From Octopus sinensis (lineage: Eukaryota): a stretch of 64,000 bases of DNA. The stretch covers positions 30,566,001 through 30,630,000 of the forward strand of contig NC_043020.1 of NCBI RefSeq assembly GCF_006345805.1. The letters are read 5' to 3'. Numbering within the stretch: the stretch's first letter is position 1; each line of letters begins with the position of its first letter. Shown here one piece after another: positions 1 to 64,000 of the stretch. The notes under the pieces are model-generated. The model did no database searches, was not told the DNA's origin, and was given only the letters and a program-made list of their open reading frames with translations. The translations under genes and the position numbers were made by a program.

Positions 1-31
1 TCAACTGGAAGGAATCCTCGTCGTCGTAAGC

Positions 32-420
<389 letters not shown>

Positions 421-555
421 ATTTATCTGTAATATAATATGTGACAATTATTCGGTTGCTATAATCCAAGTTTCGGATGTCGAGGCGGAAATCTGCTCCG
501 GCATCTCGTCAGTTATTAACATGTGTGTGTTTGTGTGTGTATATATATATATAGT

Positions 556-875
556 GAGGGCGCGTGGCTTAGTGGTTAGGGCATTCGGCTCATGATCGTA
601 AGGTTGTGAGTTCGATTCCCAGCGACGCGTTGTGTCCCTGAGCAAGACACTTTATTTCACGTTGCTCCAGTCCACTCAGCTGGCAAAAATGAGTTGTACT
701 TGTATTTCAAAGGGTCAGCCTTGTCACTCTCTGTGTCACGCTGATTTTCCCCGAGAACTACGTTAGGGTACACGTGTCTGTGGAATGCTCAGCCATTTGC
801 AACGTTATTTTCACGAGCAAGCTGTTCCGTTGATCGTATCAGCTGGGACCCTCGTCGTCGTAACCGGCGGAGTCT
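556..875 (+). mobile_element. tRNA-headed SINE, family A (CORE-like central segment)
   Basis: Head GAGGGCGCGTGGCTTAGTGGTTAGG...GAGTTCGATTCCC (A and B boxes), then TGTGTCCCTGAGCAAGACACTTTA. Its tail motif CCTCGTCGTCGTAA also occurs at window positions 16-29. Related copies at 25055-25380(-), 36078-36200(+) and 55620-55860(-). Confidence 0.85.
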
Positions 876-877
876 TT

Positions 878-932
<55 letters not shown>

Positions 933-968
933 TATATGTATACATATATATATTATATACAACACACG

Positions 969-1004
<36 letters not shown>

Positions 1005-1117
1005 AAATGAATTAGAGATAAAACCACTATTATGCACTCAAACAGTGATAGACATAAACCAATACATAATAACAAATAATATATATGATTAAAATAATAT
1101 ATAATAAATAAATAAAT

Positions 1118-1170
<53 letters not shown>

Positions 1171-1335
1171 TATATATATATATAATATATATATTTTTTT
1201 TTATAATAGTGATTTTATCTCTAATTCATATTTTATATATTTATACTGTGAAATTGAATTTAATACTAGACTGAATTTTTCCCTGTAAGTTTGGAGTTAT
1301 ACTCCCTAGTATTATTATTATTATTATTATATATA
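1005..1335. repeat. Dispersed AT-rich repeat associated with Penelope-like termini
   Basis: Motifs TAGTG(G/A)TTTTATCTCTAATT and TTTTTCCCTGTAAGTTTGGA recur at 44350-44460, and the latter partly at 32100-32120. Confidence 0.55.
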
Positions 1336-1444
1336 ACTTACTTGGAAGAGGATGCGTGGCGTTCAATCATATAATAATATAAATAATATATATATATATA
1401 ATATATATATAGATAGAGAGATATATAGATAGAGAGAGAGAGAG

Positions 1445-1486
<42 letters not shown>

Positions 1487-1496
1487 TAAGATAGAT

Positions 1497-1539
<43 letters not shown>

Positions 1540-1549
1540 TACCTACATC

Positions 1550-1955
1550 TATACGTATATATAAGCATATGTTTGTTATTTTTTCCATTTGTGTCTTTCG
1601 TTGTTCGAAAGAATAGTTCGTGTTCCATGGACTCGTACTTCGTACTTTTTTGTTGTACACGTTTCGTGACGTCCTGTGCCCACGTATGGTTATATATATA
1701 TATGCGTATAGATGTAAGTATGTACATATACGTTTGTATATGTTTCAAAATGTGACCTCGTGTGTACCGTTGGCGATTTTTTTTCCTCTGTCTTCCCTTC
1801 TCTGGATCTTTCCTTCTCCTATGTTTCTGACGAAGAGTTCCGCTCGAAACGTTAAACCCTCCTTCTTTCCTTCTTTCCTGAGCGTCCAATAATACTATAT
1901 TTGTTCCACGTCCTCGCGTTGTTGTGTTTTTTTGTGCTTTCTTGTTTGGATTAAC

Positions 1956-1965
<10 letters not shown>
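1550..1965 (+). mobile_element. Penelope-like element terminal repeat (pseudo-LTR) fragment
   Basis: Contains CTGACGAAGAG...CTCGAAACGTT, typical of Penelope termini. Shares TTCCTGAGCGTC(C)AA with the copy at 46490-46615. A GIY-YIG-like ORF remnant lies just downstream. Confidence 0.55.
1823..1857 (+). ncRNA. Candidate minimal type I hammerhead ribozyme
   Basis: GTTT-CTGACGA-A-GAG(TTCCG)CTC-GAAAC-GTT-AAAC: conserved core, 3-bp helix II, palindromic ACGT helix III, 4-bp helix I (GTTT/AAAC). Confidence 0.55.
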
Positions 1966-2022
<57 letters not shown>

Positions 2023-2108
2023 TATATAATATATATCTATATATATATATATATATATATATACATAAATAATCATATACATCATATAATACATATATAT
2101 ATATATAT

Positions 2109-2154
<46 letters not shown>

Positions 2155-2250
2155 ATATATATTTGTATATATTTGTCACTACCTGTCATAAATAGCCTTT
2201 TTTATATCTACAATATGCATTTTCGTTGATTTTCTCTTATTTTAAACCCC

Positions 2251-2290
<40 letters not shown>

Positions 2291-2341
2291 TATATATAAT
2301 ATATATATTATATATATCTATATATATATATATTATATATA

Positions 2342-2431
<90 letters not shown>

Positions 2432-2484
2432 TTATATTTATCTATATATTTTATAATATAAATATATATATATATGCATATATA

Positions 2485-2710
2485 TATCATTGAATAGACA
2501 TGATAACTCGACTATGACAAATGTTGATAATTACAGCTGAAATGTTGAAGGCGAAACAATCCAGCAGAATAGCCTTGCTGTAACCAATAAGAAACCTGGT
2601 GAAAATAAATTTTGTAATTGTAATGATAAGCTCAACTGTAAATTTTGAAATTTCTGTAAACGCAATAATTTGGTATATCAGGCTCTTGTTGAATCTGAAG
2701 GTAATAATTA
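2485..2710 (+). mobile_element. Penelope-like ORF remnant (Cys-rich region preceding GIY-YIG)
   Basis: Plus frame reads ...NKFCNCNDKLNCKF*NFCKRNNLVYQALVESE, resembling the Penelope CNC...C...C...VVYQA motif. Contains a stop. Confidence 0.5.
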
Positions 2711-2744
2711 TTTTTATATTGGAGTAACTGAATTGTTTCGATTG

Positions 2745-2960
2745 TTGCGTGAAATGTGGGCAGAAATTCCACAAGAGACAATCACAAAGCTCATCAGTTC
2801 AATACCAAAATGAGCTTCTGAATTAAAAACTTCAAAGGGAATGTCAACTAAATACTAAAGTATGTAGTCCTACCTGTCGATTACATTTCAATTGTTCGCT
2901 TTGCATATTAAATAAGGGATTTTGAAAATTAAAGGTGTCTATTTACTTCCTGCATGTCTG
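2745..2960 (+). mobile_element. Tc1-family transposon 3' end remnant
   Basis: Plus frame LREMWAEIPQETITKLISSIPK*ASELKTSKGMSTKY* matches the Tc1 transposase C-terminal consensus (W..I....I..L..SMP.R...VI..KG..TKY). Confidence 0.7.
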
Positions 2961-3345
2961 TGTATGTGTGTGTATGTATGTAATGTATGTATGTATGTAT
3001 GATATGTATGCATGTATGTATGTATGTATGTATGTAAGCTTGCATGTTGTATGTATGTAGTATGTTGCATGTAATGTATGTATGTATGTATGTATGTATG
3101 TATGTATGTATGTATGTATGTATGTAGTATGTATGTATGTATGTATGTATGTATGTATGTATGCATGTATGACGTATGTATGTATGTATGCTATGTATGT
3201 ATGTTTATGTATGTATGTATGTATGTATGTATGTATGTGGTATGTATGTCTGTATGTATGTATGTATGTATGTGTGTATGTATGTGTGTATGTATGTATG
3301 TATGTATGTATGTATGTTGTATGTATGTATGTGAATGTATGTATG
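2955..3345. repeat. (TATG)n microsatellite
   Basis: Visible tetranucleotide array that explains the MYVC/HTYI pseudo-ORFs. Confidence 0.95.
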
Positions 3346-4084
3346 TAGTGCATTTCAAATGGTAAAGTTGTTCTTGACGGGATTTGAACTCACAATAAAA
3401 CTAAATACTCTCTCTCTCTCTCTCTCCCTCTCATTTAGTATGAAAGACTTAAAATTCCAGTTCTCTTTCCCACCAAGAGCAAATACATTCTCATGTTCAG
3501 AAGCAAGGAATAAAAATTATTTTCCTGATGTAATAATATACACCATCATTATTATTATTATTGTTGTTGTTGTTGTTGTTGTTATTATTATTATTATTGT
3601 GCCTATAGTAGAAAGGATTATTGTTGTTGTTGCTTGCTTTTTTTCTTCTTTTTATTATTTTCAAAAGTAATTTACGACTAAATGACAGGATGTGCAGAAA
3701 CGCATGAAAATGCATGGAAGTCACTGGTTGTAAAATTTAGAAATAATTTATCGATTCCTTGGTTTTCCTGCAATACTAGACACATTGCTAATCAACTTAA
3801 TGTGGTTCGATCGGTTTTTCTCCAATGAGGGGCAATTTACAGTCAGCACTTTTGTCGATGTGGTTTGGTGGTCCGTGACAACGATAAAGACTAAATTATT
3901 CTCTCGTGGTTATCCTACAGCCATGAAGAATTCTATGAAAGCAGCAGCAGCAGCAGCAGCAGCCGTCATGATGAATTATTTGTGTTCGGAGGATTCATTT
4001 ACCTCGTTGCGTAAAAAATATTTCTGAAGAGGAACACACAATATCTTTAATTAGGGGAATATCTTTCTCTTAATTGTTATTAGT

Positions 4085-4088
4085 ATTT

Positions 4089-4120
<32 letters not shown>

Positions 4121-4264
4121 TGTCATTGTCATTGTCATTATGATCATCATCATCACCCACCATCGTCGTTGTTATTATCTTCATCATCATGATCATTATC
4201 ATCGTCGTCGTAAACGACATTATCATCATCATCATCATTATTATTATTATTATTGTTATTATTA

Positions 4265-4324
<60 letters not shown>

Positions 4325-4386
4325 TATTATTATTATTATCATTATTATTATCATTATTATTATTATTATTATTATTGTTATTATTA

Positions 4387-4474
<88 letters not shown>

Positions 4475-4520
4475 CATTATTATTATCATTATTATTTATT
4501 TTATTATTATTATTATTATC
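4085..4520. repeat. (CAT)n/(ATT)n trinucleotide microsatellite
   Basis: Visible array producing the poly-I/L/Y pseudo-ORFs. Confidence 0.95.
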
Positions 4521-4529
4521 ATCCTTATT

Positions 4530-4900
4530 CAGTAGTCTTATTTCTATATCGTGCTTTCACTTCACTACCGAGCGCAGCTCTGTGTGCCTTGGGTATGTGC
4601 TGTGGTTTGCTGTGATGTTTTTATGGTTACTGTATTGAAAGTGTTTTGTGAAGTGCCCTGTTGTGCAATTTTCTGTATGTTATATATATTTGTAAGTCCT
4701 GGTGTTTATGTTATGTATTTGTCTGAATATGCTTTTTCTTATCATCCCTAGTGCGCCTGCTATGATAGGAATTGTTTCTGTTTTTTGACTCCACATTCGT
4801 GTTACCTCTATTTCCAGGTCTTTGTATTTTGAAAGTTTCTCCATTTCTTTTAGAGAAGCGTTGTCATCTGTTGATATCGATACATCAATTAGAAAGCATT
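4530..4900 (-). mobile_element. R4/Dong-clade LINE, 5'-truncated 3' end (REL endonuclease + 3' UTR)
   Basis: Minus frame KCFLIDVSISTDDNASLKEMEKLSKYKDLEIEVTRMWSQKTETIPIIAGALGMI is a PD-(D/E)xK REL C-terminus. Flanked by (TAA)n on both sides. Confidence 0.85.
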
Positions 4901-4907
4901 TCCCCCC

Positions 4908-4968
<61 letters not shown>

Positions 4969-5424
4969 TGGTGGTGGTGGTGGTGGTGGTGGTGGCTTTG
5001 GCGGCAGCAGATGTAGCAGCGACCACAACAACAGCAGCAACACCAGGCTTATTCTTCATTTCCTCGACGAGATGTGACGTTACAGGTGAATTATTTTCAG
5101 AAATATTAGCCTTCAGATATTTGAAGAAAATATTAAAGGTGAAATATTAAAAAAGTAATTAAAAATAATAAAAAAAGTAAATATATGAATAAATGCATAA
5201 ACGGAACTGTGATTGTGATCGATTTCAACGTCAATGGCGATCGATTGGTTTGCTTTTCTCGGGAAATCTCAAAAGAGTTGCGTTCAAAATATGTCAGCTT
5301 GTCTAACGCTGAAGAAATTCTCTCCGTTTTCATGGATGGCTTTGTTTCGTTTTTGTTTAGTTTTACTTTTAATGGAATTAATTTTGATAACACAAAATCT
5401 AAATTCACATTAACGATTGCGATT

Positions 5425-5855
5425 ATGTGGCGGTGGTAAGAGGCTTGTTTCCCAACCGCATGGTTCCGGTTTCAGTCCCATTGCGTGGCACTTTCCGCAA
5501 GTGCCTTCTACTGTGTGCTGACCAAAGCCTTGTGAGTGAATTTACTAGACGGAAACTGAAAGAAGCCCGTCGATATATGTATGAGTGCGTGTGTATATGT
5601 GTGTGCCTTTATGTCTGTGTATGTCTGTGAGAGTCTTTATGCCTGTTTTTGTCCGCCATCACCGCTTGACAGCCGGTGCTGGTGTGTTTACGTCCCCGTA
5701 ACTTAGTAGTTCGGCAAAATAGACCGACAGAATAAGTACTAGTTTTTAAGAAAAATACTGAGGTCTATTCATTCGACTACACATTCCTCAGGGCGTTGCC
5801 CCAGCATGTCCGCACTCTAATGACTGAAACAAGTAAAAAGAGAAAAGTAAAAAGA
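5425..5855 (+). mobile_element. tRNA-headed SINE, family B (most abundant here)
   Basis: GTGGTAAGAGGCTTG...GGTTTCAGTCCC head, GACCAAAGCCTTGTGAGT/GGAAACTGAAAGAAGCCCGTC middle, TGACTGAAACAAGTAAAA tail. Partial copies near 24345, 30258, 32115, 33665, 35275, 38600, 43495, 46060 and 48790. Confidence 0.85.
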
Positions 5856-6020
5856 TATATATACATGTATATAGAATATATATATGTATGTGTGAGGGAG
5901 AGAGTGAGAGAGGGTGAACAGAGAGAGAGACAGACAGACAGACAGAAAGATACATTCATATGTGTGTGTGTCCGTGTGTATTTATAAAATGACAAGGGGT
6001 CAAAATTGTAATGATTTTTT

Positions 6021-6021
<1 letters not shown>

Positions 6022-6101
<80 letters not shown>

Positions 6102-6106
6102 CAGAC

Positions 6107-6195
<89 letters not shown>

Positions 6196-6206
6196 GATAG
6201 ATAGAT
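6022..6206. repeat. (TAGA)n microsatellite
   Basis: Visible array; a similar one lies at 1410-1540. Confidence 0.95.
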
Positions 6207-6341
6207 AATGGGAGTTGAAACGTAAACCATTACTCCGAGTATCTACCTAGCAAACTTCGAAGGATTATAAAAGATAGAACCTAAATTTATTAAATGAATG
6301 CATTACTATAGAAAAAAATGTTTGGATATTATAGCAATTGC

Positions 6342-6625
6342 TGGTTGGTTGGTTGGTTGATTGGTTGATTGGTTGGTTGATTGGTTGATTGGTTGGTTGG
6401 TTGGTTGGTTGATTGGTTGGTTGATTGGTTGATTGGTTGGTTGGTTGGTTGATTGGTTGGTTGGTTGGTTGGTTGGATTGGTTGGTTGATTGGTTGATTG
6501 GTTGGTTGGTTGGTTGGTTGATTGGTTGATCGGTTGGTTGATTGGTTGATTGGTTGATTGGTTGATTGGTTGGTTGATTGGTTGATTGGTTGGTTGATTG
6601 GTTGATTGGTTGATTGGTTGGTTGG
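6342..6625. repeat. Compound (TTGG)/(TTGA)n microsatellite
   Basis: Visible mixed tetranucleotide array. Confidence 0.95.
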
Positions 6626-6719
6626 CCCAGAATAAGAAATATTATTTGTTAACGTTATGCATCATGAATATATGGTTGTTGTCTGCTCCTTATGCAGCGT
6701 CAGGCCACCTCTTGTACCT

Positions 6720-6905
6720 ATAACTTAGATCCATCATGGCGTCTGATGTGGCTTTTTAACCAGACAATGTATTGGAAAGACTCCCACATATATTGCAATC
6801 CGATTCGGACCGCCAAGAGTTGCAGTGAAGTTCTGATCTTTTGAGGCCTCCGTTAGATTTGCAGACTTTGTGACATAAATGGCATTGAAAGGTGTGCACA
6901 GACAT
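6720..6905 (-). pseudogene. Degenerate C2H2 zinc-finger-like fragment, probably retroelement-derived
   Basis: Minus frame HTFQCHLCHKVCKSNGGLKR...DCNICG has two CxxC starts, but the His ligands are lost and there is a stop. No splice sites support an exon. Confidence 0.3.
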
Positions 6906-6955
6906 ACAAGTATGAATATATATACGTATACATACACACATACATACATAAACAC

Positions 6956-6990
<35 letters not shown>

Positions 6991-7454
6991 TAAAATACGC
7001 TACGTGTATTTCTATATATGTATATATACTTTTTTGTAAGTACATTTAACCATTTGATGCTGTTGAATTTGTTCCATTCCATGTTGCTTACTTTCTAAAT
7101 TCTTTGACACAGGTTGCAGCCATTCTCTTTATCTTTTGGTATTCGAAAGTTCATTCTGTTATTTTCTTTGTTTCATAATGCTCAACTGATGTTTTAATGC
7201 GCTTAAATCCAAATGTCCAAATTAATTTTCTTTTATTTTTTTTTCTCTTTAAGATACGGACTTAAGATTCAACATTCAAGTCGCTTTACCCAGTCCATTC
7301 CCCGATCTTATCTTTGTCAATCGTCACAGCCATTTTCTGCAGGAACTGACCATAGTTCTTTTTACCATCTATTCAACGTCTGTCTGTCTATCTGTCTGTC
7401 TTATTTAAATTCTCCCTTTTCTTTTGCTTCATTTTCCTTTCAAACAATAATAAC

Positions 7455-7700
7455 ACTCTTAGATATAACCTGCCCATGTCACTTTTGGGGTGTAGAGCCC
7501 TCTCTACTCTCATCATTCCCCTGGTCTTTCTATCAAGCTCCTTAAGTTCATCACTTTTCCTTTCTGTCACACCAGCACAATACCTTACAGCTGTATCGAC
7601 CAAAGTGTTCACAGCCACTATCTTATTTCTATCTCTTTGTCTTAAACACTAATTTCAGTCCTCCGTTTATACTCCATTGACAACAGCTGTTTTATTTCCA
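7455..7700 (-). mobile_element. R4/Dong-clade LINE RT C-terminal fragment
   Basis: Minus frames give MEYKRR...AVNTLVDTAVRYCAGV...ELKELDRKTRGMMRVERALHPKSDMGRLYL, matching the AINT..VP.LRY...ELDRKTR...LHPKSD..RLYL motif. Confidence 0.8.
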
Positions 7701-7731
7701 TCTTATCTGGAAATATATTACCAAATGGATA

Positions 7732-7810
<79 letters not shown>

Positions 7811-7812
7811 TA

Positions 7813-7868
<56 letters not shown>

Positions 7869-7869
7869 A

Positions 7870-8150
7870 CAGTAGTCTTCTTTTATCATGTGCTTTCATT
7901 GTACTACCGAGCGCAGCTCTGTGTACCTTGGGTATGTGCTGTGGTTTGTTGTGGTGATCTTATTTTCACTGTATTGAAAATGTTTTATGCAGGATGTGTG
8001 TGGTGCCTAGTTGTGCTATTTTCTGTATGTTATATATACTTGAGTCCTGGTGTTTTTGTTATGTATTTGTCTGCATAATTTTTTTATTATCCTAAATATT
8101 ACCCAAGAACTTTCTAGCTTCTTCAGCATTAGGTTTCTCATCTTCAGTAC
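7870..8150 (-). mobile_element. R4/Dong-clade LINE 3' end, second copy
   Basis: Near-identical to 4535-4750 (ACTACCGAGCGCAGCTCTGTGT...). Also embedded between (TAA)n runs. Confidence 0.8.
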
Positions 8151-8156
8151 TTTCTA

Positions 8157-8211
<55 letters not shown>

Positions 8212-8230
8212 TTTATCATTATTATTTTTA

Positions 8231-8338
<108 letters not shown>

Positions 8339-9039
8339 AAATCGATCAGAAAGGTTCACTCAATTTCGGTTCTGTAAAATTACGAAATGCTTTCAAAGTT
8401 TTCACTAGAATTGGAATGTGTTTGTTTTTTGTCATTTACATTGAAGTTCGCTTCCGTATGCTGCCTTTTACTTATATTTTCCCCGCATCAGAAGGGAAGT
8501 GTCAGTTCTTAAATTTATTTATTTATTTTTGTTTTGTAAATTGTTTGGTTTTACTAAAAAGAAAAAAAATAGACGTTTGCGAAAAAATAATAATATTCAC
8601 CACTTCAGAAATGTAAGACGGATGGAGTAAAAAAAAGTGTTTAAATGAAAAAGGAAAGTGATGGAGCGATGCTTACGTCAAACAATTGGTAACCACGGTA
8701 ACAAGAGACGACGTCAGAGAAGAAAACATGCCTGTGTCGTCTGCTTGTGATTTGGAAGGGGGCAAAAATCAACAACAATAACAACGACGACCGAGATGAC
8801 GGTGACACCAATAACAACAACAACATCAACAATAAGCACAACGACAAGAAGAAAAAGAATAACAACGAAACCAGAACGAAAATTTCGTTTGCTGTGATAA
8901 TCCGCAGAGTAGATTCGATCGCAAAGAAGGATTTGTTGAAAAATGCAAATGTGAGATTGCAGACTGGGGATTGATGAAACTCGCAACTACTGAGATACAA
9001 AATATCCCTTAGAATATAGTTTTTTTTTTAAAGCCCCAT

Positions 9040-11010
9040 TGTCAATAAGTGCATAGACAGAAAAGAAAGACAACAGCAGAATCCCATTCCAGCACAAAGT
9101 AGAAAATGCCTGCAGGAAGCGTGGTCCTGAGTAAGATATATTTCACGAGCAGGAGGCAGTTGTAACTGCTTGCAACAGGAAGTCGGGTCTGTTGCTGCTG
9201 ATACTTGTCGAATGAGCTTATCTTCATCCCATTATACCAACGAAGGGAGACAAAAATACAGGTTACCAACGTGTTACCTCACAGAGACCAAGCCAGAGAA
9301 GTGCCAATGCTGCAGGAGCAGAGGGGGGGTAAGGAAATGAAGTCTATTTTCCATCAAAATAAAACAAGTATGACTCTGGAGTTCCAAGTGCTGGTGGCAG
9401 CCAGAGACTTAGCGGAGATCCTGAGCCACTTCCAGCTCAAATACTGCAAGCAAATGCGAGTGGGAGTGGAAGGGAAAACTGAAGTGTTACATAAGTGGCA
9501 GGACAAATCACCTCAAGGCTTTCAGCCCTTATGAGAGAAGGAAGAGCAGAGAGCTTCAGGCCATTGCTACAATGAACACCGAAACAAAATCGACAGAAGC
9601 AAACGCAACAAAAGAAAAAGCAACAAAAATCAAACAAGACTCAGGAGCAAGTTTCCTCACTGTCCTCTCCCTCTCTCTTTCTCCCTCTCCCTCCCTCTCT
9701 ATTTATCTATCTGTCTGTCTTTCTCTTCGTCTCTTCCATGTTTTGGCATTGGAGTGATTGTTAAAGAGGATGGAGCCTCTGGAGGGTGTCCCACTGTCAC
9801 TTTCAGCGATAAAAGCGGTCGACGCTTCCCTAGAAGAATGCCAAGTGCACAGGAGAAAGTACATCAATGGGGAAAACTCTGTAGACTCGCAACTCAGTCG
9901 GTGGAGACAAACCCATGCCGGCTAATACTGATTTCTGTCGTTGGACCGAGATTTCGGTGAAGATACAAGAGATTTAGTTCGGTTCAGACCTCCAGGTGGA
10001 TAAAAACTGAAAACATTTTACGAGTAACGAAGTCACCCTTACTCGTAAATTGACCTGACCGTTGTATCTTGTCCAAAGAGCCATTTAACCAGAGTTGAGC
10101 ACATGTCTTCTGTTTCTTGTGGAAGGAACAGATTCTACTAATCAGGATTTTTATCTACAGCCAACAGCCGTTCAGTGGGGAGTCTCGGGATGCCGTCGTT
10201 AATAATATACAGGTATGCAGGACCGAAATATTAGGACCACTGCAACGGTGATGACGATGGCGGAAACAAAAGAACATTAATATGGTTGCCCTTCGTATAA
10301 CATATGTTTCCGCAGTTTGTGCCTTTGACTGGACCATAATCATGGGTTAAACTTAGACCGAGATCTGGCATTTGGCAGCAATATGCTGCCAGGCACTCAC
10401 CGCATTCTATCAGCTGGACAACGCCATCGGCAGCAAAAGTGACTCTCACATTCTATAAAGGGTTTGTGGAGGGTATAAACGACGGTATTCAGGCAATGGC
10501 TCTGAGTGTTGACAAGAACAGTCTAAGCGATCTTTTCCGAAGAACTTTCAAGCTGAGCACTATGGACAACTTTTAAAAGTCTTTGGCATAGCAGTGCTAA
10601 AGGGGTAAATTACTTGTGCGAGACAATTTCTATAGGTACGGAAGTGCCAACAGCCGAACCTGTCCGAGACGCCCGTAACTAACGAAACTTTCCTGTAAGC
10701 TACCATTCAATGTCCGTGCATTGACGATTTGTGGGTCTCTGTCAAACAGCTGCCGATGGGTATAGGACGAATTCTGCTGTTAATGAAGTCTATAGTGAGA
10801 ATAGACGGTTCACCTTCTTTTGGCAAGGAAGGCGGGTAGTTTAGTCTTCTTATAGAGATATGGTAAAAGATGTAGTGTGGTGGACTCGTCTGAAAGACTT
10901 GCAGACGGGCATTTTCCTCTTTGGTCAAGCTCTCATCATCTTCTTCGAGTATCACTTGAAGAGGTCAGTGAAGGTAGCATGGGAAGCGCTGCCTTCTAGT
11001 GTATTCGATG
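9040..11010 (+). mobile_element. Degraded L1/Tx1-like LINE (ORF1 remnant, internal deletion, ORF2 C-terminal half)
   Basis: ORF1-like VGVEG...TNHLKAF knuckle remnant (~9460-9530). ORF2 motifs INGENSV, FGSDLQVDKN, LTVVSCPKSHL...FLWK, MDNF*KSLA*QC*RG..VRD.FYRYGS..RTCPR (zf-RVT-like) and VVWWTRLK. Many stops and frameshifts. Confidence 0.7.
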
Positions 11011-11245
11011 GAAGACGGTGAGAGTGGTGAGAGTGGTGAGGGTGGTGAGGGTGGTGAGGGTGGTGACTTAATGAGTTCACTTTGAGTATATTTTTCTAAA
11101 CAGGAAGAAGAAAGCGGGAGGAGGGCACTTTTGATGCCTTAAATATAACAAAATAAACCAGGCTTTTGTGTAAAGTTTCTCCCACGAATTGCCGGACGCG
11201 ATCTGCATCCTTATTGAGGAACTTTTGGTGCCATCTTTTATTTTT

Positions 11246-11752
11246 ATCTTTTACCGATAACTAGTTTCAATCATTGGACTACGGCCAGGCTACGGCACCT
11301 CCTTGAAATCTAGCATATTGACCCCAGCACTTATTTTTAAAATCTGATATTTATTCTGTCGGTCTCCAAAGAGGAAAATGCCCGTCTGCAAGTCTTTCAG
11401 ACGAGTCCACCACACTACATCTTTTACCATATCTCTATAAGAAGACTAAACTACCCGCCTTCCTTGCCAAAAGAAGGTGAACCGTCTATTCTCACTGTTG
11501 TGGGTAGTGTAAACCAACCAATACCACTTGTCAAGTGATGAGTGGGGTATAAATACTTTCGCAAACACACACACACACACATATACGACGAGCTTCCACA
11601 TAGTTTCCATCTGCCAGATTCACTCACACGGCATTGGTCGGCCCAAGGCTATTGTAGAAGATACTTGCGCAAGATGCCGCGCTGTGAGAGTGAACCCGAA
11701 ACCACATGGTTGCAAAACGAGCTTCTTAACCATTCAGCCATGCTTGCACCTC
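11246..11752 (-). mobile_element. SINE family B, interrupted by a 131-bp insertion
   Basis: Reverse-complement family B head (11690-11750) and tail (11246-11365), with 11366-11496 being foreign sequence. Confidence 0.8.
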
Positions 11753-12269
11753 GTATTATTGTTAAACGGGCTTAAATTATTATTATTGTTGTTGTTATTG
11801 TTCCTATTTGATGTCAATTGAAATATAATGACATAAAACAATTGTTTCTCTGAGATATTAATTCCTACCAGAGAAAGGGAAGAGGCCCCACAATAGGAAA
11901 ACATTGAGGAAGAAGAATGAGAGAGAGAGAGGGAGAAAGGGTGAGAGATTGGGGAAGGAAAAGAGAAAGGAAAAGGAGAGGAGAGATAAGGAAGGGAGAG
12001 AGTGGTGAGAAAAAAGGTTCCCACTAAAGACATACTGATACCATCGTAGGCCTTACTGTTTTAGACCCTTGCTTTATCCTTCCGGGTTCAATAAAATAAA
12101 GGAGCAATGAAATACTGAAGTCGATGTAATCAACTCACCCCCACCCCTTAAGAAATTGCTGGTTTTGCGCCAAAATTTGAAATAATTGTTATTAAAAGCA
12201 CGTCATAAAAATAAAACTACTGAATAATAATAATGATAATAACAACAACAACAACAACAACAATAATAA

Positions 12270-12625
12270 TAATGGTTTCAAATTTTGGAACAAGGCCAGC
12301 AATTTCGGGAAGGGGATAAGTCGATTACATCCACCTCCACCCCCACCCCGTGCTAAGCTGGTACTTATTTTATGGGAAAGGCAAAGTCGAATTCGAGGAA
12401 ATTTCAGTTCGGAGCGTAACCCTCTGCCCTCCGAAAAGTACAGATAAACATTTTGTCCCAGGCGTTAACAATTCTCACAACTCACCTCCTTTAAAATCCT
12501 TTCTTTCAAACTTTTATCGATTCCGAAAATAATGAAAGTCAAAGTCAACTTTAGAACGTAAACAACCGGAAAATTTACCGCAAAGCATTTTCCCCGACCA
12601 TTGAACGATTCTGCCATCTCACACC
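12270..12625 (-). mobile_element. tRNA-headed SINE family C, degraded or interrupted
   Basis: TTTCAAATTTTGGAACAAGGCCAGCAATTT tail, GTACTTATTTTAT and AAAGGCAAAGTCGA motifs are the reverse complement of 12804-13020. Confidence 0.7.
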
Positions 12626-12720
12626 CGAAATTGCTGACCATCTGCCAAAATTTGAAATTTTGTTATTAGTATTATTATTGTTGTTGATGTTGTTACTACT
12701 ACTACTACTACTACTACTAC

Positions 12721-12802
<82 letters not shown>

Positions 12803-12803
12803 T

Positions 12804-13020
12804 AAGGCGGCAAGCTGGCAGAATCGTTAGCACGCCAGGCGAAATGCTTAGCGCTATTTCGTCTGCCGCTACGTCTGGGTTCAAATTCCGCCGAGGTCGA
12901 CTTTGCATTTTATCCTTTCGAGGTCGATTAAATAAGTACCAGTTATTTACTGGGATCGATGTAATCAACTTGGCCCCTCCCCGCAAATTTCAGGTCCTGT
13001 GCCTATAATAGAAAGGATTA
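12804..13020 (+). mobile_element. tRNA-headed SINE family C, full length
   Basis: AAGGCGGCAAGCTGGCAGAATCGTTAGC head, GGGTTCAAATTCCGCC B box, ends TGTGCCTATAATAGAAAGGATTA. Other copies at 12030-12220(+), 22030-22225(-), 36590-36720(-), 50910-51025(-), 53090-54480, 55495-56060(-) and 61170-61675(-). Confidence 0.85.
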
Positions 13021-13572
13021 CTATTAATATTAACTACAAAATCACCCACAATTATTAATAACTGTCGACGGAAACAATGACAGTAAAACACTGCGACGGC
13101 GGCGATGATGATGGTGGTGGTGGGTGAATTGTAGTGGGTAGAGGTGTCAATGGAAGAACAAAGACAACTCAAGACTTTAGTGATTGAATGTTGTCGTCGT
13201 GCACGATAGATATCGAAAACGAGGCCCAGGTGCACGAGGTGACCGCTGCTCTTCAAAATGAATGCCCAAGCTTGCAGTTAAAAAAGACTGTTTTCTTTAA
13301 GACTTGCAGAGATTTTCTTGATGTTTTCTTCTCCGGCTGAAAGATTCGTGCGAGTAAACAAGGAGTTTGAGACAGATTAAGGAAGTTTCCGTTCGACATT
13401 CTACAATCAGCAAATGGTTCCCAAAAGATTCGCGGCGCCCATTTTGTATCTTGTAAATGCGTAAAACTATTCAAACCAAATAAGAACAACATATTTATTT
13501 TCTATGAGGAATAAAGCAATAAAGAAGTGAATAAACGTCTTAAAATATATACCTGCTTGTGTGTGTGTCTGT

Positions 13573-13626
<54 letters not shown>

Positions 13627-13914
13627 ATTTTTAGTATATCTAGAAAAATAGAATAAATTGGGAGCGAGATTAGTAAAACGATATCAAAAAATATTTATAT
13701 TTTTTTGTTGACACGAGTTTAAAATGAAGGAATGTTTGTGCGCGTTTCTTTAAGAAATGCTGAACAAATGAAATGAATCTTTGGAAAAAAGATGAGTTGC
13801 TTTCTTTCATTTTATTCTGACTGCTATTATTGTGTTTTCGTTCTTGGTTTTATGTTCTACGATTTTACACAGTCACACACACACATATATATGTATGCAT
13901 ATGTGTGTATGTAT

Positions 13915-13949
<35 letters not shown>

Positions 13950-14518
13950 TACATATACATGCATACATATATATATGTGTGTGTGCATGCATGCATGTAG
14001 GTATGTATGTTTGTATGTGTGTTGCACATTTCCGAGACGTTGATAGAAAATGGTAGAAAACGTCTGAGACAAAGGTTGGTGGAATGGGAATGGCAGACAA
14101 CAATGAGCGACAGTTGATAGATTGAATGGAACGACAAGTAAAAGAGTTGGTGACTCTCAAACTCGGTGCAGCTTAAACTTCGCTCAGAATACGAAAACAG
14201 TTTCTTTGTCTGAGCCATTGATTGTTGGCTCATCTCTGTTCGTTGTTATTCCAAATGGTGTTGTTGTCGCTGCTGCTGCTGCTGTTCGCGTTCATTTTGT
14301 CTTTGGTGATGATGATGATGATGATGGCGACGACAACGACGATGACAGGGTGATGCTGTTGGCAGTGATGGCAGCGACGGTGGTGACAGAGGTGATAATG
14401 GTGGTGGTGGATAGGATGGTAAAGAGGGTATGATGTGTTGACAACGATGGCGACGGCAGCGGTGGGGATAAAGTCGGCTGCTGCGGCAACGGCGGTAGAG
14501 GCATCGGCGGCAGCTCCG

Positions 14519-14551
<33 letters not shown>

Positions 14552-14844
14552 CGGTAGTTGTAGTGATGATGGCGGTGGCGGTGGTGGTGACAAAGTCAAA
14601 AATTATTGTTGATTAGATCCTGCTCAGCCCTAATCGAATAGACCAATAGACATTTGATACAAGATATTCCAACCATGACCTCCCCGTCTTTTCCCAAACT
14701 ATTGGGAACTTAGGACCGCATTATTTAATCTATCGTTGTGAGGATTTGAGGAGGATTGAGCTGCTATATCTAGCTGGTAAAACTTGTTAGTGATCGCCCT
14801 GACCGCTCTATCAATCAGGCGACCAGATGTCCTTCTCCATCGCT

Positions 14845-15270
14845 GGTCACAGTGCGCTTCTATTCTTCCGTTGTCTCCTTCTCTTCTATTTCGACCCCCA
14901 AAGTTTCCCTTGTGGTCTTATTCCAATTGCTTGCATATTACTCAACAACTGTATGGGTCCACCTGTTATCTGTGAACCTTGCCTCATGTGCCGTTCAGTT
15001 AAAAGGATTCTTTCGAAATACCACGATCACATCGTATATTCCACTTTGTTCTGGAACTTCTTCGTTTCGGAAACGTTCCCGAAAAGATATTCCAAGCATG
15101 GAACTTTCTGTGGTCTTCTGTGTCGCAACCAGTCGTCGTTCTTCCTACATCTTTTTGCATCAGACGATACTATGGATGAGATTGGCACAGAGGACATTGT
15201 CCAGCTCTGCTGTGAGCCTGTCTTTAATCGAGCAAAATGCCCTCCGCCCAGTGCTTCTCTGGACGAGATT
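14845..15270 (-). mobile_element. RTE-clade LINE ORF 3' fragment
   Basis: Minus frames: ...RLVATQKTTESSMLGISFRERFRNEEVPEQSGIYDVI...HEARFTDNRWTHTVVE, matching the RTE WAGHVAR..D.RW motif region. Confidence 0.8.
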
Positions 15271-16229
15271 TCAGCGGAACGTTTGATCGTGAGTCTCACA
15301 TTGTCGTGATTGTTGTCGTTATTGTGGTTGTCAGCGATGATCTCTGGTGTGGGTGATGATGATCATGTATGGATTGGATGGTGGAAGTAGTGATATTACG
15401 TTTCTTATTGCTTAGGTCAGTGCGTTTTGTTTCCCTTTTTTGTGTGTTTTTACGTTGATATGAAACATTTTTCACTAGTCACGCGCTTCGAATTCTATCA
15501 ACTCGCTCTGTACAGGGAATTCGGTACGTTGTGTGGTTGACGATGCACAGGCATTCGCTGGAGTTATGGTACCACAAAAGCATTCCATGAGCGTGAGTAG
15601 ATGAGGTCATTTTTTGGCAGATACGTTTTTTCACATTTCGGCTCTTTGATGGAACTGTAACTTTGTATCACCGAATACCAAGACCGGGCATCAGACATCG
15701 AATAATGTTAACAGCCACCCACAGCTCCCAACCAACCAGACAACACGCCTGGTGGAACAATCATGTTAACATTCTCCCATTGAGGATTTGTGGAAGACAA
15801 GAGAGACAACGTTCTTATGGAATGTTTCAACAAGAATCAACAAATGCTATGTTTCTAAGAGTTTTTGGCCTCGAGAACTGTGGAATAACTTCAAGAAATT
15901 AATACAACAGATACGTATAGTCGATTTAAGCCAAACTCTCCAAACGTAGGAATACTGTCAGTCTGGTATATTCGTGTTGTGCACAAATACGAATTTTATT
16001 ATTATAACTATTACTATAATTATAATATTGTAAATTTTATATTTATATCTAGCCACAAATAATGCGTGGTTATAGTAATTTTGATTTTGTTTAAATATAT
16101 CCCCATTAGCCGAAAGTTTCGAAATCCGAGTAAATATATATTTTAATGAAAGAATTTATTATACTCCTTGAATGATTTGAATGTTTTGAATTTACATGTC
16201 TTTTGCACACATTAGGCTTATGATGGGTT

Positions 16230-17375
16230 GATGTAGTTCATTCCTTAAATCAAAAGTAAGGTCAAGGAAGTTAACCCTAGCAATGTCATTTTCTATGGCG
16301 ACAGAGAGACCAAGACACTCAAAGAATTTGAAAAGACTTTTTTCTCCCACGCAAGGACGGTGGCCGTGGTCTCAAGCCTGTATCGATGTCATATGAAGCA
16401 CAGATTGTGACAGTGAGCGAACGTCTGCAGCAGAGGAAAGATACCAGTAATTATCTTAATCAAGTTTGTGACCATGAAAGCAACAACATAATAAGGATCG
16501 ATAATGAAGTTGAAGAGAGGAATGGAATAAGTGCTGATGCAAATCTCTCCTCAAGGAACTTTGGTAAAATCTATTTATCAGAACAACAGAAAAGAACAGA
16601 CTCGTTCACTGAGAAGCTAGTATCTGGTTACTTGGCACATAAAACACAAACCATAGAAGGGAATGATCATGTCAAAAGCTTGGCATGGAGTACCGACAAG
16701 TTTCTGACATCCCACTTTGAAGGCTACATCTCTGCAATCCAAGAACAAAGGGTCCTCACCAAGTACTTACAGCACAAAAAGGCAGAAAACGTCAGCAGAC
16801 AAGAAATATAGGCTTTGCGAGATCAAGACTGAAGACCTCAACCACATTATTGCCAACTATGAGAGAATGTCTTCCAGATATTATCTTCTTACGAAGTATG
16901 ATACGGTGACCACAACAGTCTGTAAAAAGAATAATAGAAATGAAAATACCTACAAACGAAGTTGACCATATTGAGACCGATAGGTCAAAAGAATATTGGT
17001 AAAACTTGAAAATTAAAACAGCCGCCAGTTTAAAATGCAACCGGTCAGATATCGTTGTGTAGGACCACAAAGAAAAGATGTGTTCTGTAATGGAAATTAT
17101 CTGCCCTCTGGACACGAATGTGGTTAGAAATATACAAGAGAAAGAGGACATCTGTGGACCACTGATGGGGTGTTTGCAAATCCAGGAGCCAAGATACAAT
17201 TTCAGCTTCATATCTATTATTATCGGAGCAACAGGATACATACCGATCAGTCTGGAGCAGAGTATGGCCGAACTTGGAATTTAGGGAAGAGAATACAAAT
17301 CCTTAATTCATAAGCTACAAATGGTGGCGATATCTGGGACTAGAAAAACTGCGAAGAGTTTCTTAAGATTTAAAG
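16230..17375 (+). mobile_element. R4/Dong-clade LINE 3' third (RT end, CCHC knuckle, REL)
   Basis: FLPRKDGGRGLK, EGYISAIQEQ, KYRLCEIKTEDLNHII, MCSVMEIICPLDTNVVRNIQEKED and IIIGATGYIP in successive plus frames, with frameshifts. Confidence 0.85.
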
Positions 17376-17394
17376 GATGATGGTTAAAACAAGG

Positions 17395-17428
<34 letters not shown>

Positions 17429-17429
17429 T

Positions 17430-17476
<47 letters not shown>

Positions 17477-17477
17477 T

Positions 17478-17515
<38 letters not shown>

Positions 17516-17550
17516 CACATACATACATACACACACACACACACATACAT

Positions 17551-17587
<37 letters not shown>

Positions 17588-17588
17588 T

Positions 17589-17628
<40 letters not shown>

Positions 17629-17645
17629 ACATACATACATACATA
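17395..17645. repeat. Compound (CATA)/(CA)n microsatellite at the LINE 3' end
   Basis: Visible alternating blocks. Confidence 0.9.
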
Positions 17646-20244
17646 CTATGACTGAAATTACATTCAAATTTCTATCAAATCCCATCCAAACATGTTTTTA
17701 AAAAGTGGGGTAAGGCACATTCTGTAATATAGTCCAAGATACACGATGTGTGAGCAACAGTCATGTTATGACTAGGATAGCTTTGATAATCAGTTTCCTC
17801 AACCAAACCTGTCCTGGGGCTAAACTAGGAGGACAACAACAACAACAACTAGTAGTTCTGCATCGAAACTTCTGTTTCAAATTATAGCAAAACGTTTTAA
17901 AAGAAAACAATGTTTTTGTCTGATAAGCGGGGTTTGTAAACAAAAAACTCAGCAAAACCCTACTGACAGATGACGCAACATGACTTAGCCATATACACAC
18001 ACACCGTCGCCACCACCACCACCACCACCATCACTACCTCCTCCACCATCACTAACATCACCACCAACTCCATCACCGCCACCACCACACCAAAGAAGTT
18101 ATAATTCAATGTTGTAAAATGAAAATACTTTCTCCATTCGTTGCTTTTTACTACAATTTAAGCATTTCTTTTTAAAATTTTTTTGGGGGGTTTATTGCAA
18201 AAACTCGTTGTTGAAAGAAGCAAAACAAGGAATCTTGAAGCGTCTTGTTCGCGGATATAAGAAACATTTGCTAAATAAACAATCGTCAATGAGAAAACCT
18301 TTATGTGTTTGCTCAACTTGCTAGAAATAGCAACCAAATCACAAATAAATCACATTCTACCATACATATCAAATAATATCGATAATATAGTCTTAGGTTG
18401 GTTATGTGATGAGAGGACGGTCAAATCTCTTTCACTGCACACCTTATGACAACAGAATGATACACTACCTAATGTAATCCTAGATACATTTATGCCAGAA
18501 ATAGCAACCAAATCTCCTTTTCACATTAAAACCTGCCATATCAGAGCAAAACATTCCATTCTAAGTCCAAACTGGTCAGACTCAGCTTCTCACACGCTAC
18601 AACAAACAATCACCTCATCAGAACCTCGAAGCTACAAAACAATGCAAGATTAATTCAAAACGATGTAAATAATAAGTATCACATTTGGCCAAGTCATCTG
18701 AATGGCCAAGGGTCAAACTACACATTAAAATAGGAAGGATTCAGTGGAGAGTGTATATGTGGCCCTCGGTACTCTGTACCCGGGAAATAAAAGACGGGGT
18801 GATGATAAAATATCTTTGATCATAGGTTTATATCCTAAATGGAAGATGACATGGGCCCAAACAACACAACAGCCAATTACTTCCACCGCCTCATGGCCAC
18901 TACCACTTCTCCACGCACCGACCAATCTCTGAAATTAATATCAGGGAGATGAGTGGAATTATTAAATTCTAGCGTAAAGCGCAAAACCTTCGAAAGGAAA
19001 CTACAGTCTATGAGATTACTTTGGGCAAATATGCTCTGCTATAGCTTCAAGTCAACCAAATTCTAGTAAATGAAATTTGGTTGCAGGAAACTGTGTGGAA
19101 GCCCGTTGAAAGTATCGTGGGGCTGGGTTGGGGGTTTGTTGGTCTGAGGCGATGACTGGTTGAGTTGATGAATGCAAACGTGTTTCTTTGGCAGCGTAAA
19201 GAAATAACTGACACCAGCCGCAAACTATTAACACAGGATTTAATTAATGCACACAGCATTAATTACAAATAAATACAAACAACAATAATTACTTACAGAG
19301 GGAGAAGGAAAACCGCGCTGCGTTCGAAAAGACACATTGTGTGAATGTTTATAGTTCGATCTGTCCAAAATCTGGAAGTGTCTGAAGTTCTGTCATGACG
19401 CATCACCGATTACCTGGCGGTTCGGTTTCAAATCACCGCTACAAAGGAAGCATTTTACTCTGAAGAGATCAACTTAATCCATCGCTCGATTTAACATCAG
19501 AATCTCGCTCACTTGCATTCCTTTAGCCCTCTCTCTTACAAGGATTCGAATCAGATCTCCATTCTAAAGATAAACACCTCCCTCTTTCCTCAGGGACCTT
19601 GAAAAGGATCACAGGCTTCCCATTTTCTCTTCTCATTAACCAATAGAAAAAGACTAACTTTATTGTTATATCATTAATTATTTAAATGGATAATTAACCT
19701 TGGTTTTCTAATTTTATTATATTTTAAGTATTGTTGACGTAATGAAAAACAAATGTCGACAATATTGTATTGAATATCGAGCCTGAGGTCTCAGTCCATT
19801 ACTACAGAACATTACGAAGCGTGTATGTCTTCTATGTATGATGGCACCTTCAAATGACAGCTTGTGGCAATATAAGGAAAGAAAATATTTGAAGACAAAG
19901 CTTAAGAACAAGAGAGAGAGAGAGAGCACTAGAGTACTTAAAAAAGAATTAAGGGAAGGTTTCCGAACAAAGAAAACATTGAATAAAATGTTTAGTAAAG
20001 AAGTGACCTTAGTGAACAAGTTTACTTGCATCGAAAAGTTGCTTTTTTTTTTCTGAGAAAATAGCAAAAACTGATAAGTTACATAATAACGGTGAAACTT
20101 TCCTTTCACCCGTTCACTCTATCATCATTTCAACTACGATGAAACAAAGAGTACGTGAACAAACGTCTGGTCTTCAAGTTCACTCGGACAGAACTGGAAA
20201 TTCACTACGGCGTTGGCATAAAAGACTATTATATATTAATTCGC

Positions 20245-20350
20245 TCGTTTGGCCCACCAAGGACGCCTACTATCTCCCCTTCTGTACGTGTTGGCTCTCG
20301 AGCCATTACTAAAGAAGTTGGATATTTCGAGGGGCATCTTGCGTGATCCA
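20245..20350 (+). mobile_element. L1/Tx1-like RT fragment
   Basis: Plus frame AHQGRLLSPLLYVLALEPLLKKLD, the RT motif (RQGCPLSPLLY.LA.EPL). Confidence 0.7.
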
Positions 20351-20754
20351 GGATGCGAATGGTTCTCTTCTGTTCATTCGGATAAGAAGCTGTAGAAATT
20401 GTCGCATGCACATACAAACACAAAAATTCTCCAGACATTTAGCTGTTATTTTTAGCATATCGAGTTTTGTGGCGAGGGCTTTACATGCCGTGATCCTTTT
20501 GCAATTTCATTGTATGTCTACACAAATGGCAACGGACGAAACAGCCGTTCATTTTCAGTTTTAGACAGCGGGATGGGGTGGTGAGTGGGGTGGCGATCAA
20601 TTTTGGGTTAAACCATAAAATCTTATTACTTTTACTTTTTAACTTATAATTTAGTATTTTCTTTTTTATAAATGGTTGTTGCTATAATAACCTTGTTTAT
20701 TTATATCATTTTAATCCAATTTATTATCAGTCTGATCATATTTATATTGTCATT

Positions 20755-21095
20755 TTATTTGTTTACCAATGATTAGACTGTGGCCATGCTGGAGCACCAC
20801 TTTGTTGAATTTTAATCGAACGGATTGACCTCAGTACTTATTTTTTTAAAGCAAGCCTTGTATTTAATCTATGGGTCTCTTTTGCCGAACCACTAGGTTA
20901 CAGGGGGCATATACGTACCAACATCAGTTGTCAGGCGGCGTTGAGGAATACACACACACACACATACGATGGGCTTCTTTCGGTTTCCATCTACCAAATC
21001 CACTTACAAAGCTGTAGTCATCCCGAGGCTAGTAGAAGACAAAGGTGCCACACAGTGGAACTGAACCCGGGACCACAGGGTTGGGAAACAATCTT
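20755..21095 (-). mobile_element. SINE family B
   Basis: Reverse complement of the family B body (GACTGTGGCCATGCTGGAGCACC ... GAACTGAACCCGGGACCACAGGGTTGGGA). Confidence 0.8.
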
Positions 21096-22309
21096 CTTAC
21101 CATATATAAAGTTCATTTTCTGCCAGTCCCATCAAAACATTTGTCTCTGCAGGATTTCCTTTGCTAATACATTTTTATCCACTTAAAAATAGTCCGTTTT
21201 GTGTAAACTAATCCAAACACTTTGTTTTTGCATGACACAGCTGCATTTAATAAACGTTGGAAATGGTAAAATACCTTCCTTTCTTTACGTATTTATTTAT
21301 CTATCTCTTTATTTATTTATTAATCTATTTATCTCTTTATTTATTTACCCATCTCTTTATTTATCCATCTATTTTTTATCTATCTAGCTCTTTATTTATC
21401 TCTTTATTTATTTATTTATTTATCTACCTATTTATTTGTCTCTTTATTTATTTATCTATTTTCAACTAATGGTCGTCTGTGAGAAGAGAATATGACAGAC
21501 ATTGCTTGGGTTCCGAAGGGGGAGACATGGGTAAAATGATGTTGAGAAACACTGATAGACATATTACGCATAGCCATACACACACACACACACACACACA
21601 CACAGTTGCATCAACAAATACATGTACACACAGAGAGATATATACATACAAAAATACGAAGATATATATACACACACATGCACAGTTATATACATGTTTA
21701 TACACAAGCATGTTTACACACAGGTACATACACACACACACACACGAACTGCACAGAGGAATACTCTCTGCTAAAAAACCTAATGTCTGTGATAGAGTAA
21801 AATAAACGAAATCTGTTAATCGTAGTCAGAAAGCCAACGAAATTAAAGACCTTTTCTACAATGCCGTTCAATTATTTAGAAAGAAATCCAAAGCTAAATT
21901 GGGAACAGAATTCTAACAAGAATATCAAAATGAAGCAACCGATGGAAAAGTTGTCTGTTTTATTAAATTCGTTACAAAAGAAAAACCTGTTACGATAAAA
22001 ATTAAATGCCTATTATTCCCTCTACTTCTGGCACAAGGCCATTTTGAGCACATTCCTTCTGGTTTTGGCGCCAGGCCAGCAGTTTTGAGGGGCGGGGCAA
22101 GGCCATTACATTGATCCGCATCATTCGACAGATATTTTGTTTTATTAAACCTGGAGGGATGAAAGGTAAAGCTGACCTTGGCGGAATCTGATGTCAGGAC
22201 GTAATGAGTCGCAAGAAATACTGCAAAGCATTTTATCCGCCGTTCTTTCGAGTGTGTGTGTGTGTTCTCTTTCTCTCCTCATCTCATCACCATTGTTACA
22301 CATTTTGAA

Positions 22310-22900
22310 AGTCCAGACTCCATTTTGATATCATTCGAGAAAAAGTGAGGCAGACTGGACCAGGTTGTCCAATTCTGCCTCACTTTTTGTGAACAACTCA
22401 AAAAGTTATCCACGAACAGCAGCTGGTCAAGATTTCCCTTACCACTTCCCAGATTATACGCAACTTCATTTTTTACAGTATTTCACTCAAGGGGATCATT
22501 CCCAGCACAATGATACACTGTCCCCCTGCAAGATTCCTCTCCTGATTTTCACTTTTAATAGCCGATTCCCTGCCGTCAGTTCAGTTCAGTTCTCCACCAT
22601 TTCACACCATACAAGACATTTCATGCTTTTGGCTACTCCATACATTTCCATGTTATCCAAGAGTGTGGTATCGTATGTTTTACGATAATTACTCCATGCC
22701 ATGCTCAAGTTCCTGTGTCTTCTCTTGCACTTTCTCATAATTAGTTTATCAATTAACAGCTGATCTTTCGTTTCTGGGTTCATCATTCGGCAACTTTTTG
22801 CTTCAATAGGTAGCAGTCCACTATTTTCTGAATATCCCTGCAGTTCACTGGCCTAAGCATCTGACAAAAGTCTCCACATTAGCGCAAGATATAAAGGCCT
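22310..22900 (-). mobile_element. R4/Dong-clade LINE reverse transcriptase core fragment
   Basis: Minus frames: TKDQLLIDKLIMRKCKRRHRNLSMAWSNYRKTYD...VKIRRGILQGDS...LFTKSEAELDNLVQ, covering the RT core motifs. Confidence 0.85.
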
Positions 22901-23004
22901 TTCTATACCTTAAATCTCTTAACAGGCACAAAGCCACGGCCCCCTCAAATACTACTCCCTGTCTCCTAGTTGAGGGGTTCTGTCTTGTAAGGCACTTTGT
23001 GATC

Positions 23005-23200
23005 TGTTGGGGCTGGTATCAAGTAAAAAACACCCAGTACACTTTGTAAAGTAGTTAGGGTTAGGAAGATGTGGGAACCATGCCAAAACAGAGAATAGAA
23101 CCTGGTGTGGCTCTCCAGCCTTGCCAGCTCCTCCTGTCAAACCGTCCAACCTATGCCAGAAGGGACAACAGGCGTTAAATGATAATGAGGATGTAAAACT
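23005..23200 (+). mobile_element. RTE-tail-related SINE or LINE 3' UTR, family D
   Basis: Reverse complement of the 44505-44865 type (CCGTCCAACCTATGC...GGCGTTAAATGATAATGA tail). Confidence 0.6.
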
Positions 23201-24519
23201 CTGCCTTTCGTTCTTCCAAGGACAAAAGTGAAGATGACTTTTGCAGGATTTGAACACAGGACACAGAGAGTCAGACTGAATACTACTAAGTCTATTTCAT
23301 GCTGTAATGACTCCACCATTTCACCACCTTTGGACTGACCCAACAATGGACCTGAAACTAAAAAGACACAAGCAAACAAAATAAATAACAAAACACAAAA
23401 ACAAAAGTTTCTTTCAGAAAAAAAATTTAATTTAAAAAAATTAAAAACAACAACAGAATAAATTAATAAAAAAAAAACAGAAAGTCCCATCAATAAGTTA
23501 AAACTCGCTTGAAAAGGAAAAAAAACATTTAAAAAGATTTTTTTTAATAAAAAATGAATCTAAGTTTTGATAAAAAAAATTCTAAGAATGAAGAGATTCG
23601 GTGCCTTTAACCAAAAAAAAAATTTTATATAAATAAAAAAATTTTTTAGTTTGAAATATCACAATGAAAATTATAATTAAAAAAAAATGAAATTAAGGAG
23701 AAAATAAAATAAATTAACAATAAAAACTTTCAGATATGGAAAAATTTTCTGTAAAATATGAAACTTTCAGCATTGATGGAAGATTTCCTGAAATCTTTTT
23801 ACTTTTTGTTAATTTTTGATTTACATATTTCTTATTCAATTTTTTATTTTTTGGTAAAATATATTTTAAACATTTGCTGTTGTTGTTGCTGCTGCTCGCT
23901 CTTCAACCCCACCCACATACACACATCCAGATCAGCCCTGAGATTAAGTAGATCCTATTATCAAACAAGTTCCATCCATGACCTTTCCACCTTCCATACT
24001 GACACAGCATACTTAGTACTACCTTAGCCAATGCAACTTTAAACATGATAATCTCTAATATGATGATTTGGCTACTATTTCTAGCAAGCTGAGGTTCCCT
24101 CACTTGGTTTCCCATTAGCGACCCTACCTACTTACATCTAGTCCTCCAGATGCTGGAACTGAACGCTTGAATTTCAGTTTCCCAGTGTTTCCAAGCTTAT
24201 ACAGACAAGGCAAAAAACCTTTAACACTTTTGAAACCCATCTGGGGCCACCCTTGGTGCGATGGCACAAACTTCCTGTTTTAAAGTTTCTTAAATCAAAA
24301 CCTTCCATCAAAACTCCAAGTTAATTCAAATTCCAGAAACCAAGTGTGGCTGAGTGCTTAAGAAGCTGGCTACCAAACCATGTGGTCCTGGGTTCAGTCC
24401 TGCTGCATGGCACCTTCGGCAAGTATCTTCTACTTATATAGTCCCAAGCCAACCAATGCTTTGTGGATTTGGTACATAGAAACGGAAAGAAGCCCGTTGT
24501 GCTTGTGTGTGTGTGTGTT

Positions 24520-24578
<59 letters not shown>

Positions 24579-24649
24579 GTTATGCTTGTCCCCAGTGAAG
24601 GGTCAACACTTCAAGCTAGGAAAAAGCAAAGTTACAAAGTATCAATGAC

Positions 24650-24870
24650 AATTCAAAACCAACAAGAGCTGGGAGAGGAAGGCCCTCTGCCAGGGCAACA
24701 TACTTGCAAGGGACACAGATGAGAGAATGCCATAAAAATAGCAGGGGTTGAGAGGCTGAGGTGTAGGGGCCCAACTGGAGAGAAGCTGAAAAGGCAGCCC
24801 AAAGCCTAGAAGAGTGAAGAAAAGTCATTGATAGCTCATGCAACAAAGGGAGAAGAGGGCTTAACTAAAG
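24650..24870 (+). mobile_element. RTE-like LINE extreme 3' fragment
   Basis: Resembles the RTE C-terminus (...TWREAEKAAQSLEE*RKVIDSSCNKGRRGLN*), i.e. W...E..AQ.R..WR..V..LC..G. Confidence 0.5.
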
Positions 24871-25054
24871 TAAGTTACTGTCTGAATGGGCAGTCATGGC
24901 TGGAATACCTTTTACCATAATAGTGCTACATAATCCAGTTCAACCTGGGTTTAAACATAAAACAACAACAAATGACAGTAAAAAGGATAATTATAATGGA
25001 TCCATGCAGATCCAGTGAGGAATCTGTGGACGAGATACCATGGAATTTCATGAA

Positions 25055-25380
25055 AGTGGCTTCCCATCGGATACGACGAGGGTTCCCGTTGATCCAATCA
25101 ACGGAACAGCTTGCTCATGAAATTAACATGCAAGTGGCTGAGTACTCCCCAGACACATGTACCCTTAACATAGTCCTCAGGGAGATTCAGTGTGACACAG
25201 AATGAGACAAGGCTGCCCCTTTGAATTACAGGGGCCACTCAATTTTGCCAGCTGAGTAGACTGGAGCAATAACGTGAAATAAAGCGGCTTGCTCAAGGAC
25301 ACAATCTGCTGCTGGGAATTGAACTCGTGACCTTACAAACAAGAGCCGAATACCCTAACCACTGAGCCACATGGCTTCAG
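25055..25380 (-). mobile_element. SINE family A, full length, with 13-bp target-site duplication
   Basis: Reverse complement of 556-875. GGAATTTCATGAA occurs on both flanks (25042-25054 and 25381-25393). Confidence 0.85.
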
Positions 25381-26541
25381 GGAATTTCATGAAGCAACCA
25401 TGTTGATTCACATTAGAGACACCAGATCTGTGGATTAAACATTTCTTTTCATCACAGACTCATCCAGGCTCTCATCACAGACTCAATCACTTCAAAGACT
25501 CTCTCAGATCCTTGCTCAATGGCATCAGATCCCAGGTTTTATTTACAACATTGCTAGACACACAGACACACAAACCAAATAAAAAAAGGAATGCAGTTTA
25601 TCAGACAACAGGAAGCCCAAGCTGACAAAGGAGCATTTGACGTTCTAGAAATAGCAGCCAAGTCTCCCTCAAATACTCTTAAAAACAAAGAAAGATTTAT
25701 TGGATGATGTTGATTTCACTGAATTTGTTGGAGAAGAGAGAGACTGAATGGTCATGACTGGAATGGCTTTGATAACAGGAACCTTCTAGATCAAAGCTGA
25801 CTAAACCACAATGAGCTGATCCACAGCCACACACATCTCCCTGATCCAACTGATTCTACAATATAAGACCTGAATCCCTTTTTGTTAAAATCTCAACATC
25901 TGGAGAGGAATGAGAGTGGGGTTTCAAAAGAAGGCTGCAGTAGTGTTTAACCCAGGTCAACCCTATCTGAGTAGATCTATGATCAAAGGCGTTCCATCCA
26001 TGACCATGCTGTCTTTTTACATTGGGTTGTCAGATAAATTCGTTAGTTCTTTCGTTTCCCTTTCCATTTATTTTAAATCCTTTCCAATTTTATTTGAACA
26101 TTTTTATTGGAGTGTTTTAAGGCTGTTTTGTTTTTTGTTTCTTTGTATTTTGTTTTTCGTAACTCAATTCTTCCTTCACAACTTTTGTACATCATTGTTG
26201 AAGTCTGAATAATTTTTACCTTTTTTCAGACAAATGATGGTGGAATACCAAGTAGAAAAAAACAAAAACAAAAAAACGAATGAATGAATTTATTTGACAA
26301 CCCAAATATGCCAAACACTACAGAATCTAATATGCCATTCTTTTCATTTTTTTTCTTTGAAGAAGGCAGTGTGTGAGCATAAGATTTGACTGCTATTTCT
26401 AGTAAGTCAAATAGTGACCACATTGAGGCTCTCGTGCCAAACTCCCTTGATTGAAATGTTTTATAATTTGTTCTGTTAATGAGAGAGGAAAAGCAAATTA
26501 GCAGTCATCAAATTAATCGATATTGCAGAAGGAAGAGAGAG

Positions 26542-27013
26542 AATGTCATAGCAACAAGGATTCAGAAATAAACTTTATGATAACAACAACCGTGATGGAA
26601 GAGTAACCATGGCAACAGAGACTACAATGTAGCACTGTCATAAGTAGTAATAGTAACAGCAAATGAAGAAGTTGTCATAGAAACAGTGACAGTTTGTCAC
26701 CCTAGCAACAATGATGGTGAGGTAATCGTGACAACCTGTAGTCATGACAACAGCACTGATGGGATTGCTGTGACAACAGACAGAATGACAGCAAAAGTGA
26801 TAAGTCACCATTAATGATGTTAGTGTTGGCATTACAACAGAAGTGATGGCAGTTGTTATAGTAACAGAGGTAGTAACGTGGCCATGACAACAGAGAGAGA
26901 GATGATCATGATGATGGTGTTGTTGTTGTTATTGAAAAAGTGTTATTATACACAAGAGCAGAGATGATGGAATGGAGAGAGAGAGAGAGAGATGAAACTG
27001 TTGCTAGGGTTAC
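26542..27013. promoter_or_regulatory. Cluster of RFX X-box-like 14-mers
   Basis: About 10 matches or near-matches to GTHNYYATRRNAAC, e.g. GTAACCATGGCAAC 26603, GTTGTCATAGAAAC 26671, GTAGTCATGACAAC 26738, GTTGTTATAGTAAC 26852. Confidence 0.5.
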
Positions 27014-27233
27014 CGTATTTTCTGGCAAACAAGTCAGTGCCGTACATTTTGTGTAGGAATGAAGTGGAACCATTCAATCGTCTTCACAATCTTTCCAAAT
27101 CCTGCTGCAAAGATTTTACATGGAATTTTTGGTCCCCCAAAGTCATCTCAAATGTATAAATTGACGACCTGCCTTTTTCCTGGTTGTAAATTTTGGTCAG
27201 AAAACTCCGGCTTGTATGCCGGAAAATACAGCA
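27011..27233. mobile_element. Tc1/pogo-type MITE
   Basis: Terminal inverted repeats TACCGTATTTTCTGGCAAACAAG and CTTGTATGCCGGAAAATACAGCA (~23 bp, few mismatches). No coding capacity. Confidence 0.75.
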
Positions 27234-27358
27234 TCCATTGACAACGATATTGTCATAACAGCATCAATGAAAAAACAACTGAAGCAGAAATAAAAAAAAA
27301 AAAAAGAATTATGTGTAAGAGTTTTGAGAAACTCTCAGAATATTCTGGTGAGAATTCT

Positions 27359-27616
27359 TCAGTCAGGCAATTTGTTGTAAAGCAAGAAGTCTGTGAGATT
27401 GTGCCACTGGGTGCAGTCTTCATAAAGATAAGTCATTGAGGACTGCAGCGACGGCTGCAAGAAGTCACGCTCATATTCAAACAGCAACAAGGCAACGCCC
27501 CAAACAAGAGAGAAAAATAGGGGGAACGGTTTCTGAAAGGGCTGCGGGATGTATTGTTTCTTCACGGCAATCTGGGCGAGAGCATAGGTGATTCTTGACA
27601 GCAAGTATAGATTTAT
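27359..27616 (-). CDS. PXMP4: PXMP4 terminal coding exon 4
   Basis: Polypyrimidine tract (ctct)n-ccAG; exon reads INLYLLSRITYALAQIAVKKQYIPQPFQKPFPLFFSLVWGVALLLFEYERDFLQPSLQSSMTYLYEDCTQWHNLTDFLLYNKLPD*. LQPSLQSSMTYLYED is the diagnostic PXMP4 C-terminal motif. Spliced CDS 615 nt = 204 aa + stop. Confidence 0.97.
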   Translation of the reverse strand: MNLYLLSRITYALAQIAVKKQYIPQPFQKPFPLFFSLVWGVALLLFEYERDFLQPSLQSSMTYLYEDCTQWHNLTDFLLYNKLPD

Positions 27617-27828
27617 CTGGAAGAGAGAGAGAGAGAGAAAACTTGAAAGGTGAGAGACAGACAGGCAATATTTTATTAAAGGTGAACAAGTGATTAAATT
27701 CTCAAAATCATTGTCATCCTCATCATCATCATAATCACAATCATCACCACCATCATTTGTGCTTTGTACATATCTGAGTGTGTGTGTGTGTTGTTATGAG
27801 TGTGTGCATGTGGCTGTCTGTATTTTGA

Positions 27829-27869
<41 letters not shown>

Positions 27870-28049
27870 TGTGTTGTGTGTGTATGATTTCTGATGCAGT
27901 TGTTATTTACTGTTGTTTAGCCTCAGATCAGCTTTGTGATAAAAAATGACCTACAATCAAAAGTAGTTCCATCCATGGCCATCTCAGCTTTTATTCAGAC
28001 ATAGTGTATCTAGAACCACATTATCCATCCATCTTCTCTGCCCACAATT

Positions 28050-28290
28050 CTTGGAAGTGTTGTTGGGGGTAGAGCCATCCTTAAGCAGCTTCTCCATTGG
28101 CCCCTATCACAAGCATCCATCATTACCCTTTCCTGCAGGATCCCCAAGCATGACCAACTGAGTCTATGGATGTCATCCAGCCATCTTGTGCTTGCTTTAC
28201 CCCCAGGTGTCCTGTTGGTTGGATCAGCTTGAAGAAGCCATCCTGCAACATTCTAACCAAATCACTCAGGTACCAGAGCTGTAACTTGTT
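28050..28290 (-). mobile_element. RTE-like 3' fragment (same family as 39480-39760)
   Basis: Shares CATCCATAGACTCAGTTGGT..TGCTTGGG.ATCC with 39616-39650. Confidence 0.6.
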
Positions 28291-28320
28291 AATGTGGAAA
28301 AGTAACAGCTGGTCCTAGAG

Positions 28321-28570
28321 CGGTGTTTCTCAACCCCTTTTTTACCTATGGATCCCTTTGGTTCCTATTTCACTCAGGTGGACCCTCACAACCATTCCAT
28401 GTTTTAAAAAAAAATCCTATTATATTTGATTAGGAATTGTATAAAAGATTGTCAAAATATTCTGTGTCTTGTGGAATTATAAACAATTTATTGCAGGTAA
28501 ATTTTAACAACAAAATCTTATATGGACCCCCACCTGCAAGGGTCACAGGGACACCGGTTGAGAACCACTG
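28321..28570. mobile_element. hAT (Charlie-like) MITE in PXMP4 intron 3
   Basis: TIRs CGGTGTTTCTCAACC and GGTTGAGAACCACTG. Flanks TCCTAGAG and GTCTAGAA resemble the 8-bp NTCTAGAN target of Charlie elements. Confidence 0.8.
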
Positions 28571-28791
28571 GTCTAGAAAGACTCCCCGTTCTCAGAGCTG
28601 TGCATTCATCCTATCAAGTAGCGTTATTCCAGAGATTCTTCAGAGGAACCCCTATTTTCGCTCCTGGTATCCGCACTCGTACTCTTTTGGCAATTACCCA
28701 ACATTCATGTCTCAACCACTCTACAGAGTGTACTCGGTGCTTTTCACAGGCCACCAACGAAATATACAAAAAGTACAGAGAACCACCTTAC

Positions 28792-28990
28792 CTGTTCGTT
28801 GACCTTGTTGTACCTGCCAAACACACAATACCCTGCTATGACACTGGCGCAAAAAATATGCGAAGGTTTCTTTTTTTTGCCAAACCATTCAAAGATTTGC
28901 AGAATGACTTTGTGGATGACATTGAAGAGGGCTAAGCTCTTTGCATGGGTGTACGTTGCTTCCAGGATTCCACGGAACTTCTCAGTAAGT
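28792..28990 (-). CDS. PXMP4: PXMP4 coding exon 3
   Basis: Acceptor ttcttcttttgtacAG; 199-nt exon reading LTEKFRGILEATYTHAKSLALFNVIHKVILQIFEWFGKKKKPSHIFCASVIAGYCVFGRYNKVNEQ; donor GTAAGG. Aligns with the PXMP4 Tim17/22-like membrane region. Confidence 0.96.
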
Positions 28991-30611
28991 CTGTACAAAA
29001 GAAGAAACACACAAGTAACAAAAGGAGCAACATCATTTCAACGTCCCCTTTTCCATACTTGCAAAAAAAAAAGGAAGAGTTTCAGCATTCTTCACATTTA
29101 CCAAATTCACAATTCTAACTGAAAGCCAGTTTCTGAATCAACTGATGAAAACCTGAAATCCCCCAAATCAAACCAATCCCCCCACGCCAACCCTCAAAAC
29201 AACACCCACACAAATCAAGTTTCTGTCTGTCTGTCTGTCCCTGAGTGAAGATGCTGAAAAACAAGACGAATGAAAATAAAAAAACCAGACACTTCATCAA
29301 ATCTCAAACTGCCGCATGAGGGAGACATTATTGCACAGAACGGGGATGGCACTTGTCCTAGTTTTGCAACAACTTTTTAAAAAAAACAAAAACAGTGAAA
29401 TCAAAGCCTTTCCCAGAATGAAGCCCCAGATGTTGCTCATGTTTTGACAATGGCGTTTTATTTGGGGTTTTTTTCAAAATTTTTATTTTTGCTTCTATTT
29501 TTATTTTCTCTCCCCCCCCCCTTACCCAAAAATGAAAACTCAAACATTTCCAATGCTAAGAAACTAAATGACTATTTACATCTTTGCTCTGTTTGGAATG
29601 ACTAACATGAATCGGGATTTTGGAAGATTGGAGCAGAAAATTTCAACTTGGGTTTTTTTTGTGTTTTTCACATTTTTGAAGTGCGGTGGGGGGGGGGGTT
29701 AACATGTTACACTTTTGACAGTAAACTTTAACAAAAACATTGGAACAAAACAAAAGCAAAAAAGAAATAAAATTTTACATTGTCTTCTGTAACAATTGAG
29801 AAAAGTAGAGGCTGTCACAATTAACACTACAATAAAAGAACCGAAAATTCACAGAGAAACAGCAGGCAAACCTCCCTCAAATTACACTCACAGGGAAGTG
29901 CAAGTGTATATTGGATAATGTAGTCCTAGATACACAACTCCTAACATTTGAAGAGGGTCATCATGGCTGAGACACCTTGAATCATAGGAATATTTGATTG
30001 ACCACAGCTGCCCTGGGATTAAACAATAACAGCACCTTAATCATTAGTTATCAATCATCAGTCATCAATATTTGTATCCCAAGTCTTCCGTCCTTTTGGG
30101 GGGAGTCATTTAAATAAAAACTGGTTGAACACGGGAGGGGGGGGGCAAGGTATTTGATTTACCCCCAACTCCCTTGAACTTGCTGGCCTTGTGCCAATAT
30201 TTGAAATCAATATTTGTATCTAAAATTCTGTTTGTTTATTCTGGAGTTACAGAATGGCATGGTGGTGTGGTTAAGACATCCACTTTCTAACCATATGGTT
30301 CTGGGTTCAATCCCTCTGTATGGCACCTTGGGTAAGTATCTTTTTACTGAAGCCCTGGGCCAACCAATCTGAGTGAATTTGACAGATGAAAACTGAACTA
30401 AGTCATCATCATCTTATACATTATATTTCATTATATTTAACAGCGTAAGTGGTTTTATGCTAGAAAGTGTAGAAGTGTAGAAGTGGAAAATAAGAAATAG
30501 AAGAAAAGGAATTGAGCCCTTCATCATGGAAAACAGTTACTTAAAAATTGACTTTCTTCTTTCTGTGAGAAATTGCACTTTCAGTTTCATTATTTTCAAT
30601 ATATATATATA

Positions 30612-30910
30612 TGTCATCAACATCGTTTAATGTCTGTCTTCCATGCTAGCATGGGTGGGATGGTAAGACAGAAGCCAGCCAGGCCAAAGCCTGCACCAGA
30701 CTTCTGTGACTGTTTTGGCAGGATTTTTACAGCTGGATGCCCTTCCTAACACCAACCACACAGCAGAGCAGACTTGGTGCATTTTATGTGGCACAAGCAC
30801 AGGTGAGGTTAGTTTTGGCAAGGTTTTTACAGCTGGATGCCCTTCCGAATGCCAACCACTTTACACAGTGGACTGGGTGCTTTTTATGGGGTCACCAAGT
30901 ACTTGCAAGA
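30612..30910 (-). mobile_element. RTE-tail-related element, family D
   Basis: CATCAACATCGTTTAA...CCATGCTAGCATGGG...ACAGCTGGATGCCCTTCCTAAC, with a (GAT)n-type tail on the minus strand. Copies at 43765-44070, 44125-44185, 44505-44865 and 61095-61140. Confidence 0.7.
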
Positions 30911-32432
30911 CATAAAAAAAAAAATTTTAAGAGGAGAGGAGGCACTGGAAGAGGTGATGATGAAAAGGTCATAGTGAGACAGATACAGGTGCCTTGCTGT
31001 AGAGGAAGTACAAGGTTACCTGGCCAGAGAGAGAGAAAGATCAGGAATGAAGACAGAAACAGGTGTGCTACTGCAAAGAAAATACACGGTTGCCCAACCT
31101 GAGGGAATTGCAGGAGAAAGAGAGAGAGAGAGAGACCGCAGGATAGAGATGGTGGCAAAAATGCTGGGTATACTCACAAGGAACAGGGATCAGAGTATAA
31201 ATGGGATGATGAGTAAAGGAAGAGAGAGATGTAGATGGTGGCAAGTGCCAGGGCATAGCCTTGAGGTTCAAATGCCAAAACTTAAGTGGCAGGATATTGC
31301 GAAGGGAGTGTGATTAAAGAGTGTGAGTAAGTGGTGAAAGACCTGGGTATATATAGAGTTAGAGGGGCTACTGGATAGCAATGATACAGAGGAACAGGGG
31401 TGTGGGGACACGATTGGGGGTGAGAGCTAGGCATAGTGTATGAAGGAGGAAATGCGAGAAAGAGAGAAGGGATGTAGATTGGTTTGTTGGGGTGGGGTGA
31501 GGGGAAAGTTTTCTTGTTAGATGTGAGTGGAACACCCAGGTCGGGGGGGGGGCCTGCAGATAGCAATAACAGAGTGAGATAGGGCATGTGGGTAGAATGC
31601 ACAGGTCATGGCTAAGTGGAGAACAATGATACAGTGGCACGGGGCTAAGAGGACAGGATTGGGGAGTGAGAGGTAATTATAGTACATGAAGCAGAAATGT
31701 GAGGGAGAGAAGAGATGTAGAGACATAGTTCGGTTTGTTGTGGTGGGGTGTGTGAGAAGTTTTCTTGTGGAGTGTGGGTGGGACATACACCACTTCTAGA
31801 ACTCAGTTTCGATGATGTGGGTGGGTCTTCTCAAGAACTTCACATCACCAGACATCTCAGTCCATTGTCATTTCCTCCTGACATCATATACATGTGTGTG
31901 TGTGGGTGTGTGGGTGTGGGTGTGTGGGTGTGGGTGTGTGTGTGTGGGTGTGTGTGTGTGGGTGTGTGTGTGTGGGTGGGTGTGTGTATCCTTTATCTTT
32001 TACTTACTTCATTCATTTTAAATTCATAAAAGGTGTTTTTTTTAAAATTTTTGATATATATATATTATATTTTGTGAAATTTGATTTAGTATTTCTAAAT
32101 TGAATTTTTCCCTGTAAGTTACTCACAAGACATTAGTTGGCCCTTGGCTAGAATAGAAGACACATTCTCAAGGTGCCACACAATGGGACGGAACCTAAAA
32201 CTACAATAACCTTCTTAACAAGACAGCTATGTCCACTTATAATCTGTGTACAAGTGAGGCTTCACCTGAAGGTTTGAATTAATACTTTAATCGAGGTTGT
32301 CTCAGGTATGTCAATATTGGAATGGTTAGTGAAGGTGGGCTAAGGTGAGTTTGTGTTAATGTTAATTACAAGCAATAACAGGTGGGTTAGTGCTGGTTAA
32401 GGTTCGAAAATATAGAATGAATCCAAACTTAC

Positions 32433-32495
32433 GTGCCAGACTTGAAGAGAAATGTCATTACCAGACTGTGAGGGAAGCGAACCTTGCAACCATAT
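32433..32495 (-). CDS. PXMP4: PXMP4 coding exon 2
   Basis: Acceptor tttctgtttcAG; 63-nt exon reading (V)YGCKVRFPHSLVMTFLFKSG(T); donor GTAAGT. Matches PXMP4 YGAKIRAPHALVMTFLF. Phases fit exons 1 and 3. Confidence 0.96.
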
Positions 32496-32671
32496 CTGAA
32501 ACAGAAATAATAATAATAATATTAATAACAACAACAACAACAACACGAATTGCTAACAAGGGGACAAGTCATGAAATTAGGTGGGGTAGGACTGGTCAGT
32601 CAACTAGAGTAACCGTTTGTGAGTGAATTTGGTAGAAGGAAATCATTCTGAAACCTGTGGGGTGGATACGT

Positions 32672-32745
<74 letters not shown>

Positions 32746-34089
32746 CTTTTTACATTTCTTTTATTTAATTATTTTTTCTCGTTTCAGCCACTGAATTGCT
32801 GCCTGGGGTATGAAGGGTGTGGTCGCACAAATGCACCCCAGTATTTATTAAGTGTAATACTTATTTTTTCGATTTCTTTTGGCGAACTGCGAAGTTATGT
32901 GGACGAAAACAATCAACACACCAAGCGATGGTGGGAGACAAACACACAACAAGTTTTTGAACGATATCCGTCGGTCAAGGAGAAACATTTTCCACAGTGG
33001 GAAGGCCTTGAAGCGTCGAACACCACAGAATTCTTCGAACATGATGCAAAGCAACAACATTATAGGGACCACTTCTTATGATGTCTGGTAACAGGATGTG
33101 ACAATGTTCATGCCTTTCCCATTCCCATTAACAACGTAAAACCTTGATTCTAGAAATGGCATGGGAAGAGTTACGTCCCTTAAAACTATTCGACTTGGTG
33201 CGTCCGTGAATAATTGGTTGTTAGACTAGAAATAGCAACCAAATCTCCTACAAATTGCACTTCATTCATTTAAAAAGGATGTGAGATCGCCAAGATTGGA
33301 ACACTTATGAACTAGGTCTGCTGGATTGCTGACAGCAGCACAGCATGCTTTCTAGGAACTTCAGAGACAACAAAATATGTCGACCAAAAAAAAAAGACTA
33401 ATTGCACAAAACGTTTGTTTGATAAAGATGCAACATTGTCTACTTTACATATAAATAGTCCGACTCTGCACTTTCCTAACTCATCGTTGTACTGAGCAAA
33501 TTTATGGTAGTGTAACTACAAAATTAATTCTGTGTGTGTGAAATATATATACGTACACAAACAGAGATAAGCAAAATGTTATCCAAGAGAAATAACTCAG
33601 CATGGCCAAAAGCATACATTTAAGTTGTAGATTCTTGGTTTATTAAAATTAACTCCACATCTTAAGTGGCTGTGTGGTAAGAAGCTTGCTTCCCAACCAC
33701 ATGGTTCCAGGTTCAGTCCCACTGTGTGATACCTTGGGCAAGTGTCTTTTGCTATAGCCTCGGGCCGATTTTAGGTAAAATTATACTAATGTGTCCTAAT
33801 TTAATTAAATTCTATGTCTTTGTGCAGCTGGAGATTGCTCTGCATTTTAAATTGATGTAATGATTCCATTGTTCAATTAAATGGAGTTGCATGAAATGAT
33901 CGTACTGCATTACCTCTGGATATCCTTGTTGCTTATTTTGATTTTAATCACCTTAGTTTGAAATTGTATGGATAATACCGCACTAAATTCTGGTGTCTCA
34001 ACATAAGTACCATATTCATCTGAATCTAAATTTTTACTATGTATGTATGTGTGTGTGTGTGTGTGTTTGTATGTATGTATGTGTGTATA

Positions 34090-35213
34090 TCAGGTTGGAA
34101 AAAAGTTATGTCCAGTTTAAAGTCTGTATTCATAAATAAAAAAACTTGTGTTTATAGAAATATTTAATCATTAATATAAAATCCATTCCTTCATAGAACC
34201 TCATTCTGTCTGTCAACAAGACCATCCAAATGATTCTGTGATCCCCTAAAACAAGTGATAATCAGAAGGTGCAAGGTCAGGAGAATATGGAAGATGAAGC
34301 AATTTCTGCCAACAGAGTTCTTTCTAAGAGATCTTTAGTCAATTGTGCAGTGTGTGGGTGGGCATTATTGCAATGCAGACTGACTCCCTTTCTGGTGACT
34401 AAGGATGGGTGACTTTTGTCCAAAGATGCTTTCAAATGACAAAGTTGATGGCAATAGAGATTGGCAGTGATTGCTTGGTTATTGCCTAACGATTCGTAAT
34501 GGATAATTCCTGGAATATCCCACCTTTCATTCAACATGATCTTCTTTGGATAAAGTCGTCCTCTTGCTTACTGAGGAGGTCTGCATCCTTGACTGATCCA
34601 TTGATAACAGCATTCCACTCCTCATCACCAATTACAAGCCCATCCAAAAATGGCATCTGACCGTTGTTATGTAAGCAATGACTCACAACAAGCAACACAG
34701 TGCTGCTGATTCCATGGAGAAAGGTCGTGTGGGACCCATTTTCCAACTACTGAAACCTTTCCAATTCTTTTCAGTTCACGTACGGTAGTCGTATGGCTTA
34801 CTTAAAATTTCCTAGCCCTGGTGGCAGGATTCTTGGGAGTCGAGAGCTTTTGGACGACCCTTCTTTGGCTCGTCATCTAAGCTGAAGTTTCCACTTCAAA
34901 AATGGAAAAACCACCTCCTAGCAACTCCTTTCTTTTGCTACATTATCTCCTCAAGACCTCTGAATGGATGTTGTTGTTGCTCTGACATTGACCCCTTTAT
35001 GAAACTTGTAGAGTAAAGCAAGTCTGATGCGTTCTTTGGTTGGAATGAACACTGGGGGTTAATATTGAAGGAGATTCTGAACAACATTCTTTTAATCTGA
35101 AAGAAGAAAATATAAATCACTCATTGTTTCATTCTATGATTGATAACAAAAGCAATGAATGTTGCCTATAAGTTCCTCTTGAAAATCCAACGAAACTTTC
35201 GTTCCAATCTGAT
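34090..35213 (-). mobile_element. Near-full-length decayed mariner transposon
   Basis: TIRs TCAGGTTGGAAAAAAG and CTTTCGTTCCAATCTGA. Minus frames give WDIPGIIHYESL...ITANLYCHQL...LHCNNAHPHTAQLTK and LVIGDE, typical of a mariner DD34D transposase with stops and frameshifts. Confidence 0.85.
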
Positions 35214-36724
35214 GTGTGTGTGTGTGTGTGTGTGTGTGTACAGAGAGGGGGAAATTAGAGAGAGAGAGAGATGTTGGCTGTGGGGTTAAGAAGACTGCTT
35301 TGCAGTTCAGTTTCCCTGTGTGACTTCTTGGGCATGTGTCTTATTACTATGGCCCCAGGATGACTGGAACTTTACATGCAAATTCAGATGGTAAATGTAA
35401 GAAGCATATTATTATCTGATTTTTACCATGAATTTTACATCTTATACATGCCTTACATTCAAGCAGGAATGGAGTAAATAGAAATTCCATTCCATGGATG
35501 ATACGGAGGCACAGTGGGATCAAGAGTGGCAGAGATGAAGGACCTGGCATAGCATAGGAATAGCCCCTTGTGGGCAATAAAGAAATAAGAAGCATAGGAA
35601 TAGCCCCTTGTGGGCAATAAAGAAATAAGAAGCATAAGAATAGCTAGCAGTAAGAATACCCGTAAAATGATGAGGAAAACTGACGAGAGAAACTAATGGG
35701 AAGAAATGCTGAAAAGGGATCTTAGGGATGTGGAACGTCAAGAAGGAAATGACAAAGAAACAATGCAAATGTTGTGATATACCTGTTTGTTTTACATGTG
35801 TCCAACCCCTGCATGCATCTCGCTATCTATCTGGTTGGGTGACTTGCCTAGCCCAATGCAGCTCTTCCATGCCAGATGTCCCAACCTTCCATTGCAATCT
35901 TCATATCTTTAACTTCGTCTCCCAAGTCCTCCCCAACTTGATCAACAGATGATCTTTCTCATCAACAGATATGTGTCGACCAGGAGGAATAAATTTCTCT
36001 GCTGACGAAGAGCAGAAGTCAAACATTTCAACTTCCAAATAAAGGGGATCTTTTTTTTCGTTTTCAATATCAGGAAAGGATATGGTGGTGTTTAGAGTGT
36101 TGCACTCACGATCGCAAGATCATGGTTTCGATTCCCAGACCAGGCAGTATATTGTGTTGGAGAGCAAAACACTTCATTTTAGTCCCGTCCACTCATCTGT
36201 GAATAATCAACCCTTTGATGGTTCCAGTCAAGGGTCACATTGTGATCTTGATCATTTATACACCGTGGAAACTGGGTAACTGATCCAATGAATTCAAGAA
36301 CTAGAGATGATGATGATGATGATGATGACTACAACAATGATGAAAAATGGTGGGAGGAAGGGGGAGAAATTCTTTTCAAGCTGGGAATGTTTGACTCTCT
36401 CCCCAAATATTTGCAACAAGAGTGAATTCCACTGAAGATACTCAAGGATCAGGTGATGGTCTGAAGGCAGGGGACAGAATAAATCTGCCATTGAAGAACT
36501 TGGAATGCAAAGAGCTGCCAGAATCAAAACACTTCATCCAATGCTGCTTTAACAAAAGCATCAATGGCTCCGACCTGGGCTCTCACTTTTTATTTTATTG
36601 ACCCCCAAAAATGCTGAAAGACAAAGTTAACTTCAGTGATGTTTGAGCTCAAAATGCAGCAAGGTAAAACAAACACCACACAAGGCATTTCGTTCCACAG
36701 CTTTGCTAATTCTCTCTCCTAAGG

Positions 36725-36875
36725 CAGGGCCGTTTTAACATACTTCTAGGCTCCTGGTAAAATCAATACACAGAGACCCTCTACATAGAAAACAACATGA
36801 ACAGATTAGCATTGGGCCCCTACACTCATGGACGGGGCCCCTGGGTTACTGTATGCCTGTCTTAAGACAGCATTG
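36725..36875. mobile_element. Small hAT-like MITE
   Basis: Degenerate TIRs CAGGGCCGTTTTAA and TTAAGACAGCATTG; internal GGGCCCC motifs. Confidence 0.45.
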
Positions 36876-39014
36876 CCCATAGGAAAGAAGTTCGACTTGC
36901 TTTCTCTTTCTTCCCAGTAAAACAATTGACACCATTTCATGAAGCTTTTGTCATTACTATTTGCTGATTTGGAACAACAAAGGAGCCCCTTGATTTGATT
37001 GCTTTATTGCAACGTGATGTCTGATGTTGGGTGGGGGACTGTTTAAGCAAAGTACACAAAACCATTTATAATTATGAAAGCCATATCTTGTTGAAGTAGG
37101 TTACTTATAACATGTGACCTCCTTCTAGCTGTCTCTCGTGAAAAGGAAAGATTTCCATGAAAATCTGATTTGTTATTTACAATACATTTATTTCTGTATC
37201 TTAATGCCACATCACATTCCTGGCATTCATAAAGGGAAATGCTACCAATCCACATGTATTTCAGAAACCCATCTATGGGGAGAGGCTCGAAGTGGTCGTT
37301 TAATATACAAGAAATAATGGCCAAATCTCCCTCAAATTACACTCCACTATATTTAAAAAGAAAGGACACATTGGATAACACAGTATGTCACCAAAGAAAG
37401 ATGAGACGATGGCATTTGGAAAGTCTTTGGTCAGGGCTAACCCAGAGTAAACAGCAAGAAAAAAGGACTACTTTGAGTCAATGAGAAAGTCTTTTTATGT
37501 ATGTTCAACACCGCTAGAAATAATAGCCTAATCTCTCTCAAACCATGTGTTACCAATCTTAAAAAGAAAATATATACCTAGGAGAATATATTAGATAATG
37601 TATTCCTGGATATAAGACTGGGAAGAAAAAAAGACATGGGTGGGGGTCATGGTTGAACTGCCTTCACTCATAATCCTACTTGATCATATAGAAGCTAAAA
37701 TTGAACACAGCAACCTCCAGGTACAATACTATGATGCCAAAATCAACAATGGGATCATCTGTGCAACTGATGGTCAACTTGCTGGAAACAGATGGAATGG
37801 CCATAGCTGGAACACCTTTGACCATGAGTCAGGGATTACAGTGGACCAAACAATAAAAACAATATACTACTATGTAGTACACCAATATATTCAAGTATAA
37901 TAGGGCAAGAAAGCATAATGTCTCACAATATAGAGCAGTGGTCTTCAAACAATATTTCCGTACGTGACACCTGTATGTGCCAAGGATTTTTATAAATGAC
38001 ATTAGTGAAAGTGACCCCTGATGGGCCCCTGCACCTTTTTCCTCTTTCTGGTCCTTTTACTGTTCATTTTTCCATCATTTTGTCTTTTATTGTGCACTGC
38101 TTACTGTGCCTTAAAGAGTGAACCCTTTTCCAACAAATTGCAGAGCACCTGAGAAGTGCACTCAATAAACTCATTATTATTAGAATTTGTTGTTCCTGTA
38201 GAGTCGGAAATCATCTAATATATAAAAAAAAACCATAATTTCTTCAAGTATTCTAGTATTCAATTCTATTATCAGTTTCAGCCAAGGAGCGTGGCCATGC
38301 TGAGGCACTGCCATTAAAAAGATATACTCACAGCATTACAAATTATGATTCTATAAAAAATATAACATTTTCAGATTTATGATTTATACATCTGAGAAAA
38401 AAGTAGGGAATATCTCCCCCTCCCCATCACGAACCCTAATTTATGATGCTTAAAATATACACAAAGAAGTTACAGTTTTTGGCACAATAATTTCCAACTC
38501 TATTGAACAAGAAAGCCCATAATTTTGAGTATAATTAACAAAAATAACATGAACATTTGTGAATATATTTATGGATGGATATATATGTAGGAGTGTGTGT
38601 CTGTGTGTCACTGTGTTCTTGTCGGTCCCCTCACGCACAACCAGTGTCGGTCCTCATAATTTAGTGATAGAAATAAGTACCAGACTTTCAAATAAGTTCT
38701 GGGGTTAATTTCTCCAACTAAACCATTTAAGGCGGTGTCCATGGATGGCCACAGTCCAATGACTGAAACAAGTAAAAGATAAATGATGAAATTGCTTTCT
38801 ATATTCACCTCCCCCCACCCCATCAAACATAATTTTAGAATTAAAAAAAAAAAGCTTTTTATACAAAGTGCACCAGGGACACCACAAAGTCAAAAAGACT
38901 GCTCGACAATTACAAGAGAATTTCCACCACCATCATCAGTTTTTGGACAGTTCTGAAGTTAGTTTGCCAATAAGGGGTATTTGGGGTGGAGCAATGAAAA
39001 GTTACTTTTTGTTA

Positions 39015-39365
39015 TTGGGGTACCGCCTTGAAGACGTTTTGTTCAAATGTATCAACCCCAGTAATTATTTTTTTTTTTAAAGCTTGGTATTTATTCTATA
39101 AGTCTCTTTTGCTGAACAGCTAAGTTATGGGGACATAAACAAACCAGCACCAGTTGTCAAGCAGTGGTGGGGGACAAACACTGATACAAAGGCACACACA
39201 CATAAATACATATACATATGTATATATATAGATATCCGTCTACCAAATCCACTCACAAGGCTTTGGTTGGCCCGAGGCTATAGTAGAAGAGGGCCATGCA
39301 GTGGGACTGAACCGGGAACCATGTGGTTGGAAAGCAAGCTTCTCACCACACAGTTATGCCTGCAC
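39015..39365 (-). mobile_element. SINE family B in PXMP4 intron 1
   Basis: Reverse-complement family B body and head (GGGACTGAACCGGGAACCATGTGGTTGG...CTCACCACACAG). Confidence 0.8.
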
Positions 39366-39479
39366 TTATTGTTAATCACCCTCATATATGAAAGTGACTG
39401 AAATGAGATTCTTTCAAAGGATCTTTGGAGTCACATGACTCGACTCAAAGGTCAGGGAGTCTTTCCAGGTCAAATCACT

Positions 39480-39760
39480 ATTTCTCCAAAATAAGAGGTA
39501 CAACTCCGGTACAACAGACACGTGATTAGAATGTCACAGGAAAGAACCACAGGACAGATTCTTGAAGTGAAGCCAACTGGAAAGGGATTTAGGGGTACGA
39601 AATGATTGGATAACATCCATAGACTCAGTTGGTTGTGCTTGGGAATCCAGCTGGAAAGTGTAATGACAGTTGCTTCTGACAGAAGCGAATGATGGAGGAG
39701 GTGCTTGAGGGCCCTACCCCAACGACACTTCCAGGAATAGCGGGAAGAGAAGTTGGCTGG
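39480..39760 (+). mobile_element. RTE-like 3' ORF fragment
   Basis: ILEVKPTGK...WLDNIHRLSWLCLGIQLESVMTVASDRSE, resembling the RTE G.R..GRP..RW.D region. Confidence 0.6.
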
Positions 39761-40061
39761 ATGGATGGATGGATAACTCATGAAGCCCCCATCTGACTAC
39801 TCATCCTACTAGAAATTATCATCAACCTCTTTAAAATCACAAAAAACAAAGCAATTCTAAAACACATCAAAAACATCTCCATATGACGGAGAAGCCGACC
39901 ACAGCAGAACATATAAAAAACAAATGGAGGCCGCCAATAAACTGGTATCAATTGAGTTGACAATATCACAAAATATTGTTATATTTGTCTAAAATGAATT
40001 CATTAGTTTCTAGGATGTTAAATTCATTCCGAAGAGATCAGTTCATTCTTCGATAAAATTA

Positions 40062-40390
40062 AGATGGCACATGCGTGACTGCATAGCTCTGGGTTCCGTC
40101 CGACTGGGAGGCACTTTGGACAGGTGCCTTCTACTACATCCCCAGGCTGACCAAAGCCTTGTGGGTGGATTGGGTTGATGGAAACTGAAAGAAGCCCATC
40201 GTATGCGTGTGTGTCCCATACCGCTGCTTCACAAATGGTGTTGGTTTGTTTATGGCCATAAGAGATAGAATAAGTATCAGGCTTAAAAAATTAGACACTA
40301 GGGTCAACTCGTTCAAGAAAAAGACCCCTTCAAGGCGGTGTCCCAGCATGACTACCGTCCAATGATTGAAACAAGTAAACAAGATTAAAA
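40062..40390 (+). mobile_element. SINE family B in PXMP4 intron 1
   Basis: GACCAAAGCCTTGTG, GGAAACTGAAAGAAGCCCATCG and ATGATTGAAACAAGTAAA motifs. Confidence 0.8.
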
Positions 40391-41156
40391 GAAGAAAAAA
40401 AGATGAAGAATCGATTTGTTTTGCTGTCAATTCTTGATTTGAATCAAACTGTTTGATAGAAGACGACGCCTAACATTCGATTGCTATTTTATTTTATTGA
40501 CATTTGTTGTAGAGCAGTATTAACAGCCCAGGCAAATCGATGCACTAAGCCAGGGATACGTAGATCAGAACGTGGTCCCTAGACTCATGACGCCCCTGGG
40601 AAACTACCCAATGTGCCGGTTAAACTAAAGCCTTTGACCCAAACAAAAGAAAAAGTGTAATAGGTGTAAAACAATTTGCTCTAAACGAATGTGGAAAACA
40701 AAAATGCGCGCTGGCGAAGGAGGATTGGGAAGATTCCGATGGTGAATGTTCCGAGTCGCCTCACCAGAGCCAGGAAACAAAAGAAAAATATAATAATAAT
40801 GAAATGATTGTATACAGTGCTCAGGTGCCCCACAACAAAAGTGGCTGAACCCCATCGGAGGATGAACCCCAAGTTAACCTTGGGTGGATTTGGACGTAAA
40901 GGCCTTAACTAAATACCAGAAGGCATTTTGTTCGACGCTCCGCCGATTCTGTCAAAACCCCGCTTTATGTTGAATTATCGATCAAGCCAAGTCGATAGGT
41001 TTTTTTAAAAATATTATCGATCAATTAATTATCGATCGAACCAAATCGATGGAGTTTTTTAAAAAAATTTTGTGTATTTTTTCTGAAATAAAAAAAAACT
41101 TACGACAGACATATTTATAAAAAGTGACAAAATATTATGAAAAGCATCTCACGTAC

Positions 41157-41251
41157 ACAATTCCGTTCCTGAAGGCTTTGATTAGCGAAAGATAAGGTTT
41201 GTATTTCTCGTTGGAAAGAATCGCATTGATGAGGACAAGAGCCGAGGCCAT
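41157..41251 (-). CDS. PXMP4: Peroxisomal membrane protein 4 (PMP24), coding exon 1
   Basis: Minus strand ATG at 41251 reads MASALVLINAILSNEKYKPYLSLIKAFRNGI+GT, then donor GTACGT. Matches the PXMP4 N-terminal motif (LKGFRNGAV in human). 95 nt, phase-2 intron. Confidence 0.95.
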
Positions 41252-41289
41252 GATGAGTGTCTGCTGCGGTGAAGAGGGAAAATGTTACA

Positions 41290-41370
41290 CCGTCGTAATT
41301 GGGCCGCTTCGCTCGCACCTTTGTCGAGCCTCGGCCAATCACAGGAAGTATTTTGAGGGCCGGGACAGAA
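41290..41370 (-). promoter_or_regulatory. Putative PXMP4 proximal promoter
   Basis: GC/CpG-richer patch ~50-120 bp upstream of the ATG with two oppositely oriented CCAAT boxes (ATTGG 41298-41302, CCAAT 41335-41339) and an ETS-type CAGGAAGT (41342-41349). Confidence 0.55.
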
Positions 41371-41445
41371 TTGAAAACCTTTTGCTTTCTCGTGTTAATC
41401 ATTATTATAATAATGAATGAATGATTGTTGATTCAACATGAATAT

Positions 41446-41651
41446 TGGTACTACTTAAGAACAGTGGTCCCGGTGCGCGCACTCGCGTACTCGTGCATCC
41501 GCGCTAGCTAGTTGTGACTAGTCGATCCTACAACGACTACCTAGCAAAGTAAATAAAACACAAAGTAAGGATCGACTAGTCACGACTAGCTAGCGCGGAT
41601 GCGCGAGTACGCGACTGCGCGCACCGGGAACACTCTTCTTAAGTAATACCA
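41446..41651. repeat. 206-bp CpG-rich near-perfect palindrome (foldback MITE-like)
   Basis: Arms 41446-41529 and 41568-41651 (~84 bp, about 6 mismatches) around a 38-bp spacer. Confidence 0.9.
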
Positions 41652-42479
41652 TGAATAATATCGTTGCAAAAACAGTTGAGGCTTTCTTTTTACTTTACAT
41701 TATAATCTTTAATTTTTGATAAAATTTTTTAAATGTTTGTTGAAATAAACCCATTTCAAGAGATTATCAAGCGGACCACAACATAAAAGTCTGCGGGATG
41801 CACGCGGCCCGCGGGCCTCAGGTTGGCGAGCCCTGTTCTATAATGTCAATCAGTCTGCTAGAAATAACAGCCAAATTTTCGCCGCTAAACAGCACCGTGC
41901 CGTTTTATATGAAAATATTGGTCAAACTCTTTAGTTTGACCAGAGTAAAAAAAAAATAGTGTAATAGGTGTAAAACATTTTGCTCTAAACAAATATGGAA
42001 AAAAAAATGCGCGCTCGCGAACGTGGGGTGGAGGAGAGGACTCGGAACATTCACAGCGGGAATGTTCCGAGTCGTCTCACCACAGCCAAAAAAAAAATTT
42101 TTTTAATAGTGTAATAGGTGTACAACAACATGTAGTAAACGAACAGGGGTTGAGGATGCGCGCTCACGAATGGAGCGGAGTGGGGTAGAGGACTCAGAAA
42201 ATTCACATCGTCAGACCTTGACCTTTAAACTCCAGTGTTTAACCCAAGGAAAAAAAATTAAAAGTATCTGCTAGGCTAGCGGATAGGGATAGCATAGCAT
42301 GGCCTCACTTTAAACTGATTGACTATAGAGGCTACAAATTAACTGATCTGCTCAGTCAATTTAAATAGGACCTACTGACAGGGACCCTGTTACTAGAAGT
42401 TGAATGCATCCTTACTAGCATACAAAATCTACAGGGACCAGATTAGGGAACTAGTTAAGTGGCAGTTGATGGCAGTTCT

Positions 42480-43300
42480 AGTTTGTCCTGAAGAAAAATG
42501 GAATCAGTAGCGATCAGCGAATGGTTATCAACAGAAAGAAATAGATTGGAGGGAGAAGTGGTTAGCAAAGTAGAAGTGATGGTTAGTAATGGCATCACAA
42601 CAGACATTTTAGCAGCAGGAATGGCATTTGACCATTTCTTCAAGGGGAATCATGAAGGCTTTGTTGTCAGAGCTAAGGCCTGTGCACTCAAACATGAAGG
42701 AACTAAAACCATCCGATGGGCCTGGACAGTGGAGACATGACATGGCAACAAAACTACAATCAGTCTTCGAGGCACCAGGATGGGCACATGCTACTCAGTT
42801 CTGAGATGTGTGTGAGCTTCCAGAAGCACTTCACATGGACAAAGTTGGACAAAGGGTCAATAACAGCAGCATACTTTATTTTGTACCTGGACAGCCTGCC
42901 TCAGCACTCAGCGGCAGACACAAGGTTCTACAAAAGTCTGTGGAAATACGGAAGGCAATGAACTATTGGATGGTTTGCCCTATGAATTCTATGAGTTCGT
43001 ATCAGATTTGTTTGGCAGCCTTGTGGCACACATATCTGTGTATTTCTGCATGTGTGTGTGTGTGTGCATGTGTTTACCTCCGGCCCCAAAAAAGAACTGT
43101 TGCCAAAACGGTGATTGGATGTTCAGCCATGTCAAATCATCAGCCTCTACACATCTGCATCTGATCGTCTCCGGGTTCCAAGCAAGAAAATATTTTCTCT
43201 CAACCTGGAGATATTTTCAAGGAAGATTACAAACAGACAACATCACTTGTATAACAATAATACGTAGTTTACACTTAGCTTGCAATGTCGAGAGGAAGTG
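42480..43300 (+). mobile_element. L1/Tx1-like ORF2 fragment (tether to start of RT)
   Basis: EGFVVRAKACALKHEG...LDSLPQ...LDGLPYEFYEFVSDLFGSLVAHI matches the GxDGLPYEFY motif just N-terminal of LINE RT. Many stops. Confidence 0.65.
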
Positions 43301-44464
43301 ACACAAAGGGTTGGTGCCTTCAATGGGAAGACTTCCAAGATTGATGGCCAGACACAAGAAGAGGAACCTACAAATCAGGAGTTGCAGTCCACGTTTATAT
43401 TGAGTTCTTCTCAGACCAAAAACTGGTTCCAAATATGTGCAACAGGGCATCCTGTGCTAATGCTACCCAAAGACCAACAGACAGATTAACTTAGCTGTTC
43501 AGCAAAAGAGATTGACAACGCTTTAAAAAATAGGTATTCGGGTTGATTTGTTTGAATAAACCCTTCAAGGAAGTGCCCCAGCATGGCCACAGTCACGATT
43601 GAAACATGTAAAAGATAAATTAAGTGTGAATTCACATGCGACCTCTTCCCCTCACAGATAGGAGGCGCACTGGCTCGACGGTTAAACTGCTTGGCTACTG
43701 ACCCTACAGCAATAAGTTTGAGTCTTTGTTTTTAGTTAGTGTTTTTTTTTTTTTTGGTGGCTTTCATCCTCATTTAACATCCATTTTCCATGCTGGCATG
43801 GGTTGGACAGTTTGACAGGAGCTAGCAAGCCAGATAGCTGCACCAGGCTTCACTGTCTGTTTTCGTATGGCTTTTACAGCTGGATGCCTTTCCAGATGCC
43901 GACCAACTTACAGAATGGACAGAATGCTTTTTATGTGGTACCAACACTGACTTGATTTTTACAGCTGTATGCTCTTCATAATGCCAACCACTTTACAGTG
44001 TGGACTGGATGCATTTTACATGGCACAAGCACTGGTGGGGTCAACAGGTAACTCGTATGACAAAGATCCTTTGTGAAGAGGGAGTTGGAGGAGGTGGCCT
44101 TGTGCCAGGTGATGAGAGGTTAGAGAAGGATATATCATCATCATCATCATTTAGCATCCATTTCCCATGCTGCCATGAGGTGGATATATATTTTTCACAA
44201 CAAATATTTGGTTTGGAACCAGGAATTCATTGCATGATACCCTCCCTTATCTTTTATTAAACTTTTAATACTTTTGATATATATTTATAATAATATAAAT
44301 TAATTAATTTTATGTATTGGCTTATGTTTTTCATTGTTTGATTTGCCTAATAGTGGTTTTATCTCTAATTTAATATAATATAATATAATATATTTTACTA
44401 TAAAATTGGATTTAATCCTAAATCTGATTTTTCCCTGTAAGTTTGGATTTATTCCCTAATATTT

Positions 44465-44504
<40 letters not shown>

Positions 44505-44506
<2 letters not shown>

Positions 44507-44865
44507 TCATCATCATCGTTTAACGTCCGTTCTCCATTCTAGCAAGGGTTGGACGGTTCGACTGGGGTCTGTGAAGCCAGAAGGCTGCATCAGGCCCAGT
44601 CTGATCTGGCAGTGTTTCTACAGCTGGATGCCCTTCCTAACGCCAACCACTCCGTGAGTGTAGTGGGTGCTTTTTACGTGCCACCTGCACAGGTGCCAGG
44701 CGAGGCTGGCAACGGCCACGATCGGATTGGTGCATTTTACGTGCCACCAGCACGGAAGCCAGTCAAGGCAGCGCTGGCATTGGCCACGATTTGGATAGTG
44801 CTTTTTATGTGCCACCGGCACAGGGATCACAACTGCAGTTTCCATTGATTTTGATGTTGATATTT
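44505..44865 (-). mobile_element. RTE-tail-related element family D, well preserved
   Basis: CATCATCATCATCGTTTAACGTCCG tail and internal repeated TTTTACGTGCCACC units. Confidence 0.75.
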
Positions 44866-44867
44866 AA

Positions 44868-44876
44868 ATATGTATG

Positions 44877-44910
<34 letters not shown>

Positions 44911-45196
44911 TGTATGTATGTATGTGTGTATGTATGTATGTATGTATGTAAGTATGTAAGTATGTATGTATGTATGTGTGTATGTATGTAAGTATGTATG
45001 TATGTATGTATGTATGTAAGTATGTATGTATGTATGTGTGTATGTATCTATGTATGTATGTATGTATGTATGTATGTATGTATGTATGTATGTATGTATG
45101 TATGTATGTATGTATGTATGTATGTGTGTATGTATGTATGTATGTATGTATGTAAGTATGTAAGTATGTATGTATGTATGTGTGTATGTATGTAAG

Positions 45197-45227
<31 letters not shown>

Positions 45228-45316
45228 GTATGTATGTATGTATGTGTGTATGTATGTATGTATGTATGTATGTATGTGTGTATGTATCTATGTATGTATG
45301 TATGTATGTATGTATG

Positions 45317-45347
<31 letters not shown>

Positions 45348-45472
45348 GTATGTATGTATGTATGTATGTATGTAAGTATGTATGTATGTATGTGTGTATG
45401 TATGTATGTATGTATGTATGTATGTATGTGTGTATGTATCTATGTATGTATGTATGTATGTATGTATGTATG

Positions 45473-45503
<31 letters not shown>

Positions 45504-45584
45504 GTATGTATGTATGTAAGTATGTATGTATGTATGTAAGTATGTATGTATGTAAGTATGTATGTATGTATGTAAGTATGTATG

Positions 45585-45615
<31 letters not shown>

Positions 45616-45685
45616 GTATGTATGTATGTAAGTATGTATGTATGTAAGTATGTATGTATGTATGTAAGTATGTATGTGTGTAAGT
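44868..45685. repeat. ~0.8-kb (TATG)n microsatellite with TAAG/TGTG variants
   Basis: Visible array. Confidence 0.97.
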
Positions 45686-45689
45686 ATAC

Positions 45690-45912
45690 GGTGGAGTGGG
45701 GTGCTGAAAAGTTCCTGGTTTTAAGGGTATCACAAAAGGCCTGGTTGGAGGCCCAACCTTCCAAGCTTTTTTTTACAGAGCTTAGAAAAGCTGAAGGACC
45801 GCTGCAATAAATGTGTGTGAATCTGAGAGGGGGAACGTGTTGGATAAAATCATTATTAACTGATCCTTCTGTATTTTCTTTTACTCAAAGTCAGGAACTT
45901 TTCAGCGATGTC
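45690..45912 (+). mobile_element. Mariner-derived MITE (~220 bp)
   Basis: TIRs GGTGCTGAAAAGTTCCTGGTTT and AAAGTCAGGAACTTTTCAGC. The interior keeps the transposase C-terminus LEKLKDRCNKCV. Confidence 0.8.
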
Positions 45913-46231
45913 TCATAAATAAATAAATAAATATATATATATATAAGTTAGTTCAGTATATATGCGAAATAAGTTGAGTAAGCCCTACAGGACATAGGAA
46001 AATTTATATAGAGAGTACAATTGATTTTAAAAATAGATATTTGTGTGTCTGTATTTGTTCCCCACCATTGCTTGACAATCAATGTTGGTGTGTTTGAGTC
46101 CCTGTAACTTAGCGGTTTGGCAAAAGAGACCAATAGGATAAGTGCTAGGCTTACAAAGAATAAGTTTTGGGATCGATTTGTTTCAACTAAAGGCAGTCAT
46201 CCATAGAAACCATGCCAAAGCAAATGATATG

Positions 46232-46333
<102 letters not shown>

Positions 46334-46378
46334 TGGATAGATAGATAGATAGATAGACATACATAAATATGCATACAT

Positions 46379-46424
<46 letters not shown>

Positions 46425-46611
46425 GTCATGCTTGATCGCTAATCCAGAAGTTTTTTAGTCTCCCTCTGTTTATTTTCTTTTATTCCTTTGTAGAGTGTAG
46501 GCTCGAAATGTGAAAAACTTTCTCACGTTCCTGAGCGTCAAACTAGTACACCTGCTTATTGTTCATATGCCTGTCTGGGTTTTTTTTTTTCCTGTAAATT
46601 TCAACTATGTA

Positions 46612-46687
<76 letters not shown>

Positions 46688-46699
46688 TAAATAAAACAT

Positions 46700-47330
46700 A
46701 TGCATATATATATACATATATGTACGTACCTACTTCTACATGTATATATACACGCATATATGAGTACAGGACACCAAAAAAACGTCTAACACAATGAGAA
46801 ACGAAAATATAGACACAAACCCAAGGAACTGGACATTTTTCTTAACAAAAAAATAGAGTACAGGACAAATAACACAAGGAAAAAACCCCTTCTTCAGTCG
46901 CCATGGTTTCATCTACTCTACGTTTCGAAGGTGAAGGCGAGACGTATCTTCAAATAAGAAACTTTCCTTCCTGCGAAAAGCAAATCAAATAAAATTTGAG
47001 ATCTTTTTGCAGAGGGGTAAAAATGGTAACAAAAACAGGACAGTAACAACAGTACAAAATATAAGCAGTAAAAGACAGGACAAGGAGAATAACAAGACAA
47101 GAAGGGCTGGTAACGCCGAACGAAAAAAAGTATTACGAACGCTAATTTCTGTGGACGGCGAAGGGAGCAAAGAAAATTGCCGTCTACACCTCAAGAAGGT
47201 CAGGCGAGAAAGAAGGTGGCAATGCTCTCGTCACAGGGGATGGTGTTTCCATGAAGGAAAAAATATAGGAAAATGTGTTGTTGAAAATGCAAGTAAATTT
47301 CAAAAACTCATAAATGTTTAAAATACATTT
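46700..47330 (-). mobile_element. Penelope-like 3'/terminal fragment
   Basis: Minus strand shows CGAAACGT and CTGAAGAAG motifs and a GTCCTGT..ATATATGCGT..GTACATAT segment similar to 1670-1740. Confidence 0.4.
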
Positions 47331-47799
47331 ATTTACATAAATACCAAACTAGTTTCAACAATATTTTTTGCTTATCAACGGTAAAAGTTTAAAATTATGA
47401 ATTAGATAAACATCTTTAAAAGTTTCAATGTTGACAAATTAAAATGTTTCAATGTTGATAAATTAACATGTTCAAAACAGATAAATTTAGCATTGTTAAT
47501 TAGGAGGACAGATATAAGTTTGAATGTTCATAGCTTTCAGTAATATTAAAACTGAATATTAATTTGTTTGAATGTACAAAGTTCATTAATTTTAGTGGTG
47601 GTCGACAAGTCATACTGAAAAAAACAAAGGTGAAATGAAAATAGTGAAAAAAGGAATTTGGTTTACAGTTTCTCTGATCTTCTTCTAGCAGACTCTTTCG
47701 CTTGTAGTGGTATGTTTTGGAGTCAAATGTATTTATAATTTTTTTCTGCAAGCGGATCTAATTTTTGATTTGTTAAAATACTGGTGACATTTTTTTTTT

Positions 47800-48704
47800 C
47801 CCCTGGTCAAGCTTGTTGAGATCCAGGCTGGAAGAGGGCCAGAAAGCAGCAAAGTTGCAGAAGCTCTGTACCTTCTTGGCAGTAAGGCTGGGAGCACTAT
47901 CCTGGGTCAACACATAGTTGCCCTCCAGGTCGTTGGCCTTGAGCCATGGCAAGACATGGTACCTCAGCCTCTTTTCTCTGGGCTTGTAGAAGTAAATGGA
48001 CATCTTTCTTCCATCGGGGGACAACACCAAAGGCTATAGCCTGGGCTGGGTGTTTTGTTCTGAAAGTGCCTCTGACGTCGGCTGTTAATTTCACAATGTA
48101 TCGGTCATTCATGTGGTTCATAACAGCATCCACTGGGAAGATCTCATCACAGAAAAATTTCACAGTAGACCCGTTCTTCTTGAAGCATGTGAGAACCTTT
48201 TTATGCCTCTCCAGTCTCTTGGCCTTCATAGGTTCTGTCATCAGGTGTTGGACTAGAGGTCAAAGTCATCATTCACAGCTGTTCTGATGGTCTTGAGGTC
48301 CACTTCAAGTTCAGAAGCCAGCTTCTTCATGGATGTGGTTGGGTCCACTGAAATTTTGGACTTGAGGGGGTTGACAAAGTCTTACTTCTGTTTCATTTTG
48401 GTCACATCAATGCCAGACGTCCTCCGAATGCCGTTGCCCACGTCCATTCTTTTCTTGACATAAATTGTGAGTAAGGATACTCTGACTAGGTTTGAGATCC
48501 TCTTCGGATCGACTTGTGCACGGACCAAATCACGTCCTCCTTGGCGTTTGTCTTTCTGCGTAGTCATATTCTGTAATATTCCTGCAAAATAGAGTTTATT
48601 ATTAGCTGACAATGTATTCTTTGTTCTGCTTTGGGTTTCATATCATTTGGTGTTGTGGTTGCTCTAACGTAACTTGTGATTCCTGTTTTTGCTTCCCCAC
48701 CCTG
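47800..48704 (-). mobile_element. Tc1/mariner superfamily (maT/DD37D-like) transposon relic
   Basis: Minus frames: KFFCDEIFPVDAVMN..NDRY...FRTKHPAQAIAFGV...PDGRKMSIYFYKP...YHVLPWLKAN...TQDSAPSLTAKKVQ...WPSSSLDLNKLD. TA-flanked CAGGGTGGGGAAG terminus at 48704. Other end truncated. Confidence 0.8.
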
Positions 48705-49194
48705 TATATACATACACGCGTGCGCATACATGCATAATATATACATACACACACTCACACATGTACACATACATACATACATACATACGTTGTCTGTATG
48801 TGTGTGTGCCTTTTGTGTCTGTTAGACGACCACCATTTGACAACCAGTGTTTGTTTATGTCTCCGTAACTTAGCAGTCTGGCAACAGAAAACCGATGGAA
48901 TATGTACCAAACTTTGAAAAAAAATAAGTACTGGAGTTGATTTTCTCGACTAAACGTGTCAAGGCGGTGCTCCAGCATGGCTGCAGTGCAATGTATGAAA
49001 GAAATAAAGGCTAAAAGAGAAAACTGAGTGCAATTTATGTGTCTCGAAAATCTGTGGAAAGTGTTTTGCTGTCAACGTTTTATGCAAAAAGTTGTTTAGC
49101 AATGTCTATAACCAAAAACATGTTTCGTGCCAGGCTGTCAAATGAAATGGATAAGCAAGTGTGCTTGTTTGAAATTGGTTAGAATTAAGATATT

Positions 49195-50865
49195 TGGTAG
49201 AGAGAGCCAAGCCAATTGAAACTGGTAGAGAGAGCCAAGCCAATTGGAACTGGTAGAGAGAGCCAAGCCAATTGAAACTGGTAGAGAGAGCCAAGTCAAT
49301 TGAAACTGGTAGAGAGAGCCAAGTCAATTGAAACTGGTCGAGAGAGCCAAGCCAATTGAAACTGGTCGAGAGAGCCAAGTCAATTGAAACTGGTAGAGAG
49401 AGCCAAGTCAATTGGAACTGGTAGAGAGAGCCAAGCCAATTGAAACTGGTAGAGAGAGCCAAGCCAATTGAAACTGGTAGAGAGAGCCAAGTCAATTGAA
49501 ACTGGTCGAGAGAGCCAGGCCAATTGAAACTGGTCGAGAGAGCCAAGTCAATTGAAACTGGTAGAGAGAGCCAAGTCAATTGAAACTGGTAGAGAGAGCC
49601 AAGTCAATTGAAACTTTAGAGAGAGCCAAGTCAATTGAAACTGGTAGAGAGAGCCAAGTCAATTGAAACCGGTAGAGAGAGCCAAGTCAATTGAAACTGG
49701 TCGAGAGAGCCAAGCCAATTGAAACTGGTAGAGAGAGCCAAGTCAATTGAAACTGGTAGAGAGAGCCAAGTCAATTGAAACTGGTAGAGAGAGCCAAGTC
49801 AATTGAAACTGGTAGAGAGAGCCAAGTCAATTGAAACTGGTAGAGAGAGCCAAGTCAATTGAAACTGGTAGAGAGATCAAGTCAATTGAAACTGGTAGAG
49901 AGAGCCAAGTCAATTGAAACTGGTAGAGAGAGCCAAGTCAATTGAAACTGGTAGAGAGAGCCAAGTCAATTGAAACTGGTAGAGAGAGCTAAGTCAATTG
50001 AAACTGGTAGAGAGAGCCAAGCCAATTGAAACTGGTAGAGAGAGCCAAGTCAATTGAAACTGGTAGAGAGAGCCAAGTCAATTGAAACTGGTAGAGAGCC
50101 AAGTCAATTGAAACTGGTCGAGAGAGCCAAGTCAATTGAAACTGGTCGAGAGAGCCAAGCCAATTGAAACTGGTAGAGAGAGCCAAGTCAATTGAAACTG
50201 GTAGAGAGAGCCAAGTCAATTGAAACTGGTAGAGAGAGCCAAGCCAATTGAAACTGGTAGAGAGAGCCAAGCCAATTGAAACTGGTAGAGAGAGCCAAGT
50301 CAATTGAAACTGGTAGAGAGAGCCAAGTCAATTGAAACTGGTCGAGAGAGCCAAGCCAATTGAAACTGGTAGAGAGAGCCAAGCCAATTGAAACTGGTAG
50401 AGAGAGCCAAGCCAATTGAAACTGGTAGAGAGAGCCAAGCCAATTGAAACTGGTCGAGAGAGCCAAGCCAATTGAAACTGGTAGAGAGAGCCAAGCCAAT
50501 TGAAACTGGTAGAGAGAGCCAAGCCAATTGAAACTGGTAGAGAGAGCCAAGCCAATTGAAACTGGTAGAGAGAGCCAAGCCAATTGAAACTGGTCGAGAG
50601 AGCCAAGCCAATTGAAACTGGTAGAGAGAGCCAAGTCAATTGAAACTGGTCGAGAGAGCCAAGCCAATTGAAACTGGTAGAGAGAGCGAAGTCAATTGAA
50701 ACTGGTAGAGAGAGCCAAGTCAATTGAAACTGGTAGAGAGAGCCAAGCCAATTGAAACTGGTCGAGAGAGCCAAGTCAATTGAAACTGGTCGAGAGAGCC
50801 AAGCCAATTGAAACTGGTAGAGAGAGCCAAGCCAATTGAAACTGGTCGAGAGAGCCAAGCCAATT
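49195..50865. repeat. 28-bp minisatellite, ~60 units
   Basis: Unit GGTAGAGAGAGCCAAG(T/C)CAATTGAAACT in head-to-tail array with no unique spacers. Confidence 0.97.
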
Positions 50866-52099
50866 CGTCTCATTTAAAATGCAACAATTTCAATAAAATT
50901 TATTTATTTCTATAGGCCAGAAATTTTGTGGGGAGAAAACTGTTGATTATATCTGCACCAGTCTTTTATTTTATCGATTCTTGAAGAATGAAAGGCAAAG
51001 TTGACGAAGGTGGGACTCGAAACTTTTAAGTTAAATTAATAACAATACAATTTTATTATCTGTTCTTTGGTATCCAACCATTCAACGCAACATTCTTCAC
51101 ATGAGGTACGCTAATACTGCCTGGTATAATGATGATGGGGAACAATGGAAGAAAGTCCCGGAACCCTAAACATAGAGAGTAAAGAGCAGCAGCAGCAATG
51201 TGACAATTTGAATAACAATCACCATGGAAACGAGTGACAGTCATACATTTGTCAATTCCACTTGAGTGCAACAATAAAATTCATTATAACTTCAAGGGAC
51301 GTAACTCTTTATTGAATAACGTGGCTAGTTGTCTCCCTTGTATTATATCTTGATCTCAGATAATATATTTTAACTGAAGCAATTACATCGTAGCAGAATC
51401 ACAAAACGAATGACCTCATCTTCATTGTATGACAAAATATACGTGATAATTCAAATAATATAACAGTTTTTGTCCGTCGTGAAGGGAGGGGTTATATAAA
51501 GGGGCGTAACTTCAGATTTCGGCCCTCCTACCACCACCACCTCTACCACGACTTTGGATGATCATAATTTACAGAAAATTGGATATTTTTTAATGAAATT
51601 TTCTACGAATATGTGTTGTGTCATTTAGATTCTGAATATACGAAATTGGGGAGGGGTTAGGGGGGATTTTGGAAAATTCACCAGAGTCAACTGCAATTCG
51701 TCTTAACTTTCAGGAAAATGAATATTTTTTAATGAAATTCTCTACAAATAGACCTCACACTATAATAGATTCTGAGGATTATAAAGATTCTGACGACGAC
51801 ATATCTTGCGGAGAGTTTTGGTGCTGTTCTGCTGATAAAGCTGTTGTTGTTTGGGGAGATTCTGATTCTGTTGTTTTTGCTGCTGTCTGGTAGATGGAAA
51901 CCATAGAGATATATACAACAAGAACAACAACAACAACAGGGGAAGCTACTACTGTTGTTGTTCTTGTTTTTTGCTACTGCTGTGATTGTTGTTACTGCTA
52001 CTGTTACGGTTATTTTTATAGCTATAGTGGTCACCTTCCTCTGCTAGAGCTGTTGTTGTTGTTTCGATGGTGGTGTTGTTGTCGCCAAAAATGGACTGC

Positions 52100-52480
52100 T
52101 CCCTTTTCTCTTTTGTTGTGGGTAGAAAGCTTTGAGATGATTTGTATCCTCGTACAGGTGACATCTTGGCATTCTGCCCTCAACAGCCACGTGAAGCTTT
52201 GTGCATTCTGGTAGGCTTATGGAAGTCCGATATGACCTCAACACTTGGCTAGTCTGCATACCATATCCTAAACAGTTCTGCTTCTGTATTCTCTATGGCC
52301 ACACAATAGTGTTTTTTCCTTCTTATGTCAAAGAGAGCTGCAGCCACCGACCAGCAGATGTTTATTTCTGGTGGTATATTTTGTATTTTTACTTTGAATA
52401 CCTTTCATCTTTAAATGATTATTCCGGAACATATTCGCCATCTACTTCAATTTCTACTCAGTGTTTTGTTTAAGTTTTTT
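52100..52480 (-). mobile_element. LINE ORF1 (gag-like knuckle) remnant homologous to 9300-9530
   Basis: Minus frame HVAVEGRMPRCHLYEDTNHLKAFYPQQKR. Nucleotide motif ACAAATCA(C/T)CTCAA(G/A)GCTTTC is shared with 9500-9525. Confidence 0.55.
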
Positions 52481-52544
52481 GTTGAATAAAATTTATTGAA
52501 AAAAAGCTGCAATGATTATGCACCAACTTGATAGTAACCTTTAG

Positions 52545-52930
52545 GAGTGACAAACAAGAATGCCTAATAATCGACATGGCAGCATCAGGAGATTAACAAA
52601 TTATCATGAAAGAAAGAGAAAAGATTGATAAATATGGAGACCTGAGAATTGAGATTGCTAAGATGTGGCATCTATGAGAGTCAAACATAAAGGTTGTCCC
52701 TATTGTCATCGGAGCATTGGGTTCAGTTCCACCCAATCTGAAGAAACATCTGGAAACTTTATAAAAATCCCTACAATTTTGGTGCATTGCAAACATCAGC
52801 ATTACTTGGAACTGCATGTATATTGTATTAAGCATTGTCAGGCTGAGGTCCTTGTTGTGACTTGACAGACAAACCCTTGGCAGACGCAGTATCTTCAATC
52901 AAGAACATCACAATATTGGATCCTGTGTGA
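52545..52930 (+). mobile_element. R4/Dong-clade LINE 3' end
   Basis: KQECLIIDMAASGD...KEREKIDKYGDLRIEIAKMW...IKVVPIVIGALGSVP. Followed by AATAATAAC. The 3' UTR motif TCCTTGTTGTGACTTGACA recurs at 61740. Confidence 0.85.
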
Positions 52931-53547
52931 CATCTTAAATAATAACAACAACAACTTAAAAGTGATAAAGAAAAAAGAAAAATACTCTTGGAATTCAAAT
53001 AAGGAATACAAATTAATAAATTGTTTTGAATAAGAATAAAAAGAAATTTTAATGATAATTATTTTTCATTTATTTATTTTGATAACAATGACATAGGCCC
53101 AAGGCCACAAGTCGGGGGTATGGGGACCTGTAAAGTTGATTGTATCAGTATTTTACTGGAGTTTATATACTGACCCCAAAAAACGATTAAATGCATTTTT
53201 GACCCCAGTTCAAATATCACCAGGCTCAACATTGCTCTTCATCCTTTCAGGGTAGAAGAAATAAGGGTCCAATCAAGTACTTGGGTAAATTTAGTAATAA
53301 TCATGAATTTTTTTTTTTTTTCACATAGGCACAAGGGCAGAACTTTCACAGAAGGGGTTAATCAATGAAACCGACCCCCAATACTTGACAGGTACTGTAT
53401 TTTGACCCCTGAAGGATGATAAACAGAGTTGTCCTTGGTAGGATTTGAAATTAGAATGTAAAAGAACAAAAAAATCTTTTTAGATAACCCCAGGGCTTTC
53501 TGTCCAGCGTTCTGCCAACCCTGCCTCTCCACCATTAATAACCTTTC

Positions 53548-53772
53548 TATTTTTCACTTGTTTCAGTCACTTGACTGCGGCCATGCTGGAGCACTGCCTT
53601 GACGAGCTTTAGTCAAACGCATTGACCAGATTACTTTTCCCTTTTAAGCCTGATACTTATTCTATCGACCAATTTTACTAAACCACTAAGCCATGGGGGA
53701 TGTAAAAAAACCAACACTGGTTATCAAACTGTTGTACGGACAAACATGGACACAAAGACATACACACACATG

Positions 53773-53808
<36 letters not shown>

Positions 53809-54040
53809 CATACATACATATACACACAGACATATATACATACATATATATATATATATACATATATACATACGCACATATAGATACACACACACACACA
53901 CACACATACATATATATGGCACTCACAAGGCTTTGTTCAGCCTTGTGCTATAGTAGAAGACACTTGCCCTAGGTGCCATGCAGTGGGACTGAACTTGGAA
54001 CGATGTGGTTGGGAAGCAAACATTTTACCACACAGCCACA
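53548..54040 (-). mobile_element. SINE family B, full length
   Basis: Reverse-complement tail (TTTCAGTCACTTGACTGCGGCCATGCTGGAGC), internal CA/TA microsatellite, and head (GGGACTGAACTTGG...ACCACACAGCCAC). Confidence 0.85.
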
Positions 54041-54914
54041 CCAAATGTACAAGGTCAGAAATTTAAGTTAGAGGGGTCAGTCAATACCATTGACCCTATC
54101 ATTTAACTGATGCTCAATTTTATTGACCCCTAAATGGTGGAAAAGCAATGTTGACTTCAGCAGGTTTTGAAGTCGATAATTAATGATTTGTGAATTAGGC
54201 ACAAGGCCAGCAATTTTTTTTTTGGGGGGGGGGGGGCAGTTGATTACAATGACCCATTTCTTAACTGGTACTTTATTTTATTAACCCTAAAAGGAAGAAA
54301 AAGGCAAAGTTGACCTCAGCAGGTTTTGAAATTGATGATAATGGGTTTTTATTTAGACACAAGACCAGCAATTTCAAAGGGATCAGGTTGTCAATACCAT
54401 CAACCTTGTTGTTTAATTTTATTGACCCTAAAAGGATGATAGGAAAGGTCAGCCTTGGAGGGGTTTTGACTCCAGTAATAATAATTGTTTCTTGAATTCT
54501 CTTTCTCTTTTTTGTTGAAGTCTATTTGGCAGAAAGTTAATGGAATTCTAAAATCTATTTTTCTTCTTAGGAATTGGGAGAATGTACAGGAATTGGTCAA
54601 GTGATAAGAGTTCATATCCTAACACTGGAACTTCACTCTCATACAGCTCAGTCCACCTGGTTGAAAACAGGTACCACATATTAAGAATGATTCCACACTC
54701 TAACCAGCATCATCAGCAGCATCATAAATACAATGGGTGTTTTGTCAGCTTCCTCCCCCACGTTCGGCACCACTAACTACTAGTACTATTACTACTACTA
54801 CTATAATCATCAACTATACCATTAACATCATTACCTCCACCGGTAACCAAGGCAACTACCATGACCACCACCACAGTTACTACTACCAACTTCTACATTT
54901 GTTGCTGTTGTATA

Positions 54915-55330
54915 GCCCCGAGTTAAACTTGATTGAACAGACCTGTGATCAAAGGCATTCCTTCCATGACCACCTCTATCCTTTCTATGACTACATTATC
55001 TGTCTTTCCCTTCTCTTTTAAGACAATAGGTTATGTGATTTGAGAGAAATGTGACTTCTATTTCTAGCATGCCAAAAGTTCACATACCTGCACATTTGTT
55101 GGTTAGTCCAATCGTTGTTAGTGGTGGTGGTGGTGATGGTGATATTGTTTAGCCCCAGGTCAGCCCTGATTCAGCAGACATATTTGATCAAAGGCACTGC
55201 AACCATGACTGTCCTATCCTTCTCATGGGCATTGTGTATCTAGGAAAACATTATTCAGTGTGTTCCTAACTTTTAAAGATAGTAGAATGTAATTTGAGGG
55301 TGATTTGGCTGTTAATTCTAGCCTGTCAGG
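54915..55330 (+). mobile_element. Two copies of an unclassified ~170-bp dispersed repeat (family E)
   Basis: Units begin ~TAGCCCC...GATCAAAGGCA.T.C..CCATGAC and end GATTTG...GCT.TT..TTCTAGC. About 15 copies in the window. Confidence 0.7.
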
Positions 55331-55458
55331 GAACTATATAAGGGAGACATGTGACTTCACCAAGCTCACCTGACCTAAATAAGTATCTTGTCTATTAAAC
55401 AAGTGATGCACTTTTTCCAAGATGCCAATCCATCACCAAAACAACAACAACAACAACG

Positions 55459-55494
<36 letters not shown>

Positions 55495-56057
55495 GCTTCA
55501 AATTTTTACACAAGGACAGCAACTTTAGGGGAGTGAGTCCATAACATTGACCCTGCTGTACTTGAATGGTACTTTAGTATATCAACCCCCCACCCCAAAG
55601 AGCAAAAATGATGAAAATTTCTTTGCAAGTGATAGGTTCGTGAGACGAGGTTGCTGGATTTTGTGGTGCATAGACTCGCATCTGGATGGGAGATCGGTCT
55701 GGTGCAGGGTTACTCATTATGGCGGCCAGGTGAGAGGATTGGAACCACATGAAATGAAGTGTTTGGTTGGGGAACAAAATGCATCACCTGCCCCAGGAAC
55801 TGAAACCACAATCCTGGGATCATGAATGCAACATCCTAACCACTGAGCTATGTGCCTCTGCCACAATAGAAATATTAATATTGGTTTCAAATTTTGGCAC
55901 AAGGCCAGAAATTTTGTATGAAGAGTCAACTTACATCAACTCCAGTACCCAGCTGGTACTTATGTTATTGACCTCAGCAGAATCCGAACTTGGAATGGAA
56001 AGATGGATGAAATGCCATTAAGCATTCTGCCTGGCATGCAAATGATTCTGCCAGCTC

Positions 56058-56108
<51 letters not shown>

Positions 56109-56734
56109 ATGAATTCTCCAATTACTATGAAGTTCTGAGATCATATTTGAACCTGAGTGAAAACCTACAATGGACTGATGTCCTATCCCAGAGGGGAAGC
56201 AATATATCTCTACCACTTCACTCCACTAAAAATACACTATAACCCCTTCTTCCTGAATAAATAGACTAACCCCTATCATAAAAGGAGAAGGTACTTGCCT
56301 CACCCTCAGACTCTTTTTCTCTGTTTCTTCATATTTTCTCCTCTTCCTTTTCACTTTGTGTTAAGCTTTTTTTCTTTTAAATTTTTTGGTCTTCTTTCCT
56401 TCTCCCATTCTTTCTTTCTTTTCGTTCCCTCTCCCTTTTTTCTTTCATTCTTTTTCTTTTTCTTTATCACCACCTCCCACCCACACTCCTTTTCCTGTTG
56501 CTTGGTCATTAAATTTGGAAAGAACCTTCAACAGCCAACAAATTGTTATCCCCCAAATGCCATCTGCTTCCCTTTCTTTCATGTTCTTTACTGTGTCTGT
56601 GTGTCTGTGTGTGCGTGTGTGTGTGTGTGTGTGTTGCATTCTTCCAGAGCATCAAACTAATACACTTGCATATTGTTCCTTCACCTGTTTCTGTCTTTTG
56701 TTTTCTGTACATTTGAACCATATATGTATGGACA

Positions 56735-56830
<96 letters not shown>

Positions 56831-57252
56831 CATGTATATATATATATATATATGTATGTATGTGTACGTGTGTACATACATATATAAATACATATATATG
56901 TACGTACATATGCATAGGCGTGTGTACATATCACACATACATATAAATATACATACATACCTGTATTTACATGCACGCACACACACATATCCATATAGTG
57001 TGCGTGTGTATACATAAAAATATATGCACACACAAACAGACACATCTGGAAATGGGGAAACATTCTAGAAGAAGCCTCACCTTTGAATAAGCATCTTTTG
57101 AATGAACTGGGCAGAGATTTTCCTCTCTTTTTATAAATTCAAACATATATATATATATGATGAGTCACTAGTAATGCTAAAGACTTTACAGGTGCAAAAA
57201 CAATGGTCACAATCTGACTGGTCATTACATTCAACTTCCTATACACACACAT

Positions 57253-57295
<43 letters not shown>

Positions 57296-58545
57296 TATAC
57301 TATCATAATACAACAGTATTACAAAGGTCTTAGAGTAAATTAGAAGAGGTACCCCAAGGGAAGATAAAAGAAATTAAGTCAGCCTTAGCGGGAACAATGC
57401 TCACATATGTAGATATAAATCACATCTACATATATATGTATTGTATGTGTGTATATATAAATATATACACACACACTCACACGTGTATATGTATTGCGTG
57501 TGTGTGTGAGTGTATGTTTATATATTTATATCAATGATTGCATGTAGGCTGCATGAAAGTAACTCAGAGAAGATGAGTTCTATACAGACATTGCACTCTC
57601 CCACATGTGTCAAATTAAAAGCCACTAACTGCAATTATCCATGCAGTTTGTAGACAAAAGCTCCCTCTACACAATGTTCAAAATCTAAAAAAGAACAAAT
57701 AAGAGACACAAATGTAGTAAAATCACTTCGTTGAAATTCTTGGGAAATATGTAAAAATGCAGTATGGCAGGGGTAAGGGTGGATCAGATCTGTATGCCAA
57801 CAGGTGGAGGCAACAGACATGTTTCAGTCTTGTTCAACCTCCTCAGCAAGGAATATTTTATCTTCAGTTGACAACACTAAGAGTGATCAATATATATATA
57901 CACATACACCCACAGGTGCATGTGTGTGTATATTCTATGTGTGTGTGTGTGTATGCACATATATATGCATACACACACACAAAATGTAATGATACTGATT
58001 ATGAATATCAACAATATGGTCAAAGGAAAAATAAAAAGTCTGTCATGTATGTATAATATCTGTATGTGATTGCTTATTTATCCATTGTTGTTCTTCCTGT
58101 TGTTGCAGTTGATAATTTTTTGTTTGAAAATGAGTTTAGTTTACTTTGTTAATTTATCTGTTAATTCATTAAATCTCAGAATCCATTTAGTAAAACTTTC
58201 CATTTTTTTTTTTGGTTGAATGAATTTTTTTTTTTACCATTTACAATAAAAAATATGGGGACAAAAAAATTCAAGTAAATTACCAGCACCAGAAAACAAT
58301 ACAAAAATAAAAGAAAAAATATAAACAATGAAAATAAAAAACAACAATAGAGATAATATAACAACTTCCTCCCTTCCTCCCTCCTCGAAGAACATTCTTG
58401 TTTTGCCCCCTACCCTCCCCCTGACCACACCTTCCCCTCATTTTCTACTCAAGAGATTGTGGACATATATCAGTCCACCAAAACTGCCACTATTGTCCTC
58501 ATCAGCATCTTGCAAGATTGAGGGAGAGAGAGAGAGAGAGAGAAG

Positions 58546-58701
58546 TTAATCAACTTCCAGCTTCCGGTATGTCCCCATCAAGCACTCGCCAGTCGCATCT
58601 TCTTTGATGACCGATTTGTTAGCTTGCTGTAGTTTCTTGAAACCATATTTAAATTCTTCTTCAAACTGAGCATCATACTTCAGAAAGTTCTCAGTCCAAG
58701 C
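58546..58701 (-). CDS. Probable last coding exon of an unidentified gene whose upstream exons lie outside the window
   Basis: Branch-like CTAAT, pyrimidine tract and TTTAG acceptor, then phase-0 open frame AWTENFLKYDAQFEEEFKYGFKKLQQANKSVIKEDATGECLMGTYRKLEVD*. Complex, non-repetitive, protein-like. Family not recognised. Confidence 0.7.
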   Translation of the reverse strand, partial: AWTENFLKYDAQFEEEFKYGFKKLQQANKSVIKEDATGECLMGTYRKLEVD

Positions 58702-58756
58702 CTAAAGGGAACAGAATAAAGGGGGAAAGGATTAGAAAGACAGGAAAACAATGGGG

Positions 58757-61059
58757 GAACAAAAGGGTCAGAGAGACAAACAAAAGGGTCAGAGAGACAA
58801 ACAAAAGGGTCAGAGAGACAAACAAAAGGGTCAGAGAGACAAACAAAAGGGTCAGAGAGACAAAGAAAAGGGTCAGAGAGACGAACAAAAGGGTCAGAGA
58901 GACAAACAAAAGGGCCAGAGAGACAAACAAAAGGGTCAGAGAGACGAACAAAAGGGTCAGAGAGACAAACAAAAGGGTCAGAGAGACAAACAAAAGGGTC
59001 AGAGAGATAAAGAAAAGGGTCAGAGAGACAAACAAAAGGGTCAGAGAGACAAAGAAAAGGGCCAGAGAGACAAAGAAAAGGGTCAGAGAGACAAAGAAAA
59101 GGGTCAGAGAGACAAACAAAAGGGTCAGAGAGACAAACAAAAGGGTCAGAGAGACGAACAAAAGGGTCAGAGAGACAAACAAAAGGGTCAGAGAGACAAA
59201 GAAAAGGGTCAGAGAGACAAAGAAAAGTGTCAGAGAGACAAAGAAAAGGGTCAGAGAGACAAACAAAAGGGTCAGAGAGACAAAGAAAAGGGTCAGAGAG
59301 ACGAACAAAAGGGTCAGAGAGACAAAGAAAAGGGTCAGAGAGACAAAGAAAAGGGTCAGAGAGACGAAGAAAAGGGTCAGAGAGACAAACAAAAGGGTCA
59401 GAGAGACAAAGAAAAGGGTCAGAGAGACAAAGAAAAGGGTCAGAGAGACAAAGAAAAGGGTCAGAGAGACAAACAAAAGGGTCAGAGAGACAAACAAAAG
59501 GGTCAGAGAGACAAACAAAAGGGTCAGAGAGACGAACAAAAGGGTCAGAGAGACGAACAAAAGGGTCAGAGAGACAAAGAAAAGGGTCAGAGAGACAAAG
59601 AAAAGGGTCAGAGAGACAAACAAAAGGGTCAGAGAGACAAAGAAAAGGGTCAGAGAGACAAAGAAAAGGGTCAGAGAGACAAAGAAAAGGGTCAGAGAGA
59701 CAAAGAAAAGGGTCAGAGAGACAAACAAAAGGGTCAGAGAGACAAAGAAAAGGGTCAGAGAGACAAACAAAAGGGTCAGAGAGACAAAGAAAAGGGTCAG
59801 AGAGACAAACAAAAGGGTCAGAGAGACAAACAAAAGGGTCAGAGAGACAAACAAAAGGGTCAGAGAGACAAAGAAAAGGGTCAGAGAGACAAACAAAAGG
59901 GTCAGAGAGACAAAGAAAAGGGTCAGAGAGACAAACAAAAGGGTCAGAGAGACAAACAAAAGGGTCAGAGAGACAAACAAAAGGGTCAGAGAGACAAACA
60001 AAAGGGTCAGAGAGACAAAGAAAAGGGTCAGAGAGACAAACAAAAGGGTCAGAGAGACAAACAAAAGGGTCAGAGAGACAAAGAAAAGGGTCAGAGAGAC
60101 AAACAAGAGTCAGAGAGACAAACAAAAGGGTCAGAGAGACAAAGAAAAGGGTCAGAGAGACAAACAAAAGGGTCAGAGAGACAAAGAAAAGGGTCAGAGA
60201 GACAAAGAAAAGGGTCAGAGAGACAAAGAAAAGGGTCAGAGAGACAAAGAAAAGGGTCAGAGAGACAAAGAAAAGGGTCAGAGAGACAAAGAAAAGGGTC
60301 AGAGAGACAAAGAAAAGGGTCAGAGAGACAAAGAAAAGGGTCAGAGAGACAAACAAAAGGGTCAGAGAGACAAAGAAAAGGGTCAGAGAGACAAAGAAAA
60401 GGGTCAGAGAGACAAAGAAAAGGGTCAGAGAGACAAAGAAAAGGGTCAGAGAGACAAACAAAAGGGTCAGAGAGACAAACAAAAGGGTCAGAGAGACAAA
60501 CAAAAGGGTCAGAGAGACAAACAAAAGGGTCAGAGAGACAAACAAAAGGGTCAGAGAGACAAAGAAAAGGGTCAGAGAGACAAACAAAAGGGTCAGAGAG
60601 ACAAACAAAAGGGTCAGAGAGACAAACAAAAGGGTCAGAGAGACAAACAAAAGGGTCAGAGAGACAAACAAAAGGGTCAGAGAGACAAAGAAAAGGGTCA
60701 GAGAGACAAACAAAAGGGTCAGAGAGACAAAGAAAAGGGTCAGAGAGACAAAGAAAAGGGTCAGAGAGACAAAGAAAAGGGTCAGAGAGACAAACAAAAG
60801 GGTCAGAGAGACAAAGAAAAGGGTCAGAGAGACAAAGAAAAGGGTCAGAGAGACAAAGAAAAGGGTCAGAGAGACAAAGAAAAGGGTCAGAGAGACAAAG
60901 AAAAGGGTCAGAGAGACAAACAAAAGGGTCAGAGAGACAAAGAAAAAGGTCAGAGAGACAAAGAAAAGGGTCAGAGAGACAAAGAAAAGGGTCATAGAGA
61001 CAAAGAAAAGGGTCAGAGAGACAAACAAAAGGGTCAGAGAGACAAACAAAAGGGTCAGA
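58757..61059. repeat. 21-bp minisatellite, ~110 units
   Basis: Unit AAAAGGGTCAGAGAGACAAA(C/G), 2.3 kb head-to-tail array. Confidence 0.98.
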
Positions 61060-61169
61060 TAGCTTCACATTTTGCACCAGAAAGTATCACCATCATTTAA
61101 CATCTGTTTTCCATGCTAGCATGGGTTGGATGGGATTGACAGATGTGGGTAAGGCCAGGGATCATATCA

Positions 61170-61394
61170 ATCCTTTTCTACATTAGGAACAAGGCCTGAT
61201 TTTAGGGGAAGGGCATTGAACCCAGTCTCCACTAGGTACTTATTTCATCAAACCAAAAAGGATGAAAGGCAAAGCTGACTTCAGCAGAATTTGAACTCAG
61301 AACATGAAGATCCAGGAGAAATGCTGCTAAGCATTTTGTTTGATGTGCAAACGATTCTGTCTGCTCATTGCTCTTTTTAATAATAATAATAATG

Positions 61395-61462
<68 letters not shown>

Positions 61463-61672
61463 CCTCTCTACTATAGGTATAAGGTCTGAAGTTTTGAGGA
61501 AGTGTGCTAATCAATTATATTAACCCCAGTGTTCTACTGGTGGTTATTTTATCAACCCTGAAAGGATGAAAAGCAAAACTGACCAGCAAAAGTTGAACTC
61601 AAAATATAAAGAGAGACAAAATACTGCTCAGCATTTTGTCTGGGTTGCTAATCATTCTGCCATCATGCTGCC

Positions 61673-61675
<3 letters not shown>
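61170..61675 (-). mobile_element. Two tandem SINE family C copies separated by (AAT)n
   Basis: Both show AAAGGATGAAA.GCAAA.CTGAC..CAGCA.AA.TTGAACTC and end with ATTCTG(T/C)C. Confidence 0.75.
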
Positions 61676-61709
<34 letters not shown>

Positions 61710-61899
61710 TGATGATGATGATGATGATGATGATCTGAGATCCTTGTTGTGACTTGACAAACAGTACACCCACCCTCAGTAGACAACAACCTCATGATAT
61801 TGTATACTGTGCGGCGTCTATAATAATAATTCATAAAGATTGATGTAACTCTTCCTGAAGACAGACAATAAGAAGAGTGGAATACAATTTGTAAATAGA

Positions 61900-62215
61900 T
61901 TGTTGAACAGTTTGAATGAAATTCCAACAGATCACTGAAAGAGAGAGAAAGCAGCTCAGTACATAGACTGGTCAAGATGCTGCACTTGCAACCTCCCTCA
62001 GAGAAACAATTGGGGGCAACAGAAGCCACCACAAGTTTCCCCAGAATGCTGAGGTTACCACCCTTTGATCATAAAATGCAAGCCAACTGACCTGATCTCA
62101 TTGCGAAAAATCCTGTTAAAAAGACTTCTGATTGACATTGCTGCTCCAGCTGAGAAAAACACATCTCTGAAGAATGTTTGAATAAACTAAGCAAATATAT
62201 ATATACAAGAAACTC
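61900..62215 (+). mobile_element. R4/Dong-clade REL-domain fragment
   Basis: ...NAEVTTL*...PDLI.KNPVK.LLIDIAAPAEK...LNKLSKY resembles the LWD...PD...IDIA.P...KLSKY REL motif. Confidence 0.55.
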
Positions 62216-62289
62216 ACAGCAAGGCAAGTGCACAGCAGGAGAGCTCTTCAAAGGGACAACTCCCATCCAACAAGTGTTTCAGCCCTTAT

Positions 62290-64000
62290 ACCTCACACAC
62301 TATAGGGGCCGGCTTCACCCAAATCATGACTCCTAGGTGTCCTCCTGCTGCATTCCAAAATCCTGTCTCCAGCAGGATTTGAACCTGGGTCATTCCTTTG
62401 TTCCCAAGTCTGTGTTTCAACCCACCAGGCCACTCTAACTGATGAAGGGACCAGTTCTCTTCTTCCTTCTATTCCTGTAAATAACCAACAAGATCCATAA
62501 CTAGGTCCATTGGTCATTTCTCTTCATCCATATCCACATTGAGCTCTTTTCAACAACATCAGACAGGCATTTAATCACGGTAGTTCTTCTGCAGCCTTTG
62601 ATGCCCAGCTGCCTGAGTAGCCGACAAGTTGATGCAGTCACAAATTCACGTGATCCAACTTCAACTGGCTTCACAGTACATTGGTAACACTCAATCCCTA
62701 GCTGCTTTGCCAGTTCACCATATTTTCTCATCTCAAAGATGTGTTGCTCTTCTATGTGGCTCTTGTATGGTACTGACAATTCAATAAGAATCACTTTGGT
62801 ACCCTGTTCAGACCATAAGACGATGTCTGGTTGCAAGCCATTCTTGGTGACAAACTCTGGGTAGTTCTTGTGCTTCTCACTGATATCTGCAGCTATTTCC
62901 CAGGAATCTCATGTCCAAGTAGTCTCCCTCCTGCCACGATTTCATATCCAGTTATCTTCTTCACTTTGGTCCACTCCTTTCCTTCTTTGGTTACGAAGGA
63001 CACATTGGATTTGGTTGTGTCCCACTGCATTTGATTCCAGATTGAAGTGGTCAATTCTTCCAGCAATCTGTTGTGCTTCCATGTGTATCTGCCATCAGAA
63101 AGAGCAGTCTTGCAGGAACTCAGGACAGGGTCCATTGACTGCGGTTCGCTTGTCCTTGCACAGGGGTCATATTGACATGTTTTCCATACCCCACTTTACA
63201 AAGTTGGTGCTTGATGAAGGTCATAAGTTGCTCTTATTATGAAACTCAATCTGAGTGGTGCCATGTGCCACACATCATTCCATGTTAGAGATTTCTGCAT
63301 TGCAGCATCCCAGGTTGTCCATCACCCCCACTGAGACTGCCGGATGGCTTTCACATACCTCTTTCTTTCCTCTTCACTCCTAACCTCCTGAATTGCAAGA
63401 TCCCTTTGGACTTTGCCGCTTTTAACCGCCATTGCACCTTGGTATTGCCCAATCCTTGCCTTCCTCTCTCAGTGACATCCATCATCTCTTTTGCTCTTCA
63501 GATTCTTTTCAGCATCATCAGTTGCATCCATGACCCGACACTTCATTCCTGTCTTTAGGCTTGGCTGCACCCATCTAACCATCTAACCATCTTTGGGGTC
63601 TTTCAGCATAAACTGCAGTTTTGTTTTCCCCACCTTATACTCTTTGACTAAGGATTTGAGAGACAGTCTCAGTTTTGCCCTCTTGCAAGAAAGAGCAACC
63701 CCAGTCAGACTGGGGGGGGGGGGTACACCAAGCCATTTTCTTGTGTACCTATTTATTTTTGTCTCCATTGCTTCCACTGCCAAAGTTGCCATTTCATACA
63801 ATATTAGGGGTCATAGGGGCCATAGATATCAGCATATGCTGAAGACACCTTGTATTTGAATGCTTGTCAACTTTGAGTAGATGCTCCTCTACTGTCTTGG
63901 CCATTTCCTTGGAGTCTTTCAGGGTCTTGTCGTACCATCTGCCAAGACTTTTCACTGGCTGCTCCAATACAGTGGGAATCTTGTGGCCACCAACTTTGAA
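62290..64000 (-). mobile_element. HERO-like (REL-endonuclease) non-LTR retrotransposon, degraded, continues beyond the window
   Basis: Minus frames: YEMATLAVEAMETKINRYTRKWLGVP...SLVKEYKV; VLSSCKTALSDGRYTWKHNRLL; QPDIVLWSEQGTKVILIELSVPY...KY...VEVGSR...WIWMKRN. These are HERO-type RT-end, knuckle and PD-(D/E)xK motifs, with frameshifts. Confidence 0.85.

What the first reader, a model, noticed from the sequence alone, without database searches (positions are those of the whole stretch)
26542..27013. Dense homotypic array of ~10 RFX X-box-like palindromes downstream of PXMP4
Seen 14-mers: AATGTCATAGCAAC 26542, GTAACCATGGCAAC 26603, GTTGTCATAGAAAC 26671, GTCACCCTAGCAAC 26696, GTAATCGTGACAAC 26722, GTAGTCATGACAAC 26738, ATTGCTGTGACAAC 26764, GTTGGCATTACAAC 26825, GTTGTTATAGTAAC 26852, GTGGCCATGACAAC 26878, and GTTGCTAGGGTTAC 27000 (overlaps the MITE end). 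The spacers are unrelated and irregular, yet the GTN...AAC geometry is kept, which simple slippage would not explain. Established: RFX factors bind GTHNYYATRRNAAC-type X-boxes and control ciliary and sensory-neuron genes. Inference: a selected RFX enhancer cluster, or a motif-preserving decayed array, in or near the PXMP4 3' UTR.
Basis: partly seen in the sequence, partly recalled or inferred. Interest (0 to 1): 0.7.

Follow-up and report, generated by a model that had tools for sequence, protein, structure and literature searches.

The report
Decayed minisatellite with X-box-like core
The cluster of RFX-like palindromes is real, but it is an old, eroded tandem repeat of a 26-27-base unit just downstream of the PXMP4 coding sequence, and nothing tested here shows that it works as an RFX enhancer.

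Summary
All eleven 14-mers are at the stated coordinates. The cluster is far denser than composition allows: 4 exact and 9 one-mismatch hits to GTHNYYATRRNAAC in 472 bp, against 0.00 and 0.07 in dinucleotide shuffles.

The claim of unrelated, irregular spacers is wrong:
- Five of nine box-to-box distances are 25-27 bp (P=0.003).
- The spacers share TGATG(G).
- 356 bp tiles as 14 passes of the 27-nt unit AGCAGTGATGGCA|GTTGTCATGACAAC.
- Spacer columns are kept as well as box columns (67% against 70%).

This is a degenerate minisatellite. It is invaded by microsatellites and split by a MITE-like insert. It starts about 80 nt after the stop codon of a four-exon Pmp24/PXMP4 gene on the minus strand, probably inside its 3' UTR.

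I scored the boxes with a matrix built from 30 validated nematode X-boxes. Two (26603, 26671) score like good real sites, three are marginal and six are sub-threshold.

Validated X-boxes are promoter-proximal. These lie behind a peroxisomal gene.

Tests for motif-specific preservation are marginal and affected by how the boxes were chosen. Cross-species data could not be reached. Verdict: an ordinary decayed tandem repeat, with an RFX role unproven and unlikely.

The parts
26529..26893 (.). Core of the degenerate minisatellite: about 14 units of 25-27 nt. The consensus is AGCAGTGATGGCA + GTTGTCATGACAAC. Several units are truncated or broken by indels (26556-26657, 26736-26751, 26778-26812).
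   Evidence: Splitting after AAC gives units of 25-27 nt. Wraparound alignment makes 14 passes and scores 190, against 5.5 +/- 14.7 for shuffles. Box spacing is non-random and the spacers share TGATGG.
26603..26616 (.). GTAACCATGGCAAC, the best X-box-like unit core.
   Evidence: Exact match to GTHNYYATRRNAAC. It scores 20.6 bits, higher than 77% of validated C. elegans sites.
26671..26684 (.). GTTGTCATAGAAAC, the second strong X-box-like core.
   Evidence: Exact match on both strands. It scores 18.1 bits, higher than 60% of validated sites.
26738..26751 (.). GTAGTCATGACAAC, a marginal X-box-like core.
   Evidence: Exact match to the consensus. It scores 15.5 bits, about the 13th percentile of validated sites.
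26852..26865 (.). GTTGTTATAGTAAC, a marginal X-box-like core.
   Evidence: Exact match on both strands. It scores 15.0 bits, about the 10th percentile.
26878..26891 (.). GTGGCCATGACAAC, a marginal X-box-like core.
   Evidence: One mismatch to the consensus. It scores 15.3 bits.
26892..26998 (.). Mosaic stretch of the array overgrown by simple repeats: (GA)n, GATGATCATGATGATGGTG, (GTT)4 and (GA)9.
   Evidence: Read directly from the sequence. TRF finds (GA)9 at 26975-26992. Family D6 covers this stretch.
26999..27013 (.). One unit core in inverted orientation: TGTTGCTAGGGTTAC is the reverse complement of the 26696 core.
   Evidence: Inverted repeat I7 is 93% complementary over 15 nt with 26696-26710. 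The matrix score is 11.7 bits.
27008..27236 (.). MITE-like insert of about 220 bp that splits the array. Its imperfect terminal inverted repeats are at 27008-27033 and 27211-27236.
   Evidence: Inverted repeat I1 is 26 nt and 81% complementary. The window holds no other copy. The family was not identified.
27237..27280 (.). Remnant of the array beyond the insert: ATTGACAAC..ATTGTCATAACAG..AAAACAAC.
   Evidence: Members of families D1 and D4 lie at 27248-27273 and 27251-27263. The unit split shows the same.
27359..27616 (-). Last coding exon of the Pmp24/PXMP4-family gene. The acceptor AG is at 27618-27617 and the stop codon TGA at 27361-27359.
   Evidence: Read from the sequence. It is 62% identical to P0001. 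It aligns by tblastn at 64% identity, E=8e-34. The joined four-exon protein matches Pfam PF02466, E=8e-8.
26289..26294 (-). First canonical AATAAA on the minus strand after the stop codon, 1065 nt downstream. It implies a 3' UTR of about 1.1 kb that contains the array and the insert.
   Evidence: Scan for poly(A) signals. Use of this signal is inferred, not shown.
28756..28989 (-). Third coding exon of the Pmp24/PXMP4-family gene (approximate limits).
   Evidence: tblastn, E=8e-10.
32432..32494 (-). Second coding exon (approximate limits).
   Evidence: tblastn, 67% identity over 21 aa.
41153..41275 (-). First coding exon (approximate limits).
   Evidence: tblastn, E=1.5e-4, collinear with the other exons.

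Best explanation
The region is an old, degenerate minisatellite. A unit of 26-27 nt was amplified head to tail by slippage or unequal exchange. The unit is a 12-13-nt spacer holding a TGATGG triplet motif, followed by the palindromic core GTTGTCATGACAAC and then AG.

The array then decayed by substitutions and small indels to about 70% identity with its consensus. It was overgrown by (GA)n, (GTT)n and (GAT/GGT)n microsatellites and split by a MITE-like insertion of about 220 bp.

It begins about 80 nt after the stop codon of a Pmp24/PXMP4 gene on the minus strand. It is most likely carried passively inside that gene's 3' UTR of about 1.1 kb.

The likeness to RFX X-boxes comes from the unit core. 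That core is a perfect palindrome two transitions away from the ideal GTTGCCATGGCAAC, and the changed positions are ones the degenerate nematode consensus tolerates. Each copy of the unit therefore repeats the motif.

Shown: the sites exist, the period, the homology of the spacers, equal retention of box and spacer, and the position downstream of the coding sequence.

Inferred: the amplification mechanism, inclusion in the 3' UTR, and the absence of RFX function. The two best boxes would probably bind an RFX domain in vitro.
For: - Period: units of 25-27 nt. Five of nine box gaps are 25-27 nt (P=0.003). The wraparound alignment makes 14 passes of a 27-nt consensus.
- Whole-unit homology: families D1 and D2 stay in register at 62-81% over 26-34 nt. 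TGATG and TGATGG are shared by the spacers (2 of 5000 and 0-1 of 5000 shuffles). The AG after AAC is conserved.
- No extra conservation of the box: box columns 69.9%, spacer columns 67.0% (P=0.58).
- Unit subfamilies: ATAG-type and ATGA-type cores point to duplication of variant units (family D5).
- Triplet substructure: lags 3 and 6 have z=3.7 and 3.5.
- Tolerance of disruption: the MITE-like insert and the microsatellites lie inside the array.
- Genomic setting: the window is full of tandem repeats, including young minisatellites of similar unit length, 28 bp x 60 and 21 bp x 110.
- Position: downstream of the last Pmp24 exon, with the first minus-strand AATAAA at 26289. [quoted passage not shown] In Drosophila an X-box alone does not predict RFX control (PMC2375033).
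- Site quality: only 2 boxes score at or above the median of validated sites, and 6 of 11 score below 90-97% of them.
Against: - Two boxes are as good as validated X-boxes, and the consensus core scores 18.0 bits.
- A random 27-nt unit would hold a site of at least 15.1 bits with probability 1.6e-4, and of at least 18 bits with probability 2.6e-5. The likeness is therefore a rare coincidence for any one repeat.
- A uniform star-decay model predicts fewer X-box-compatible units than seen (P from 0.001 to 0.17 depending on the rate).
- With unit subfamilies and per-unit difference counts held fixed, a trend remains (P=0.015-0.07 for exact matches, 0.04-0.18 for one mismatch).
- The strictly specified X-box columns are kept better than the degenerate ones (79.6% against 60.2%, P=0.005). 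This drops to P=0.10 once columns whose consensus base is A are set aside; the plus strand is A-rich and such columns are kept more often.
- TRF does not call the array at any threshold tried, and ungapped autocorrelation at lag 26 is weak (z=2.0). The period therefore rests on gapped analysis.
- Neither 3' UTR inclusion nor the identity of the neighbouring gene on the low-coordinate side was established.
Confidence: 0.8

Rival explanations
1. The array is a selected homotypic cluster of RFX sites. It would be an enhancer or silencer, born by tandem amplification, that recruits RFX dimers to control a nearby ciliary or neuronal gene.
For: - Site density is far above composition.
- Two boxes score like good validated sites and three are marginal.
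- There is a mild excess of X-box-compatible variation.
- Strict columns are kept better than degenerate ones.
- Genes with more than one functional X-box are known in C. elegans (PMC3245922).
Against: - The sites are copies of one unit, and its spacer is kept equally well.
- Six of the eleven boxes are sub-threshold.
- Position 3 is T in only 5 of 10 boxes, while its mirror position 12 is A in 10 of 10. The array's best-kept block, AACAG, runs out of the motif.
- The array lies downstream of a peroxisomal-membrane gene, whereas validated sites are promoter-proximal.
- An insert and microsatellites are tolerated inside it.
- The conservation tests are biased because the boxes were chosen for GT...AAC.
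Confidence: 0.07
2. The repeat acts at the RNA level. As part of the PXMP4 3' UTR, the repeated CUGUUGUCAUG and CCAUCA motifs would be multiple docking sites for an RNA-binding protein or a microRNA.
For: The array is probably inside the 3' UTR. The best-kept block, CAACAG on the plus strand and CUGUUG in the mRNA, is asymmetric and not confined to the X-box.
Against: The mRNA-sense strand shows no unusual folding (z=-0.7). There is no Rfam match. I could not match the motif to any known RNA element. Retention across the unit is broadly even, as expected for neutral decay.
Confidence: 0.05
3. The array is the internal or subterminal repeat region of a transposable element, and the palindromic core is a transposase-binding motif rather than an RFX site.
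For: The core is palindromic. One unit lies in inverted orientation next to the MITE-like element (I7 and I8). The window is rich in transposon remnants, including a mariner transposase and SINE-like copies.
Against: The window holds no second copy of the array or of the insert. No terminal repeats or target-site duplication bracket the array. The only candidate flanks are A/T runs (I2). The insert's own terminal repeats do not contain the core.
Confidence: 0.08

Closest known systems
RFX/DAF-19 X-box promoter motif (GTHNYY AT RRNAAC; 14-15-bp imperfect palindrome)
   Same: The unit core GTTGTCATGACAAC fits the consensus. The right halves ATGACAAC, ATAGTAAC, ATAGAAAC and ATGGCAAC are identical to right halves of validated nematode sites, for example xbx-2, osm-6, dyf-5 and osm-5 (PMC3245922 Table 1). 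Two boxes score above the median validated site.
   Different: [quoted passage not shown] Here there are 10-14 tandem copies downstream of the stop codon of a peroxisomal-membrane gene. Most copies are sub-threshold, and the left half-site is poorly kept.
Minisatellites, tandem repeats with 10-100-bp units, including those in 3' UTRs
   Same: Head-to-tail units of 26-27 nt, homology over the whole unit, unit subfamilies and interspersed microsatellites. The window also holds younger arrays of similar unit length.
   Different: The array is much more decayed than arrays usually annotated as minisatellites, at about 70% identity to the consensus and with many indels. TRF does not report it. Copy-number polymorphism, the usual hallmark, could not be tested.
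Homotypic clusters of transcription-factor binding sites in enhancers (my own knowledge, not checked in a paper here)
   Same: Many sites for one factor lie within a few hundred bp, well above background.
   Different: In such enhancers the sites sit in unrelated sequence and are individually conserved. Here the intervening sequence is homologous too and the spacing is periodic, which is the signature of duplication.

Membership tests
RFX X-box cis-regulatory site | A 14-15-bp imperfect palindrome that matches the X-box consensus or matrix at the level of validated sites. | tested here: inconclusive
   Four of eleven match the consensus exactly. Two of eleven score at or above the median of 30 validated sites, three lie at the 10th-13th percentile and six lie below 90-97% of validated sites. 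The feature is met for a minority of the boxes.
RFX X-box cis-regulatory site | Promoter-proximal position upstream of the regulated gene: within 500 bp of the ATG in C. elegans, and searched within 1-3 kb in Drosophila. | tested here: not met
   The array lies 80-830 nt downstream of the PXMP4 stop codon on the minus strand. The positions of validated sites come from PMC3245922 and PMC2375033. Its position relative to the unidentified neighbouring gene at lower coordinates is unknown; no Pfam hit was found in the nearest open frames.
RFX X-box cis-regulatory site | The site is conserved between species in sequence and position, more than its flanks. | not testable with these tools
   The protein database returned one non-cephalopod relative. 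Exact look-ups of window proteins returned nothing. As a within-array proxy, box columns are kept 69.9% and spacer columns 67.0%.
RFX X-box cis-regulatory site | RFX binding, and dependence of expression on RFX or on the X-box. | not testable with these tools
   This needs ChIP, DAP-seq, EMSA or a reporter assay.
RFX X-box cis-regulatory site | The target gene belongs to the ciliary or sensory programme. | tested here: not met
   The adjacent gene belongs to the Tim17/Pmp24 family (PF02466), that is the peroxisomal membrane protein PXMP4. That function is from my own knowledge. The other neighbouring gene is unknown.
Minisatellite (tandem repeat) | Head-to-tail copies with a constant period of 10-100 bp. 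| tested here: met
   Units are 25-27 nt. Five of nine gaps are 25-27 nt, P=0.003. The cyclic alignment makes 14 passes. Caveats: TRF makes no call and the ungapped lag-26 signal is only z=2.0.
Minisatellite (tandem repeat) | Copies are homologous over the whole unit, not only over a short motif. | tested here: met
   Spacers share TGATG and TGATGG. Families D1 and D2 run 26-34 nt in register at 62-81%. Spacer columns match the consensus at 67%.
Minisatellite (tandem repeat) | Copy number varies between individuals or species. | not testable with these tools
   No other genome or read set of this organism could be reached.
Homotypic TF-site cluster enhancer | Several sites for one factor within a few hundred bp, above the background expectation. 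| tested here: met
   None of 1000 shuffles reach the observed counts. Four of the window's six sites scoring at least 15.1 bits lie in the array.
Homotypic TF-site cluster enhancer | The sites are embedded in unrelated sequence, so that their maintenance needs selection rather than recent duplication. | tested here: not met
   The spacers are homologous and the spacing is periodic.

The most novel reading that the evidence does not exclude
Tandem amplification of a unit that carries an X-box created a multi-site RFX platform at the 3' end of PXMP4. The animal now uses it as a distal enhancer or silencer for a neighbouring gene. The two to five still-competent boxes are held by selection while the rest decay. 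This would be an example of a minisatellite giving birth to a homotypic transcription-factor cluster in a cephalopod.
Probability: 0.06. Interest if true: 0.55.

Novelty: new member of a known kind. Interest (0 to 1): 0.12.

Why it matters
As it stands it matters little. It is one more eroded tandem repeat in a repeat-rich genome.

Its use is as a caution for motif scans. A repeat unit that contains a palindrome multiplies a transcription-factor-like motif into an apparent enhancer cluster. Composition-matched shuffles cannot expose this, because they destroy the repeat as well.

If the boxes did prove to be bound and conserved, the locus would show how repeat amplification can build a multi-site RFX element away from a promoter.

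Tried and rejected
- TRF on 25000-28500 at minimum score 30 does not report the array. It is too decayed, so I used a gapped cyclic alignment instead.
- Ungapped autocorrelation gives its strongest signals at lags 3 and 6 and only z=2.0 at lag 26. On its own it is not proof of the period.
- blastn of 26300-27400 against the whole window finds no second copy of the array or the insert, only GA and GTT microsatellites.
- Rfam at gathering thresholds finds nothing in the window.
- RNA folding of the array gives z=-0.7 on the PXMP4-sense strand and z=-2.3 on the plus strand, where 1 of 100 shuffles folds as well. This is not convincing, so I rejected a structured-RNA reading.
- The protein database search with the last exon returned one unnamed Logan protein, P0001, at 62% identity. 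It sits on contigs of about 1 kb and looks vertebrate.
- Exact look-ups of two window open frames found nothing on record.
- A Pfam scan given long DNA references failed because of stop codons.
- A Pfam scan of the open frames nearest the array on the low-coordinate side found no family, so the neighbouring gene stays unknown.
- Literature searches for RFX in cephalopod regulatory genomics and for octopus minisatellites found nothing specific.
- Scans of the bacterial, viral and metagenome collections were not run, because they cannot hold this locus.

Full report
**Observation**

In 26542-27013 there are 4 exact positions, 9 with at most one mismatch and 15 with at most two. Dinucleotide-preserving shuffles of the same 472 bp give 0.00, 0.07 and 0.72, and none of 1000 reaches the observed counts. 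Order-2 and order-3 Markov models of the region also fall short, except for one of 1000 order-3 runs at two mismatches. The remaining 63.1 kb of the window holds 2 exact positions and 9 with at most one mismatch. The cluster is real.

**How good the sites are**

I built a log-odds matrix from the 30 validated 14-bp C. elegans X-boxes in Table 1 of PMC3245922 and scored the window.

- Validated sites scored leave-one-out have a median of 17.7 bits and a 10th percentile of 15.1 bits.
- 26603 (GTAACCATGGCAAC) scores 20.6 bits and 26671 (GTTGTCATAGAAAC) scores 18.1 bits. Both are as good as typical real sites.
- 26738, 26878 and 26852 score 15.5, 15.3 and 15.0 bits, which is marginal.
- The other six score 8.4-13.9 bits, below 90-97% of validated sites.
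- Only two other positions in the window reach 15.1 bits (51218 and 54843).

'About 10 X-boxes' is better stated as two strong, three marginal and six sub-threshold.

**The spacers are neither unrelated nor irregular**

- Cutting the sequence after each AAC gives pieces of 27, 25, 26, 16, 26, 61, 27 and 12+14 nt.
- The gaps between box starts are 61, 68, 25, 26, 16, 26, 61, 27, 26. Five of nine falling within 25-27 has P=0.003 under random non-overlapping placement.
- The 13 nt before the boxes share TGATG in 5 of 10 cases (2 of 5000 shuffles reach this) and TGATGG in 4 (0-1 of 5000).
- The two bases after the box are A in 9 of 10 and G in 7 of 10.
- The repeat finder aligns copies in register over 26-34 nt, through the spacers, at 62-81% identity (families D1 and D2).
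- A gapped cyclic alignment of 26536-26891 to the 27-nt consensus AGCAGTGATGGCA|GTTGTCATGACAAC makes 14 passes and scores 190, against 5.5 +/- 14.7 for shuffles. The consensus came from the data, so that margin is inflated, but it is large.
- The sequence also has triplet substructure, with z=3.7 and 3.5 at lags 3 and 6. This fits a unit of nine triplets built from GAT, GGT, GTT and AAC-like words.
- TRF does not report the array and ungapped lag 26 is weak (z=2.0). The repeat is old and full of indels.

**Extent and disruption**

After 26892 the array dissolves into (GA)n, GATGATCATGATGATGG, (GTT)4 and (GA)9. One unit core then appears in inverted orientation at 26999-27013, 93% complementary to 26696-26710 (I7).

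A MITE-like element of about 220 bp follows, with 26-nt terminal inverted repeats that are 81% complementary (27008-27033 and 27211-27236; I1). Array-like sequence resumes after it at 27237-27280 (members of D1 and D4). The element therefore landed inside the array.

The window contains no second copy of either the array or the insert.

**Gene context**

A recalled human PMP24 sequence was used only as a probe. It aligns to four collinear minus-strand exons at 41275-41153, 32494-32432, 28989-28756 and 27619-27362. The joined window protein passes the Pfam threshold for PF02466, the Tim17/Tim22/Tim23/Pmp24 family (E=8e-8). The last exon is 62% identical to P0001.

The last exon starts after the acceptor AG at 27618-27617 and ends with the stop codon TGA at 27361-27359. 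On that strand the array begins about 80 nt after the stop codon. The first canonical AATAAA is 1065 nt downstream, at 26289-26294. The array and the insert are therefore probably part of a 3' UTR of about 1.1 kb. This is an inference, since no transcript data were available.

The open frames nearest the array on the low-coordinate side match no Pfam family, so the next gene and its orientation are unknown.

The window as a whole is crowded with tandem repeats, including young minisatellites of 28 bp x 60 and 21 bp x 110. It also holds transposon remnants.

**Is the motif preserved beyond what decay of a repeat would leave?**

Some hints point the other way:

- The seven strictly specified X-box columns are kept at 79.6%, against 60.2% for the seven degenerate ones (P=0.005).
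- A uniform star-decay simulation from the consensus yields fewer compatible units than observed (P from 0.001 to 0.17 depending on the rate).

These hints weaken on inspection:

- Columns whose consensus base is A are kept at 83%, against 62% for the others, throughout the unit (P=6e-5). This is a composition effect of the A-rich strand. Among columns with another consensus base the strict-versus-degenerate contrast is 75% against 61% (P=0.10).
- The cores fall into two subfamilies, ATAG-type and ATGA-type, that share their differences. Variation at the R and Y positions is therefore partly inherited and not independent.
- With subfamilies and per-unit numbers of differences held fixed, the excess is P=0.015-0.07 for exact matches and 0.04-0.18 for one mismatch.
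- The palindrome is kept asymmetrically. Position 12 is A in 10 of 10, while its mirror position 3 is T in 5 of 10. The best-kept block, AACAG, runs out of the motif.

I conclude that motif-specific preservation is not demonstrated. A weak trend cannot be excluded without orthologous sequences.

**Comparison with known X-boxes**

[quoted passage not shown] In Drosophila an X-box match alone does not predict RFX dependence; conservation between species does (PMC2375033).

The present array fails the position criterion with respect to PXMP4. It sits behind a peroxisomal gene, not a ciliary one. Its conservation could not be tested.

The two cephalopod regulatory-genomics papers listed by the search (PMC9023564 and PMC13652810) do not mention RFX.

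**How rare is the coincidence?**

Under the window's base composition, a random 27-nt unit holds a site of at least 15.1 bits with probability 1.6e-4, and of at least 18 bits with probability 2.6e-5. For any single repeat this is a rare accident.

It becomes unremarkable across a multi-gigabase genome that may hold tens of thousands of minisatellites, and across the many factor motifs a reader would recognise. The genome size and repeat count are my own estimate. Units built from GTT and AAC triplets, and palindromic units, raise the odds further. The order-3 model already yields 1.4 one-mismatch sites per 472 bp.

**Other readings considered**

- A structured RNA. There is no Rfam hit, and folding gives z=-0.7 on the mRNA-sense strand and z=-2.3 on the plus strand.
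- A 3' UTR protein-binding or microRNA platform. I could assign no known motif.
- A transposon-internal repeat. There are no bracketing terminal repeats and no second copy in the window.

None is excluded outright, and none has positive support.

**Verdict**

The finding is a genuine but ordinary sequence feature. It is a decayed 26-27-nt minisatellite with a palindromic, X-box-like core, located in the probable 3' UTR of PXMP4 and split by a MITE-like insertion.

Its 'selected RFX enhancer' alternative is unsupported, at about 6-7%. The decisive test is comparison of orthologous loci and RFX occupancy data, which these tools could not reach.

Noticed in passing
window 49195-50865: Young minisatellite: 28-bp unit TGGTAGAGAGAGCCAAGTCAATTGAAAC, about 60 copies, 96% matches. 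It produces long spurious open frames on the minus strand.
   Followed up: no
window 58758-61059: Very regular minisatellite: 21-bp unit AACAAAAGGGTCAGAGAGACA, about 110 copies, 96% matches. It gives open frames of 300-790 aa on both strands that are artefacts of the repeat.
   Followed up: no
window 34280-34567 (-), wider about 34150-35200: Frameshifted remnant of a mariner-type transposase (..HCNNAHPHTAQ.. and ..LPYSPDLAPSDYHLF..). It matches Pfam PF01359, E=7.7e-10, and lies in the intron between PXMP4 exons 1 and 2.
   Followed up: partly
window 27008-27236: MITE-like element of about 220 bp with 26-nt terminal inverted repeats, 81% complementary. There may be a TA target site on the left (27011-27012). 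The window holds no other copy and the family is not identified.
   Followed up: partly
window 24321-24452 (-), about 11542-11772 (+), and sites in the PXMP4 introns: Recurrent translated motif ..RYLPKVP.S.TEPRT.W.. in several places. It suggests copies of one SINE-like element, possibly tRNA-derived. This was not checked at the DNA level.
   Followed up: no
window 25449-25490: Short 12-bp-period repeat TCATCACAGAC, 3.6 copies. On the minus strand it reads GUCUGUGAUGA, which contains CUGUGAU, the K-box / miR-2-seed complement as I remember it. It lies about 1.9 kb beyond the PXMP4 stop codon and is probably chance.
   Followed up: no
window 20678-20691 and 4617-4630: The only exact GTHNYYATRRNAAC matches outside the array: GTTGCTATAATAAC, which matches on both strands, and GTAACCATAAAAAC on the minus strand. 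Both score below 15.1 bits with the validated-site matrix.
   Followed up: partly
window 51218 and 54843: The only positions outside the array that reach 15.1 bits with the X-box matrix: ATCACCATGGAAAC and GTAACCAAGGCAAC. Their context was not examined.
   Followed up: no
window 16332-16808 (+) and 28013-28252 (-): Open frames with motifs that look like tails of retrotransposon reverse-transcriptase proteins (..PRKDGGRGL.. and ..RWLDDI..DR.QWR..). Neither matches Pfam at E<=0.01.
   Followed up: partly
window 26382-26412 and 25635-25665: A 31-bp inverted repeat pair, 87% identical, just beyond the putative PXMP4 poly(A) signal. It is unexplained.
   Followed up: no
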